In this document: positions 1 through 64,000 of the stretch, piece by piece
How the letters are laid out: the number at the start of each line of letters is the position of its first letter
Position numbering within the stretch: the first letter of the stretch is position 1
Origin: Blastocladiella emersonii ATCC 22665
Taxonomy: Eukaryota > Fungi > Blastocladiomycota
Assembly (NCBI GenBank): GCA_025594325.1
Contig: JANHCV010000001.1
Coordinates: 4,712,001-4,776,000, forward strand
DNA: 64,000 bases
Direction of reading: 5' to 3'
Position numbers and translations under genes: made by a program
Notes under the pieces: model-generated
The model's database searches: none
Told to the model about the DNA's origin: nothing
What the model saw: the letters and a program-made list of their open reading frames with translations, nothing else

Positions 1-4
1 TGCC

Positions 5-1899
5 ATGTCATCGACCAACGCCGTCCATCCCGCGGCATCGGCGGCGTCGCCCGGGACCGGCGGGCCCAAGGCAGCCATCGCCTCTCACGGCTCGGGCCAC
101 CACCATGCATCGAGTTCGTCATCCGCCAACCGGCCACACCATGACCCCGCACACACATCCTACGAGCCGACGCAGGAACCCGAGGGTCTCATGGCGTGGC
201 TCGCCGTGAACTGGCGGCTCGCGCGGTCGTTCCTGTGCACCCTGTACATTCTGACGGGCGCGGGCGTCATCTACCTGTTCTCGAGCTACGCGACGCAGCT
301 GCGCGACCGGCTCGGGTGCTCGCAGCTGCAGCTGTCGCAGCTCGCGAGCTCGGGGAACCTCGGGGTGCGCTCCATCCGCCCCGCGAATCGCTACTCCCAA
401 CGCTGACGCCCTGCCCCAACTCGGTAGCTCTACCTCGCCGGCCCGTTCATGGGCTTCTTCATCGACCGGTACGGCCCGCGGCCCATCGCCGTACTGAGCA
501 CGCTGCTCATGTTCGCGAGCTTCGCCGCGGTGCGGCACGCGTACGCGGCAGCGCCGGACACCATCTCGCCCGACTCGGCCCCCGCGACGCCGCCGGGCGT
601 GCTCGCCCTCTTCTACGTGTTCCTGGGCATCGGGTCGAGCGGCGTGACGCTGTCGTCGGTCGCGCTCAACGTGCGCTCGTTCCCGGCGGCGATCCGCGGG
701 TTCGCGGTCGGCGTGCCCGTCTCCTTCTACGGGCTCTCGGCGTTCGTGTTTGTCCAGATCAAGCGCAAGTGGTTCGAGAGCGCCGACGAGCCCGTCGTGG
801 GGATGCTCGGGTTCCTCACCGCGATCACGGCGTTTTTGGGGGTCGGGTTCGTCATTGCGGCGCTCGCTATGTGGGAGGTGCCCCGCACAGATGTCGAGGA
901 GGTGAGCGAGGCCGAGGCGGCGGTGCTCGTCGACGACGAGGAGACGGTCGTCGGCGGTACGGTGGCCGACGAGTCGACTGTGGTCCCGACCGCGCGCGGG
1001 CTCGGCGAGTACCTCCGCCAGATCCGCAGCTGGGTCCTGTTCGCCGTGTTCTTCCTGGCCGCCGGCACTGGGCTCATGTACGTCACATTCCCGCTTCTAC
1101 TAAACGAAACTGACCCCCGCCGCCTCGTAGGGTGATCGGCAACATCGGCGCTGTCGTCCTCGCGCTTTCTCCGCGCGGCGCGCGGTCCACGGACCCGCTG
1201 GTGCAGGCGCGGCAGGGCACGCAGGTCGCGGTGCTGTCGCTGTTCAACGCGGCGGGCCGCGTCGTTTCGGGCATGGGCAGCGACCGCACGGGTCCCGCGA
1301 CGCGCCCGTGGTGGCTACTCGGGTCGCTGTCCGTCATGACACTGGCCTCGCTCTTCATCACCAGCGGCGCGCTCCCATCCTCCGGCTCCGACGCGTCGTG
1401 GGAGCTTCCGCTCGCCGTGACGACCGCCGTGATCGGGTACGCGTACGGGACTCTGTGGAGCCTGTGCCCGGCGATCGTCGCCGAGTGGATCGCGCCGGCC
1501 AAGTTCGGGTCCGTTTGGGGGTTCATGACGTGCGTGCCGGCCCTGTCGCAGCAGGTCACGAACACGGTGTTCGGTGCGCTCTACGACAGCCACCGCGGGG
1601 CCGACGGCGGCGAGTGTCACGGCACCGAGTGCTTCCGCGCCGCGTACGTGGTCACGGCGGCCATGTGTGTCGTCGGTGCCGGGTGCGCGCTCGTGCTCGC
1701 GCTCGGGTGGGTGCCCGGGTCGCGGCTCGGCGGAACGACGCGGTACGTTCCCGTTGCGGACGAGGACGAGCTCAGCGCGGCGGCGAGCAGCGGTCGGAGC
1801 GCGGGAGCCACGGCAGCGACGCAACGCGTCCCCGCGCCGTTCGTTACCAGCGAAAACGGCGACCGGTCGCCGCTGCTCGAGCCGCCGCGGCCCGTGTAG
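5..1899 (+). CDS. MFS transporter, nodulin-like/MCH1-type (3 exons)
   Basis: ORFs 5..406, 449..1135 and 1132..1899 join through introns 365..427 (GTGCGC..TAG) and 1078..1130 (GTACGT..TAG). The product has multiple transmembrane helices and the MFS loop motif GFFIDRYGPR. Confidence 0.85.
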
Positions 1900-1943
1900 T
1901 CGGCCGGTGTCGTTTTTTGAATCTAATTTATTGTTTACTCCAA

Positions 1944-2570
1944 CTACCGCGCCTCGTCGGGAATGTACTCGGTGAGGTCGACGTCAAGCAGCGTCTTGAC
2001 TTCGGCGACCAGCACGTCCTCGAGGACGTCGGCGGTGGCGGGGTCGGCGAGCTGGCGCGTGTCGGCCCACACGGCGCGCGACGCGACCCAGTCGAAGCGG
2101 CGCGGGCCCGACAGCGGGCTCGACAACCAGATCTGCTTGTTGGGCGGCTGCTTGTTGAGCACGTAGGTCCCGTGCACGCCGAGCTTGAGGGTCAGGACGC
2201 CCGACTACACGCACGGCGGCGCGGGTGTGCACGATGTTGGTCACTCGCGATTGCGCAGGTCCACCAAGAGGACGGCGCGTACCGAGTACGTCACATCGTA
2301 CCCCGCCAGCTCGATCTCGTCGCCGAGCGTCTCGAGCCCCTCGAGCACGGCCTCGAGCGTGTGCTCGGCGCGCTGGTGGTACTCGGTGTCGGACAGCGAC
2401 GACTCGACGGCGCGCGCAGGCGGCACCGCGTTCCACGCTGCCCGCGTCGTGTGCAGCGAGCGAGCGCCGGTGGCGAAGCCAGCGATGGCCGGGAGAGCGC
2501 GCCGCGGAACCGCCGTGGCGAGGGCGGCGGGCGCCAGGCGCCGGGCGAGGACGTGCATGGAGCGCTGCAT
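1944..2570 (-). CDS. YFH1: Frataxin, mitochondrial iron chaperone (2 exons)
   Basis: Arg/Ala-rich presequence, then [15 protein letters not shown]|[36 protein letters not shown], the frataxin signature. Intron 2205..2282. Confidence 0.95.
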
Positions 2571-2773
2571 TGCGATGAGTCTGCTTCTGATTGACGGTGG
2601 AGAGAGAGGAGATGACGGCGGCCGCGGCGATCGCTCGTTGATGGCCAAGCGCGCACGTGTGTCTCGCGCAATCGTGCGAGACGCGTTTCGTGACGCGACT
2701 TTGATTCCAGCTCTCCTCCAACCGCCCACATGCAGCTTTCGTAGACCCACTACTTCATGTAAACACCTTCGCC

Positions 2774-4091
2774 ATGTCGCCGATCCCGGATCCGGGCTCG
2801 ATCAAGCACCCGTTCAACGACCCGACGCGCCAAAACTGGGCGTTCGGCAAGCGCGCCGTGCCCAAGCTCGTCGAGGAGAGCACCGCCGCCGACCATGACC
2901 TCAAGCTGCAGGCCCTGCACTCGCTGACGTGCCGGCTCCACGATCAGCTCGATGTGTCCGAGGCCCTTGCGACGCGTACGGTGGTTTGCTGATGTGGCGA
3001 GGCGGAAGGCTGACTTGGACGCGATGCGTAGCACTCATCGACAGCGTCAAGGGGTCCATGGCGCACCCGCAGGCGCTGATCCGCGCGCGCGCGGCGGAGA
3101 TCCTCGCGCTGCTCACCGGTACGGGCTTCAAGAGCCGTCCAGTTGATCGAGGCTGACGTCGAGCGAGCGTTCCCAGAGCAAGAGGAGGGCCGCGTCCAGG
3201 CCATCGCCAAGGGCACGCTACCCGTGGTCATGGACCGGGTACGCCAGTCTCACTCCATCGCAAGACGCACGCGCTGACTCACGCCGCGCCTCCAGTTCAC
3301 CGATACCGACACGGCCACGCGCACGTTCGCGTACAAGACGCCCGTCAACCTGACGCAGTGGGAGCACCGTACGCCCTACCCCACCCTCTCCACGATCCCT
3401 CCCAACTCACCTCCGCCCCCGCGTAGTCGTCCCACAAGTCTTCGCGAGCGCCCCGACCCTCGTCGACGCGCTACTCGCCAACGTAGCGCCGCAGTCCAAG
3501 CACGACTTCTCGATCCTCACCTTACTCTTGACCACGCTCCAACAACTCGTGACGCACGGCGGCGTCCCCGTCGTCACGCACGCGCTCGACCGCGACATCG
3601 TCAAGACCCTGACAGCTTTCCTGCGCACGCTGACGGGCGGCGTAGCCGCGCGGACGCAGGCGCTGCTCGCGCTCGCCGCCGTGTGCACGCACGTGTGTCG
3701 CCTTCCCGCGGTCCTGCCGGCGTGCCAGCGCGGCGGCGTGATCGCGGTCGTCCTGGCGGCCGTCGAGTCCGACCCGGCGCCCGCGGTGCGCGCGGCAGCG
3801 CTCGAGGTCATGGCCGCGCTGAGTATCCACGTCGACGCGAAGAAGGAGCTGGTCAAGGCGGGCGCGGCGGAGCTGCTGATGCGCGTGCTCGGGAACGGCG
3901 GGGAGGAGGGCCAGGACGTGTACGTGCTGATCCACGCGCTGTCGGCGGTCAGCTCGCTCGCCGAGGACGCGGGCGCGCGGTACACGTTCCAAGATGCGAT
4001 CCAGCTGCTCGAGGACCTCAAGGCGCACCCGGACCCGCTCGTCGCCAAGACGGCGACGACGGCGACCCAGGTGGTGACGTGGCGTTCGTAG
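2774..4091 (+). CDS. RSPH14: Radial spoke head protein 14 (ARM-repeat, flagellar), multi-exon
   Basis: N-terminal AFGKRAVPKLVEE..LQALHSL..LHD, ARM-like repeats in ORF 3528..4091, and C-terminal TATQVVTWRS match the recalled RSPH14/RTDR1 pattern. Several short GT-AG introns lie between 2976 and about 3500. Confidence 0.8.
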
Positions 4092-4156
4092 TTTCAAAAG
4101 GAGTACATATGTATCAAGTGGTGGAATAGACGAGAGAGTACTCTTGCCCGACGTGC

Positions 4157-5212
4157 TTACTCTTCCGCGTCGAGCACGGTGCCGGCATCGGTCATGACGC
4201 CGTCGAGCTCGACGGACGGCGTGGACGCGCGGGACTTTTTCGGGGACTTGCGGGGCGACGCGACAATGGGCTTCTGCTGCTTGAAGCGGCGCTGCAGGCC
4301 GCGGATCATGGCGTGGAACCAGTAGACGTTGAGCGAGTTGAGGATCACGTTGGCCACGGCGTACAGCGCGAACAGCGCGGCCGGGATGTGGTCGATGACC
4401 TCGAGGACGGAGACTGCGTGCGTGTAGGGGTTAGCGTTGAGGGCGACGTGGGAAGTAGGCGCGGATTGAAGCGTACCGAAGAAGTGGTAGGACGAGTAGA
4501 AACCGACGGCGATGCGGGCGCAGAAGAAGGTGGTGAGGAACACGACGCCGTTGGCGAGCTGCAGCTTGCTGCCGGCCCAGCCGCTCTTGTCCATGAACCA
4601 GTGGGCGTTGAGGAAGGGCGTCGAGAGCTCGTAGAGCAGGAAGACGGATCCGTAGTAGAGGAGGAACGGGCGCTACTTAAGAGGATGCGGGTGAGACATG
4701 ACGAGCACGGCGAGGACAAGGACGGAACGTACGAAGGAGAAGAGGTACACGGCGAGACACGCGATGCCATGGACGAGGAAGCCGACGCCAAACTCGCGCA
4801 CGTAGACGAGCGAGAAGAGCGTGTCCCACAAAAAGTAGCCGCACGCGATCGCGTACGCCGTGCCGGCCGCGTGCGTGTACCCGAACACCTTGCTCGCGTT
4901 GAGGACCGGGTCGGACAGAAGCGGGAACACGAGCGACACGATGACCAGCGCGTGGACCGACGACACGACGTGCACGTCCCAGTCGAGGCGCTTGATGGGC
5001 GACAGCTGGCGGTACGCGGTCGGGAACAGGCGCGGGCTCAGCCACTGCGACAGGACGATGATGAGCTGGCACCCGACGGCCGACGCGGCCAGGACGTGCC
5101 AGTGCGCGGCCAGCGTCGTCAGGCCCAGCGTGTGCGCAACCCACTCGACGGCCGCCGGCGGCGGGAACGCGACCGACAGCTGGCTCGGGTCAATCTGGGT
5201 GACGGGGATCAT
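4157..5212 (-). CDS. TLC (TRAM/LAG1/CLN8) domain membrane protein, TMEM56/Tda4-like (2 exons)
   Basis: WDVHVVSSVHA, AIACGYFLWD, FLVHG, ELSTPFLNAHWFMDK and LNVYWF motifs. Intron 4673..4732. Confidence 0.88.
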
Positions 5213-5936
5213 GGAGGCGGCGGCGGGCAGGCAGGGCGACTACGCGGATGCGGCAGCGGCAGGGATGGGCTCGGCGTCAGCGTCGGCTTCGCGGGCAGGG
5301 ACCATGGGCGGCGGGCGGGGCCGGCTGGAGGGCCGCGTGGGTCGGAGCCGTGCCGCTCGCGCACATGGCGGCGGCACCAGTTCCGGCTCCAAGCAGGGCG
5401 TCAGGCCGTGCATGACGATCGAATCGCTTACATTGTGATAAATCGCTGCTTGGGCGAGGGAGAAGCGAGCGCGGCAGGGCGGCCGTGATGGAGTCAGCAG
5501 CGCCGCCGCGTCCGCGCCCGCGATCGGAACGCGGCTCGGCCGCCGCTCCCGCTTCCGCGTCGACGTCACCTCACGCTCCCTCCATCACCGTGCCATGCAG
5601 CTCGAACTTGATGCACTTCTGGATGTTGTGAGCGCGGCCGACCTCGCGAGCGTGCCGCGACGGAGCGATCGATCTCGATCCTCGCCTCGCGCGCGACGAG
5701 GGATGCGGCGCAACGCGTCGCCGGGATCGGTGGCGTCTAACCTCGCGCTTAACACGCGCTAAGCGCGAACGTAACACTCGAGGTCCGCCATGGCGACGCG
5801 CCAGGCGACGCGCCAGGCGACGCGTGGTCGCGCGGACCTGCCTCGTTAGCGCGCCCCATGTATCCGCTCCGTGTCCAGAGCCGGCGCACGACCTGCATCT
5901 GCTACTTTTGCACACTTCTTCTCCCACCCGCGAACC

Positions 5937-7539
5937 ATGCCCGTCCCGATGCAGCTGATCCGCCTGCGCGTCTGGTCGCCGCACGCCGCGTCCGACGGCA
6001 ACCCGGTCGTCGGCAACTTCCGCCCCTACCAGCGCCTTTCGGCCGTGTACCGCTGGCTGCAGAAGGAGCACGGGTTCCCCGCCGGCGAGCTCGTCTTGCA
6101 AGGGTTCCCGCCGCGCCGTATCTCGCTCCTTGAGGCCGACCCGGTCCTGGCTGCGTTCGACCTCGGATCGTCGGCCTCGCTCGTGTTTGAGCCGTACGCC
6201 GACATTGTTCCGCGAGGCCAGGTCGCTAAGCCCGACTGGGACGCATTTGACTACGCGGATCGCATCGGCGTGGTACGTTGTCGCCCGTTGCGACTCTGCC
6301 GGGTGAGCGCTGACGCGACCCGCCGCCCTAGCCGCCGCCCTCAAACCACTCCACCCTCGCGTTGACCGTGATCGTCGGCACCGCGCGGCCCGTCCTCGTC
6401 AAGCGCACTGTCCCGCTCGGCTTCTGCACCAGCGCGGTCCACCAGTGGCTGCGTGACCTCGGCCTGGGCACCGGCCTGCTCGCGCTCGGCAACGGCACCG
6501 CCATCAAGCCGAACCAGTCGCTCCTGTCGCTGCAAGCGCTCGGCGTGCGCGGTCCCGCCGCGGTCCTGCGCTGGTCGCCCGTCCTCTCGCTCGTCCCGCC
6601 GGGCGCCGTCGATCCGGACCCGAAACCGCGCAAACCGCGCGCCGCGACCAAGTGCTGCGTCAAGGTGCGCGGCGCGCTCCTCTGGATCGAGTTCATCGCG
6701 CGCGAGTTCCCGCTCTCGGCGCCGCTCGCGCACGTCTTCGAGTGGCTCGAGACCCTGGACGGCGTCGAGACCCTCGGGACCCTCGCCCAGACGGTGCCGC
6801 GCCGCCTGCTGACCAAGGATATGGCCGACACCACGCTCGCCGCGCTCGACTTCGGAAACTCCATGACCCTTAACTTCGAGAGCCTCGAGTCCATCGAGCG
6901 CCGCATGCGCCAGATCGCTATCGCCGCCGAGGACGAGCGCGTCGCCCGCGAGCTCGACCTGCGCGAGCGTGCCAAGGCCACGGCCGAGGCCGAGCGCAAG
7001 AAGGCCGAGGAGGCCGAGTACCTAGCGCGCATCCAGGACGAGATCGAGGAGGACCGGCAGCGTCGCGCGGCTCGGGTACGCTTTGTGGGCTCCGTGGTGT
7101 ACATGTCGCGGCTAACTCGGATGGCTACCACTTGTAGCGCAACCGCACCGCCGCCATCAACGCAACCCCGTCCCCCGCTCTGCCGCGCGCGCGGCCGAGC
7201 CACCGCATCGAGCCGACGCCGCCGCCGCCGCCTGTGCGCGTCGAGCTCCCGTCGCTCGCCACGGTGCGCGCGGTGCCGCGCTTCTCCAAGACCGAGATCT
7301 TCATCGGCAACCTGACCCACGTCAAGTCGCAGCGGCTCATGATGGCCGCCGACGCCACGTTCCGCGAGCTGTGCCTCGAGCTGCGCCAGAAGGGGTGGGC
7401 GCCCGACCCCAAGTTCAACCTCTACGCGGGACCCAGCGTCAAGTCGCAGCGGTTCTCGCTCGCCAAGCACGGGCAGCTCACGCTCGAGGATCTCGGGATG
7501 GTGCCGTCGGCGACGCTGTGGTATGAGCGGATTTTGTGA
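5937..7539 (+). CDS. Multi-UBX/ubiquitin-like domain protein with a UBXN1-like C-terminus (3 exons)
   Basis: Introns 6273..6331 and 7076..7137 join the ORFs in frame. UBX-type motifs LQGFPPRRI, QTVPRRLL and TLEDLGMVPSATL, plus a charged coiled coil (ARIQDEIEEDRQRR). Confidence 0.7.
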
Positions 7540-7843
7540 ATCTTGGAAAGGGAGAGGTAGACTGGGAAAGGTAAAGGAAGTGTCACGATTTTGTCTCGCC
7601 CCGTGTCTCGCACCCGCCACGTGATGAGCGCCGATCCTCATTTCGCGTCGAATGAATCGAGTCCGTCAGCAGGCTCGCGCCCCAAGACCGCTGCGCTTGC
7701 CCCACCCCCGCTCTCGCTCCCGTAAGCGCTCGACTACTAAAGACATCTCATTCAGGGCAAGTGCGTCGTGCAAACCGCGGCTCGCCATCACCGCAACCAT
7801 CACCACCAAAGCGAACCGGTTTCGCGACCTCTGCCCATCAACC

Positions 7844-9007
7844 ATGTCGAGCCACTACACCTCCCTCACGTACACGGCCGCACAGTCGAGTGCACTGCGC
7901 CACGAGCGCTCGCGGACGCTCAACTGGGTCCGCGCCGGGTCTGGGTACTGGACGCGCCGCGTGTCGCCGCAGCCAAGCAACACCGACCTGTTCTCGACTA
8001 GCGACCTACTCGACAGCCTGCCCACGGTCGAGGTCATCAAGTGCCTCCCGCCATCGGCGCCCGTTGTGCACGAGGACGGGCTTCCCGAGCTCGTGTCCTC
8101 ACCGCCGGCCGTCGAGCCGGAGGTCGAGCCCGTCGTGGAGCACCGTAGCACCCAGTCGGCGCCGCTGCTCACGCTCCCGATGGAGCTGCACATCCACATC
8201 CTGTCGTTTATCGCGCCCGAGTCGGTCGTCGGCAAGGCGACGTGGAACGCCGACTCCCCAAAATCGCCGCCCGCGACCACGGACCTCCTGGTCGCGCGCC
8301 TGACGTGCCGCGCGCTCGCCGCGGCCGCCAACGCCGTCCTTCGCCCCATCCTCGACCGCGACCTGCCCGTCATCACGCTCGCCGAGGAACGCGCGCTCGT
8401 ATACCGCGAGGGCGTCGAAGCGGACGCGCGGGAACCGCTCGCGCACAACCGCCGGTTCCTACGCACGCTGTCGACGGCGCACCTGTCGGAGCTCGCGTCG
8501 ATGAAGCGCCCGCCGCGTGAGGTCGTCCAGGTCGCCGCGTGTCTCGCGGCGCTCATGGGGACCGGCAAGTCGAGCAGCGGCAGCGTGGCGCGGCTCCGCC
8601 ACGACGCGTCGTCGGTCAGCTACGACGGCACCTCGTGGACCGCGACGCGGCGCGCGCTCGCGCGGCCCGAGGCCCGGGCGTGGCTCGCGGCCCTGCACAC
8701 GCGGCTCCCGCCCGCGGTCGTGAACCCGGTGGGCGTCGAGGCGGCGCGCGCGGCGCTCGTGGCCATGGGGATCTCGTACGAGCGGATGCAGGAGGTGTCG
8801 ATGGCCGGGTACCGCGCGCTCATTGTGGTCGCGGCGTGTATCCAGTACTGCGAGCACGCGGGCCGCGTCGAGGCGGCCAAGAAGGCGCACGGCATGCTCG
8901 AGCGCCGCGTGGGGCAGGTGCGAAAGCTCGCGGAGGCGCTCGGGTGCCGCGCGGCGGTTGAAGCGGTCGAGGTGGAGGGCGATGAGCTGGCTCACGCTGC
9001 CGAGTAG
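7844..9007 (+). CDS. F-box protein with a C-terminal dynein stalk/microtubule-binding-domain-like region
   Basis: F-box LLTLPMELHIHILSFI..DLLVARLTCRAL. The later LRTLSTAHLSELASMKRPPREVVQV..SWTATRRAL..YERMQEVSMAG..IQY resembles the dynein heavy chain MT-binding stalk. Start taken at ATG 7844. Confidence 0.7.
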   Translation: MSSHYTSLTYTAAQSSALRHERSRTLNWVRAGSGYWTRRVSPQPSNTDLFSTSDLLDSLPTVEVIKCLPPSAPVVHEDGLPELVSSPPAVEPEVEPVVEHRSTQSAPLLTLPMELHIHILSFIAPESVVGKATWNADSPKSPPATTDLLVARLTCRALAAAANAVLRPILDRDLPVITLAEERALVYREGVEADAREPLAHNRRFLRTLSTAHLSELASMKRPPREVVQVAACLAALMGTGKSSSGSVARLRHDASSVSYDGTSWTATRRALARPEARAWLAALHTRLPPAVVNPVGVEAARAALVAMGISYERMQEVSMAGYRALIVVAACIQYCEHAGRVEAAKKAHGMLERRVGQVRKLAEALGCRAAVEAVEVEGDELAHAAE

Positions 9008-9515
9008 ACAGTCGACTGTTGCCTTGTAAAGAATAGACGAACTTCACCAGACGCGACGCGTTCCGTGATGCGTTCAGTGATCCGGGTAGGCTATCCGCAC
9101 TATCGATTAATTAATTACTTGGCAGGCAGGGGAACGTGACCTGTGCTCGCTCATTGGGCAAAGCTTTGAAGCTGGCGCGCCGGCCCACCGAACCGTCGCG
9201 CCTTGTCCGCCTCGCCGCCCTCTCGCCTCTCTGGTCGCCGCATCGCGAAATAGACACGCTGGACCCTCATACTGTACTCCACCTTAGAAGGACCATCGCT
9301 CTCGAATCGACCCTTAGACGAGCGCGAGCGATTGCCTGGAGCCCATCGCCACGACCCATCCTCGCCCGCTCGCCCTCGCCACCGGCGGCCACCGACCATC
9401 CCGCCCTCGCTACAGCTGTGCTGTCGCTGCCGGCGTCCCTGTCCCTGTAACCCTCGCACCAACCCGGCCTGCGCTGTGCGTGGCGCCCTTGTCCATCAAC
9501 ACCGCCATCATCAAC

Positions 9516-11809
9516 ATGGCCTCGAACGCCCGTTCTTCGCCGCGCCGCCGCACCATCGCCGGCGCCCCGGCCAAGGTGCTGGCCATGGCCCTCGTCCTCG
9601 TCGTCGCCGCCATGTCGGCCTCGTCCATGGTGGCGCTGGCCGCTCCCGTGGACTCGTCGTCGTCCTCTGCAACCGGTACGTTCCCTCCTGCTTCTCCCTT
9701 GCAGCTGCTGTGCCGCAGCGAACGGCGACGCCGCCAGACGTGTGTGGGCTCCGCCACTCGACATGTGGCGTGCGTTCGCGGGGCCACACCGCCGCGCGAA
9801 TATCGGGTCACTCACCCTTGCATGAATATCTGCTAGGATCGGCCATCGCCGCCCCCTCCGCCACCGCGACCGCGAGCGTGAGCGCGCCCGCCGCCTCGGC
9901 CACGGCGCTTCCGCCGCCCGTCGGCTCTGCGAGCCCTCCCCCCGTCGCGACGACCGCGCCGCCCGGGAACCGTAACCGTCCCACGCCGTCGCCCACGGGC
10001 ATCGTGTCGGCCATCGGCACACCGTCGCCGGCGCCCGTCGTGCCGCGTCCGCCGCCCGCTGCGAGCCTGATCGTGCCGGTGCCGCGTCGCACCTCGGTGT
10101 CTGCTGCGCCACCCGTGGCCTCAGCTAGCCCGGTGCCCCTGCAGCCGCCCGCGGAGAACAACACGGAGCGCGAGTCGACGGCGCCCATCGCCAACCTGCG
10201 CTCGGGCGGCGCGCTCGACGAGCAGTCGCAGTCTCCGCCGCCCGTTGCCGACACGGCCGATCCTGTCGCCCCCATCGCCGACGCCGCGCCCGTCCCTGCC
10301 CCTGCCCCCGCGCCGCCATCGGGTGATATCACCGCTGCGACCGGCGCGCCCGATGCCGCGAACAGCAGCCCCGTGGCGCCGTCCGCGGACGCGGGTACGC
10401 CGCGCAACACGGGCGCCGTGGGCGCAGAGGGATCGACGTCCACGGCGTCCACGGCCTCGTCGTCGTCGCCGCTCGTCGCCATCTTCTCGACGCTCGGCGT
10501 CGTCGGCCTCGTTGCCGGCGTCGCGGGGGTCTCGTACATGCGCACGCGCGCGCGCCGCGACGGCGGGGCCGCGCTGCCGTGGGGGCTCACCAAGAACCAC
10601 CACCGCGGGAGCGCTGACAGCGGCAACGCCGCTGCGGCTCCCGCGACGGCGGCGGCGACGGCGCCGTCGCCCGCGCAGAACTCGATGCGGTCGATCGGCC
10701 CCGCGGCCGTCGCGCCCACGGCCGGCGGCGACTCGGGCAGCCTGCGCCGCCAGCACAAGTTGGCGCTGTTCCCGACGACGCAGGCGGTGCGGTCTGCGCC
10801 GACGTCGCCCACGACGCTCGCGCGCGGCCGGCTCAACGACGACGAGGACGAGGACGCCGAGTCCACCAAGGCCGTGCCCTACACCAAGCCGCCGTCGCTC
10901 CCGCGCCTCGCGCGCACCGCGTCCATGAACTACCGCCAGTCGCACCCGTCGTCGTCGGGTTCCGGTTCGGCGCTGCCGTCCGCGCTCATGTCGCTCGCCA
11001 TGGTCCCCGAGGAGGGTGCCACCTCGCCCACGACAGCTGCCGCCGTCGCGAGCCTGTCGCCGACGCCGTCTGAGGTCAAGACCCTCGCGCGGACCTCGTT
11101 CGCGTCACTCGAGTCGCACGCGGCGCCGCGCCTCGTGCACATCGACCCGGACCGCGACCGCCGCTTCGTCACGTCCGTGTACACGCTCGCCACTTCGCTC
11201 TCGTACCGCGACTCGCGGCGGTACTCGGCCACCGACTCGGAGATTGCCGCCGACGAGCTCGCCGCCAACACGGCCGCGAACGCCGGCGACGTCGACGAGG
11301 ACGCGGCTGTCTCCCTCGCCGCGGCGCTCGCCGAGCTCGAGTCCCCGCCCGCCTCGCCCGTGCTCTCGGACGTCTCGGGCACGCTGATCGGCGGGTCGCG
11401 CAACCCGGCTGTTGCGCCTGCGTCGCCCATCGTCACGTCGCCGAGCGCGAGCACGGACCTCGCCGCGTTCCTTGCCGCAACGCAGCACCGTCTCGCGCTG
11501 ACGGCCCCCGGCGCCGCGTACGCGCGCGAGTCGCTGGGCGCGGCCAGCGACACGCCGTCGAGCACCTTCTCGTTCCACGCGCCGTCGTCGCTTTCGCGGT
11601 CGACCCCCTCGCCGACCCCGGTCGCGGCGGCAGCCCGGCCGCGCGCGCGCCGCGTCGCGATCCCGTATGTCCCTGAGCTCGAGGACGAGCTGGCGCTCAA
11701 GCGCGGCGACCTGGTCGCTGTGCAGCAGCTGTTCCACGATAACTGGGCGGTCGGCGAGAACCTCACGACGGGCGAGTCGGGCGCGTTCCCGATCGTTTGT
11801 CTCGAGTAG
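9516..11809 (+). CDS. Type I membrane protein: signal peptide, Ser/Thr/Pro-rich ectodomain, one TM helix, C-terminal SH3 (2 exons)
   Basis: Intron 9676..9836. TM helix VAIFSTLGVVGLVAGVAGVSYM. SH3 YVPELEDELALKRGDLV..DNWAVGEN..GAFPIVCL. Confidence 0.8.
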
Positions 11810-12063
11810 ACGACGGTTGTTTTGTGATTCTACTTGGCCATATTATACTACGTTTTTGAACCATCTTGCTGCGCAGCCTTGGGTGTGGTGACCGTGAGCG
11901 ATCATGGCCGCGGCAAACTGCGCGGCCACGCCCGACGCGCAAACCACTCTTGACGAACTCTCCATGCGGAAGGATTAGGGTCGAACGGACGGTTTGGCAG
12001 TGAAATGGTACTATATACGCTATAAACATCAGATCAGATCAGACTCTCTCTAGTGAGGGACAC

Positions 12064-14058
12064 TTAGGCCTTGGGGGCCTCAGGCGCGGCGGCAGCCGCG
12101 GGGGCAGCGGGCGCGGCGGCGGGCTCGGTCTTGGCGGGCTCAGCAGCCTTGGGCGCCTCGGCGGCCTTGGGGGCCTCAACGGCGGGCTCGGCGGCCTTGA
12201 CGGGCTCAGCGGCGGCCTTGGGGGCCTCAGCGGCGGGCGCGGGGGCGGCAGCCTTGGGCTCCGCGGCCTTGGGCGCCTCAGCAGCGGGCGCGGGAGCAGC
12301 AGCCTTGGGGGCCTCGGTCGCGGCGGCGGGGGCAGCAGCAGCAGCGGCAGTCGTCGAGGCGAGCTTGACGGGGGCGGGCTTCTTGGGCTCGAACCGCTCG
12401 GCGTGGGTGCTGACAATGTAGGCGCGGTTGACGACGGGGTGCGAGTGCGGGAACCCGAGCTTGATGGCCTGCTGGAGCACGGCGAAAGCGTCGTCGCGCT
12501 TGTCGAGCTTGACGAGCTGGTCGATGAAGGACCGGAGGAGCTGCGGGTTCTTGTACTTGCCGTTGATCGGGATCATGTCAAACACCTCGACCACCTGCTC
12601 AAACTCCTTCTTGTCGCCGAGGTACTCGAGCGTCATGATGTAGGGGCGGAACCGGAGGCCCTCGATGCGCTGGTAGTGCGAGCCGTACTCGACGAGGAAC
12701 TCCTTGAGCCCGGCGACATCGCCGGCCTTGAGGTGCGCGTCAACGAGCTCCGTGACCACATTGCCAAAGATCTCGCGGTTGGCCTGCGACATGGCCTGGC
12801 CCGTGTGGGCGCGCGCCGCGGCGAGGTCGCCGCGCTGGATCGCGACGCGGGCGAGGATCCCGTACGCGCCCGAGTTGGGCACAATGTTCTTGGCCTTGAG
12901 CGAGGTGATGAGGGCCTCGGCCTCGTCGAGGCGCTTCTTCTCAATGTAGTGGGCGGCGAGCCACGTGTGGATCTTGGCAATGTTGAGGTTCTGGGTCTCC
13001 TTGTCGAGGAACTCGTTGAAGACCTTGAGGGCGGCGGGCTCGTCGCCCTTGGCGAGGTAGCTGCCCATGAGGATCGGGCCAAACTGGTGCGTGTCGACGC
13101 CGTTCTTCTCGGCGAGCTTGACGACCTCGAGCACCTTGTCGTGCATGTCGAAGTTGCGGTACGCGTTCATGAGCGACGCGTACGACAGGCCCGACGGCGC
13201 CGACGACCCGTGCACGGCGACCAGCTTGTCAAAGTACATCTGGGTCGCGTCGGCCTCGTGGCGCCACGCCTTGGAGATCATGGTCTCGTAGATGGGCGCG
13301 GGGATGTCGAAGTTGCCGCGCTCGAGGTTGGCAAACACGGCCTTGAGCCGCTCGTAGTCGTTCTGCTGCGTCGCGTTGCGCAGGACCGCCATGAGGCGCA
13401 CGTGGTCCATGAACCCGAGCGTCTCGAACTCCTCGGCGGCCAGCTGCTCGTACATGTTCCACGCGTTGAGCGAGCGGCCGCGCGACACGGCGTCGCGGAA
13501 CTTCTCGAGCTTGGTCAGCGGGGTGCCGTCGGGGTGCGTGTTGGAGATGTACTCGCGCGGGCCGCGCTGGCCGTTGTAGCCGTTGCCGTTGTTATTGTAG
13601 CGGCGCTGCGGGCGGTCGCCCTGCTGCTGCTGGCCGTCGATGTTGTAGCGACGGGGCGGGCGGTCGCCCTGCTGGCCGTCGTAGCGGCGCTGCGGGCGCT
13701 CGCCCTGCTGACCGTCGTTGTAGTTGTTGTAGCGGCGGGGCGGGCGGTCGCCCTGCTGGCCGTCGTTGTTGTAGCGACGCTGCGGACGCTCACCCTGCTG
13801 GCTGTCGTTGTTGTAGTTGTTGAAGCGGCGCTGCGGGCGCTCGCCGCCGTTGTTGTTGTCGAAGCGGCGGACGGGGCGCTCGGCCTGGTCCTCGTCGCGG
13901 GCGACCTGGCTCACCCTACACAGCCGAGCAATCAGTCCATTATCCTATCGTCGCGGTCCATGGGGGAACACATACGAGAAGGTGCGGGCGGCAATGGGGC
14001 GCACGGCGGCGGCGGAGTTGACGCGCGCGAGCGCAGACGAGGCGATCCGGGACAGCAT
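12064..14058 (-). CDS. Mitochondrial pentatricopeptide-repeat (PPR)-like protein (2 exons)
   Basis: Exon 1 encodes the presequence MLSRIASSALARVNSAAVRPIAARTFS, followed by a GTATGT intron ending near 13916. PPR-like helical repeats include YASLMNAY and SGAYGILAR. The tail is an AEAPK low-complexity stretch. Confidence 0.75.
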
Positions 14059-14343
14059 GGCGGCGGCGGCGAGGGAGTTGATGCGTGGGAGGAGCTCTTC
14101 GTTCGAGGTCCACGGCGGATCGGATGCGAGAGAGGGGAGGGCGGCGAGGCGTTCGCGCGGGCGGGCGAGCGAGAGCAGCGCAGGACAGCGGGAACGTTGT
14201 TGATCGCGTCACGTGGGCCCGGCACGCGCTGCGCGAGACGCGTCGCGCCGCTGCGAGACGCGTTTCGGCCGCGACTGCACCGCCCGAGATGCTTGAGTCG
14301 CGCCTCCTTGCATCCTAAAGGAGACCCTCGTATCATTTCAACC

Positions 14344-16854
14344 ATGGTACCGCAGGACACTACATGCAATGCAGCAATGAACCAACCTCATGCAACCGTC
14401 TAGGCAGAAGCGGTCAAGGTCGTGCTGCGGTGCCGGCCGTTCAGCGAAAAGGAAAAGGCGGCGGGCCACGCCAACATCGTCAAGATCGACGAGACCGATG
14501 CGCGCGTGTGCATCACGGACCCGAACGCGGGCACGGGCGACGCACCCAAGTGCTTCACCTTCGACTCGGCGTTTGACTGGAACTGCAAGCAGCTCGACGT
14601 GTACAACAAGACGGCGCTGCCGATCGTCGAGTCGGTGCTCAACGGGTACAACGGGACCATCTTCGCGTACGGGCAGACGGGCACGGGCAAGAGTTTCAGC
14701 ATGGAGGGCGTGCGCGACGTGCCCGAGCTGCGCGGCATCATCCCCAACTCGTTCGAGCACATCTTCTCGCACATCCGGTCGGCCGGCGGCGGCGTCAAGT
14801 TCCTGGTGCGCGCCAGCTACCTCGAGATCTACAACGAGGAGATCCGCGACCTGCTCGCGTCGGGCGCCACGCGCCTCGAGCTCAAGGAGCACCCGGACAC
14901 GGGCGTCTACGTCAAGGACCTGTCGTCGTTTGTCGTCAAGGACGTGACCGAGATGGACAAGCTCATGAACCAGGGCAACAAGAACCGGTCCGTCGGCTTC
15001 ACCGAGATGAACGCGCGGTCCTCGCGCTCGCACTCCATCTTCACCATCACCATCGAGATGAGCGAGGAGCGCGACGGGAAAGAGTGCATCCGCATGGGCA
15101 AGCTGCACCTCGTCGACCTCGCCGGGTCCGAGCGCCAGTCCAAGACGGGCGCCACGGGCGACCGCCTCAAGGAGGCCACCAAGATCAACCTCAGCCTGTC
15201 GTGCCTCGGCAACGTCATCAAGGCCCTCGTCGACGGCAAGTCGAGCCACGTCCCCTACCGCGACTCCAAGCTCACCCGCCTGCTCCAGGACTCGCTCGGC
15301 GGCAACGCACGCACCATGATGATCGCCACCATGTCGCCCGCCTCCTACAACTACGACGAGACCATCAGCACCCTGCGGTACGCCGCCCGCGCCAAGTCCA
15401 TCAAGAACAAGCCCAAGATCAACGAGGACCCCAAGGACGCCATGCTGCGCATGTTCCAGGAGGAGATTGCCCGGCTCCGCGCCCAGCTCGAGATGGAGGG
15501 CGGCGCCGGCGGGGAAGGCGGCGACGTTGCGCCTGGGACCGAGGCCGCTACTGGCGGCGACGACGCGGGCGCCGTCGACTCGGGGACCGAGGAACCCGAT
15601 CCCGACGAGGGTGCCGATAGCGGCGGCGGCGGCGCACCACCAACCGCGGGCGACGCTGGTCCGGCCTCGCCAACAACGACGACGACAACGGGCGGCGCGC
15701 CGCCGGGCCGCAAGAACGCGGGGCTCACGCTCGAGGAGATGCGGCTCATGGAGCAGCGGATCGAGGAGGAGAAGCGCAGCATTCTCGAGAGCAAGGACAT
15801 GATCGAGTCGGAGAAGCAGGCGCTGCTGGGCGAGCTGGCGGCGCGGCAGGCCGAGATCGACGGCGAGCGCAAGCAGCGCGAGGAGCTGCTGGCCAAGCTC
15901 GAGCAGATGGAGAGCAAGCTGCTGGTCGGCGGCGTCAACCTGCTCGACAAGGAGGTGCAGCAGCGCGAGGAGCTGGCGCGGCAGGCGGCCGAGCTTGAGG
16001 CGCGCAAGCAGCAGCAGCTCCTGATCCAGCACCAGATGCAGCAGGAGGAGGAGGCCGCGCTGCAGATGGAGGAAGAGTACAACTCTCTGCAGGACGAGGC
16101 CGCGGCCAAGACCCAGAAGATCAAGAAGCTGTGGTCGCTCCTCATGAACCACAAGGCCGAGCTCAAGGACCTGACCGAGGAGTACCAGCGCGAGCGCGAG
16201 GACCTGCTCGACACGATCCGCGACCTGTCGCGCGAGCTCAAGTTCAAGATGAAGCTCGTCGAGCGCTTCATCCCGGACCGCGAGCTGCACTGGATCGAGT
16301 CCAACGCCGAGTGGGACGAGGTCAACGAGCAGTGGCACGTCCGCTTCGCCGCACACGCTGGAAACAACGTCCGCGGCCAGCGCCTCCCCTCGCACTCGCA
16401 CGTCCGCCACCAGCAGCTTCTCCACTCGGCAAATGGCGGCGGCGGGTCCGGCGTCGCGCGACGCACCGGCGGCGCGAGCGTCAAGGCCGGCACCGCGTCG
16501 AGCGCCATGGGCCCCGAACCGCCGAGCTGCTGGCCGCTCGTGTACCCGACGCCCGAGGTGTACCTCTCGTACGAGCGCGGCGGCGGCGGCAGCGCCGGCG
16601 GCATGGTGGGCGCGGGTGGGCCGCGCATCGCTGGCTTGGCGCACGGCGGACCCTCCGCAGCTCGGATGCGCACCTCGGCCGCGCCGTCGTCGGGCGGGAC
16701 GCAGGCGCGGCCGCAGGCGGCGCGGACCAAGAGTGGAACGCGGTCGAGCCGGCCAGCGGGCGCGGGAACGGCGGCCTCGCCAACGCCGTCGTCGCCGCCC
16801 AAGGAGACGCCCGTGGCGCGCGGGCTGGTTGCGAGGCCAAAGCACTACGCGTGA
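14344..16854 (+). CDS. KIF3A: Kinesin-2 motor subunit, KIF3A/FLA10-like (intraflagellar transport)
   Basis: ATG, then intron 14347..14403, then AEAVKVVLRCRP. P-loop GQTGTGKS, NARSSRSH and DLAGSERQ. Coiled coil LQDEAAAKTQKIKKLWSLLM and tail GNNVR resemble KIF3A. Confidence 0.9.
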
Positions 16855-17072
16855 GCGCCCGCTGACCTGTTGTTCGAAATAGACCCCGCGCGTGCGATTT
16901 GATGGTCGCGGTGATCCGAAGAAGCCTGTGGCGTCGCTGTGACGTGACGCCAACCTTGCCTCGCGCTTACGCCGAATCCCCCTGCTTCCTGCCCGCCCTC
17001 TCTGCTACGCATCAACAACACGAACGAACGAGAGACCCGCCGCAACACCTCAGTGACCATGATCCTGCCAAC

Positions 17073-18777
17073 ATGCTGATCGCACCGCCCCCTCCCGAGC
17101 CCCCCTCGCCGCCTGCACCCGCACTGGTCCTCCTCTCCGCCGCGGCCAAGAACCTGACGGCGACGGGCGGCGGCTCGCCCGACCTGACGCCGTCGCAGCT
17201 CGCAGCGCTCGTCGTGATCTTGCGCATCGGGACCGTGGCGTCGGTCGTGCTGTGCGTCGCCATGCTCGTCGACGTGGCCCGCCGCTGGGCGTCGTTCCGG
17301 CACTCGCCGCACCGTATCGTCATCACCTGGACGTTCGCCGACCTCCTCGCGTGCGCGGCGTTCTGGGCGGCCCGCGGACCCGCTGAGCACGCGGCGTTGA
17401 CCGGGGATAACACGGCGTGCGCGGCGCAGGGGTGGGCGATCCAGTTTCTGTACGGTTTACGCTCTCCGAGCCTCAGTTCGCGGGACTGACGCGGCTCATC
17501 TCTGTAGCCTCATGGTCTCGGTCCTGTGGGGCGCGATCCAGGCGACCAACGTGCTGCTAATCGTGTTCGCGCGGTTCGGGACCGCGGAGCTACACGCGCT
17601 CGAGCCGTACCAGCAGCTTCTCGCATGGGGCGTACCGTGCGCCATGGCGACGCTGCCGCTCGTCATCGACATCCCGCTGCCGCGCGACTACCTGCGGCGC
17701 GCGTATGGCGACGCGGCCGTGACGACGCTCGTGGAGCGGCGCGGCGTGGACGTGGCGACGCACCCGAGCGCGCAGCTCGTGGACGTGGCGTACCGCGACT
17801 CGTCGCCCCGCCCAACCCGCCTCGTCCCGTCGTTCTACGGCGACGCGACCTTCTGGTGCTGGATCTCGCCCGTCTACGCGCCGTACCGCATGTACCTCCT
17901 GTACGTGCCGCTGTGGGTGTGCTTCGCGTACACGCTCGCCGCGTACGTCGCCGCGGGCACCCGCGTGCTCCGAATCCCGTGGCTCCACCGCCTCCACCAC
18001 CACCACCGTCGCGGGAACGGCGCTAGGCGGTACCGCTCGACCGCGAGCCTACCGCACGTCTCGTCGGCCGCGCAGCGCACGTACGCGGTCCGCGCGGGGC
18101 TGTACTCGCTCGCCTTTTTCGCAACGTGGCTCGGACCCTCGCTCGACCGCATCGCCACGCTCGCGGCGCCTGTCGCTCCGCCGTTCGCGCTCCTCGTCCT
18201 CCACGCCGCGACAGCGCCGCTCCAGGGGTGCTTCAACGCGCTCGTCTACTTTGCCGCCCGCGCCGCTGTCAAGTGGCGACAGCGCAAGGAGGCCACGGCC
18301 GCTGCGGTTCCCCGCACTCCTGCTGCAGCGGCTGTCGTGGAACCCAAGCCCGCAGCGGTCACGGTAGTCGCCTCCTCCGCTGGCGGTGCGAGGGTCACGA
18401 CCACGATCCCGGTGACCTCGGACGCGGTCGCGGGCACGTCCGAGCGGCCTCCCCCATCGACCTTCTCCCCGCCGCCGCGCGCCGCGCTCGCCGCGTGCGG
18501 GTGCCGCGTAGTCGACGGCGAGCTGCCGACGCTCACCGTGGTCTTGCCGCCCGAGGAGGAGAGCGAGTACGCGGCCGCGGCCGCCGAGGAAGAAGAAGCG
18601 GAGGAGGAAGATGTGGGCGACGGGTCGACGCGGATCGCGTCAGCGTACCTCGACGGCGGCGGGTCCGTCGTGTCCTCGACGGCGGCGGGTCCGTCGTGTC
18701 CTCGACGACGAACCTCACCGCGACGACCGAGGGTATGTGGCCGGCGCCAAGGCGGCGATGACCATCAAGCAGAATAG
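17073..18777 (+). CDS. cAMP-receptor-like (CAR/Git3-type) seven-TM GPCR (2 exons)
   Basis: Intron 17450..17507. Motifs FADLLAC, CAAQGWAIQF, AWGVP, WCWISP..RMYLLYVPLW and PLQGCFNALVY. Seven hydrophobic segments. Confidence 0.85.
18648..18707 (+). repeat. 26-bp tandem duplication inside the GPCR tail
   Basis: CCTCGACGGCGGCGGGTCCGTCGTGT occurs at 18648 and 18674, followed by a partial CCTCGACG at 18700. Confidence 0.9.
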
Positions 18778-18984
18778 ATACCAAACCATTCCCCCTTGCG
18801 CAGTGCGGAGTGTAAAAAAGTGAATAACGATGTACTTGCAAAAACGAACGAACGAACAACAGACCAGACCGACGAAAAAGGGAAACGAGGGAGGGGAGGG
18901 GGAGATGAGGGAGGAACTAAAAGGGAGGAGGGAGGAGAGTGCTTTGCCCGCCCAGGCGAGCGCGCCCGCGGGCCGCTGGCCAGC

Positions 18985-21721
18985 TTACATGGCGATCCCG
19001 CGGACCTGGTCGCGGGCCCACCGCGCGGTTTCGCGGGTAGCGCTCGAGTAGGCGTGCGACTGGATCATGACGGCGAGGAACCGCTCGACCCACTCCTGGG
19101 TGAGGAGGTCGCGCGCCGAGGGCCCGAAGGCGAGGGCGAGGTCGCCAATGAGCCCGGCCACGTTGCGCGACACGGCCTCGGACGCCCGCCGGTTGTCCTT
19201 GATGGACTCGAACATGGTGCTGGCGATGAAGTGCAGGTGCGGCTCGAGCGACGCCATGAGCTGGTCCTCGGCGAGCGCGTTGACGATCCCGACGAGCGCC
19301 ACCACAATGGCCTCGCGCAGGTGCTCGAGGATGTCGGCGAAATCGGGCGACGCCTCGGGCATGGTCTGCGCCGCGTACGCGGCCTGCTGGAGGACCGTCA
19401 TGACCGAGTCGAGGTACGTGGTGAACTTGGCGCCACCGATCGCCAGCGCGATATCGCCAAAGCACGAGATGATGACGGGCGGGAGCGACGGGTGGACGCC
19501 CGGCCGCGTGAGGGCGGCGCCGAGCAGCTCCATGAACCCGCCGGCCCACGTCGCGAACCCGGCCTCGAGCGCGCGGCACATGTCCGAGACGGTGCCGACG
19601 GCCACCTCGCACAGGAGGTGCTCGTCGGGCGACTGGAGCCCGCCGACGACCACGGGGAGGATCGCGTTCATGAACCGCTCGAAGTCGTGCTCGAGCACCG
19701 ACGCGAGCGCGCCCGTGCACAGCAGCACGTCCTCGACGACGCCCGTGGCCTTGGACGTGACGGCGAGCTGCGCGAGCTGCGTGAGCGACGCCATGATGCG
19801 GTCGGCGGCGGGCGCCGCCTGCTTCTCGAGACGCCGGATCACCGCGGTCATGACGCCGAGCAGGTTGGACGTGGTCTCGGCGACGGCGCCGTGCAGGGAC
19901 GCCTGCTGCGCGCAGAACTCGACGCGGAGCATGAGCTCCTCGGCGGCGCGCTGGACGACGGGGAGCGAGTCCTCGGCGGCCGACGCGATCCACGCGGTGA
20001 GGGCCTGGTAGGCACCGGTGCGGAGCGCCTGGGCGCCGTCGCGGGCCGCGGCGGCCAGGAGCGCCGAGATGACGTGCTCGTAGTAGGCCGACAGCACGCT
20101 GGTCGGGTCCTCGGCGCGGTCCTCGAACTGCTCGGCAAACTGCATGAGCGCCCACGACGACGACGACACGATGCGCGGCTGCGACTCGCCGAGCCCGCGG
20201 ACGAGCGCCTCGATCATGCCCGCGTACAGCGAGTCGCTGAGCTCGTGCACGACAAACTCGCAGATGCGGCCGAGCGTCCACGCCGCGGTATCCTTGACGA
20301 CAATGTGCTGGTCCTGGGTGGTGTCGAGGAGGAACGGCATGGCCTGGCTGACGAGCCCCGCGAGCTGGCGCGGCTCGGGCCCGTCGAGGATGCTGCCGAA
20401 GGTCATGACGGCGGCGTCGCGGTGGTGCCAGTCGAGCGAGCGGATGTTCTGCTCGATGAGCGGGAGGGCAAAGTTGATGATGTCGCCGCCGACCGTGGAG
20501 GCGAGGGCGTTGAGGCAGGTGCTGGCGGCCATGGACGGGTTCCAGTCGTCCTCGTCCGCGTCCTCGTCGACCTTGGTGAGCAGCCAGAAGAGCACGGGGA
20601 CGAGCTCCTTGAGCACCTCGCGGGCGAAGTGGTAGCACTTTTCGGTGATGGGCATGCCCATGAGGTGGGCCTCCTCGACGGCGTACATGACGTCGTACTC
20701 GCGCTCGCACAGCGTGGACCAGAACTCGATGGCCTGCAGGACCACGGCCTCGATCTCGGACTGCATGGAGAAGATGGTGACGCCGAACAGGGCCTTGCGC
20801 ATGTACATCTCCATGTACTTGTAGTACTGGTCGACGACGCGGATCAGGCACTGGTACGCGGCCACCTGCACGTCGACGCTCTGGGCCTGGGTGCCCTCGC
20901 ACAGGACCTGCATGATCACGTTGCGCTCCGCGTCGCGCCCGAAGTTCTCCTGGATGAAGTCGAGCGAGTTGCTGAGCGCATCGAACGCCTGCTTGCGCAC
21001 GTGCGCGCTGGGCTCCTCCTTGCGGGCGCCGTTCATGACGGCGCCGAGGATGCTGTCGGCGTGCCTGGACAGGACCGAGGGGTCAATGAGCTCGCACACG
21101 AAGCCGATGGCGGTCATGGAGTTGGCCTTGAGGGCCTCGGACGCGGCCACGTTGGTCATGTTGGCGAGCAGGGCGGGGATCAGCTCGTTCCACTCGTTGC
21201 GCGGCAGGTCGATGGCGGCAATGGCGGCGATGACCTGGGCCGTCTGGTTGCCGAGGCCCGACTCGAGGTTGCCGAGCGTCTACACGTTGTGTGGGGAAGC
21301 GGGTCAGCTTCCTTGCGTTCGCTCGATCCGTGACGGGAACAGCAACGTACGGCAGCCTTGATCTGCTGGCGGAGGGCGCCGTCGAGCTTGGCCCAGTTCT
21401 GGGCCTTCTCGGTCTTGCGGGCCTCGTCAGTCGCGGACAGGGCGTTCTTGAAGGCGAGGGCGGCGGCGGTGCGCGTGGCGACTTCGCCGTTGGCGTTGAC
21501 GAGCTCCTGGACGAGGGCCGTGATGTACTGGACATAGTTGGTCTCGTAGGCGGCCTGGAGCTTGCGCGTGCAGTCGTCGCGGAGCGCCTGCTCTGCAATC
21601 ACGCGCGGGCGAGGGGTGTGCGCGTCAGTCGAGACTGTTGCTGGTGCAGACGTCGGGCGAGCGAGCGAGCGGGGCACGCACCAGGCGAGAGGGTGCCCTG
21701 AAGCCAGTCGGCGACGTTCAT
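18985..21721 (-). CDS. KAP95: Importin subunit beta-1 (3 exons)
   Basis: MNVADWLQGTLSP exon 1, AAALAFKNAL, HEAT repeats, AIEFWSTLCERE, DEDDWNPSMAASTCL and HRDAAVMTFGSILDGP. Confidence 0.95.
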
Positions 21722-22605
21722 GGCGGGCAGCGTAGTCGCGGGCGGGCGGGGGTCGGTACGCGGACGGGGCGGGAGAACTGTGGCGCAGGGATCGGCTGCA
21801 GCGAGGCGAGCGACGAGTCCCGGGAAGAAGCGTCGGCGGCGGCAGCAGCTGTAGGCGGAGGTGGTGGCGATCCGCAGCGGCGACGGCAACGGATTCGAGG
21901 CGGTCGGTCCGACGACGAGGTGCTGGCGCGTTTCAGGCGGGCGACAGCAGCAGCAGCGGCGGCGAGAAGGCAGCGAGCGAGCAAAGCAGGCTGGTTCGGT
22001 TGGGTCGGTGTCGTTCAGCGGGCACACGCGCGGCTTCGTCGGTGGTACGGCGGCGGCGGCGAGGGGTGTGCGGGCGGGTCGGCAACGGCTCCGTGGCGAG
22101 TGCGTAGATGCAGGCGCTACTCGATGCGCGGTGTCACGGCGGGGCGGCGGCAAGAGGGAGGGAGGGAGGGGAGGGGAGAGAGAGCGGCGGCGCGAGGGAA
22201 CGGCGCCGGCCGCCGGCCATGCTCCGCCCGCGGCCGACCCGACTCGCTTCCTTCACCGCGGCCACGGCCGCTCTCCCTCCCCCCTGCGCGTCCCCCACCT
22301 GCCGCAACGCGCCCGCGCTTTCACGATCACACTCGCAGTCCAAACCATGGATCGCCACTACCCGTATATTATTCAGTGAGTCGCGATCGGGTGCGCGATC
22401 CGCCTCGGCCACCAGACGGCGGCAGGGCACAGAGAAGGCGAGAGATTTCGCTGCGCTCGTCTGCGCGTGACCTCACGCGCCCCGTCGCGTCACTTCTCGT
22501 CGAGTCACTCCTTGTCTCACCCTCTGTCTCGCTGCTCGGTGCGGGCACAAACTTGCATAAGTTATATCGATATCAACGGGGCACAATGAGAGAAGAGCGA
22601 ACCCT

Positions 22606-24025
22606 TCAGAGGTCCATGTCAAACACGAGGTTGGTCCTCTGGGCATCGCCCGCGGCCACGCCCTGCGACGACGCCGCGTAGTCCTGCCCGAACATGGACC
22701 CCGCGTCGTCAGCATCCGACGACATGAGCGCGCTACACGAACATGGGACGAGGTGTGAGTGACTTGTCCCGTCGCGTGCGATCGCTCAGGAACACGTACG
22801 TGGTCGCGCGGAGCTTGACGAGTACGAGTCGTTTGAGTTTGCGGTGGTAGAAGAAGACCGTGTGCGACCAACTACGAATGGGGTGAGCCGTCGTCGATGT
22901 CACGCTTCGAGGAGAAAGTGTACATGGTGCCCTCCTCGCGGAGCGGGTCGTTCTGCTCGGTCGCCGGCGCGTACACGTACACCTCGCACTCGCCCAGCGC
23001 GTCGGTCCCGGTCCCGGTCCCGGCGCCTTGGCCGCCCGGATTCGACGATTGCGACGGCGGTGACGACGAGGATGACGCGCCGCCGACCGCCGCCGCCGCA
23101 GCGTCGCCGTCCGAGCCCGAGCCCTCGTTGCTGGCGTGCGGGTACGCCGACAGGTTGACAAACGCGGCGTTGAGCGCGGCCCAGAAGTCGACCTCGAGCA
23201 CCTGGCGCAGCGCCGCGTCCGGCGTGAACAGCTGCCCGCGCATCGACGCCTTGACGTCGCCCGCACTCACCTCGCGGAACTCGGTCGCCGCCGACTCGGT
23301 GAAGTCGTAGTCCGGGTACGCCGCGTTCATGGTGCTGATGAAGGCCTGCCCGGTGCGGAACGGCGGTGAGCCAGGCTCGGTTCCTCGCGGGCAGCATAGA
23401 GACGTACGTAAAGCCGCTTGCGCGCCTGCTGCTCGTCGGGGGACCCGGCCACGGGGGCCGCGCTGGGCGAGAAGGGCGACCGCGACAGCGCGTCGGGTCC
23501 GGGCGTCGGCGGGAGCGCCGCGGGCCCGAGGTCGACGGCCATGAGGTCGTCGCCGAAATCAAACTCGTCGTCCGAGAACTGGCAGTGGTCCGGGTTGATC
23601 TTGCGCGACGGCGACCCGGGCCCGATGAGCGGCGAGTGCAGCTGGTGCTGCGCCGTGAGCGACGTGTTGCGCTTGCGGACGCGCTTGGGCGGCGACCCGA
23701 TCACCATGTCGTCGTCAGCGGCGGCGCCGGCAGCAGCGTCGGCATCGTTGCCCTGTTCGGCGCGCACCGACGACGCGAGCCGCTTGCCGGCCGAGATGAG
23801 CGGCGAGCCGCTGCCGCTGTTGTTGCCGCTGTTGCCGGCGCCCGTGCCAGGCGTCGGGCTGCTGCCGAAGCGGTGCTCGAGGCGGCGCAGCTGCTTCTTG
23901 TCCGAGACGGTGGCCTTGAGCGAGTACGGCTCGATGCGCGCAAAGAGCACCGTGTCGCCCGTCGGTACGCCGTCGAGCACCGAGTTGACGCGCTCGACGC
24001 TTTCGACTTCCAAATACTTGGGCAT
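22606..24025 (-). CDS. MAF1: RNA polymerase III repressor Maf1, multi-exon
   Basis: MPKYLE..ARIEPYSLKATVSDKK, ISTMNAAYPDYDF and WSHTVFFYHRKLKRLV. Acidic C-terminal exon ending VFDMDL* at 22606. Confidence 0.92.
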
Positions 24026-24796
24026 GGTGGTAGAGAGGAGATAGAGGAGATGGTGGCGGGGATTTTGGGAGAGGAGCACCGGTGGTGACGATGAGGGTGG
24101 GATGGGATCGAGCTTACTAGACCGTGGAGGAGGGAGGACCGTCCGGGCATCCGTCAGCTTTCTTCCAGTTCTCCGGAGCACTGCGCGTTGGGCGGTGTCC
24201 GTCCACGTTCGACGGCGAGGGCAGCAGCGACGACGGTGGGTTCCGGCCACCCCCGAGCCAAACGCGAGTGCAGGAATCGCAGGGCTCCCATCCTCCCACG
24301 GTGGCCGTCCACGTTGGCCGCCCTCGCCTCCCGTTGGGGGTTCGAAGACCACCACCGCCGCCGCTGACGCCGCCGAGCACCGTCGCGTTGGCCGCGTTCG
24401 CGCCGTGATACATTGCATGGAGAGAGGGGCGAGGTACCGACCAGTAGCGCTCGAGAACGACGATGGTACGGATGTTAGGCGCAGCACGTCGGGGAGAGAG
24501 AGGGACATTCGCGACGAGGGTGGCGTGGGCAGTCGGAGTTTGAGTGTGCGAGGGACCCCACGTTGAGCACCTCCCCGGTCGCCGCCGCGAAGGTCGGGCT
24601 GAAGCGGAGGGCGGTGTGGCTGAGCGCGAACGCGTGGCCTGCAGCAGCGCACGCGTCACGGTGACGTCACGCCCCTGAGCAACGCGGTCACCCGACCCCA
24701 CGCGACGCAAGCGCCACTTCGCGATCGGCCGCTGTGGACCTCGAGCGCGACGCACATGGAGAATGGGGTTGCAACGACAACGACCGGACACAAACC

Positions 24797-26606
24797 ATGG
24801 ATCCTCGCGACACCGCGCAACCCGACGCGACCATGAACGAGGCCGACACGGCGCCCGTGACCGCGACCGCGACCGCGTCTGGCAGCGAGTCGCCCGCCGA
24901 GGCCGCGCCGCGCACCATCAGCCGCTCGGCGCAGCGGAGGGCCATCAAGGCCGCCGCCGAGGCCGCTGCGCTCCTGCGCGAGTGCGACCCCGCCGACCTG
25001 ATCGCGACCGGCGACCTGTGCGACCAGTGCGCGACGGGCCTCGGGTTCCTCCAGCCCGGCGAGGAGCCCAAGCGCAACGCCGACATCTCGCCCGACCGCC
25101 GATGCGGGTTCTGTCTCGGCGTCCTCGCCGACTACAAGGAGCTCGCCCAGGCCGTGCTCGACCGCATCTGCGCGCCCGGCCGCGAGTTCTCGGATACCCA
25201 CTACCGCCTCGAGCTCATGCTGCCGCGCGCTATTGCGTACCGGCGCCGTCTGTTCCTACAGTACGTTTCTTCAAGAACGGGGCTCGCGGAACCTCGGAAA
25301 ACTAACGCGTGCACGCGCACCCGCGTAGGCGCTTCAAGGACCGCGGCATCGACTACTCGTACGAGGTGCGCCGCGAGTTCACGCGGCTGACCGAGCCCAT
25401 CTTCGAGGCCGCGCTCGGGAAAAAGTACAAAGTCGATGGCCCGCTGCACTTTATCGTGCAAATGTCGCACGAGACCGACAAGGAGCTGCCCAACAAGCTG
25501 CCGCGCGCCGAGGGCGAGCCGAGCCTGCGCGAGGTCAAGCGCGCGCGCAAGGCGACTAAGCCCGCCCAGCTCGGAAGGGAGCAGACCATCTCGCTCGTCG
25601 TCGACGGTGTCAAGCCCGTCCCGTTCCCGCTGCCGCCCGTCACCACGCGCCCGACCGTGAGCCACCACGTCGTGCGCCGCGACCCGATCTTCGTCGGCGG
25701 CCGCTACCTCAAGCTCGCGCGCGGCGTCGCCCAGTCGCTCTGGCTCATCTGCGGCCAGCCCAAGACCGTCAACTCGGTCCAGCAGTGCATTGGCGCCTTC
25801 TTCAAGGAGGCAGCCCGCGCCGACGACGTGCTGCTCGTCGCCGCCGGCCGCGAGGACGCGGACGTGCGCATGCTCGGCAACGGCCGCCCCTTCTTCCTCG
25901 AGATCCAGGGCGCCCGCAACCTCGAGTTCGACCCGATCGCCGTCGCCGCCAAGATCAACGAAACGCACGCCGGACTCGTCCAGGTCTCGCGCATGCGGTG
26001 GGTGTCCAAGGCCGAGTGCAAGATGGTCAAGGTCGGCGAGGAGCTCAAGGCCAAGCAGTACTCGTGCCTCGTCTGGGCGCGTGGCGTCGAGCAGGAGACG
26101 ATCGACCGCGTCAACGCCATGAAGGGCATCGTGGTCAACCAGTCGACGCCGACGCGCGTGCTTCATCGGTGCGCTTCTCACGATGCTGGACGGCCGACGA
26201 CTACTAACTCGTTCGATCGGGCTGTAGTCGCGTCAACATTGTGCGGCCAAAGACCATCAACTGGGTTTCCATCTCGCGGCTGTCCGAAGAGTTTTTCCGC
26301 GTCGACCTCGAGACCCAGGCCGGTACGCTGTCAATATGGATCGCCGCGATTGCCGCACCGCGTACTCATACGCGATTGTAGGGACGTACATCAAGGAGTT
26401 TATCACAGGCGACATTGGCCGGTCCACGCCGAGTCTCGCGAGCCTGCTCGGCACCCCGACCGACATTTTGGAACTCGATGGTACGCTCACTCGGCTCGCT
26501 TCCCCGCTCATCACGGCTGCCCCTAACTGACTCGCACCCGCGCGTAGTGACCAACGTGCAGCTCGACTGGCCGCCACGGTTCGAGGCCGCGCCCAAGGCA
26601 TCCTGA
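24797..26606 (+). CDS. PUS10: tRNA pseudouridine synthase Pus10, multi-exon
   Basis: GRYLKLARGVAQS, catalytic GREDADVRMLGNGRPF, QSTPTRVLHR, GTYIKEFITGDIGRSTPSL and DWPP. Confidence 0.92.
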
Positions 26607-26734
26607 TCCACTCGATACATAGACCTCCTTTGTTGCTCATCGCGAGTCTCTCACAGCCATCCGGTGCAATAGTCAGAGGGTATGCATTAAGAACAACAAT
26701 CGGTTGGGACCCGCGGCCAGCGCGGGCGCCGCGC

Positions 26735-27762
26735 TCACGTCGTCGTGGACACGGACGTGATCTGGAGCGTCGCGTTGATGAACGGGTTGCTCTGCAGCGT
26801 GCTGACGACCTGCTGGCCGAGCTTGCCCTTGGGGTCGAAGACGCGAATCAGGATGGCGCCCACGATGCCGAGCACGATGAGGAACACGAAGATCATGATG
26901 ATGCGGTCCGTGGCCATTTTGCTACACGGTGGCGACGGCGAAGGTCAGCGCCCGATACGGAGAGTGTGGGTGGGGGTCGAGGAGGTGAGAGCATACCGCA
27001 AGAAGGCGCGCAGCTGCTTGTCGGCGCGCTTGAGGTTGGACTCGACCTGGTCGACCTTGTCGTTGATGCCCTGGATCTGCTCCGTCTGCTGCTTGAGCAC
27101 GTCGAAGGTCTCGGTGCCCATCTGGATCGTGGTGGCGATCACGGCCTTGGTGCGCGCCGTCGACTGCAGCGACTGCGCCTGGGTCTCGAGCGCGGCCTGC
27201 GTCATCTCCTTGGCCGTCATCTCGTCGACGCCCTTGACGACACGGCCCGCCTGCCCGTCGCGCTCGGCGCTCGTCACGGCCCAGTTGAGGTCCTGCTGCA
27301 GCTTGTTCAGCTGGCCGTCGTACGCCTTGGCCTTCTACACTCGGTGGGGCGGGCACGGGTGAGTGGGCGCGGTCACAAGCGAAAAGGTCAGTACGAACCT
27401 CGACCCAGATGGTCCGCTTGTCTGGCGGCAGCTCGCGGAGCTCGACGTTGATGCTCTTGACCAGCTGTCGGCCGCGGTTGAGTCGGTTCTTGAGGTACTC
27501 GCATTTCTACGGGCGGGGGAGTCGAGTCAGTGCGCGTCTCCCCGAGCGCGGGTCGACGGAGAACCGTACCTCGAGGCGGGCGGGACCCATGAGCTTGGAC
27601 ACCTCGTTCTCGAGCGAGTTCTTCATGGCCTCGACGATTTCGCTGAGCTGCTCGTCGTATTCACCGAGTTCTACGGGTCGAGGAGCGGCGGATGCCCGAG
27701 TCAGCGCTCGTGTGTCCGTGCGAGGCGAGCCGGGGCGGAGGCGGATGCATGCCTTCCGTCAT
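26735..27762 (-). CDS. NPSN: Qb-SNARE of the NPSN (novel plant SNARE) type, about 5 exons
   Basis: Habc-like N-terminus, SNARE motif with a zero-layer Gln (VLKQQTEQI), then RADKQLRAFLR|KMATDRIIMIFVFLIVLGIV. The ATD[KR]-TM junction is typical of NPSN. Confidence 0.75.
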
Positions 27763-28472
27763 GGTTGCAGTCTATGAAAAGTCTATGCGTGGGTTACGTT
27801 GCGACGAGTCGTGAAGAGTCTAGTGAGGAACGGGCAGGAGAGAGGGGGCTCTCCGCCGACGCCATCGGCGGCGACCCGGCCGGGCAGCCAGCCACCCGCC
27901 GCGCGACGCGTCTCGCAGGCGCGTCCCACACGCGCGCGTGTCTCACGCGTTGTGATAACACGTGAGCTCGGACGCGATTCACACACCACGCGGCGCGCGC
28001 GTTCCGCTTTTGCCTCCCTCCTGCACCCGCCAGCCGTCCGTGTGGGAGCGTGCGCAGCGGGCAGGCAGTCGATGCCCCGAAGGGAACGGCGGGCAGGCGG
28101 GCAGGCAGGTCGGCCGGCCAAGGGGGTCCTTGCTTCTTCCTCTCTCCTCCCCGCAATCCCGACTCTGTCACACTCCAGCTGGGCAGCCGACTACTCGCGG
28201 CCGACCCGCTCCATCTCATCCTCTCTCCCTCCGCATCGAATCCACGGACCTGCAGCGGTGACTCGCTTCCGTCCCTTCCCCTCCGCACTTCATCATCATC
28301 GTCTCGGCCTCATCGACGACGACCCACGCACACACCTTCTCTCTCTCTCCCATCTGCTCGGTGCTCTCGCTGCCCGCATCGTCGTTCTCGATCGCGCTGC
28401 CTCTGCACCCGTCTCGCGACTCTCCCCAAACCCGTACTTGCACCCCCTTCCCAACCCATCTACCACACCACC

Positions 28473-30307
28473 ATGGTCCTCAGCATGTTCAAGCCTGTCG
28501 GCCACACCAAGGCGCGCACGAGCCAGGGCTGGTGCGTGTCGCAGCGGTCCCGGGAGTCGCCGCGACGCCGTACTGACTGATGGCACCCGTGATGAATCGC
28601 GCGCAGGCTCTCGGTCGACGCGCCGAGCGACAACCGCGTCGACAACGTGGCCGCGTACCTCCGCGCGCGCTCGACCATGTCTCCGTACGTCTGCGCCGAT
28701 TGCAGGGGAATGCAGTGCGGGGACTCACGCCGCGGTCGCGACTGTAGAGCGGACGCGTCGACCTTCTCGCCCCGCGGCGCCCACAACCTCGACCTGGTCG
28801 CGGCCCAGCACCACCACGAGACGCTCACCGAGGAGCCCATTGACCTGCCCGGCTACGACAAGGTGTTTGCCAGCCAATGGGTACGCTCTCTCTCGCTCAT
28901 GTTTGACGCGTCGCGAGCTTCGACTCACACGCGCGCCGACGACGCGTAGATCAACGACCACCAGGTCGTGGTCGGCACCAAGTGCAACCGGCTGCTGCTC
29001 CTGAGCTCCACGTTCGAGCGCATTGTCGAGATCCCGTTCCTCGCGCTGTCGCGGCCCGACGCGGCCGAGGCTATGGCGGCGGCGCGCGCGCGCAAGGCGG
29101 CGGCCGCGGCAGCAGCCCAGGCCAACGGCGGCGTCGGCGGCAGCATGCTGCCCCCACGGCTCGCGCGGCGGTCGTCGACGGCGCGGTCCGAGTCGGCGGT
29201 GCTGCTCGACGGCGGGCTGCGGCCGCAGGACTCTGCGCTGGCATGCGTCGGGATCCACTCGATTGCCGTCAACCCCTCGCGCACGTTCATGGCGGTCGGG
29301 TCCGGCACCCCCAACGAAATCGTCGTGTACTCGCTGCCCGACATGGAGCCGCACTGCATCATGACGGGCCACGCGGACCTCGTCTTCAGCCTCACGTTCG
29401 TGACGGACGACCTGATCATGACGGGCTCCCGCGACTGCACGGTCGGCGTCTTCTCGCTCCAGTCCAAGCCCGCGCGTTACTTCCCCGCGCCCAGCATCGC
29501 GGCGGGCCAGCTGCCCGTCATCTACCCGATCTGCCTGCGCAAGGAGCACGCGGGGAAGGTGCGCGACCTCAAGTACAACGCCAAGACGCGCGAGCTCGTG
29601 ACGCTCGGCAGCGACGCGACGGTGCGCATCTGGGACGCGTCGCGCGCCGAGGTGGTGGCCACGGCGCACCTCGACTACGCCAAGGAGACGGTGTGCCTCG
29701 GGCTCGACGCGGACCGCGCCATGGTCAGCATCGGGTCGCAGTCCAAGGTGTCGCTGCTCGACGCGCGGTCCGTCGGCAACAACGGCCAGCGCATCTACTC
29801 GGGGTCGCGCCTCATTCACGCCTACAACTCCACGGACGAGGGCTGGGGCGTCCGGTCCCTCGCCCACAACCGCCACATCATCGCCAGCGGCGGCGGTATG
29901 GGCCGGCTCGCCTTCTTCGACGTGCGCTCCATGGCCCAGCTCCCCGTCGTGCCCGCGTTCGGCGGCAACGCGCCACAGATGTACGCCGAGATGACCATGC
30001 CCGACTCCATGGGCGACGGCACGGTACGCGTGTGGTGTGTGGATCGAGACGGGGGTGGGACTGACTTTTGATTTGGCGCGCGCGCATCTAGTACCTCTCG
30101 CCATCCAACCGCACACGGACCCTGCGCACTGCACTGGTACGCTTGTTGGAGGCGAGGCGGGGCGCAGGAGCAGCTCACTGACGGATCGCACGCGCGCGCG
30201 GCAACATGTAGTACACGCTCGCGTACAACGAGGACAACTCGCAGCTGTTTGCCGGCGGCGGCCCGCTCCAGCTCGGCCGGTGCGGCGCGTACGCGGCCGT
30301 GTGGTAG
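28473..30307 (+). CDS. DCAF12: WD40 CRL4 substrate receptor, DCAF12-like, multi-exon
   Basis: DKVFASQW|INDHQVVVGTKCNRL, GIHSIAVNPSRT, GSRD, KVRDL and C-terminal GGGPLQLGRCGAYAAVW. Confidence 0.85.
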
Positions 30308-31114
30308 TCGGTCGACCGGCCCGCGCGCTGACGCACACGCACACGAAATGGGAAGCCCTACATACCGCAGTCTCCTCTTCTCTCTCCTCGGCCAGCGACC
30401 TTCTGGCCCTCCTCTCTCGTGATTCCCTCTCCGTCCGACACGCGCCGTGTCGTCTCTCAACCCCCACCCCTTGCTCGTCCCTTGCATGCCTGTATATACC
30501 ATTCTCTCGCTCGTCATGGTCTCGCCCCGAGGATAACAGCAAGATTGAGAGGCGCCTCGGGAGACACGCCCACGCGGGCAGGAGCGGAGCGGCGAAGGGT
30601 GGCGCTCACCACCCCGAGCCTTGTCTCCTAACATCCATCAGTTTCGTGGTCGACCTTGGAAGGAGAGGGGAGAAGAGGCGCGTCGCGTTTCGAGTGACGA
30701 CGACGGTCCAAGCCGCCTCTGGACGTTTCGCAGCCGCCGTGCTGTGCCGACTCCGGCCTCGGCTCCCGCGGGTCTTCCACTCTCCTCTTCCTCCCTCATC
30801 AACGCTTGTCCGCCTTGTCATCCACGAAGCTTGAGGCAGAAAGGAAGGAGGCGCCCGTCACGCACCGCGCACCGCGATTCCATCGAGAACGGGGACCGCG
30901 CGCTCTCTCGTCCCAGCTCCGCCTCCATCGCCGCCTTCGGCTTCTCTCCCCTCTCTCCCCACCCGCGCACTCGTTGCAACGTTGCGCATTCGGTGCGTCA
31001 GACGCCTCGACGGCGGCCGCTGTGCCCCGATCCAAGAGTGTGCCCGCGGCTCGAGCGCTGACCGAGCGACGGTCGGCCGCGTAGATCTTCCCCAGATAGC
31101 AGCACTTCGGCAGC

Positions 31115-32485
31115 ATGAGCAGCAACAACTCGTCCACGCCGGCATCGTCGTCGTCGGGGCCTCCGCCCGCCTCGTCGTCGTCCACGCCGCCCGTGACCAC
31201 GCCACCACCCACCTTTTCATCGTCGGCCGCGCCCCCACCGAGCTCGTCCTCGAGCGCCGCGCCACCCCCGTCGTCGCCCTCCTCGGCAGCACCCCCGCCA
31301 TCCTCTTCGTCGCAGACCCCCTCCTCGTCGAGCCGGCCCGACCCGCCCGCGCCGACGACCGACTCGCCGCCGCCGTCCACGTCGCAGCCGCCCGCCTCCA
31401 CCACGACGCGGCCACGGCCCTCCCCTACCCCCTCGACGACGTGGATCTCGGTCACGACCACGTCCCTCTCGGCGTCCCCCGTCGTCGTGACCGTCAACGG
31501 CGTCGTGACCACGTCGACGGCGCTGGTCCCGACCGCCGTCGTGGCCGTGGTGCCCTCGACCGTCTTCATCGACACGTCCGACTCGTCGGCGCAGTCGACG
31601 GGGTCCGGGCTCAGCTCGTCGAGCGCCGGCCTCATTGCCGGGATCGTGGTCCCCGTCGCCCTCCTCATCGCCGCCGCCGCCGTCCTGTTCGTCCGCCGCT
31701 CCCGCCGCCAGCAGCGCGACACGGCGCTGTACCGCCCGTTCTCGGGTAACCCGTACGACCCCGTACCCGGCGCAGGGCTCATTGAGCGGAATAATCGCCG
31801 CGCCGCTGAGCAGCGCGAGCTCGAGGCGCGGAACGCTGCTGCTGCCGCGGCCGCTGCGGCTGCGGCTACCCCGGCCGCGTCCATGCCTGACGCGCCAACC
31901 CCCGCCCAGGTGCGCGCGCGCCAGGAGCGCGAGGCCGAGCTCATGGCCGCGGCGGCTGCGGCCGCCTCGTCGACGGCCGTCGTCAACATGGAGGGCGCGC
32001 CGCACCACATCGACACGCTGCTCCCGCCGTCGGGACCGCCGCCGTACAAGTCGCCGACGCCCACGCTCACGCCGCCGCCGGGATCGCACCCGGGTGGCAG
32101 CATGCTCCACCACCACGCCGCCGGGCACTACGCCGATCCGCGGACCCAGCAGCCGGCGCAGCTCGAGCAGCAGTTCCCCCTGTACGCGCACCCCGGCGGC
32201 AACCCGAGCCGCGGCAAGCTCGTGGCGCCCACGCCGTCGCCACCACCGCTCCTCCCGACGTCGGCCGCGCCGTCCACTGGTGCCGTCGTGGAGGGGCACG
32301 CGTCGCGGCCGATCCTCGGGCTCTCGGCGCGGCCCGAGGTCACGTCGGTCGTTATCCGTAACCCGCCCGCGGCATCGGTCCCGCAGCCCCAGTCGGCCAC
32401 GTACGGGTACGCCGGCGGGAACGGCGGGGGGGATGAGGACGAGATGTACCTCCCGGCCATGACGACGGACCGGCCGATGCGGTGA
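31115..32485 (+). CDS. Ser/Thr/Pro-rich single-pass membrane protein (Mid2/Wsc-like topology) with a PPPY motif
   Basis: Long S/T/P tract, TM helix LIAGIVVPVALLIAAAAVLFV followed by RRSRR, and a cytoplasmic GPPPY (WW-domain ligand). No clear signal peptide. Confidence 0.7.
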   Translation: MSSNNSSTPASSSSGPPPASSSSTPPVTTPPPTFSSSAAPPPSSSSSAAPPPSSPSSAAPPPSSSSQTPSSSSRPDPPAPTTDSPPPSTSQPPASTTTRPRPSPTPSTTWISVTTTSLSASPVVVTVNGVVTTSTALVPTAVVAVVPSTVFIDTSDSSAQSTGSGLSSSSAGLIAGIVVPVALLIAAAAVLFVRRSRRQQRDTALYRPFSGNPYDPVPGAGLIERNNRRAAEQRELEARNAAAAAAAAAAATPAASMPDAPTPAQVRARQEREAELMAAAAAAASSTAVVNMEGAPHHIDTLLPPSGPPPYKSPTPTLTPPPGSHPGGSMLHHHAAGHYADPRTQQPAQLEQQFPLYAHPGGNPSRGKLVAPTPSPPPLLPTSAAPSTGAVVEGHASRPILGLSARPEVTSVVIRNPPAASVPQPQSATYGYAGGNGGGDEDEMYLPAMTTDRPMR

Positions 32486-33669
32486 CGATGATGACAGGAT
32501 ACATATATTTACACTATTTGCTGCTGTCACTGCTGGCTGTCTTGTCTCGCGAGGGGGGCGGTCGACCGTGAGCGACGCCAACAACGGCGACGGTGCCTCC
32601 CTCGCACGCAGGTCACGTCGCGCGAGACACGCGCCACCATGACCAGCGTCGCGCGAGCCATGTCGCCATGACCGGACGCGGTTGCGTCAGCAGCAGCCCT
32701 GTCTCGCGGTGACGACGACGAGGGTGGGCGAGCCGAGCCGCGCGCGTGGCGTCTCCCGCGCTGAGCCGCGAACAAGAACCGCACACACGCACGGCGACGG
32801 CGGATCGACTCAACCGACCAACCCAGGGCGATCGGCATCAGCAGTGCGGCGTCAGCAGGGAATTGCCACGACGGACGAACGATGATGAAAGATGACAGCG
32901 ACCGGGATGGCCGAGCGCGTGGTTCGGCGCAGCGTGGGAGACACGCTGCTGCTGTTGCTCGTCCGCCGTGCCGTGTTCGCACGCTGCTCGCCTCCCCCGC
33001 GCGCAGCGAGCGAACGAGCCAAAAAAGAAAAATTGGAGTTGGCGATGACGAAATTGGCGGCCCCGGTCCCCCGGCGAGCAGCCAAATTGGAGACGACGAC
33101 GAGTCTCACGCGGACCGGGGTGGGGCGGGCGGGCGTGGTCCGAAAATGAACGACGCGTCTCCCGCAGCGGGCCGCGTGGCCACGCGTCGCACACGGACGC
33201 GCGCGAGAGGTCACGCACACCGTGACGACGGCGATCCCTTTTTTTGCAACAGCAACGGCGGCAGCAGCAACGCAAGATCTTGATCTCGGCCGGCAGGCTT
33301 CCGCGCGCTTCTCGCCGCCGCCCGCACTCGCTGCATCCGCCCGGCCCCGTTGCTGGGGCAGCAGCAGCTGCGAGACAGAGACGCGCCGCGCCCCGTCATG
33401 TGCAACCCCGAAATTCACCTGACGCTCGCACACGCCGTCTCTCTGCACGGGGCCCCGCGGGCGGTCCGGTTGCCGGTTCGGGCACGCGGCCAATCAAAAG
33501 GCGGCACGTCCCCTGCCCTCCTCGCCGAGCTCGTCACCCTAGAAGAAGGCCAGCCGTCCCCACACCGCGCTCTCCCTCCTCGCCGATCCCCGACCTCTCG
33601 TCGCGTCGATCCACCTGCCCTCCCGCACCTACCACCACCCACCACCACCACCACCACCCACTCGCCACC

Positions 33670-35049
33670 ATGGGCCGCAAGGACACCAACGCCCCCGTCA
33701 AGGCCGCCGCCTCGGTCGTGAACGCGCAGCAGCGCCCCGAGTCGGCCGCCATTGCCGCCAAGCAGCAGCAGGCGCAGGCCAAGCCCGCCGCCGCGCAGGC
33801 GCAGAAGCAGGGCTCGCGCCCCGCGTCGCCCTCGAAGGAGGCCTCGTCGGCCCAGAAGCCGGCCTCGCCCGCGAAGCAGCAGCAGCAGGCGTCGCCCGCT
33901 AAGCAGCAGCAGCAGGCGTCGCCCGCTAAGCAGCAGCAGCAGGCTTCGCCCGCTAAGCAGCAGCAGGCCGCCCCCGCGCAGGCCAAACCCGCCTCGCCCG
34001 CCAAGCAGGCCGCCGCCGCGCCCGCCAAGCAGGCCGCCGCGCCCGCCAAGCAGCAGGAGGCCCAGAAGCCCGTCCAGCAGCAGGCCCAGAAGCCCGTGTC
34101 GCGCCCCGCGTCGCCGACCAAGGACATGGCCGCCCCCGCCAAGCAGCTCGCGTCGCCCGCGAAGCAGCAGCAGCAGGCCGCGCCCGCCAAGCAGGCGGCC
34201 CCCGCCTCGCCCCCGAAGCAGGCCGCCGCCGCCGCGCCCGTCCAGGCCAAGCCGACCTCCGCGACGGCCTCGCCCGCCAAGCAGCAGGCGCAGGCGTCGC
34301 CCGCCAAGGCCACCCCCGTCCAGGCGAAGCCGGCCTCGGCGCAGGCGTCGCCCGCTAAGCAGCAGCAGCAGCAGCAGGCCGCGAAGCCGGCGTCCCGCCC
34401 GGCCTCGCCCACCAAGGACACGGCCGCGCCCGCTAAGCAGCAGCAGCAGCAGGCCCAGAAGCCCGCGCCCGCCTCGCCCGCCTCGCCCGGCAAGCAGCAG
34501 CAGGCCACGCCCGTCCAGGCAAAGCCCGCCTCGGCGTCGGCGTCGCCCGCCAAGCAGCAGCAGGCTGCCGCCCCCGCTGCGAAGCAGCAGCAGCAGCAGC
34601 AGGCCCAGAAGCCGGCGTCCCGCCCCGCGTCGCCCACCAAGGATACGGCCGCGCCCGCCAAGCAGCAGCAGGCCGCCACCAAGCCGGCGTCGCCCGCCAA
34701 GCAGGCTGCCCCCGCGCCCGCGCAGGCTAAGCCGGCGTCGGCGTCGGCGTCGCCCGCGAAGCAGCAGGCCGCGGCCCCCGCCGCCAAGCAGCAGCAGCAG
34801 CAGCAGCAGGCGCAGAAGCAGGGCTCGCGCCCCGCTTCGCCCACCAAGGACGCGCCCGCCAAGCAGCAGCAGCAGCAGCAGAAGGCCTCGCCGACCAAGG
34901 AGACCGAGAAGGCCAAGAACCGCCCCGCTTCGCCTTCGAAGCAGGCCGACAAGCCGCAGGCCTCGAAGGAGAAGCACTCCGCTCAGCAGCAAAACTCGAA
35001 GCCCATCGTCCAGCCCGCTCAGCGCGGCTCGGGCAAGTCGGCCCAGTAA
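33670..35049 (+). CDS. Low-complexity Ala/Gln/Pro/Lys/Ser protein with about 20 S-P-x-K repeats
   Basis: Good start context CCACCATGG. Codon use matches the host (CAG, AAG, GCC, CCC, TCG). Stop-free single ORF with recurrent [KR]PASP[AT]K and polyQ. Confidence 0.8.
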   Translation: MGRKDTNAPVKAAASVVNAQQRPESAAIAAKQQQAQAKPAAAQAQKQGSRPASPSKEASSAQKPASPAKQQQQASPAKQQQQASPAKQQQQASPAKQQQAAPAQAKPASPAKQAAAAPAKQAAAPAKQQEAQKPVQQQAQKPVSRPASPTKDMAAPAKQLASPAKQQQQAAPAKQAAPASPPKQAAAAAPVQAKPTSATASPAKQQAQASPAKATPVQAKPASAQASPAKQQQQQQAAKPASRPASPTKDTAAPAKQQQQQAQKPAPASPASPGKQQQATPVQAKPASASASPAKQQQAAAPAAKQQQQQQAQKPASRPASPTKDTAAPAKQQQAATKPASPAKQAAPAPAQAKPASASASPAKQQAAAPAAKQQQQQQQAQKQGSRPASPTKDAPAKQQQQQQKASPTKETEKAKNRPASPSKQADKPQASKEKHSAQQQNSKPIVQPAQRGSGKSAQ

Positions 35050-35466
35050 GTGTCGCTGTCGCCGTCGTGTGTATGAGCTCATTCCCATATTGTTGGCGAT
35101 ATATTGTTGATGATCTTGTAATGGTCTCGCATGTGTTCTCTGAGCGGAAGGCGAAAATTCCCAAGCTTGGTGATGGCACGAGTGATGGACGACGAGCTCT
35201 AACCGCTTGTTTAAGCTTAGGCGCACTATCTCATATCATTTTTGCCCGATCGCGGCTGCCCGAAAGGGACATGCGAGAATAGCGTGAAGAGAGTAGTTTG
35301 TTGATGTATGTATTGACCGCGAATCCCCGGCTGCATCAATCAAATATTTCCCGCCGCGCTGTGGGCGGGTCAGCAATGCAATGGTACAAATGGTGGTACC
35401 GCGACGCCCGGGGGTCGGCCCCGTTGGCGACGAAGGTGGTGCTTGTTGAGCTGCGGAAGGAATGTG

Positions 35467-36750
35467 TCACTGCCCGCCGACGAGTGACAGCGAGCGCGAC
35501 GGCGACAATGACGACGCAGTTGAAGACGCGCGCGAGGTCGTAGACGGCGATGGTGGTGGCGAGGGTGCCTCGTCCGTTGCTGACACAACGAGCGGCACGG
35601 GGCGAGGCCGGCCGGCGATCTCGAGCATGTCGAGCGCGTTCATGGCGATGTTCAAACACGCGTTGAGGTCACGGTGGTAGTGGAACTTGCAGCACGGGCA
35701 CGACTTGTCGCGCCACGAGCCCGTCTGGACCAGGTTGCACTCGCCGCGCGCCGCCGCCGGATCGGTCATGGAGCACGCCGCACACCGCTTGGATGAGTAA
35801 CACTCGTTGATCATGTACACGGGGATCCTGTTCTTGCGCAGCGTGCGCACGAGCTCCTTGACGGGGCCCGAGTGATGGGCCGGCGCGCTGGCAAAGTCGG
35901 TCGCGTGCCCGATGAGGAAGATGACGCGGCGGCCCTCGAACCCGCGGGCCGCGTTAACGAGCTCGGCAAAGTACCGCTGCCGCTCCGACTTGACGTTGGC
36001 CTTCGTGCGCATCAGCTTCTCCTGGGCGCCGAACTTGATCATCTCGGGCGCCGCCGCGGTGCGCGCCGCCGCCATGGCGCCCAGGTCGCCCGTCGCGCTC
36101 GCGTTGCCCAGCTCAGCGTACAGGGCGTCCATGCCGCCCTCGTGCTCCCACTCGCGGCGGCACGCCTGCAGATTGTTGCTGCCCGCGCGTGGTGAGGCAA
36201 GGCGCTGGAGACCATGCCCGAGCGCTGCTTGCCTCGGATCGACTTGGTCCGGATGGTCTCGTCGTTCTCTCGCAAGTCAGCCTGGGAAACGATTGTTGCA
36301 AAGTTGAGATATATATTGTCAATGTTTACGTTAAAGCCCTTGTTGTTCGTAGAATTGTTGAGAAGCGACTCTGCTGATGGCGCGGTTGATGCTTGAGCGG
36401 AGCGCCCCCAACGCGTTCTGGGACGCGTTGGCTATGGTGATGGCTGTGACAGCCCGCCGAAGCCAGCCCACTGAACATCTCGGTCGACCGCTTCTGCTCT
36501 CCCCAACTGCAGCCCACGAATGTAAGCTACGAAGCCGTGTCTTGCGGCAGTTATCGCAACGCGCGCCGACGACGGGCTCGCCACCGCTAACGACAACTTG
36601 AGCGCGAAACGGAGTCCAAGGTGTGATGTCGCTCGTCAGCGGTTCCTCCCACGAGTCTCGCCCTTCTCACTCAGTCTGCCTTGTAACTCGTACAGCACGT
36701 TCTGCGGGACACTTTTGCCATCCACGGCCGCGCGCCAGTCCCATTGCAGC
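35467..36750 (-). pseudogene. Fanzor1/TnpB-like nuclease, C-terminal half (WED end, RuvC-I/II/III, zinc finger), frameshifted
   Basis: ORF 35467..36132 has IFLIG..KELVRTLRKNRIPVYMINECYSSKRCAAC..CPCC..HRDLNACLNI, matching the Fanzor/TnpB DExxTSxxCxxC..CxxC..RDxNAxxN pattern. Another frame upstream gives FNVNIDNIYLNFATIV, a candidate RuvC-I with the Asp codon at 36320-36318. AVDGKSV near 36725 may be the TDGxSV motif. Confidence 0.82.
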
Positions 36751-36780
36751 ACGCCAGCGACGACGATCACGACCAACGAG

Positions 36781-38125
36781 GGGTACGCCCTCGAACCTGT
36801 GCTCGACCTCCGCAGCGCGGCCGCCTCCTCACACAGTCCGCACCGCTGCCTGTAGCCGGGCGCTGGCTTCGTGTGCACACACAAGCGGCCCACGCGGACG
36901 CCCGACGAGCTGCCCGGGCCCGGCGAGTAGCAGACGGGCACGGACTGCAAGTCGACCGTCATCATGCCCATCATCGAGTCCTTCCGCGGCGGGAAGCAGG
37001 GCCGCAAGCTGAAGCAGCGCGTGCGCGACGTGCACCGCCGCGCCACCACCATCGGCAACAACCTCAACGTGCTCCTCTAGCTCTACGCCGTCGAATGCGT
37101 GCGCGTGGGTCGCGTCGAATTCGTGGAGATCTTCACCCTCGACCGCATCAAGTACGCCATGTTGCTCGTGTCGTGCGGGCTCGACATCACGGCGGGCCAG
37201 GACGACCTCATGGACCTCGCCTTTGCGCGCTACGCCGACTCGCTTCCTGACGGGCGCCACCACAAGTTTGCCAAGTGTAACGGCATCCGCCGCGTGCTCG
37301 ACCTCCTCGCCGGCGACCTGTTCAAGGACCTGCGCCACCGTTACAAGCCCATGGCGTGGAAGACGGTCGGCGACGTGGCCAAGGCCCTGGTCCGCCGCGA
37401 GACCATCGAGTTCTACGGCGCCGTCTACCGCGGACCCGTCATGGACCATCCAGACCTTCGCACCGGCGAGGAGATTGTCGCCATGGACTTCACTGAGCGG
37501 ATTGTCGAGCAGGTCCTCGGGGCACGGGTCGACGTGCCGATCCTGCCGTGCGAGCCGCTCTCACCTTCCTCCTCGAGCGGTTTGCCCCGATGCCCATTGA
37601 CGAGAGCTTGTTCCTCCCGCCCGACGACTCGCCGCCCGTGTTCGCGTGCACCGAGTACTTTGCTCAGTTCGACGCGCCGCTGATCCCGCCGTCTGAACCC
37701 ATTGACGTGCTGCCCAACATCGCCGTCCCGCTGCAGCCACCACGTCCCCCGCCGATACCCGCGCACTACCCACCACCGCAAGACCTCGACGATCCCGAGT
37801 CCTGGGACTGGCGATTCGGCCCCGTCCCATGGGTGCCCGCCGAGTTCCGCGTCACCAAGCGCCAGAAGCGCAAGCGGGTCGCGCAGCGGATCGCTGACGT
37901 GCGGCGCGACGCGGGTTTCCTCGACGACGTGACGCGCGACACCAACGGCATCTTCCACGTCGACTGGCTCAACCGGATCCACCGCCTCAGCAACCTCATC
38001 ACCGAGTACAAGACGGCAAGACGCTTGGCTTGCTCGCGCCGTCGTTCCCGCTCCCCGCGCTCGTGCCCGAATTCACGCGCGTGATTCAGCAGCAGGTTTC
38101 CAAGTTCGCTGGCGAGGGACACTAA
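36781..38125 (+). pseudogene. Fanzor1 N-terminal (REC/WED-start) half, opposite strand, with in-frame stops and frameshifts
   Basis: The frame at 36901 reads KSTVIMPII..LKQRVRDVHRRATTIGNNLNVLL*LYAV..FTLDRIKYAMLLVS..LAFARYAD..CNGIRRVLDLLAGDLFKDLRHRY, resembling the recalled Fanzor1 REC helices. TAG stops at 36853, 36928 and 37078. Frameshifts near 37560 and 38010. The final LLAPSFPLPALVPEFTRV resembles the FSxxPxRxSxIPxxIxID motif. Confidence 0.6.
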
Positions 38126-38551
38126 GTGCCGGTGTATGGGCTGATTCCCCTTTGATAATGGAAATAAATTGTCGAGGGCTAAAGCCCTCTTTCTAGACCG
38201 GGTCGCTGCCGGATAGGGTGCCGACGCTCACGTGAGCGCCATGCACGTGAGCGACCCGAAAACGCGTGACAGACGCGTCGTTTCTCATGTGACTGCTGTG
38301 GCGCAACGCGTCCTGGCCTTGCACGTGATCGGCCTCGGCCCAACCCGCGGAAGCGCCGCGCGGCGCCAACCACTCAAGGGCGAGCGGAGCGCGTTGCACC
38401 GACTCGCGTGCTTCGCGAGCTTCTGAGTTCAAGAGGATCAGAGCGATGTGAACGTAGGAGAACGAAAAGTATATCTTTGTGCGGGAGGAAACAAGAGTCT
38501 GCGCGAGTCTGCGCGAGGGGAATGAACAGAGTCGGGGCGGGAGCGAGTGCA

Positions 38552-39400
38552 TCAGGTCGACGAGGACAGGCGGCCGCTGCGGCGCCGCTTGGGCTGCGCC
38601 TCGTGCTCGTCGTTGACGACGCACTCCTCGTGCTCCTCCTCGGCGGCCGCGGCGGCGGTCGCCGCCGTGCGCTTCGTCGCGTTGGCGGTAGACGTCGGGA
38701 CACCGGCTTGGTCGTCACCGATGGCGGGGGGCGTGCACGCCGCAAGCGCCGCGGTTGTCGGAGCCGCAGCTGCGGCCGCGTCGTCCATGTCGCACCCGAC
38801 CGACACGGAGTTCGAGTCCGGCACCCCCACGACGATCTTGTCGATGCTGCCAATCGCGATGAACGAGTGCGTCCAAATGGGGTCCGCGCAGCTCGGGAAG
38901 CCGCCGTACTTCTTGGTGCCGGTGTTCTTGCCGCCGGCGTTCTTGGTGTTGGCGGGCGAGTTGATGGCGGGCGACACGACAGCGGGCGGCTGGATCGCGT
39001 GCTCCTGCGTCACGGGCGCCGCGGCGGGCGAGACGACGGCGGCCGAGATGTCGACGGGCTGCTGGATCGTGAGCTGCTGCGCCGCGGGTTCCGCGGCAAT
39101 CGAGGCGGCGACCTGCTGCACACCGTGACCAGCGGCGCCCGATGCGACGCCGTTTGCCGCGGCGCGGGCGGCCTGGTGCGCGGCGAGGTTGTTGACAAAG
39201 TTCTCGCGGCCGTCGCGCATGCACTCGTGGTACACCTCCGTGGCCTCGTTGAGCTCGGCCCGCATGCACTTCATCGTGCGCGGCACGCCTGCCGAGGTGA
39301 AGGCCTCGTCGCCGGGGAAGCCCGGGTCGTCGTCGGATTCTGACGAGTCCGACGCGTTCACGTCGCAGAGGAACCGCGGCCGCGGCGGTGCCGTCAGCGT
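38552..39400 (-). CDS. Hypothetical ORF inside the Helitron-like element, probably 5'-truncated
   Basis: About 270+ open codons with host-like GC3 and an NLS-like end (PKRRRSGR). There is no ATG at the 5' end of the open frame; the first ATG is at TMKCM. No family recognised. Confidence 0.45.
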   Translation of the reverse strand, partial: TLTAPPRPRFLCDVNASDSSESDDDPGFPGDEAFTSAGVPRTMKCMRAELNEATEVYHECMRDGRENFVNNLAAHQAARAAANGVASGAAGHGVQQVAASIAAEPAAQQLTIQQPVDISAAVVSPAAAPVTQEHAIQPPAVVSPAINSPANTKNAGGKNTGTKKYGGFPSCADPIWTHSFIAIGSIDKIVVGVPDSNSVSVGCDMDDAAAAAAPTTAALAACTPPAIGDDQAGVPTSTANATKRTAATAAAAAEEEHEECVVNDEHEAQPKRRRSGRLSSST

Positions 39401-39419
39401 CGCGCGAGCCGGACCCGTG

Positions 39420-42109
39420 CTTGGCGTCGTCGGTCAGTCGGAGAACGACATTGCTCTCGACCCAACTATCATCAACTCGGACGTGGAGGGCATCCTGGCC
39501 GACGACGGCGAAAACGAGGCGAACCTCGAGCGCATCGAGAGCGTGACCTCTACGCTGATCCCTGGAATGGGCCACGGCATGATGGGCACCCTGCTCTTCC
39601 CCGACGTGCAGCCGTTCGATGTCAACGCCGCGCCGCCGCCGCCGTACCTCGAGACGCCCATCTCGCCGACTGACGTCGAGAAGATCATGGCTCAACTATG
39701 CGCTGCCGCGGCTCAAGGTCATCCGACCGCGGATGTCGGCGCCGTACCTGTCGTTCCCGGGCCCGGGCAGCCACCCATGATCGGTATTGTTCCCGCAGTG
39801 CCATCTGGAGCCTCGACAAACACATCTCAGCATGGTATCGACCCGGAAATGGCCGTCGACGTGCCCGAACCAGAACTCGGACCAGCCGTTGACGTTTGGC
39901 GCAGCGCATTCACGACCACGCCAACGGATCCTGACGCGCGCGCGCGGTTCCTCGTCACCAAGGCCGCGCACTCAATCAGCAACTTTGCCTACGACACACG
40001 CGGCGACGAGTGGAGCGACGAGAAGCAGCGCACTGTGCACACGCCCGCGTACGCGAGCCTCGCGCAGGTCTCGCTCAAGTTCAACCTCAACGAAGAGCAG
40101 CACCGCGCGTTCGTGCTCTTCCTCATGCCGCTCATCGACACCTTCATCGGCGGCAACGCGGGTATCGCAGACGCTGCGGCCTTGGCCGAGCAGAACGTGA
40201 TCCTGTTGGGCCGCGACGACGTCCAACATGTCGTCGGCACCGCGGCCCTCCCGCCCATGAGCAAGGACCGGACGCCGATCATCCTCACCGGCTCGGGCGG
40301 CACGGGCAAGTCGCGCGTCGTCGATGCAATCCGATACTTCCTCGCGTCCTGGAACCGGGAAAAGTGCCTCATGGTCATGGCCATGACCGGGATCGCGGCC
40401 GCCAACATTCGCGGTACGACCATCCACGCCGCGTTCTCTTTCTCGCTAAGGCCGAAAGGAAACAGCCCGGATGTGGCCCGTTTGCGTACCGATCCTGCGG
40501 TTGTCATCGCGTGGAAAGGGCGTCTCGGCGTCGTCATCGACGAGTTCTCCATGTGCGACGCGACTTTACTAGGCCGTATCGACGCGAACCTGCGCCTCCT
40601 GCGGCGGTGCGACGAACCATTTGGCGGGTGCATCGTCGTGCCGGCGATCATTTACAGCTGCCTCCCGTCAACGGAACTGCCCTGTACAAGGTGCCCGCCG
40701 TGCTCAACGACGCGCCGGACTCGTTCTACCTGCGCATGACGTCAAATCAATTGACGGTCCCCGAGCACGTGGATCGAGGCCAGGTCGCGTACTGGCGCGC
40801 TACACGCGCTGTTCGTCTCGTGAAGAGCAACCGATTTGTCGACGATCCACCATGGGGCAACGAAATGGACGCGCTCCGCCTCGTCGAGGCGTCGGACACG
40901 CTGTGCGACCTGATCAACTCGCGTACGACCACTCAGCTTCAGCAGCAGGTCGACGAAAACGGCAACAACGTCCTCAAGGAGATCCTCAAGCAGCCCGGAC
41001 TCACGGTTATCGCGCCCGACAACCACACGCGCCACGCCTTCAACCTGCTCTACACGCGGCTCGCAGCAGCAAACCCGAACCGCATCGTGTTCCAGTTCAA
41101 GGGCAACATCACGCGCCCGCGTGATAGGCGCCGCACGCGTGAACGCGTCGCTATCTGCGACAAGGACGTGTTCCGCCTTGGAGGAGAGCCAGAAACCACG
41201 ACTGAACTGCCGGCCATCCTCGAGCTCTTCGTCGGAATGGAGATGCGCGTCAAGACCAACCAGTGCGTAGCAAAGGGGTGCGCGAACGGTGCGGTTGGCG
41301 TCGTGCACCACATCGACTGGAAGCCCGAGACCACGTTTACGCGAACCGCGTCCAACATGTACCGGCCATCCTGCGCTCCACTCAACGTGTGGATCGACCT
41401 GCCCGACGCTCCTTGTGGCCCTCGCTTCCCGGGCATGCCGGCCGCGTGGCCTGACACGGTCATCCCGCTTGCCGTGGAGAAGAAGGACCTCCTGTACATG
41501 GCGGGCGGTTCCCCGTCGCGAGAGCGGGTCGTCAGCACAACGGGGGATTCGCTCCCACTCTGTGTCAACAACACCAAGACCAACAGGAGCAAGTATCCTA
41601 ATCATGTCGTCGCGCACATCGAGCAGTAATCGATGGTACCAGCCTTCGCCATGACGGTCCACGGGGTTCAAGGCGGGACCAAGAACGCCATCGCCCTGGC
41701 AGATCCCCGTCCCGCGGGCATGGAGCGTCTCATCAGCGGCGCTTCCCTGTACGTGGCGTTATCGCGGCTTCGTCGTTCAAAGTACCTGTGGGTGCTTCAG
41801 CCGATCCCAAGAGTCGTGCTCAAGTCCATGAAGCCGGATCCACTCGCAGTGGCCGAGGACAAGCGGCTCCAGATGCTCGACGAGCTGACCAAGACCGCTT
41901 TCGATCAAGGTACAACCATCGCACCAGGCGACCCGCGCATCGCCAAGCTCTTCGACGACGCGATTCTCTTCTCGCGCCAGCACGCGGCTGAGAAGCTAGT
42001 CGCCAAGCGCGCGTCAGATGCTCTCGACGCAAGGTTTCGGCGATTGGCCAACAAACGTGCTGGAGGCGAGGACGGCTTACAGAACGCCAAGAAACAGAAA
42101 ACACAGTAG
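39420..42109 (+). pseudogene. PIF1-family (Helitron-type) SF1B helicase, disrupted
   Basis: FNLNEEQHRAF, Walker A GSGGTGKS (about 40290), MTGIAAANIRGTTIH, IDEFSM, GDHLQLPPV, PAFAMTVHGVQG and LYVALSR. Frameshift at about 40640 and in-frame TAA at 41627-41629. Confidence 0.9.
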
Positions 42110-42481
42110 AGTATTAACGTAGTGTATTCCATCATCTAATCCGTCAATAGCACGATTTCCATAGCTCGATCACCTAAATCTCCTGTGCGGGACGCACGGG
42201 ACAGCACCTCCACCAGTCGTGCACCATACGTGGCGGGGGCTTTAGCCCTCGATTGAAAACCAAACGCGAAGCGTTTAGGTGCCTCAAGTATAATACTAGC
42301 GAGCGAGCGAGGTTGCGACGCGTCCGGGTGCGGGACAGGGTGCGAGACGCGTTTCGAGTCACGGTTTTTGTCATGTGATGCTGCTCAGCCGCTCCGCTCG
42401 CTCCTCGCGCTCGGCGGCCCTGCATCGCGGCCGTGTGGGCTCATGTCGCCGACCCACCGACAATGCAGCACCTGGCCCACC

Positions 42482-45400
42482 ATGAATGCTGAAACTAGCG
42501 GCAACGCCGCCCGCGGCCAAGATCCAGACGGCGGCGGCAGCTTCCCGCCGCCCGGCCGCGCTGCGGCCCCGCTCGTCCCGCCCAGCGCCTCCTCGGGCCC
42601 CGACGACCTGGCTGTGCTGCAGGGCCGCGCTCGCATCTCAGAGTCCGTCACGTATGCATTCACGGAATCAGTTTCGGTTCCTACTTGCGCTGGACAACAC
42701 GGTGCCGAGTCGTTCTGTTGTCTCACAGCAGGCACTGCGCCACATGTTCTAGCGCGCACCGCCGCTCGAGCGCCGTCGAGTCGAACCACGCAAGGGCTGG
42801 CCATGCCATCGCGGCACCGGCACCACCACCACCACCTCCTCCTCCCGCCGGTGCTCCCGCTCAGGCCACGCGCTCGAAAAGGCTTACTTTTGGATCCAAG
42901 GTACGCACACCCGGCCGACTTCAGCGTCGCAACTGAATACTGAAGTGCTCCTGGATCATTCGTAGGGGGGTTTCACACCGTCGAGTACCATCAGGCAGCA
43001 GCAGCAGCAACAGCAGCAGCAGCGGTCTGCGCTGAGCGCCCCCACCGACCTTTACCGAGGTGCTGGCACACGAACTCAGTCTTCGTTGCCGCCAGGTGTC
43101 CACAACTGCTCTCAGCCGTTACTCTCTGGCCAAGCTCGAGCGGGCCATCTGCTTGGCCTGCAGCATACGTCGGACTCGGCATCGAGACCGTCGTCGGCAT
43201 TCCATCCGACGAAACCGACTGTGGGCGATACCCGCTCTTCGCGTACGCCGCAGTCGGGCTCGATTCTACAGCCGCCTTCTTTGAACCCGCAGCCGCGGCC
43301 ACCTGCCGCCGCGCAGCCGCATGATGTCATATCCCTCCTCGACAGCGACGACGACGATGCGTCGCCCCGATCGTATCCCATCGCGATGCGGTGGTTGGGG
43401 TACTTCATCCCGCCCAACCAGTCCAGCTCCCGCCAGTCTCTGGACGTCTCGCGCGCGGCGGCTCGCATCGTCGTGAGCGCGGCTGGCGTGCAGCACGTTT
43501 GGGACATTCCCCGTGATTCCAAGGTCGAGGTACGTCTTTCCGCGTGTTCGATCCAGTCAAGCGCCGCTAACCGTCTCCGACTCGCACGGATGTTCAGGTG
43601 TTTGAGCAAGGCCGCTTCATTGCCATCCTACCGCCGGTTGGCTGTCCCACTGCCCTTGAAACTGGACCGACGACGACGCACTATTCTCCCGGTACGACTG
43701 CACTTCCGCGTTCGCTGACAACGTCCAGAACTAATGAGAGTATCGCCACTTCTCTCCTTGCTTGCCGCGTCTAGATTCCATAAGTGTTGTTCGGCGCTGG
43801 GTCAAGTTCACGCTGTGCAAGTGGAGCAAGGACCTCGTCCGCCAGCTTCGCCTGCTGGTCAAGGACCTGAAGGTCCTCACGACTCTGTACGTCTTTCGCG
43901 TGCTGCGAGTCGTCCTGGTCTCACACGCTCGGTTCGTTGCATATAGGGAGGAAGTGCAAACTCTGCACGACAAGCAGTACACCGTCATGCGCCTCGCCCG
44001 CGAGTCGGGCTTCAATTTCACTCGGGCGGGCCCTCAGCAGTCCGACAGCGCTCCGACACGAACCAGTAACCCGCCGCCGTCGCTGGCCACGCGTTCGGAC
44101 CGCGACTTCTATGGAACCACGTCGTCATCGACCTCGACCGCGTTCGCGTCCTCGGCATCATCACGGCCTCGCCCGCCAGTCGTTCTGCGCTCCGCTGCGC
44201 CCTCCGCCACGACCTCCGCCGCGACCACCGCCTCGAACACGCCTTCCCACACGCCGTCTGGGGCGGTGTACATCGACAACACCGACGACGAAAGTTCGGC
44301 GTGTCGCGCACCCACCACTGCCGCCAGCAGCGCCGATTCCGCGCCACCACGACGGAGCACGCGCCTCGCCGCCACTACCACCGCCAGCACCACGCGCACC
44401 GTGTACAAGAAGCCCGCCGCTGCTCCACGCGCCAAGGCGCCGCCGAAACCCGCCGAACCGACCGCGCGCCAGATCATCACCGAGTTCCTCCGCGAGAACG
44501 AGCTTAACATGAACCTCGGGATGCAGCTGTTTGAGTTCCCGATCCCTCGCGCTGCTCCTGTTGTCGTCGCGCCCGTATCGGCTCCCGCTGTCGTCGCACC
44601 CGAGCCTGTTCCTGCTGCCGTCGCGCTCGCGCCCGCGCCCGCGCCCGAGTTGGCGCCTGATGCGCCCGAAGACTCGTCGGCGACCACCTCGGCGCCGGTG
44701 CTCGGCGCTGCCGCTGACGGCCTCGTCGCTGCGACCGGCGACGCGAACGGGCAGCCCGTCACCGAGCCTCCCGCCGCCGCACCCGCACCTGCCGCTCCCG
44801 TTCCTGTTCCTGCCGCCGCGCCTATCGCTCCGGCAGTATCCGCGGCCCGCGCGGCCGCCACGTCGCTCAGCATTGCGGTGCAGGACGCGCTGCGCCTCGA
44901 CGAGACCGAGTACCTCAACGACACCATGATCGAGTGGTACTGCAAGTACCTGCTCGGCAACCTGTCCGAGGCCGAGCGCGCCGCCGTGCATTGCTACAAC
45001 ACCTTCTTCTACCCGCGTCTCGCGCGCACCGGCGCCGACCGCGCGGCCGGGTACCGCGGCGTCGCCAACTACGCGCGCGGCGTCGACCTGTTCGCCAAGC
45101 GGCTCGTCATCATCCCCATGCACGAGTCGATGCACTGGTACCTCGCCGTCGTGTTCAACCCCGGCAGCATGATCGACCGCGGCGACGCTCCCGCTCCCGC
45201 TCCCGCTGCTGCCGCCGCGAGCAACGCCGAATCGGTCGTGCAGCCTGCCGCGGTGCCCGTCGCGCCCGTCGAGCTCGAGATTGACCTCATGGACGTGGAC
45301 GCGGCCGCCGACGCCGAGGCCGTGGCCGCTGAGAGCGCCGTCCTCGCGACCACGGCGCAGCTCGCCCAGCGCGAGGCCCACGCGCCCGTCCCGCCCTCGA

Positions 45401-48400
45401 TCGACCGCGAGCTCGGCAGCAACGCCGCCGCGACGAGTTCGCGCCCGCCGTCCCCATTGGTCGAGCGCCGCCGCGACGTGGTCGAGGTCCCGTCGTCGCC
45501 GTCGAGCACCGGTGCCGCGGTTCGCAGCGGCACCGGCTCGCCCGTTCCAACGGCGGCTGCGGCGGTTTCGGCCGCCGAGGTCGAGTCCGCGCTTGGCGCG
45601 GCCGTGCAGCAGGCCCACGACACGAGCATGGATGCCCAGCTCGCCGCTCAGTTGCAGGCCGTCGACGTCGACACGAGCGGCGACGCAGAGTTCGCCCGGC
45701 GGCTCGCTGCGTCCCTCGAGGCGCCAGCCGAGCCGCGGTCGGGCCACCCGGGCCTTCGCCGCCGCCGCGGTCCCGCACCGGAAACGGTCAACGACACCGT
45801 GGTCCTCGACTCGGACGACGACGAGTCGCACCCGACCAAGTCTCCCGCTCCCGAGCCCGCCGAGCCAGCAGCGCCTGCGCCCACGCACGACCTCGACAAC
45901 CAGATGTTCATCGTGATCCTCGACAGTCTCGGGTCCAAGCGCAAGCGCGCCGCCGACCAACTCGGCGACTATTTCGTCCGCGAGGCCCAGGCGCGCGGGC
46001 TCACGATCAAGGCCGGGTACGAGGTGCTCAAGATCGACGCCAAGGTGCCGCAGCAGCCCAACCTGTACGACTGCGGCGTCTACGTCATCCACTTCATCGA
46101 GCGCATCCTGCGCAACCCGCGCCTCATGCTCCAGACCATCCTCGACTCGGCCAACAACTCGAAGCGGCCACGCGCCAAGCCCAAAGCCAAGTCGAAGGCG
46201 GCGGCAGCAGCCTCGTTCTCGTCCTCGTCGCCGGCCGGGTCCGCTGCGAGCGGCGCGGCGCCAGACGACGACGCCGACCCGTGGGCCGGCGAAGAGGTCC
46301 CAAAGAAGCGCGTCACCCTCACCCACCTCGTCCTCGCACTCACCACCGAGTACCGTCAGGAGCTCGGGCTCCCCGTCGGCGTGCCGCACGGCGCGCAGAA
46401 CCAGGGCGCCGCGGGCGAGGACGACGACCGCGAGTCGTCGCCCGACATCCTCGACGTGGTCGAGATACCGGCGCCGCGACCGCCCACGCCGCCGCCCAAG
46501 GCTCCGGCGACGCAGCGCAAGCGCCGCAAGACGCAGGGTCCCCTACCCGGCGCCTTCAACAACGACGACCCGATGTCGGCGGCATCGTCCTCGAGCATGG
46601 CGCTCGGCGGGCTGCTCTCCCAGTCGGCCGACGGCATGGTCGCCCACGCGCCCGCGCAGGTGGAGCCGCCGCGCGCTACTCGGTCCCGCCGCTCGCAGCA
46701 CGTCGTCGTCAGTAGTGGAACTGAGGACGAGAACGAGAGCATGGACCTCGATATCGTCAACCCGCAGCCGCCGCCCGAGCCGCCCGCCCTCATCGCGCGC
46801 AAACGTCCCCGCGACGAGCACGGCCCGCTCAACGTCGTGCCGACGCCACCGGCTCTGCAGCCCCTGGCACCGCAGGACCCGCAGCAGCTTCCGGAGCCTT
46901 CCTCGCCGCTCATGCCGACGGGCAGCGACTACGACGACGAGTTTCCGCGGAGCCCGAATCGGCGGAAACGGCAGCGCACCGGCGAATTACTCGGCGAGCT
47001 CGCCGAGGGTCACGGCCTCGCGGGCACCGCCGCGGCCGACCATCAGCAGCAGCAGCAGTACGACTACCAGCAGTACCAGCAGTCCCAGCATGACGCCGAC
47101 CTGCCCGACGACTACTTTGCCGCGGACACCGGCATGGACATGGACGTGGACCCGTCGCAGGAGATCGTGTCACGCCCAACGACCGCCCTTTCGTCGCACG
47201 GTGACGCGGCGAACCCGCCGCTCGCCGTCGATCGCGGTACCCCCGCGGCCCCGGCCGACGTGGTGTCGCCGCAGGAGAACGACAAGATGTGGCGCCAACG
47301 GCGGCTCGAGCAGCAGCGCGGGTTCGGTACGGGTTCGTCGCTATCGAGCCCCTCGTTCCAGGTCCCCGCGCACGACCTGCCGCCCCTCCCGACGCAGCCG
47401 CTTCCCGCGCTGCCCACGTCCTCGTCCACGTCCGCGGCTGCCGCGCTCGCCGCGGCCACCCGCACGCCCCTGACCCCGCGCCGCAGGGCCGCCCTGGCGC
47501 GACGCACGGGTCCGAGTCCGCCGCCGCCGCCCGAGCAGCACGTGTTGGACTCGGCCTTCCAGTACAAGTCGTTGTCGACGGCCGTCTTGTCGCTCTCGAC
47601 CTCCGCATCCTCGTCCACGTCTTCGCTCGCGGCGGCGCACTCACACCGCTCGGGCGTGTGCGTGATCGACCCCAAGCTCGTCGACTACCAGCACGACGGC
47701 GTGTCCTCGCCCGCGCGCGATCCCGCCGCCCCGGCCCCGCCCGCCCCGCCCGCCCCGTCGACGTCAGCAACGGCCGCTGTCGATCCCACCACCACCCCCT
47801 TCGCCCAAAGTCTGGCCAGGCGGGGGCTCACCATGCCGCCGATCAAGCCCGCAACGCTGACGGGCTCCGCGGTCGCGCCGGCACCCGTCGCAGCATCGAC
47901 CACGCCCGCCGCCACGGGCTCGACCAAGCTCTCGCTTGACCTCCAGCCCGAGGACGAGCTGATGGCCGAGTCACACGCGCCTGCGTCGACATCGGCGTCG
48001 ACGGCGAGCTGGCGCGATCGCCCGCCAACGGTCCTCAAGGGCGCCAGCGGGCACGCGACGCCCGTCTCCGCGTCCGCGCACACGACGCCGCCCGCCGCCG
48101 CTGCTCCCGTCCGCGTCAGCGCGCCGGCAAGCGGTTCATCCGCGCCGACTCGGCCGCAGGCGCTCGAGACGTACGTTGTCGACGACGACGAGGACGACGC
48201 TGCGCACGCGGAAGGGCCCGAGATTGCGGTCGACCTCAGCGGGCTCAGCGGGTACGTACCGCCGTCGCAGGAGCGCGACAACAACGGCGACGTGGTCCAT
48301 TTCGGCGAGGACGACGGCAGCGCGCAGCCGCCCACGGTCCCGAAGCTCGCCCAGTCGCAGTACTTTGGCGGCGAGTCGTTGTCGATGTCGATGTCGGCCG

Positions 48401-49281
48401 CGCCGCGCGTCGAGGAGTCCAACCCGCTCCCGCCGCTGCCGAAGCCACCGTCGTCGGCCAAGCCCGTCGTCGCAGCTGAATCACGTGCGGCGCAGCAGTC
48501 CGTGACGCCGGTCGTGGTCCTCTCGTCGGACGACGAGGACGGTGCGTCCGCCGCGCCGCCGCCCGCCCCTCCGTCGAAGCCCGCGGCCGCCCCGAAGTCG
48601 GCCGGCTCGTTCGGCGACCTGTTCGAGGAGCTCGCCGATGGAATGGAGGAGCCGATCGGCCAGAACCAGGCCAAGTCCAAGGCCGCGCCCGCGTACGCGT
48701 CGTCGTACAAGATCACTGTTCCGGCTACCGCCAAGGACAAGGGCCGCCGTGGGGCGGGCAAGTCGGCGGCGGCGTCGGCGTCGCGCGCGACCTCAACGAC
48801 GGCGGCCAAGGGCAAGGGCACGTCGAGCGGGCGGTCGAGCGGGCGGCAGACGCCCAAGGCCGTCGAGTCGTCCGACGACGACATCGAGTTTGTCGGCGAG
48901 ACGCAGGCACCGGGCGCCAGCTCGAGCTCGAGTTTGGGTTTCGCTGCCGCGCCGCCTCGGAACGCTCGCTCGACGCGCAGCAAGGCGTCGTCATCGCGCA
49001 ACAGCCCCGAGATCGGCGGGTACGTTGACGACGACGACGACGACTACGCGCCGGTGACCGTCCGGCGCAGCTCGCGCCGGTCGCGCAACCAGCCCAAGGC
49101 GCACGAAGCCACGCTCGACGAGCTCCGCGCGAAGAAGGCGGCGGCGGCGGCGGCGGCGGGCCCGGGCGGCAAGTACCTCCAGGAGCCCGACCCGCGCGAC
49201 GGACGCAAGGGCCGGATCGGCGGCAGCATGGACCACAGCAAGGGCTTGATGTCGGACGAGATTTCCGACAGCGACGATTGA
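42482..49281 (+). CDS. ULP2: SUMO protease, Ulp2/SENP6-7-like (peptidase C48), with small 5' exons and one long 3' exon
   Basis: YLNDTMIEWY, YNTFFY, HWYLAVV (catalytic His), ILDSL (Asp) and PQQPNLYDCG (Gln/Cys) in ORF 43762..49281. The 5' exon structure and start are approximate. Confidence 0.85.
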
Positions 49282-49853
49282 GCGGTGGTGCGTGTGCGAG
49301 AAGAAGAGTGTGTGAATGAAGTTCGTTTTCCTTATCTAAATCGGTCGGTCGACGCGCCTTGCGACGCGACGCGAGGCGAGGTGTGCGGCTCGCTTACGTC
49401 GCGAGGGACGTTTGAGATCAGTCAGCCTCGGCGACCGGCAGCCGGTCGTGTGCCGTGAGGGCCGGCTAGTCAGGGACCGTGGCCAGGGTTACGCCCGCGA
49501 GAGCCGCGATGACCATGACCATGGCCGCCGCGGACTCACCGCGGCCGGCGGCGGAGCGTGGCGAGGGCGAACCGTCGGTCCGATGGGATCGCGCTGATCG
49601 ATCACTCCACACCTCGCCAAGGACCACGTCCACGGTGGGAGTGTCGCGAGCGTGGTGGTGGTCGGTCGGTCGCCGCAGGCAGGCAGGCAGTGGGGTCCGC
49701 CCTGGGTCCGCCCCGCCGGCTTGGCGCCACACCGCTCCTTCTCCCTTCCACTGCCAAGAATCGGATTCGTTCCCCTCTCCCTGCTCTGTCATACACGCGT
49801 GCTACTGGCCGCAACGTCGCCGGCGTCGCTCCCTGTAACGAATCCCCCGTCGT

Positions 49854-50147
49854 CGTGAAGTGGTGTCTGTACAGCTCGAGCTCGAAGCCGCTCCGCCTCC
49901 CTCCTCCCTCCTCCCTCCTCCCTCCTCCCTCCTCCCTCCTCCCTCCTCCCTCCCTCCCTCCCTCCCTCCCTCCCTCCCTCCCTCCCTCCCTCCTCCCTTC
50001 GTGAAGTGGTGTCTGTACAGCTCGAGCTCGAAGCCGCTCCGCCTCCCTCCTCCCTCCTCCCTCCTCCCTCCTCCCTCCTCCCTCCTCCCTCCTCCCTCCC
50101 TCCCTCCCTCCCTCCCTCCCTCCCTCCCTCCCTCCCTCCTCCCTTCG
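49854..50147 (+). repeat. 146-bp tandem duplication containing (CCTCCCT)n and (CCCT)n polypyrimidine microsatellite
   Basis: CGTGAAGTGGTGTCTGTACAGCTCGAGCTCGAAGCCGCTCC starts at both 49854 and 50000. Each copy is followed by about 100 bp of C/T only. Confidence 0.92.
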
Positions 50148-50246
50148 CTCTTTGCAAAGCCGTCCTCACCTCTGTATACCACTCGTCTCTTCCTCTACTC
50201 GCGCGTTGCCGGCCAACCTGTCCTCCCACCGACGTAACCGAACCCC

Positions 50247-53200
50247 ATGCATCGACCGCGCACCGACACCGCCATGGAGCCTGCCGCCGTCCCTGCCGCC
50301 ACCGCGCGGCGACCACGCCGCCGCCCGACCGCGTCGCTGGCGACCGCCGTCCTCGCGACGCTGGCCGCACTCTTCCTCGCCGTGACGCTGCTCGCGCCGC
50401 CCGCGCGCGCGCACTCGATCGACAACCCGGGCGAGGACCTGCTGCACTACGAGCTGCTGACGACGGCGCCGCGCGTCGAGGTGGTTCGGCCGGGCCGCAC
50501 GCCGCTGCACAAGCGCGGTGCGCGGCCCGCCGTGCACGCCGACGACCACCTGCGCGTCGCCCTGTCGGCCTTCAACCGCACCTTCCACCTGCACCTGCGC
50601 CCCGACACGCATCTCGTGCACCCGCAGGCGACCGTCACGGTGCACCGCCCCGACGGGTCCGTCGTCACCAAGCCGCTCACGGCGCGCGTCTACCGCGGCC
50701 GCGTCGTCGAGAACCGCGCCCACTCGGACCGCCTGCACGCCTGGGACGCGGCCGGCGTCGTGGCGCATGTCGCTGCCGCGGACGCGACGGCGCACCTCGC
50801 GCCCACGCGCCAGGAGCTCGTCGAAGAGGCCGCTGTCGGGACCGCGAGTCTCGTCATGGAGCACGACGGGTGCGTTTCCCTGCTGCGCTGCGAGCTGCGC
50901 CACCCTTCCTCCGCTGACGACCCTCCCATGTAGCCTCACCGAGCACGACGAGCTCGCCAACCACTACCCGAACACGCGCAAGCCCGTCTTCTACGCCCAC
51001 TTTGACGTGGCCGGCGAGCAGTACAAGGTGACCCCGCTGCACGCCTACGCCGCGACCAAGCGGCCCAACGACCCCGAGGTCGCTCCGCTCAAGGTCCGCC
51101 GCTCGGTCGGCGGGCCCGCCGCCGCCGACGCCACCATGCTCATCTACCGCGCCTCGGACACGGTCGCCGGCCGCCTGGGGAAGCGCGCCGCCGCGACCTC
51201 GGCCAACCCGCGCGACGGCCGCCGCCTGCTGATGCGCGACCCGATCGCGCCGCCCACCGCCGCCGCGTCGTCGCCGTCGGCCCCCGGCGAGTGCGGCGCC
51301 GGCCTCGTCGCGTGGAACCGCGATTACCGCAAAACCGCCGCAAAGGACCGCGCCCGCATGTTCCGCGACGCGGGGCTCCCCGCTGACCTCGTCGTCGTCG
51401 GCGAGCCGCTGTTCCCCAACTCGACGATCGACGGTGCGGATGCCGGCCACCTGCAGCGGCGCCAGGCGTCGCGCACCACGGTCAACGCGGCGGCCGCGGC
51501 GGCGACCAGCACGCCCATCACGTCGCCCGCGCAGTGCATCTCCAACCCCAAGTTCGTGTACATGGGCGTCGCGTCCGACTGCATGTACTCTGCGCAGTTC
51601 GGCAACTCCGAGTCGCAGGTCCTGACCCAGCTCATCAACGTGTGGTCGCAGGTGTCGGCGAAATACCAGACCACCTTCAACGTGGGCGTCGGGATCGTGT
51701 CGACCGAGGTCCGCCTGACGTGCGGCAAGGAGGCGTGGAACCGCGAGTGCTCGACGAGCTTCTCGATCCAGGACCGCCTCGGCGCCTTCTCGCAGTGGCG
51801 CGGCACCCGCGCGTCCGCCGAGGGCCTGTGGCACCTCATGTCGACGTGCAACACGGGCACCACGCTCGGCATCGCGTGGACGGGGACCGTGTGCCAGACC
51901 AAGGCCACGGCGCAATCGCGCGCCGCCGACCCGAGTTCCGGGACTACGGCGGGGACCGACTACGTGTCCGGGACCGGCGTGTCGACGCTGACGCGCGACC
52001 AGTGGAAGGTGGTCGCGCACGAGGTGGCGCACAACTTTGGCGCCGTCCACGACTGCATCAGCAGCCAGTGCTCGGCGGCGGCCGCGGCGGGGACGCGCAT
52101 CACGGACCTGTCGTGCTGCCCGTGCAGCACGGGCGGGACGACCACGGGCAACTGCGACTGCGGCGGCCAGTACATCATGAACCCGACCGACAACTCGCGC
52201 ACCGACGCCTTCTCGCCGTGCTCGGTTAGCAGCGTGTGCGGCACGCTGCAGCGCGCGCTCCGGTCGCCGCTCGGCGGCACCCAGTGCCTGCAGGAGCCCG
52301 GCGCCCAGACCACGCTGCAGGGCAAGGTGTGCGGCAACGGGATCCTCGAGGAGGGCGAGCAGTGCGACTGCGGCACCAAGTGCGACTCGGACGCGTGCTG
52401 CACCAAGGACTGCAAGTTCAAGGCGCCCGCCGTGTGCAGCGACACCAACAACCCCGGGTGCTGCGCCGGGTGCCAGTTCAAGCCCGCGGGGACCGTGTGC
52501 CGCGACTCGCAGGACTTCTGCGACGTGCCCGAGACGTGCAGCGGGACCTCGGCCGTGTGCCCGACCGACGCGTTCCGCGAGGACGGGCTCGCGTGCAAGC
52601 TCAACGGGACGTTCCCCGACGCGACGCGCGCCGCCGCCACCTACTGCGCGTCGGGCATGTGCACGTCGCGCAGCGCGCAGTGCTTCCTCGCGTCCAAGGG
52701 CCAGACCATGGTGTTCCAGACGGCGTGTTCCGCGCAGCAGGGGTCGTGCAGCGTCAGCTGCGCCGACCCGTCCGGCGGCAACGCGTGCTACCTCCTCGAC
52801 TCGGCCTTCTTTGACGGCACCGAGTGCGGGCTCGGCGGCCGGTGCCGCGCCGGGCAGTGCTCGGGCTCCTCGCTCCTCAACTCGCTCAGCTCGTGGCTCT
52901 ACGCGAACCCGACCGTCACCATCGTCGTCGCGATCATCCTCGGACTCTCGGTCCTCTCGTGCCTCTACTCGTGCTGCGTCCGCAAGTTCTGCGACAAGAT
53001 GCGCCAGCGCAAGGTGCCCGTCCGCATCCCCGCCCCGCCACCGCGCGCGTCGGTGAGTCCCGCGCTCGACCACGACTCGCCGCACCCGCCGCCCGCTCCT
53101 GCTGCCCCCGCGTCGACGGCCCCGCCCGCGATGGCGAGCGCGCCGCCCGCCGCGCGCCAGGATACCGCGCAGCGCATGTATGAGGAGCAGCAGGCGTACC

Positions 53201-53614
53201 TGTCGCAGGTCGCCACGTCGACGCGCCCGTCCCCGCCGCCCGCCGTCGCCGCGTCCGCGACGGGCCCCACGGGCAGCCCGTTCCCGCCACCGCGCTCGAC
53301 GCCCGTGCACCACTCGGGCGGCAGCGGCGGCAGCGCGTACGCCGCGGATACCTCGCACCAGCACCTCCTGCGGACCGCCGACCAAGACCCACCGTACGCC
53401 GCCTCGGTGTCGCAGGCTGGGTACGGGAACGAGGTGTACGCGCAGGCGCCGCCGCTCCGCCACAACCACCTGCAGGCCACCGGCGGTAGCAGGTATCCTC
53501 CCGCACCGTACGTCGAGCAGCCCCCCGTCACGGCGGCGTACGCGCAGTACTCTGGGTACGGGCAGCCGATCGGCCAGCCCCCGCCCCCGCAGCAGCAGCC
53601 GCAGGCGTACTACG

Positions 53615-53648
<34 letters not shown>

Positions 53649-53679
53649 CCCGCAAGGTACCGGGTATGGCGGCCGGTGA
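50247..53679 (+). CDS. ADAM-family zinc metalloprotease (prodomain, reprolysin, disintegrin, Cys-rich, TM; 2 exons)
   Basis: Signal anchor, intron about 50870..50933, HEVAHNFGAVHD zinc motif, Met-turn YIMNP, CGNGILEEGEQCDCG disintegrin, TM helix, and a P/Q/Y-rich tail. Confidence 0.93.
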
Positions 53680-53947
53680 CACGCGGCTGCGATGTTGAGT
53701 GGTTGATGGTCATGATGGAGGGCAATTGTATAAATTTTGTTTCGCGCTCGATGGATTGAATCGGTGTCAGTTAGAGGCTTTCGAGGAGAGCCTGCGGAGA
53801 GGGATGGGCTGATGGACGCGTCGCTCATCCGCGCGTGAGGACGGACACGTCGCTTGCTCTCGGAGTCGCGACCCTGTGAAGCGGAATCCTCAGGAGCCCG
53901 AGTGAAGGCGACGTGAGAGGACTACTCGATCAATTAAAACTGTGTAT

Positions 53948-54612
53948 TCACGGCGCGAGAGCGATCTCATGGCCACCGACAAGCTCCGCAGCCGTCGTCA
54001 GCGGTGCGCTGTCCTCGCTTGCGGTCGCGGGCGCAGCCGCCGCGGGCGCGACGGGCACGACCTTGGGCGGCGTGAACGGCGGCATCGCGTCCGCGGCTAG
54101 GTTCTCGAGCAGCGGGCGGGCATGGACGCAGCTCTTGGTGCTGCGATAACACGACGCGCGCGCGGCGACGCCCGGCGCGGCCATCCTGAACGGGATCAGC
54201 CCGTTGCTGAGGACCAGCGCGTACGCGGGCACGCCGTCGGGCTCCGTGACGGCGGTGGGCGAGGAGAAGACCGACCCGGGCGGCGGCATGGGCACGCGGA
54301 CCGTCATGGCGCTGGCCATCATGCCGGCGAAGGTGAGGGGTGAGCCCAGGATGCGCGTGCGCTCGCGGCAGAGGACGTCGTCCTCGAGGTGGCAAAGGAC
54401 GCGGACGACGTGGCGGCACGGTTCGAGGCGCGGCGGGAGCGCGGTCGGGTGGAACTCGGCGGTGTACGCGGCGAGGCCGGTCGCGAGGTGGGCGCACGAC
54501 CGCGACGAGCAGGTGAAGCGCGTCAGGTCGAGCGGCGGGTCAAAGTGAAGCGACTTGAAGGGCGCGCACAGGGCGAGCTGGAAGATCGCGACCGTGGTGA
54601 AGCGATCGGCGA
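53948..54612 (-). CDS. Hypothetical protein; 5' exon(s) unresolved
   Basis: Open frame with host-like codon use downstream of a TTAG acceptor near 54613. No family recognised. Confidence 0.4.
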
Positions 54613-55094
54613 CTAACCCGTGCCCATGAGGGTCCCTCGATCCGCCGTCGTGGACGAGGAAGATCTGCAGGGCGGGCAAAGCGAGCGGTTTTCTCCTCTT
54701 CGTTGTGGTCTTGGCGACCGTCGCGGGTGGCGACGCGGCGCACGGGAACACCTGGTACGGTCGCGGGCCAAACTCGCCCGCTTGATCTACGCGGGGGTCG
54801 CAAGATATGCGTAACTTGACACGCGCTCGGCAGGCGCCCAACGGCCTCCAGGGCGCCAATAACCCACCTGGATACTCTCAACTGTTCTACCAGCACATTG
54901 TCAATGATTCAATGTCATTCCCGTCAATCGCGCACTTCTGCCGATAGGTCGGATGCCCCGGCGTGATGGCGCGCTGATCGGCGGCGTCGCCACCGCCACC
55001 GTTGCCCGTCGCTGCCCTCGCTGCCGCCGATCACTCCTCCCCTACTTCTCTCGCCCCTGCCCTTTCACCAACCGCCGCACACGAACGGCACTCC

Positions 55095-56579
55095 ATGCAA
55101 CGCGACACCATGCAGACCCCGGACCACTCGGAGCACGACCACGAGCGCGAGTTTGACGTGGTCGTCTTTGGCGCCTCGGGCTTCACGGGCAAGTACGTCG
55201 CGGCGTACATTGCCACGACGGCGGCCGCTGTGAGCGCCGAGCTGAAGCGGTACGGAGCATCACGCCGTTTTACCCCTCCGCTGTCGTCCCGCTGACCCGC
55301 GAGACTCCGTAGCCCGCTGCGCTGGGCCATCGCCGGCCGTAGCCACGCGCGGCTCGAAGCGGTGCTGGCCGAGCACTGCGGCGGTGCGAAAGTCCCGGTC
55401 GTGCCGGTCGACGTTTTCGACACGACGGGGCTGCACAAGCTGGCGTCCTCGACGCGCGTGCTGATCAACTGCGTCGGCCCGTTCCGGTTCTACGGCGAAA
55501 ACGTCGTCCAGGCGTGCGTGTCGGGCGGCGCCAACTACGTCGACATCACGGGCGAGCCCGAGTTCATCGACCGGACGTACCTGAGCTTCGACGCCGACGC
55601 GAAGTCGCGCAACCTGACCATCGTCCCGGCGTGCGGCTTCGACTCGATGCCCGCCGACCTCGGCGTGCTGTACACGCGGGCCAAGATGATCGCCGACCGC
55701 ATCGTACCCGCGTCCATCGACATGTACCTGTCGCTGCACACGGGGCCGGCGGGGTTCGCCGCGCACTTCGCGACCTTCGAGAGCGCCGTCCAGGGGTTCG
55801 CCAACACGGGCGCGCTGCGTGCGATCCGCGCCCAGGTCGTGGCGCGCCGCCCGCGCGCGGCGCCCGTCACGTCGCTGCGTCCGGCCTTTGTCGGCCGCAC
55901 GGCCTGGCACCACGGGCTCGGCAAGTACACGCTGCCTTTCCCGGGCTCCGACGCGTCGGTCGTGCGCATGGGCATGGACCTCGTCGAGGGCAAGCCGGAT
56001 GCGCTCGTCCCGGTCCATTTCGGCGCGTACATGGCCATGGAGTCGCGCCGGTCGACGTTCGCGCTGACGGTCCTGGGCGCGGTGCTCTCGCTGCTCGCGC
56101 CGTACAAGTGGGGCCGGTGGCTGCTCCTCAAGTTCCCTCGCGCTTTCACCTTCGGCATCTTCAGCCACGCGGGCCCGACGCCCGCCATGATGGCGCAGAC
56201 GTCCTTCTCCGAGACCTTCATCGCGCGCGGGTACGCGCTGCCGGCGGGCGACGACGAGTCGCGCGACCACCTGGTGCGCGCGGGCGAGTCGGCCGAGGAG
56301 CGCGACGCGCTGCGCGCGCGGGTGGTCGGCGGACGGGCGCCGGATACTGAGTTTGTGGCGCGCGTGACGGGCCCCGAGCCAGGGTACATTGCGACGCCCG
56401 TGCTCGTCGTCAACGCCGCGTACACGGTGCTGCTCGAGAAGCGGAACGGGAACGGGAACGGGAACGTCGCGGCGGGCGTGCTCACGCCCGCGTCCGCGTT
56501 TTATCGGACTTCGCTGATCCACCGGCTCAAGGGCGCGGGGATCGGGTTCGCCGTGGTCAGCAAGAAGAGTCTCGTGTAA
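55095..56579 (+). CDS. SCCPDH: Saccharopine dehydrogenase-like oxidoreductase (2 exons)
   Basis: DVVVFGASGFTG Rossmann motif, WAIAGR, NCVGPFRFYGENVV, YVDITGE, CGFDSMPAD and GPEPGYIAT. Confidence 0.92.
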
Positions 56580-56679
56580 TCAACAGGGAAAGGAGGTTTG
56601 GTGGTGGGCAGTAGAAATATAGTAAGCAGCGACGGCCGCGGCCGAGTTTCCGCACCGCCACATCTCCCCCCGTGCGCGC

Positions 56680-58157
56680 TTAGCTCCACTGCGGGCCGGA
56701 CATGCGGCTGCCAGACCACGGGTCGGCCGACCCACCGCCGGCGCCGCCGCTCGACCCTGCGCCGCCGGACCACGACGAGGGCGACCACGACGATCCGGCG
56801 CTGGTGCCAGCGCCGCTGCCGGCGGGCGAGGGCCCGGGGGACCGCGCGCTCCACTGCGACGAGCCGGGCGCCGTGTACCCGCCGTCATACGCGCGGCCGC
56901 CCGTGTACCCGGTGCCGGCGCCGTACCCGCCGTCGTACCCCGTGGCGGCGGCGGCAGCCGAGTCGGCGACCATGGGGTTGTCGTGCTTGCCGAGCTCGAC
57001 GAGGATGCCGGCGAGCTTGGCCTGCAGGATGTTGATGGCCTCGGAGAAGATGACCTCGGGCGGAAGGCTGCCGACCGACTCGATGCCCATGTAGAACTTG
57101 GTCGGTTCGGCGTTGAAGTCGAAGGCTACAACAGGTCGAGAGAGTGAGGGGCCAGCGGGGGGTATGGACGGCAAAGAGATACGCACGCTCGCCATCTCGT
57201 GGTGGGTCCTCGAGCTCAGCGTTCTTGGACTTGGGCCACTCGACCTCGGCGTTCTCCTCGAACCACAGCTTGGTGTGGCGCAGCTTGTTGTGCGGGTCGT
57301 ACTCGAACGGGACCGCCGTGACGGGGATCCACTTGGCGTGCAGCTTGCCGATGCCCTTCTTGGCCGTGCACCGCAGCCGGATCTCCTGCCCCTGCGTGAG
57401 CTTGGCGATGAGAATCCCGCTCTCTGTTGTTCACGAGCGGAGCGCGTCAGCTTGGGACGAGGCGAGCACGCTCACGAGAGCACGCACCGTAAGGGACGGG
57501 GCTCACAGCCGTGTTGTGGCCCATGACCATGAGGTCCGTGCTGCGGACCTCCATGATCTCGTTGGCCGTGGTGCACCGCTTGTTGAGCGTCAGCACCACC
57601 GAGCACTTGTCGCACATGCCCGTGCACACGCATTCCTAGACACACGCGCGAGCGGGGGAACTCAGCCCATGCACCATCGCTCCCAGCGCGTGCGGATGGA
57701 TACGTACACTGGCATACTTCATCTCCTTGGCCATCCCGCTCTCGAGCGGGATCAGGCCGAGGCGGTGCGCGATGAACTCGTCGACGAGCGGCGACGTGTT
57801 GACTTCGACGTCGACGAGGTCGATGGCTACGCGCACGGATGGCGGGGAGACGATGAGCGAGTGCTCACGCAGCTATCCGCAAAGAAGCGGGCCAGTACCG
57901 ATGGTCGGGACCTCGGCAATCATGACGCGGCGGATCGAGTTGGCCATGCTGCACACATGCCGCCAGACCGCAGTTCAAGTTCAAGTTCAAGTTCACACAC
58001 ACATCCTCGCGCGCGTCAGAGCAGGAACGACCCAGTAACGCGGTGGGAGCGTGGTGTACCTGAGGTCCGTGTCCTCGAGAATCAGCGACACGTCGGTCGC
58101 GGAGATCTCGCGGACCGTCACCTTGGGCTGCTTCTTGGTATACATGGCAGAGTTCAT
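56680..58157 (-). CDS. RPB3: RNA polymerase II subunit RPB3, multi-exon
   Basis: [33 protein letters not shown], CxCxxxCxxC zinc loop, [12 protein letters not shown] and [12 protein letters not shown]. Confidence 0.96.
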
Positions 58158-58505
58158 TGTATTGCGACGAGTGGCTGGCGCGGGGGTGCCGCGGCCGACT
58201 TGAGGTCCTTGGCGAGGGGGGGACAGGCGAACTGGTCAGCGGTGCGCGGCGCGAGCGAGCAAGTGGTCGAGGCGAAATGGGCTCTGAGCATCACGTTTGC
58301 GCGACGGGCGTGGCAGGCCAGCGCGACGCGACCCGCGACTCGCACCTTGCGACCAGGATCATGGACCAGAGTTATTACAATTTGTTGGAAGCAAAATGGA
58401 GGAGGAGGAGGAGGAGGAGGATAGAAGATCGAGCAGGGGTAGTAGGGTAGATAGAAGGTCGGCGGTACACTTACATCAGTATCACACAGGGCACACGCGC
58501 ACGCA

Positions 58506-60458
58506 CTAGCGTTCCGCAGCCGCCTCACCACCGCTGCCGCCGGGCGTCGTGGCGCGGCCCGCGGCCGCCGCCGCCGAGAGCTTGGCCGCGACGGCCGCCG
58601 ACGCGCTCGCGGCGCCGCCGGGCATGCTGGGCGACGGCTGGACGAGCGGGAGCGCGGCGGAGCTGGCCGACGACACGGGCGTAGCGCCGCCGCCGGGCGT
58701 CGGCGACCGGTTGTTGATGAGCGACTGGAAGAAGTTGGCGAGCACCGCGTTCTGGTCGCTCGGGTTGCCGCCGCCGGGCGCGCCGCCGGCACCGGCGACA
58801 CCCGCGGGGGAGCCGAGCTTGGGCACGCCGCCGCTGCTGCCCGTGGGCGCCGTCGACTGCTGCGCGATGCGCGCCACCTTGTCGTCGGACAGCGCCGAGG
58901 GCGCCGCGCGGAGCGCCGCGAGCTGGCGCTCGAGGAACGACTGTTCCTCGGTCGCGGTGATGGCGGGCTCGAGGACCGACGGCGAGAGCGCGGCGGCAGC
59001 CGCAGCGGTCGTCGTGGCTGCCGAGAGACCCGAGGGTGGTGGGACGAGTGCCGAGTAAAGGGCGGTGAGGTCGCCGGGGACGCCGGGGAACTCGTCGAAC
59101 AGGGCAAACTCGAACTCGGCGCCGCTGCTGCCCTCGCGCTGCAGTTTGATCTTGCCGCGCGTGTCCCAGCCGGCGGGTACGAACACGGTGTCGCGGTCGA
59201 TGACGTTGGCGCGGTGGGTGAAGAAGCGCGCCACGCCCGTCGTCTTGTGCTGCGGCGGGAACAGGCGGTACTGGATGTACGCCCGCAGCACGTCGAACGT
59301 CGGCGGCTTGCTGACGGATGTGTAGAAGACGGAGGCGCCGTCTACACGGTTCAGTGGGTAATGAGCGACAGATCCCACCACAAGTGAGCGGCGGACATAC
59401 AGTGCAGGGCAACGGTGCGCAGGACCTGCTGGATGAAATCAAACTTGTCGTCGTCCATGCCGAGCTCGCGCTCGAGCGTGTTAATGTGGTCGGCCTTGGT
59501 GCACACGATGGCGGTCGGGATGCCGAGGTTGCGGTCGAGCACGCCGTGGGCGAGCGGCAGCACGATCTGCTGGTTGGCGGCCACGGGGAGCACCGCGGGG
59601 TTCATGGTGGATGCGACCGACGCGGTCTCGGCCGTGTGGGCGAGCGGCTCGAGGTAGTCCTGGAAGTGCTTCTGGTTGGCGGCGCACAGCCGGTCGTACC
59701 ACGTCATGGAGTCGTGGACCGAAGACCCGGCGTCGTCCGCGTCGGCGCCGTCGTCGTCCACGTCCGACGGGTCTTCCGGGATGGTAGAGGTGGCAGTGGA
59801 CATGCGGGAGCCGGGCGGGTCGCGGCGCAGCGACTGGCCGTTGGCTCGCCGCTGCTGCACGCGCTGCTGCTGGCGCAGGGCGGCGCGCTGCTTGTCGAGG
59901 TTGTCCTCGTCCTCGACCACGTTCGACACGATGGTCTCGAGAGTCTCGAACCACTCGTGCAGCTGGTCGAGCCACAGCCATGGCTTGGTCCAGTCGAGCA
60001 CGACGACGGCCATCAGGTCCGACAGCTTCTGGCGGTCGAGCGCAAGGAGCTGGCGGTACGCCTTGTGCGGCGATGCGAGCTGGAACACGCCGAGGCGCGC
60101 GAGGATGTCTACGGGCACGCTCGCGGGTTAGGCGGGCGAGCACGCGATCGGGGCAGGGAGAGACAGACGGACCCTCGTTCTCCTCGTCCTTGAGGTCGGC
60201 GTACGAGTAGGACAGGGCGAGGTCGGTGGACGGGCCCGTGCGGTCCTGGGCGTCGCCGGCGTAGCCGAGGGCGCCAAAGCGCTGGATCAGCGTCGACTTG
60301 CCGCTCTGCGCGTCGCCGAGGACCAGCACCTTCTTGCACGGCAGGCTCTTTGACGCCGAGGTCGCGCGCAGGATGCCCGACCAGATGCCGTCCTCGCCGG
60401 CGGGCGGCGCGCGCGCGGCGGCGGCGGCCTGGGCGGCGGAGGCGCCCATGAACGACAT
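58506..60458 (-). CDS. DYNC1LI: Cytoplasmic dynein light intermediate chain, multi-exon
   Basis: VLVLGDAQSGKSTLI P-loop, LSYSY, NLGIPTAIVCTKAD, DFIQQVLRTVALH, RDTVFVPAGWDT and LANFFQSLI. Confidence 0.92.
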
Positions 60459-61238
60459 GATGGGCGGTCGGTTCTCAGGTAGTCGCAAGGGGGCGTCGGC
60501 GTTGAGTTGGCCGTCCGTCTACGGCGGCGGCGGCGGTCCAGCGCGGCGCGGATGAGATGCGTGTGCGCGCGCGGTTACACTGCCGCGAGTAGGGCGATCC
60601 GTGGGCTGCGTCGTTGGCGTCGCCGTGAAGCTTCAAGAGGGAGGAGGCGCTCGGGTCGGGGCGCGGTGGCAAAGTCGGGCGCGCCCAGCGAGCGTGACGC
60701 CAACGTGCCCAAGCTGACGCGCGCGCGACGCCACCCTCCTCGCCACCACGCCAAATTCGCACCGATTATGTGTCTAGACGCTGACCATCGAGAAAAGACC
60801 TCGAGGCGCGTCACGAGAGCGCTCCGGCGTGAGGGAAAGCCAGAGGGTGGGCTGAGCGAGAGCCGTGCGGCTCGGCAGGCCCGTCGCGTCGTCCAGCACG
60901 CCTGCCTCGCTTCCGCACATCCGCGGCCTTGAGAAGCCATACTCTGCTGCGATGCTAGAGGCCCGCGACCACGGCCATCGAGGGAGGGGATGGCGAGGGC
61001 ACCACGCGCGCGCGCGCTTCATGGGGCCGCTGGCCTGGCCGCTGGCCGACGCCACTTCACTTCGCGCTTCGCCATCCTCGCTCCCCTCTCCTCCCGCCCT
61101 CCATCGCAGACAGGAGCAACTGCCCTCCGAGTCGCAATGTACACCATGCAACTTGCCCGCCCCGTGATGGACTCGCTGATGAACGCGTGCTGACGTGCCG
61201 CCGCCCTCCTCGCGCAGAACGTGTCGTTGCCCGGCAGC

Positions 61239-63789
61239 ATGTCCAACGCAATCTACGTCAAGGCGCTCTTCGAGTACCAGCCCGCCCAGCCCGACGAGCT
61301 GTTCCTGGCCGCCGGCGCCGTCGTCAAGGGTACGCCCGCGCGTTCCCGGATCGTGTGCTCGTAGCGCTGACGCTGCGCCCTACGCTGCAGTTCTCGACGG
61401 ATCCGAGGCCGACTGGCTGTTTGGCGAGGACGTCGCGACCGGCAAGCAGGGGTACGTTGCTGTTTCTCGCTCGTTCTCGCGAGAAAGCGCGGTCTGACCG
61501 TCATGTCCGCCCGTGTCTAGCTGGTTCCCCGAGAACGTACGCTTGCCCGATTCGGGTCTCGCGCTCCGACATAAGCTGACGCGAACACATACAGTACATC
61601 ACGCCCATCGCCGAGCCCGACGCCGGCCCTGCCCCGTCCCTCCCTGCGCGCGCCCCGCCAAAGTCGCCGCCGCCCGTCCCCTCCGCCGCTCCGACTGCCG
61701 CCCCTCCCGCCGCTCCGCCTGCTGCCGCCCCACCCGCCGTCCCGCAGAGCCCTCCGCCCGCTGAGCCCACTGCCGCGTCGCCCGAACCCGAGGCGCCCGA
61801 GCAGCAGCAGCCGCAGGAGCCGCGCAAGGCGCGCGTCGAGTACGACTACTCGCCGCAGAACCAGGGCGAGCTCGCTCTGGCGGCGGGCGAGACCATCACC
61901 ATCCTCACCACCGACAGCGGCGTGCACGGGTGGTACCGCGGCGAGGCGAACGGCGCCACCGGGATCTTCCCCGCGAACCATGTCAAGCTTCTCGACGGTG
62001 CTGGCATCGAGGGTGCGCTCAATGGGTCGCTGCGTATCCGCGCAACTATCACTCACCACGCCCGCCGCGTCAAACAGAGAAGCAGCGCAAGCTTGCGGCG
62101 TACGGTGTGCGCATTGGCGGCGGCCTCGGCTCCATCTTCGGCGGCGTCCCGCTCAAGAAGCCCGCGCTCCCTGCCGCTCCCGCGCCCGTCCTGCCCACCC
62201 CGGCCCCGGCGCCCGCGCCCACCTCCTCCGACGATGCCGCCCCGCGCTTCCCGTCGCTCCCGCGCCGCCCGGCTCCCGGCTCGCCCGTCCCCGGCCCCGC
62301 CTCGGGCACCGCGTCCCCGGTCCTCGCCGCGTCGCCGCTCGTCCAGCCGTCCGCGGCTGCCGGCCACCAGCGCACCTCGTCGATCCCCAAGCTGCCCGCC
62401 GGCCTCAGCCGCGCCTCGACCCCGCAGCAGGGCGGCGCCGGCTCGCCCGTCATGCTCCCGCAGCGCGTGAACAGTATCGACTCGGTCCGCTCCTCGCACA
62501 GCGTCGCGTCCGCGGCGACTTCGCCCGCGCTCCACAAGTCGCCCGAGCTCGCTCCGCGGCCCATGTCGCCGCCGACCGCGCCCGCGCCCGTCGTTGCCGC
62601 GGCGCCCGTCACCGTGGATCCCGAGCCGGTTGCCGCTGAGGCTCCCGCTGCTGTCGAGGAGAAGCTCGCCGCCGAGGCTGACTCTGAGGAAAAACCCGAG
62701 GCTCCCGCCGCCGCTGACGAGGAGCCCGCGGCCGCGCCCCTCGCGATCCCCGCCCCGAGCAACCCGCCGCTCGCGTCGCTCACCAAGGCGCGCCCCGCCC
62801 AGGCCAAGCGCCCGCCCTCGAACCTGCGCGCGCTGTCGCAGACGACTGCCGCCGTGGCGGCCCCCGTCCTGCCGCCCAAGCCGAGCGAGGCCGCTGCTCC
62901 CGCGCCCGCGGAGCCCGCCCCGGTTCCTGCCCGCGCGGCGTCGCCCCATCGCGCCGCCTCGCCCCCGAGCGTGTCGACCGCCGCGCCCGCCATCGAGTCC
63001 CCCGAGCCGACCAAGCCCGAGAGCCCCGCCGTGACGGCCGCGACGCCTACGTCGCCGTCGACCCCGCCCGTCCTCGGCCGCCTCGGCCGCGTCTCGTCGG
63101 CCATCGCCAACCTGCAGGCCAACCTCGCCGGCATGGGCGGATCCGGTTCTGGCGCCGCGGGCGGCCGCACCAACCCGCCGCCGGTCCCGGGCGCGAAGCC
63201 GCTGTTCGGCGGGTTCGGCCTGCGCCGCGCCACCCCGACGCCCGCGGCGCCCGCTCCCGCGACGGAGTCTGAGCCCGCCTCGCCCAAGGTGTCGACCGAT
63301 AACCTCGACCCCCACCGTGGCCGCGCCGCGCCGCGCTCGCCGAGTCCCGTCGGGCTCCGCATCGACGCCGCCGCCGCGGGCCGCACCGGGTCGTCGTCGT
63401 CGCTCTCGGGCGCGGCGGCCGACGCGCCGATGTCGCCGGGTATCGTCCAGGGCGCCGTGGCGCGTGCGCGCGCCGGTTCGCCGTCCCCGCGGTCGCCGTC
63501 GCCGGGCACGAGTCCGACGCGCACTAAGTCCCCCGTCGTGCGGCCCGTCAGCACCGCGAGCCGCGTGTCGTCGGCGTCCGCGTCGACGACGACGCACCAC
63601 GAGTGGAGCAACGGGATCGCGCAGCACGACGACGATAACGCGCCGTCCATGGCTACCGTGATGGGGATGGTCAAGGCGCTCCAGATCGAGGTCAACGAGC
63701 TCCAGGCCGCGCTCGCCGCTGAGAAGCGCGCGCGTGAGGCGCTCGAGGTCAAGGTCGCGGCGATGGCCCAGCAGCAGCAGCAGCAGTGA
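61239..63789 (+). CDS. CIN85/CD2AP-like adaptor: two SH3 domains, Pro-rich linker, CPI-like motif, C-terminal coiled coil; multi-exon
   Basis: SH3-1 ALFEYQPAQPDEL..DW..WFPENYV. SH3-2 EYDYSPQNQGEL..GWYRG..GIFPANHV. LASLTKARPAQAKRPPS. C-terminal LAAEKRAREALE. Confidence 0.75.
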
Positions 63790-64000
63790 GCTGTGGTGAA
63801 CGGGAATGTTGTGGACGAGGATGACATTGTAACGTATAGCGCATTTGTTTTGAACTGAATGGTGGTGGCAGCGGGTGAGAGGTGAGTGGTGGTGGCGCAG
63901 CGCGAGGGACGACTGCGCCACCCCGACCTGTCAGCCAGTCGGTCGCGCGTTGCCCCCGACCTCCGTGTGCCGAACCCGGCCTCCCCTCACTGTAGTGGAA

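Follow-up and report, generated by a model that had tools for sequence, protein, structure and literature searches.

Our analysis indicates that Blastocladiella emersonii encodes an F-box protein whose C-terminal segment is the distal part of a dynein stalk, carried without a motor. We regard both this architecture and the dynein origin of the C-terminal module as close to certain. The stalk copy comprises about 45 to 50 residues of CC1, a six-helix microtubule-binding domain (MTBD), and about 45 residues of CC2 that fold back on CC1. To our knowledge, the dynein MTBD has so far been treated as a part that exists only on dynein motors. A preliminary description of the locus took such a protein to be undescribed, and literature searches for a combination of an F-box with a dynein stalk or MTBD likewise returned no relevant paper.

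A single intronless gene encodes both domains

The gene lies on the + strand of the window, that is, the whole stretch of 64,000 nucleotides that was analyzed, and consists of one complete intronless coding sequence of 387 codons plus stop (Table 1). Residue for residue, the product agrees with the gene model of public assembly GCA_025594325.1. The proposal of a single gene at positions 7844 to 9007 was thus borne out, as the reading frame is uninterrupted and matches the public 387-residue model; the open reading frame (ORF) list also contains a longer version of this frame, beginning at 7652. All peptide strings that had been quoted for the domain assignments were recovered in the translation of 7844-9004 (+), at the residues given in Table 1. 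Over the first 106 residues, the family alignment shows no conserved consensus.

A Pfam scan of the 387-residue protein gave no match to AAA, DHC_N, or Dynein_heavy, and the neighboring genes, up to about 6 kb to the left and right, likewise carry no recorded AAA domain, in keeping with the earlier statement that the protein has none. A protein of this size without the AAA+ ring (AAA1 to AAA6), the linker, and the tail is not a dynein heavy chain motor. No paralogs were found when the protein was compared with the 64-kb window by tblastn. The flanking genes encode a UBX-domain protein (upstream) and an SH3 protein. We considered a functional tie to the UBX-domain gene, a p97 cofactor type, and rejected it, as the two genes are not evidently neighbors in B. 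britannica or Allomyces, judged from recorded Pfam labels.

Table 1. Features of the F-box/stalk gene and its predicted product (nucleotide positions refer to the window)
Feature	Nucleotides	Residues	Strand	Basis
F-box + dynein-stalk/MTBD protein, CDS	7844..9007		+	ORF list, translation, public gene model
N-terminal region, poorly conserved, predicted disordered	7844..8161	1-106	+	pLDDT mostly <50
F-box	8162..8338	107-165	+	Pfam, family profile, model
LPMELHIHILSFI helix of F-box		111-123	+	LPxE(L/I) start
Lineage-specific 23-residue insert in F-box	8216-8284	125-147	+	after LPMELHIHILSFI helix
Stalk CC1	8339..8458	166-205 (modeled helix 156-205)	+	pLDDT >90; DNAH10 alignment
EADAREPLAHNRRFLRTL		192-209	+	quoted string in translation
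Globular MTBD homolog	8459..8800	206-319	+	structure and DNAH10 alignments
H1 with PP turn	8474-8515	211-224	+	MTBD
HLSELASMKRPPREVVQV		213-230	+	quoted string in translation
H2		225-238	+	MTBD
Variable linker at "flap" position	8558-8629	239-262	+	MTBD
H3 (SWTATRRALAR)	8630-8662	263-273	+	MTBD
SWTATRRAL		264-272	+	quoted string in translation
H4, H5, start of H6 (ISYERMQEVS)		within 206-319	+	MTBD
YERMQEVSMAG		312-322	+	quoted string in translation
Stalk CC2	8801..8938	320-365	+	modeled helix, continuous with H6; DNAH10 CC2 alignment
IQYCEHAGRVEAAKK		333-347	+	quoted string in translation
LERRVGQVRKL		352-362	+	quoted string in translation
C-terminal helix	8948..9001	369-386	+	modeled pLDDT 60-78; column conservation low in family

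The N-terminal domain is an F-box with a lineage-specific insert

An F-box had been placed at about 8160 to 8340, and the Pfam F-box-like match agrees closely with this placement, spanning residues 109 to 163 (nucleotides 8168 to 8332). Taken alone, the protein reaches an E value of 0.0059 and 16.8 bits against F-box-like, for which the curated cutoff is 24.3. When the window protein and 70 relatives were scanned, F-box-like was matched at an E value of ≤0.01 in 44 of the 71 sequences and F-box in 42 of the 71, with a best E value of 2e-9, and several relatives score above the curated F-box cutoff, such as P0020 (37 bits) and P0010 (32.6 bits). Compared with the PDB, the family profile matches the F-boxes of Skp2, Fbw7, cyclin F, and Dia2 at E values of about 2e-3.

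The LPxE(L/I) start and the three-helix core are both present; in the alignment of 58 members, R152 never varies, and P112 and E114 are each kept in at least 90% of the sequences. The F-box helices are modeled at pLDDT values of 80 to 97. Helices 2 and 3 follow the 23-residue insert, and modeled helix 3, which begins at residue 156, extends into CC1. An insert of more than 4 residues at this site is found in only 3 of the 58 members.

The C-terminal domain matches dynein stalks in profile and structure

The 387-residue protein alone gives no significant match to dynein: its E value is 0.19 against Pfam MT and 1.9 against DNAH10 in a phmmer search of the PDB, the latter match consisting of two colinear stretches. 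A profile built from 58 full-length members, with fragments and fused models excluded, and compared with the PDB matched the stalk/MTBD of DNAH10 at an E value of 8e-18 (profile positions 77 to 282 aligned to residues 3214 to 3403), the Chlamydomonas chain 8glv_Cn at 1.4e-16, and about 35 other dynein heavy chain sequences, all of them at the stalk. A profile of six sequences from the window protein's own subclade, covering four named genera of Blastocladiomycota, matched the DNAH10 stalk at 5.5e-12. Contamination of the profile by true dynein fragments was suspected and then discarded as an explanation: one relative with a strong MT match (P0066; E value, 1.3e-21) was removed and is absent from the 58-member profile, and the DNAH10 match persisted. 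The best match is to DNAH10/I1-alpha of mammals and Chlamydomonas, with a margin of at least about 19 bits over other dynein classes in the same structures. By these best-hit margins, which are what the class assignment amounts to, the stalk domain is most similar in sequence to that of axonemal inner-arm dynein f/I1 alpha (DNAH10).

The AlphaFold2 model has an overall pLDDT of 76.5 and exceeds 90 over most of both domains; AlphaFold run with the single sequence reached only 38.8 and was uninformative. In the model, the fold is that of the dynein stalk tip, an antiparallel coiled-coil hairpin capped by a six-helix bundle. Structure comparison with VIA-align gave a Z score of 12.7 and an rmsd of 2.4 Å over 148 of 149 residues for the mouse dynein-1 MTBD on microtubules (6rzb_C) and the same Z score for the DNAH7 MTBD (6rza_X), and whole-stalk structures (5ayh, 3wuq, and 8i3j) aligned to residues 153 to 369 of the model with Z scores of 10.9 to 11.7. 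The first non-dynein, non-axonemal entries have Z scores of ≤7.4, and the best 50 Foldseek matches of the model are dyneins in 50 of 50 cases. Profile and structure comparisons therefore agree with the earlier identification of CC1, a six-helix MTBD, and CC2; a lack of any stalk profile or structure match had been named as grounds for abandoning it, and strong matches of both kinds were obtained instead.

Prolines at the junction of stalk and MTBD, in both CC1 and CC2, are conserved in dyneins. The CC1 of our protein aligns to the DNAH10 CC1 segment ending in EVMPILEAAKLEL, and its proline is P198, within REPLAHNRRFL; 83% of family members carry the CC1 proline in one column and 5% in the adjacent column, where P198 of the window protein falls. 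The CC2 proline, which DNAH10 has within IKPKR, is missing, with proline occupying 0 to 2% per column across query positions 333 to 351 in the 58 members. In H1, E216 and the PP turn are conserved, and the lysine before the PP turn is replaced by S, T, or A in most members; the window protein retains a basic residue there (KRPP, opposite AKPP in DNAH10). Helices H1, H3, and H6 are those that contact the microtubule in dynein (bioRxiv 10.1101/590786). The basic residues of H3 (positions 269, 270, and 278) are K or R in 93% of cases, and R314 of H6 is conserved at 91%. The family also has motifs of its own that are not in dyneins (WY..PP, TVCECLCIL, and ITYERLREVS..GY), and the insert between H2 and H3 varies from 5 to 98 residues.

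Overall, the family shares with the dynein stalk/MTBD (PF12777 MT; DNAH10, 8glv_Cn) the antiparallel CC1/CC2 hairpin with its six-helix cap, the CC1 proline, an H1 that ends in a PP turn, an H3 tryptophan followed by basic residues, and the H6 pattern S..G/A...L..V.A...Y. Unlike dynein, it lacks the AAA+ ring, the linker, the tail, and the buttress, its stalk is only about half as long, the CC2 proline and mostly also the H1 lysine are lost, the H2-H3 insert is variable, and an F-box is attached to CC1 at its base.

The family is found in zoosporic fungi

A phmmer search with residues 183 to 387 against 1.84 billion representative sequences retrieved 70 relatives at an E value of ≤0.001, 26 of them at ≤1e-10, and phmmer links the window protein to the family at 1e-22. 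In word-indexed searches, the full-length query found itself only and the 58-member alignment found two proteins only, whereas a search restricted to a region of a typical relative, P0011, was productive; language-model lookups of the protein returned nothing beyond vague F-box or unnamed clusters. The usual layout among the 70 relatives is a variable N terminus, an F-box, and the C-terminal helical domain, and the order of F-box and stalk recurs in most of them, across three fungal phyla. In one metagenomic relative (P0085), F-box and MT appear together in the precomputed Pfam list. Some relatives are model fusions or fragments, such as P0054, in which an MFS transporter is joined to the domain, and several short pieces.

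All 30 relatives with a named organism come from zoosporic fungi, representing 22 genera of Blastocladiomycota, Monoblepharidomycota, and Chytridiomycota; another 21 members that were looked up are metagenome or SRA sequences, and this source lookup covered all but about 30 members. The chytrid members include an ortholog in Spizellomyces; S. punctatus is a transformable species. No member from a nonflagellated fungus was present among the matches of the one single-sequence search (phmmer, residues 183 to 387), and the family thus appears, from these sequences, to be restricted to zoosporic fungi. The family tree roughly follows the species tree, with the window protein grouping with B. britannica and then with Allomyces.

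Discussion

The combination of an F-box with a dynein stalk tip suggests a mechanism. In this scenario, the F-box would bind Skp1, making the protein a substrate receptor of an SCF ubiquitin ligase, and the stalk-MTBD, situated where F-box proteins bear their substrate-binding domain, would dock the ligase onto the tubulin lattice at the dynein footprint. Since the AAA ring needed to shift the coiled-coil registry is lacking, the affinity state of the MTBD would be fixed. The SCF complex would then ubiquitinate tubulin or lattice-bound (axonemal) proteins, leading to their proteasomal removal, and the most plausible setting for this would be the retraction and dismantling of the zoospore flagellum at encystment or germination.

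As a whole, the mechanism of an SCF receptor docked on (axonemal) microtubules and marking them for removal is, in our judgment, evenly poised between right and wrong, and its parts differ in strength. Retention of microtubule binding by the predicted MTBD is the somewhat favored reading, given the conserved basic residues of H3 and H6; a role specifically in the disassembly of the axoneme is tentative, and we would place it slightly below an even chance. The SCF/axoneme idea gains indirect support since the named members all belong to zoosporic fungi, since the closest dynein is the axonemal DNAH10, and since the retracted, internalized flagellum of chytrids is degraded partly via the proteasome according to passages of PMC8887899 that cite Venard et al. 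2020. Proteasome genes are upregulated in germlings (PMC8887899). Once the flagellum is internalized, its axonemal tubulin reportedly decays over hours. Features that count against the mechanism include the subthreshold F-box of the window protein with its 23-residue insert and the loss of the CC2 proline throughout the family.

The H1 lysine has been replaced in most members and family-specific motifs have arisen, and therefore the binding partner could have changed. This leads to an alternative that we consider unlikely but worth weighing, in which the protein is an SCF receptor whose dynein-derived hairpin lost tubulin binding and was retooled to recognize a different substrate, such as a protein of the flagellum or basal body. 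The near-invariant motifs unlike those of dynein (WY before the PP turn, the C-E-C-L-C helix, and GY.LLIVVAACLQY) would fit such a change, as would the loss of the H1 lysine, the absence of the CC2 proline in 58 of 58 members, and the variable insert of 5 to 98 residues between H2 and H3. However, charge conservation is strongest on H3 and H6, two of the helices through which dynein contacts the microtubule, the backbone fits that of the microtubule-bound state at 2.4 Å, and there is no hint of a different ligand.

F-box proteins that function independently of SCF are known, such as Rcy1 and Ctf13 in yeast. By analogy, the protein may have a nondegradative role in motility regulation, either competing with or gating the inner-arm f/I1 alpha site on the B-tubule or tethering Skp1 to microtubules or the basal body. 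Such a role would be in line with the domain being closest specifically to DNAH10/I1-alpha, by a margin of about 19 bits or more, but the conserved LPxE core of the F-box is what would be expected if assembly with Skp1 into SCF were under selection, and we hold this alternative to be rather improbable. We consider a chance resemblance of a generic helical hairpin or coiled coil to dynein refuted, because the weak single-sequence scores (E values of 0.19 for Pfam MT and 1.9 for the PDB) and the middling structural Z scores that long helices yield with many folds are outweighed by profile E values of 8e-18 and 5.5e-12 with motif-level identity across the globular MTBD, by a Z score of 12.7 with near-complete MTBD coverage against ≤7.4 for non-dynein, non-axonemal structures, and by the joint F-box and MT entries of P0085. 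Equally refuted is an annotation or assembly artifact that joined a dynein fragment or pseudogene to an F-box gene: while some relatives are clear model fusions or fragments, such an origin is very unlikely here because the ORF is uninterrupted and the two-domain order recurs in dozens of genomes of three phyla, both domains having invariant residues and the tree roughly matching that of the species.

Returning to the SCF receptor docked on microtubules, its design can be set beside several known systems. As in the FBXO-type proteins Skp2, Fbw7, and cyclin F, the protein has an N-terminal F-box with an LPxE(L/I)...I core and, behind it in the substrate-binding position, a C-terminal domain; in contrast to them, this domain is not a WD40, LRR, or listed FBXO domain but the track-binding element of a motor, and the F-box of the window protein, with its 23-residue insert, lies below the Pfam cutoff, its Skp1 binding being a prediction. 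Further counterparts are the seryl-tRNA synthetase fusions used in structural work (SRS-MTBD; 3err and 6rzb), with which our model aligns at Z scores of 12.5 to 12.7. There, too, the MTBD is detached from its motor and mounted on a shortened coiled coil, with the registry set by the fusion partner, not by an ATPase, but whereas those are laboratory constructs on a tRNA synthetase hairpin, the present family is natural and conserved and has an F-box at its base.

Ubiquitin ligases that associate with microtubules exist, for example, MID1/TRIM18 with its COS box, and axonemal tubulin is ubiquitinated during flagellar resorption in Chlamydomonas. The proposed logic, an E3 located at the microtubule or axoneme that marks components for removal, would be the same, although the ligase classes and the microtubule-binding elements are unrelated. 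We know of no microtubule- or cilium-associated E3 that uses a dynein MTBD.

A broader scenario can be proposed, which we offer as possible and on balance doubtful. Zoosporic fungi may possess a dedicated SCF receptor in which a domesticated f/I1-alpha MTBD recognizes the microtubule or axonemal lattice and which marks the retracted axoneme for the proteasome at the zoospore-to-germling transition. Its MTBD would be the first of dynein origin to stand alone in nature. The dynein stalk would have been captured in an early flagellated fungus, and the gene would have been lost together with the flagellum.

If the SCF reading holds, the dynein MTBD would be a portable module that evolution has reused to target a candidate ubiquitin-ligase adaptor or to bind its substrate, and the family would provide a naturally occurring equivalent of the fixed-registry MTBD constructs made in the laboratory. 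It would also supply a molecular candidate for a question of chytrid and blastoclad cell biology, how the internalized axoneme is recognized for proteasome-dependent degradation (Venard et al. 2020, cited in PMC8887899). The protein is small, which makes in vitro tests possible. Since its members appear to be confined to flagellated fungi, the family extends the fungal flagellar gene set by a lineage-specific entry.

Finally, several GenBank records name members of this family "Dynein heavy chain 10, axonemal." This name is a misnomer, since the AAA+ ring, linker, and tail are lacking, and our comparison exposes it as a recurring misannotation in public chytrid genomes.

Identification of the stalk domain

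Taken alone, the 387-residue F-box/stalk protein gives an F-box-like match in Pfam under the curated cut-off (E 0.0059, residues 109 to 163) and a match at E 0.19 (residues 194 to 240) to MT (PF12777), the family for dynein stalks, and a phmmer search of the PDB with its C-terminal 205 residues returned human DNAH10, an axonemal inner-arm dynein heavy chain, at E 1.9 only. The two DNAH10 stretches matched are colinear and both lie in the microtubule-binding domain (MTBD), one at helix H1 and the PP turn, the other across H5, H6 and the coiled-coil arm CC2. An exhaustive phmmer search of 1.84 billion cluster representatives, with residues 183 to 387 as query, yielded 70 relatives at E ≤ 0.001, of which 26 reach ≤ 1e-10; the majority of the 70 have 220 to 380 residues and carry the matched domain at the C terminus.

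A first profile of all 71 sequences gave E 1.8e-19 for the DNAH10 stalk. The profile was suspected of containing pieces of true dyneins, and one relative (P0066) is a dynein-like fragment (MT, E 1.3e-21); a cleaned 58-member profile, from which P0066, short fragments and two over-long models had been removed, still matches. Its PDB matches include DNAH10 from both cattle and human, with E values between 8e-18 and 1.3e-17 (profile positions 77 to 282 to residues 3214 to 3403), Chlamydomonas chain 8glv_Cn at E 1.4e-16, and about 35 further dynein heavy-chain sequences, invariably at the stalk, while its matches outside dynein stalks are F-boxes (Dia2, Fbw7, Skp2 and cyclin F, E about 2e-3). A subclade profile of six sequences (our protein, those of Blastocladiella britannica, Paraphysoderma, Allomyces and Sorochytrium, and one without organism name) matches DNAH10 at E 5.5e-12. 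The identity between profile and DNAH10 extends through the globular domain, beyond heptad similarity, with the common motifs tE..s+a.PP..+qtVceC+.i+kG, l.W.t.k and e.M..VS.aG..mL..V.Av+.Yc.

The predicted structure points the same way. A single-sequence AlphaFold model was uninformative (pLDDT 38.8); AlphaFold2 with the 58-member alignment reached a mean pLDDT of 76.5, with values above 90 over most F-box helices and the entire C-terminal domain. All of the best 50 Foldseek matches in the PDB are dynein. VIA-align superposed model residues 182 to 353 onto residues 3270 to 3418 of the mouse dynein-1 MTBD on microtubules (6rzb_C; Z 12.7, rmsd 2.4 Å, 148 of 149 residues), and gave Z 12.7 for the DNAH7 MTBD on microtubules (6rza_X) and Z 10.9 to 11.7 for the whole-stalk crystal structures 5ayh, 3wuq and 8i3j (model residues 153 to 369). 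Unrelated helical proteins score about 7 or below, with the exception of one radial-spoke chain: residues 434 to 610 of PDB 7jtk chain C (Chlamydomonas radial spoke 1; Z 9.6, 170 aligned residues), the sole non-dynein structure above 8. This chain gave no match in the PDB search with the 58-member sequence profile, and the resemblance may merely reflect a similar helical hairpin.

Sequence profiles and predicted structure together identify the C-terminal domain as the stalk/MTBD of a dynein. This bears out the preliminary description, which had placed a dynein stalk segment after the F-box; the peptide strings that it quoted are all found in the translation where it located them. In the model, the protein retains about the distal half of the stalk, some 45 to 50 residues per arm. 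Chance resemblance to dynein is excluded by the family profile, the subclade profile and the structure comparison, and a gene-model artefact by the architecture shared family-wide.

Features of the F-box/stalk protein, its gene and neighboring genes (nt, position in the window; aa, residue)
Feature	Position	Strand	Description
Upstream gene	nt 5937-7539	+	493-aa protein; faint Pfam signal for UBX (p97/Cdc48 cofactor)
F-box/stalk gene	nt 7844-9007	+	Single unbroken ORF, 387 codons
Long helix	aa 156-205		F-box end continuing into CC1; AlphaFold2 model
H1	aa 211-219		Short helix, AlphaFold2 model
H2	aa 225-238		Short helix, AlphaFold2 model
H2-H3 linker	nt 8558-8629 (aa 239-262)		Serine-rich; at "flap" position
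H3	aa 263-273		Short helix, AlphaFold2 model
H4	aa 275-286		Short helix, AlphaFold2 model
H5	aa 295-308		Short helix, AlphaFold2 model
H6	aa 312-318		Short helix, AlphaFold2 model
CC2	aa 320-365		Long return helix, AlphaFold2 model
SH3_9-domain gene	nt 9516-11809	+	710 aa
Kinesin motor gene	from about nt 14344 (L004:12501-13164)	+	Pfam Kinesin, Microtub_bd

Family architecture and conservation

Among the 71 sequences, Pfam finds F-box-like in 44 and F-box in 42 (best E about 2e-9), several members exceeding the curated F-box cut-offs. The family consensus opens with the F-box (LPNEL.L.I...L....LL..R..S) and a helical stretch, continues with RP.L.HYR.FL....(I/V)tE..WY..PP.EL.TVCECLCIL.G and a variable linker, and closes with W..IKK.M.RY.FK.W..NL, ITYERLREVS..GY.LLIVVAACLQY and one more helix. 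The F-box of our protein has an unusual 23-residue insert between helices 1 and 2; inserts of more than 4 residues at that site occur in only 3 of the 58 members. Two relatives are exceptionally long: P0013 (Gonapodya sp., 1462 aa) has an extension of about 1150 residues ahead of its F-box, and in P0054 (Nowakowskiella sp. JEL0078, 708 aa) the stalk domain is attached to an entire sugar/MFS transporter, probably through the merging of two gene models.

In dynein, microtubule contacts are made by helices H1, H3 and H6 (bioRxiv 10.1101/590786). The family keeps E216 (97% acidic) and the PP turn, an invariant H3 tryptophan followed by basic residues at 269 and 270 (93% K/R each) and 278 (93%), R314 of H6 (91%) and S319, together with the CC1 proline (P198 here), which is present in 83% of members in one column and in 5% in the adjacent one. 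Where DNAH10 has AKPP, the basic or dynein-like residue before PP is mostly kept in our protein and its Blastocladiomycota kin (KRPP, LKNPP), whereas most chytrid members have S, T or A. The CC2 proline (IKPKR in DNAH10), on the other hand, is missing in all 58 members, and the H2-H3 linker is anywhere between 5 and 98 residues long (25 here); at this site some axonemal dyneins carry a flap that touches the neighboring protofilament (10.1101/590786). Absent, too, is the dynein AAA ring, which changes coiled-coil registry. A rival to tubulin binding is that the stalk domain has been re-tooled for a non-tubulin ligand.

Origin and distribution

For each organism with a solved axoneme, the 58-member profile matches best, among PDB chains, the f/I1 alpha heavy chain of the inner arm or a chain that is likely its orthologue. 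In mammals, DNAH10 scores 67 to 68 bits, DNAH1 25 to 28, and DNAH7, DNAH2, DNAH9 and DNAH6 18 to 20; in Chlamydomonas, 8glv_Cn (I1-alpha, as we infer from chain length and the neighboring chain label) scores 63.6, DHC2 44.7 and I1-beta 23.6; in Trypanosoma brucei, "IDAf-alpha" scores 35.5 and the next chain 33.6. The subclade profile leaves the ranking unchanged. Several chytrid members of 317 to 333 residues (KAJ3159885.1, KAJ3044000.1 and others; P0004, P0010, P0075, P0081) bear the automatically assigned GenBank name "Dynein heavy chain 10, axonemal"; homology to the stalk led to this misannotation. On the best-hit margins, taken here in place of a tree with labeled dyneins, we think that the f/I1-alpha lineage was the source from which the stalk domain was captured.

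A source look-up covered 51 relatives, about 30 further matches lying outside it; 30 of the 51 carry an organism name, in every case that of a zoosporic fungus, and 21 are proteins from metagenomes or SRA assemblies with no such name. The 30 represent Blastocladiomycota (B. britannica, Allomyces javanicus, Paraphysoderma sedebokerense, Sorochytrium milnesiophthora), Monoblepharidomycota (Gonapodya) and Chytridiomycota (Irineochytrium, Nowakowskiella, Rhizophlyctis, Phlyctochytrium, Blyttiomyces, Synchytrium, Caulochytrium, Quaeritorhiza, Borealophlyctis, Cladochytrium, Chytriomyces, Physocladia, Entophlyctis, Siphonaria, Spizellomyces, Homolaphlyctis). The dynein-like fragment served as the root of a quick maximum-likelihood tree, for which P0013 and P0054 were trimmed to the domain and 11 rows omitted (the seven short fragments P0009, P0018, P0033, P0050, P0062, P0067 and P0069 and four more cluster members, P0072, P0073, P0086 and P0087). 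Blastocladiomycota are basal, followed by Gonapodya and then the chytrids; our protein groups with its closest relative, that of B. britannica (SH-aLRT 95), and next with Allomyces. The branching order agrees with vertical inheritance since an early flagellated fungus. Dikarya, Mucoromycota and Zoopagomycota, all heavily represented in databases, gave zero named matches in one single-sequence search, which is consistent with loss alongside the flagellum. Several unnamed long-branch sequences could originate outside zoosporic fungi.

An ESM Atlas model search also returned clusters with PF12777. A weak structural neighbor (TM 0.29) is an oomycete cluster (58 members, about 398 aa) with Impact_N in 33% and dynein MT in 14%; it may be a second, independent dynein stalk outside the motor, in another zoosporic lineage.

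Proposed function

As known for F-box proteins, the F-box would bring in Skp1-Cul1-Rbx1. The stalk-MTBD, occupying the position of the substrate-binding domain, would, by analogy with dynein MTBDs, attach the ligase to the tubulin lattice with its affinity state fixed, where tubulin or lattice-bound proteins may be ubiquitinated. The setting would most likely be clearance of the retracted axoneme: a passage of PMC8887899, citing Venard et al. 2020, has chytrids reeling in the axoneme, with degradation following partly by the proteasome, and proteasome genes are described there as up in germlings. Alternatively, the role could be non-degradative, for example if the protein competes with I1 dynein or tethers Skp1.

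Our full-text literature search turned up no account of a protein that combines an F-box with a dynein stalk, nor of any dynein MTBD occurring in nature on its own, in agreement with the earlier impression that the architecture was undescribed. F-box proteins go unmentioned in a 2026 survey of fungal flagellar proteins (PMC13358043), and public records otherwise name members "F-box domain-containing protein" or hypothetical. The novelty lies in a new and unexpected targeting domain on a receptor of the already known FBXO type.

Gene and genomic context

The 387-residue product is identical to the gene model of the public assembly (GCA_025594325.1, contig JANHCV010000001.1); a longer in-frame reading starts at 7652. 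Because G+C in the region is 62 to 76%, we regard the numerous overlapping ORFs on both strands as compositional noise. Genes recorded up to about 6 kb away in both directions carry no dynein motor domain.

The UBX-domain gene upstream makes two adjoining ubiquitin-system genes, an adjacency that the recorded Pfam labels do not show for B. britannica or for Allomyces. An SH3_9 gene (776 aa) also adjoins the B. britannica orthologue, on the opposite side and strand (L002:3312-5710, minus), which constitutes local synteny with rearrangement. The kinesin gene, starting about 5 kb downstream, probably has no relation to the F-box/stalk gene.

Follow-up and report, generated by a model that had tools for sequence, protein, structure and literature searches.

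A probable Fanzor1 pseudogene relic in Blastocladiella emersonii and its diverged full-length paralogues

Fanzors are eukaryotic RNA-guided DNA-cutting enzymes. In a 64-kb stretch of DNA, here called the window, from the water fungus Blastocladiella emersonii ATCC 22665 (assembly GCA_025594325.1, 5.1-Mb contig JANHCV010000001.1), a minus-strand locus is very probably what remains of a dead Fanzor1 gene: its back half, now a 5'-truncated and frameshifted pseudogene relic. The contig belongs to a eukaryotic nuclear genome, as is expected of a Fanzor1, and the same assembly holds at least 13 further genes of the same kind, most of them deeply diverged from one another.

The visible part of the relic is a 221-amino-acid ORF (35467-36132, minus strand; P0001), annotated in the assembly as a single-exon gene carrying PF07282. 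It comprises a helical linker, the RuvC-II strands, the TNB domain with its zinc ribbon, and RuvC-III, followed by a Ser/Pro tail of low complexity. A previous sequence-only reading had called this ORF a Fanzor/TnpB module on the strength of the motifs IFLIG, RKNRIPVYMINECYSSKRCAAC, CPCC, and HRDLNACLNI, all of which we find in it, and had placed the catalytic Glu (GAG, 35805-35803) and Asp (GAC, 35670-35668) codons exactly where they are. PF07282 (Cas12f1-like TNB; OrfB_Zn_ribbon) matches the ORF with an E value of 2.3e-9 and 37.7 bits, above its curated gathering cutoff of 26.3 bits, and our family profile scores the ORF region at 191.6 bits. When 1.84 billion representative proteins were searched exhaustively with HMMER, only 41 matched at an E value of at most 1e-3, the best of them 33 to 37% identical to the ORF; every one of the 10 relatives that we scanned carries PF07282.

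In an alignment with 18 relatives, the columns of Glu110, Cys117, Cys145, Cys148, Asp155, and Asn157 are invariant and those of Gly75, Ser114, Cys120, Arg154, Ala158, and Asn161 are nearly so; the ORF keeps all 12. Gly75 (codon 35908-35910) lies in IFLIG, at the canonical position of the RuvC-II glutamate, and Glu110 (codon 35803-35805) lies in MINECYSSK, as the relocated RuvC-II glutamate. The zinc ribbon (35689-35784) has the CxxC...CxxC form, with Cys117 and Cys120 in CAAC and Cys145 and Cys148 in CPCC, and Asp155 (codon 35668-35670) is the RuvC-III aspartate, set in HRDLNACLNI in agreement with the (D/H)RDxNAA pattern. An AlphaFold model built from the 18-relative alignment covers the C-terminal half of the fold alone, with a mean pLDDT of 78, and each of the 44 best-ranked PDB chains that Foldseek matches to it is a Cas12f, TnpB, Fanzor, or other Cas12 chain. 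The two checks that had been proposed for the module, a profile search and a structure prediction, thus agree: PF07282 is found, and the model resembles solely the RuvC/zinc-ribbon structures of Cas12f, TnpB, and Fanzor. The ORF is a module of the TnpB/Fanzor/Cas12 superfamily, comprising RuvC and TNB elements.

The assignment to Fanzor1 comes from the family as a whole. As a single-sequence query, the 221-amino-acid ORF reached no solved Fanzor, including SpuFz1 of Spizellomyces punctatus (PDB 8GKH; PMC10432273). The profile of the family alignment (A1) places SpuFz1 first (8gkh, E = 4.9e-13), followed by the Fanzor1 proteins of Guillardia theta (GtFz1) and Parasitella parasitica (PpFz1), and the profile of the full-length family (A2) again places SpuFz1 first (E = 6.5e-13). 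This second match aligns over profile positions 6 to 320 and 374 to 580 of 596, and so over nearly all of the protein; the RuvC-I strand is covered, as is the WED motif "F.GSI.TDG". The family and SpuFz1 therefore share one order of elements, running from the WED motif through RuvC-I, the "tG...W" linker, a Gly-type RuvC-II, the relocated Glu, and the zinc ribbon to the RuvC-III Asp. The host of SpuFz1 is likewise a zoosporic fungus, and Fz1 has been described as widespread in fungi (Saito et al., PMC10432273). The proteins of G. theta and P. parasitica (PDB 9CER and 9CF0) are weaker matches than SpuFz1 (E = 3.7e-7 and 2.6e-6, respectively) and much larger proteins, and both are also found by Foldseek. 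With Fanzor2 (mimivirus ApmFz2, 9B0L), ISDra2 TnpB (8BF8, 8H1J), and Cas12f, the family has the zinc ribbon and RuvC-III module in common, yet the profile matches stop short of the linker and the N-terminal parts; for Fanzor2 and TnpB they cover the last 60 to 70 residues only. Judged by profiles at the family level, the relic's family is closer to Fanzor1 than to Fanzor2 or TnpB.

The RuvC-II region provides a second link to Fanzors. Jiang et al. (PMC10530073) reported that Fanzors have Gly or Pro in place of the canonical RuvC-II Glu, with an alternative Glu some 45 residues further downstream. In the relic, the spacing between Gly75 and Glu110 is 35 residues. In 8gkh, the counterpart of Glu110 in the alignment is residue 935 of the MBP-fusion chain, which corresponds to E541 of SpuFz1, and E541 coordinates two magnesium ions together with D383, N385, and D606 (Saito et al. 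2023, PMC10432273). Gly75 and Glu110 thus match the published Fanzor rearrangement, Gly75 being the inert glycine typical of Fanzors; ISDra2 TnpB and Cas12f, in contrast, retain the canonical RuvC-II glutamate (PMC10530073).

Unlike SpuFz1, the Blastocladiella relic is a back half only, and a frameshifted one. The frame-1 stretch homologous to the family (35470-36186, minus strand) matches positions 334 to 535 of the 584-position profile and begins upstream of the annotated ATG of the ORF, and the choice of that ATG is therefore arbitrary. A frameshift within the range predicted earlier (about 36180-36210) was recovered, and continuous homology through the SSxxFHH motif narrows it to 36187-36188, in the GC run "gcgcgggc" on the minus strand, as judged by an X-bridged profile score and by family spacing. 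Two nucleotides lie between the last homologous codon of frame 2 (His) and the first of frame 1 (Ala), which is equivalent to the loss of 1 nt from one codon. Placing an X at the break lifts the profile score from 191.6 to 198.9 bits and extends the start of the alignment from profile position 334 to 317. Upstream of the break, frame-2 homology extends for only about 16 codons, through the stretch RGKQRSGMVSSALPHH (36189-36236, minus strand), which corresponds to the family motif "isSkefHH" and is the last upstream homology that the X-bridged profile detects. Taken together, frame 2 (ending in VSSALPHH) and frame 1 (AGSNNLQACRREW) give an ungapped alignment with the family motif SSxxFHHxxG(10)W. 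Pairing "IRTKSIRGKQRSG" with the "tG" motif of the family is incorrect; the "SSALPHH/AG" alignment takes its place.

Logan contigs from four runs of the same sample, which are possibly the assembly's own source, show zero differences from the assembly over 35300-37300, and on the basis of this agreement we regard the frameshift as real DNA and not an assembly slip. An intron could also produce the change of frame: a 47-nt GT...AG interval (approximately 36213-36167) would likewise switch frame 2 to frame 1, and the gene would be intact across a spliceosomal intron. This is extremely unlikely, however, as the residues SSALPHH (frame 2) and AGSNNLQ (frame 1) inside the putative intron match the family at precisely the family's distances, and none of the three paralogues that we mapped has an intron in the nuclease core. 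The frameshift at 36187-36188, together with the loss of the front half, leaves no intact Fanzor1 ORF at the locus.

The front half is missing from the whole window. Profile positions 1 to 316 (WED/REC) have no match when all 64 kb are translated in six frames, no TDG WED motif was found in the window, and tblastn with relatives found no front half there. Since WED/REC homology is absent from both strands, the copy is truncated as well as frameshifted: its 5' end has lost the WED/REC half entirely, a stretch of more than 300 profile positions. The earlier description of a decayed copy consequently stands, but its "one frameshift" understates the damage. As a counterpoint, front halves are poorly conserved in the family, and the profiles could miss a remnant that has diverged strongly.

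One place where such a remnant might be sought is the plus strand at 36600-38130, where an inversion that split the gene could have left the front half. The plus strand there does have a protein-like frame interrupted by stops, and in the best hhalign segment "...RTGEEIVAMDFTE" is paired with the RuvC-I strand of the family. This pairing, however, has an hhalign probability of 0.4% and a P value of 0.15 over 15 columns; the N-terminal model has no profile match on either strand, the "TDG" WED motif is absent, tblastn with 40 relatives finds nothing at 36600-38130, and the ORF located there, H9P43_001807, is an orphan without homologues. An inversion is accordingly highly improbable, and we retain 5' truncation as the explanation. 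The plus-strand frame itself spans 36600-38235, is protein-like, and has three in-frame stops upstream of the orphan gene H9P43_001807 (327 amino acids). No homologue of this frame was found among 5.8 billion proteins, and neither Pfam nor the Atlas has a match for it; the frame may be left over from an uncharacterized mobile-element gene.

Between the last detectable homology and the missing front half, the RuvC-I aspartate would be expected, and the sequence-only reading had identified it in the string FNVNIDNIYLNFATIV, which we do find in frame 2 (Asp codon 36320-36318). Its assignment as RuvC-I is unsupported. The candidate string, in its wider context VNIDNIYLNFATIV, obtains no positive score with a full, short-hairpin, regional, or motif-only HMM and falls below zero in a 24-column matrix. 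Its score over 15 columns is equaled by 204 of 3,000 shuffles that keep local composition and frame (6.8%, p ~0.07), and it lacks the Pro-Gly that is near-invariant in the family. It is also located in an AT-rich patch of 71 bp (36290-36360, minus strand) with 34% GC in a genome of 69% GC, and base composition accounts for a translation rich in N, I, and Y. The string may be a heavily mutated remnant or noncoding.

These results bear directly on whether the locus could instead be a near-complete compact RuvC core, with RuvC-I surviving in frame 2 (NVNID...) and the frameshift as the sole lesion of the nuclease core. The pattern ID....N....V occurs once in 128,000 six-frame positions of the window, and that occurrence has the correct strand and frame. 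The family logo is matched by its Thr at +8 and by its hydrophobic residues at +6 and +10, the distance to the SSxxFHH motif is a plausible one (37 codons, with relatives ranging from 21 to 64), and a paralogue, P0003, is likewise annotated from just before RuvC-I. Against this stand the nonpositive scores in all HMMs and in the 24-column matrix, the 6.8% of composition-preserving shuffles that score equally well, the absence of a Pro-Gly present in nearly all relatives, and the AT-rich setting, in which an N/I/Y-rich string follows from composition. The pattern was, moreover, set post hoc, with the sequence already seen, and WED/REC would be absent even if the RuvC-I motif were genuine. We therefore consider a surviving compact core doubtful and continue to treat the locus as the back half of a pseudogene. 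As a separate observation, the AT-rich patch at 36290-36360 is sharp and coincides exactly with the point at which the Fanzor homology stops; the patch might mark the junction of the truncation, a promoter, or the end of an element.

An intact member of the family would be an endonuclease that cuts double-strand DNA under the guidance of an omega-RNA. The guide RNA and the heteroduplex would be held by its WED/REC front half, and DNA would be cut by a split RuvC composed of the RuvC-I Asp, the relocated Glu, and the RuvC-III Asp, together with the CxxC...CxxC zinc ribbon. Of these parts, the relic retains the zinc ribbon, Asp155, and the relocated Glu110, along with the linker helices and the RuvC-II strand in which Gly replaces Glu, and it has lost the guide-binding half and, as far as can be demonstrated, the RuvC-I aspartate. 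Because of these losses the relic is incapable of RNA-guided nuclease action, and we infer that the 221-amino-acid ORF has no function. Its ancestor was presumably an active mobile-element nuclease.

The conserved positions of the C-terminal half are nevertheless undecayed, which would fit a recent truncation or some retained function as well. The ORF might, for example, be a live, domesticated small protein in which a zinc ribbon and half a RuvC serve a non-nuclease role: it is annotated as a gene, contains PF07282, has every conserved residue intact, and lies in a frame that is open over 269 codons (36276-35470, stop to stop). Long open frames are, however, common on both strands of DNA with 69% GC, so that openness is not evidence of selection, and homology that continues upstream of the ATG and across a frameshift has the look of a truncated pseudogene. 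No orthologue or close paralogue of similar length is present among 5.8 billion proteins. A split RuvC fold is unlikely to be stable when only half of it is there. The same 5.8 billion proteins include no close homologues of the relic with which selection could be tested. Domestication of the half protein is thus improbable, and a pseudogene relic remains our preferred reading.

The relic is located in a lower-GC stretch, at approximately 35 to 44 kb of the window. Between 35000 and 44000, GC content is 61 to 67%, compared to 69 to 76% on either side, and this interval spans the relic, the orphan ORF, and a helicase element, a pattern suggestive of old insertions clustered between two host genes. 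The neighboring plus-strand gene at 33670-35049 encodes a long low-complexity protein with ASPAKQQQ-type repeats. The helicase element is 4.1 kb long and is bounded by a perfect 16-bp inverted repeat (38172-38187 and 42237-42252; TCGAGGGCTAAAGCCC and GGGCTTTAGCCCTCGA). It contains a PIF1-like helicase in more than one frame (ORFs 39189-40739, 40010-41629, and 41633-42109) and a further minus-strand ORF at 38552-39361, and no Rep/HUH domain was detected in it.

Fanzors are carried by diverse eukaryotic transposons, Helitrons among them, as the sequence-only reading noted. The relic lies outside the helicase element, and its carriage by a Helitron or another transposon is therefore unsupported; we also found no convincing repeats flanking the relic. 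Comparison of the 35.1- to 43.7-kb island with three paralogue loci by tblastn and blastn showed the nuclease half alone to be in common. A Fanzor1 would have its omega-RNA encoded at, or overlapping, the 3' end of the ORF; at the relic, the predicted fold of 35230-35560 is no better than that of shuffles (z = -0.84), there are no close copies for covariation, and Rfam gives no match.

The closest relatives of the relic are in its own genome. Thirteen annotated "hypothetical proteins" of the same assembly (P0002 to P0008, P0010 to P0014, and P0016) are among the closest matches and constitute its nearest relatives in 1.84 billion proteins; the remaining matches come from metagenome contigs and the aphelid Amoeboaphelidium. 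Used in a word-indexed search, the alignment of the full-length family retrieved nothing but the query itself. Each of the 13 paralogues represents a separate 50%-identity cluster, and most pairs are 25 to 46% identical, the exceptions being two pairs of a fragment and a full-length protein (81% and 92%). The relic itself has no relative above 37% identity. The proposals that a divergent Fanzor family exists in this fungal lineage and that intact copies occur elsewhere in the genome are both borne out, the first by these 13 paralogues and the second by apparently intact full-length proteins, eight of which, included in A2, share an invariant Asp-Glu-Asp triad.

Among the paralogues, H9P43_004874 (P0004, 639 amino acids, single exon), H9P43_002944 (P0005), and H9P43_006016 (P0007), all annotated as hypothetical proteins, share the motifs and spacing of the relic at 25 to 37% identity but, unlike it, are full length, with WED/REC and the D-E-D triad. 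The three paralogue loci that we inspected lie among housekeeping genes, with no transposase called nearby. P0003 (JANHCV010000004.1, L002:4001-5026) has an annotated start just before RuvC-I ("MGFNV...IDPGVNNF") and no WED/REC, with a neighboring gene about 220 bp upstream, making it a second front-truncated copy; GFNV, from its first residues, also occurs just before the candidate RuvC-I string of the relic, possibly by chance. In P0014 (H9P43_004178, 881 amino acids), the RuvC-I Asp is replaced by Leu (VVMLPG) and the Glu and the RuvC-III Asp are kept; to judge from these residues, it may be a nuclease-dead member of the family.

The pattern of divergence differs from that described in Spizellomyces, where SpuFz1 copies share about 82% identity and have 30-nt inverted repeats on either side (Saito et al. 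2023, PMC10432273). The Blastocladiella paralogues, in contrast, are mostly far less similar pairwise, and the relic has no detected flanking repeats. We tentatively propose that B. emersonii possesses a lineage-specific and anciently diversified Fanzor1 subfamily, of at least 14 members counting genes and relics together, that has been either domesticated or kept by an unrecognized carrier, with the relic as one of its fossils; we consider this somewhat less likely than not.

The relic itself matters little, as it cannot work, and its value is as a pointer to the 13 B. emersonii "hypothetical proteins" of Fanzor1 type. Blastocladiella, Allomyces, and Catenaria are absent from the supplementary tables of the Saito 2023 and Yoon 2023 Fanzor surveys, in the portions of those tables that were accessible. 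Judging by their conserved residues, the apparently intact paralogues, such as H9P43_004874, are candidate new RNA-guided nucleases from a very GC-rich eukaryote. The deep divergence of a Fanzor1-like set inside one genome contrasts with the young, near-identical copies of Spizellomyces. The family to which the relic belongs, Fanzor1, is already known, and the wider point is the deeply diverged and partly apparently intact set that Blastocladiella carries.
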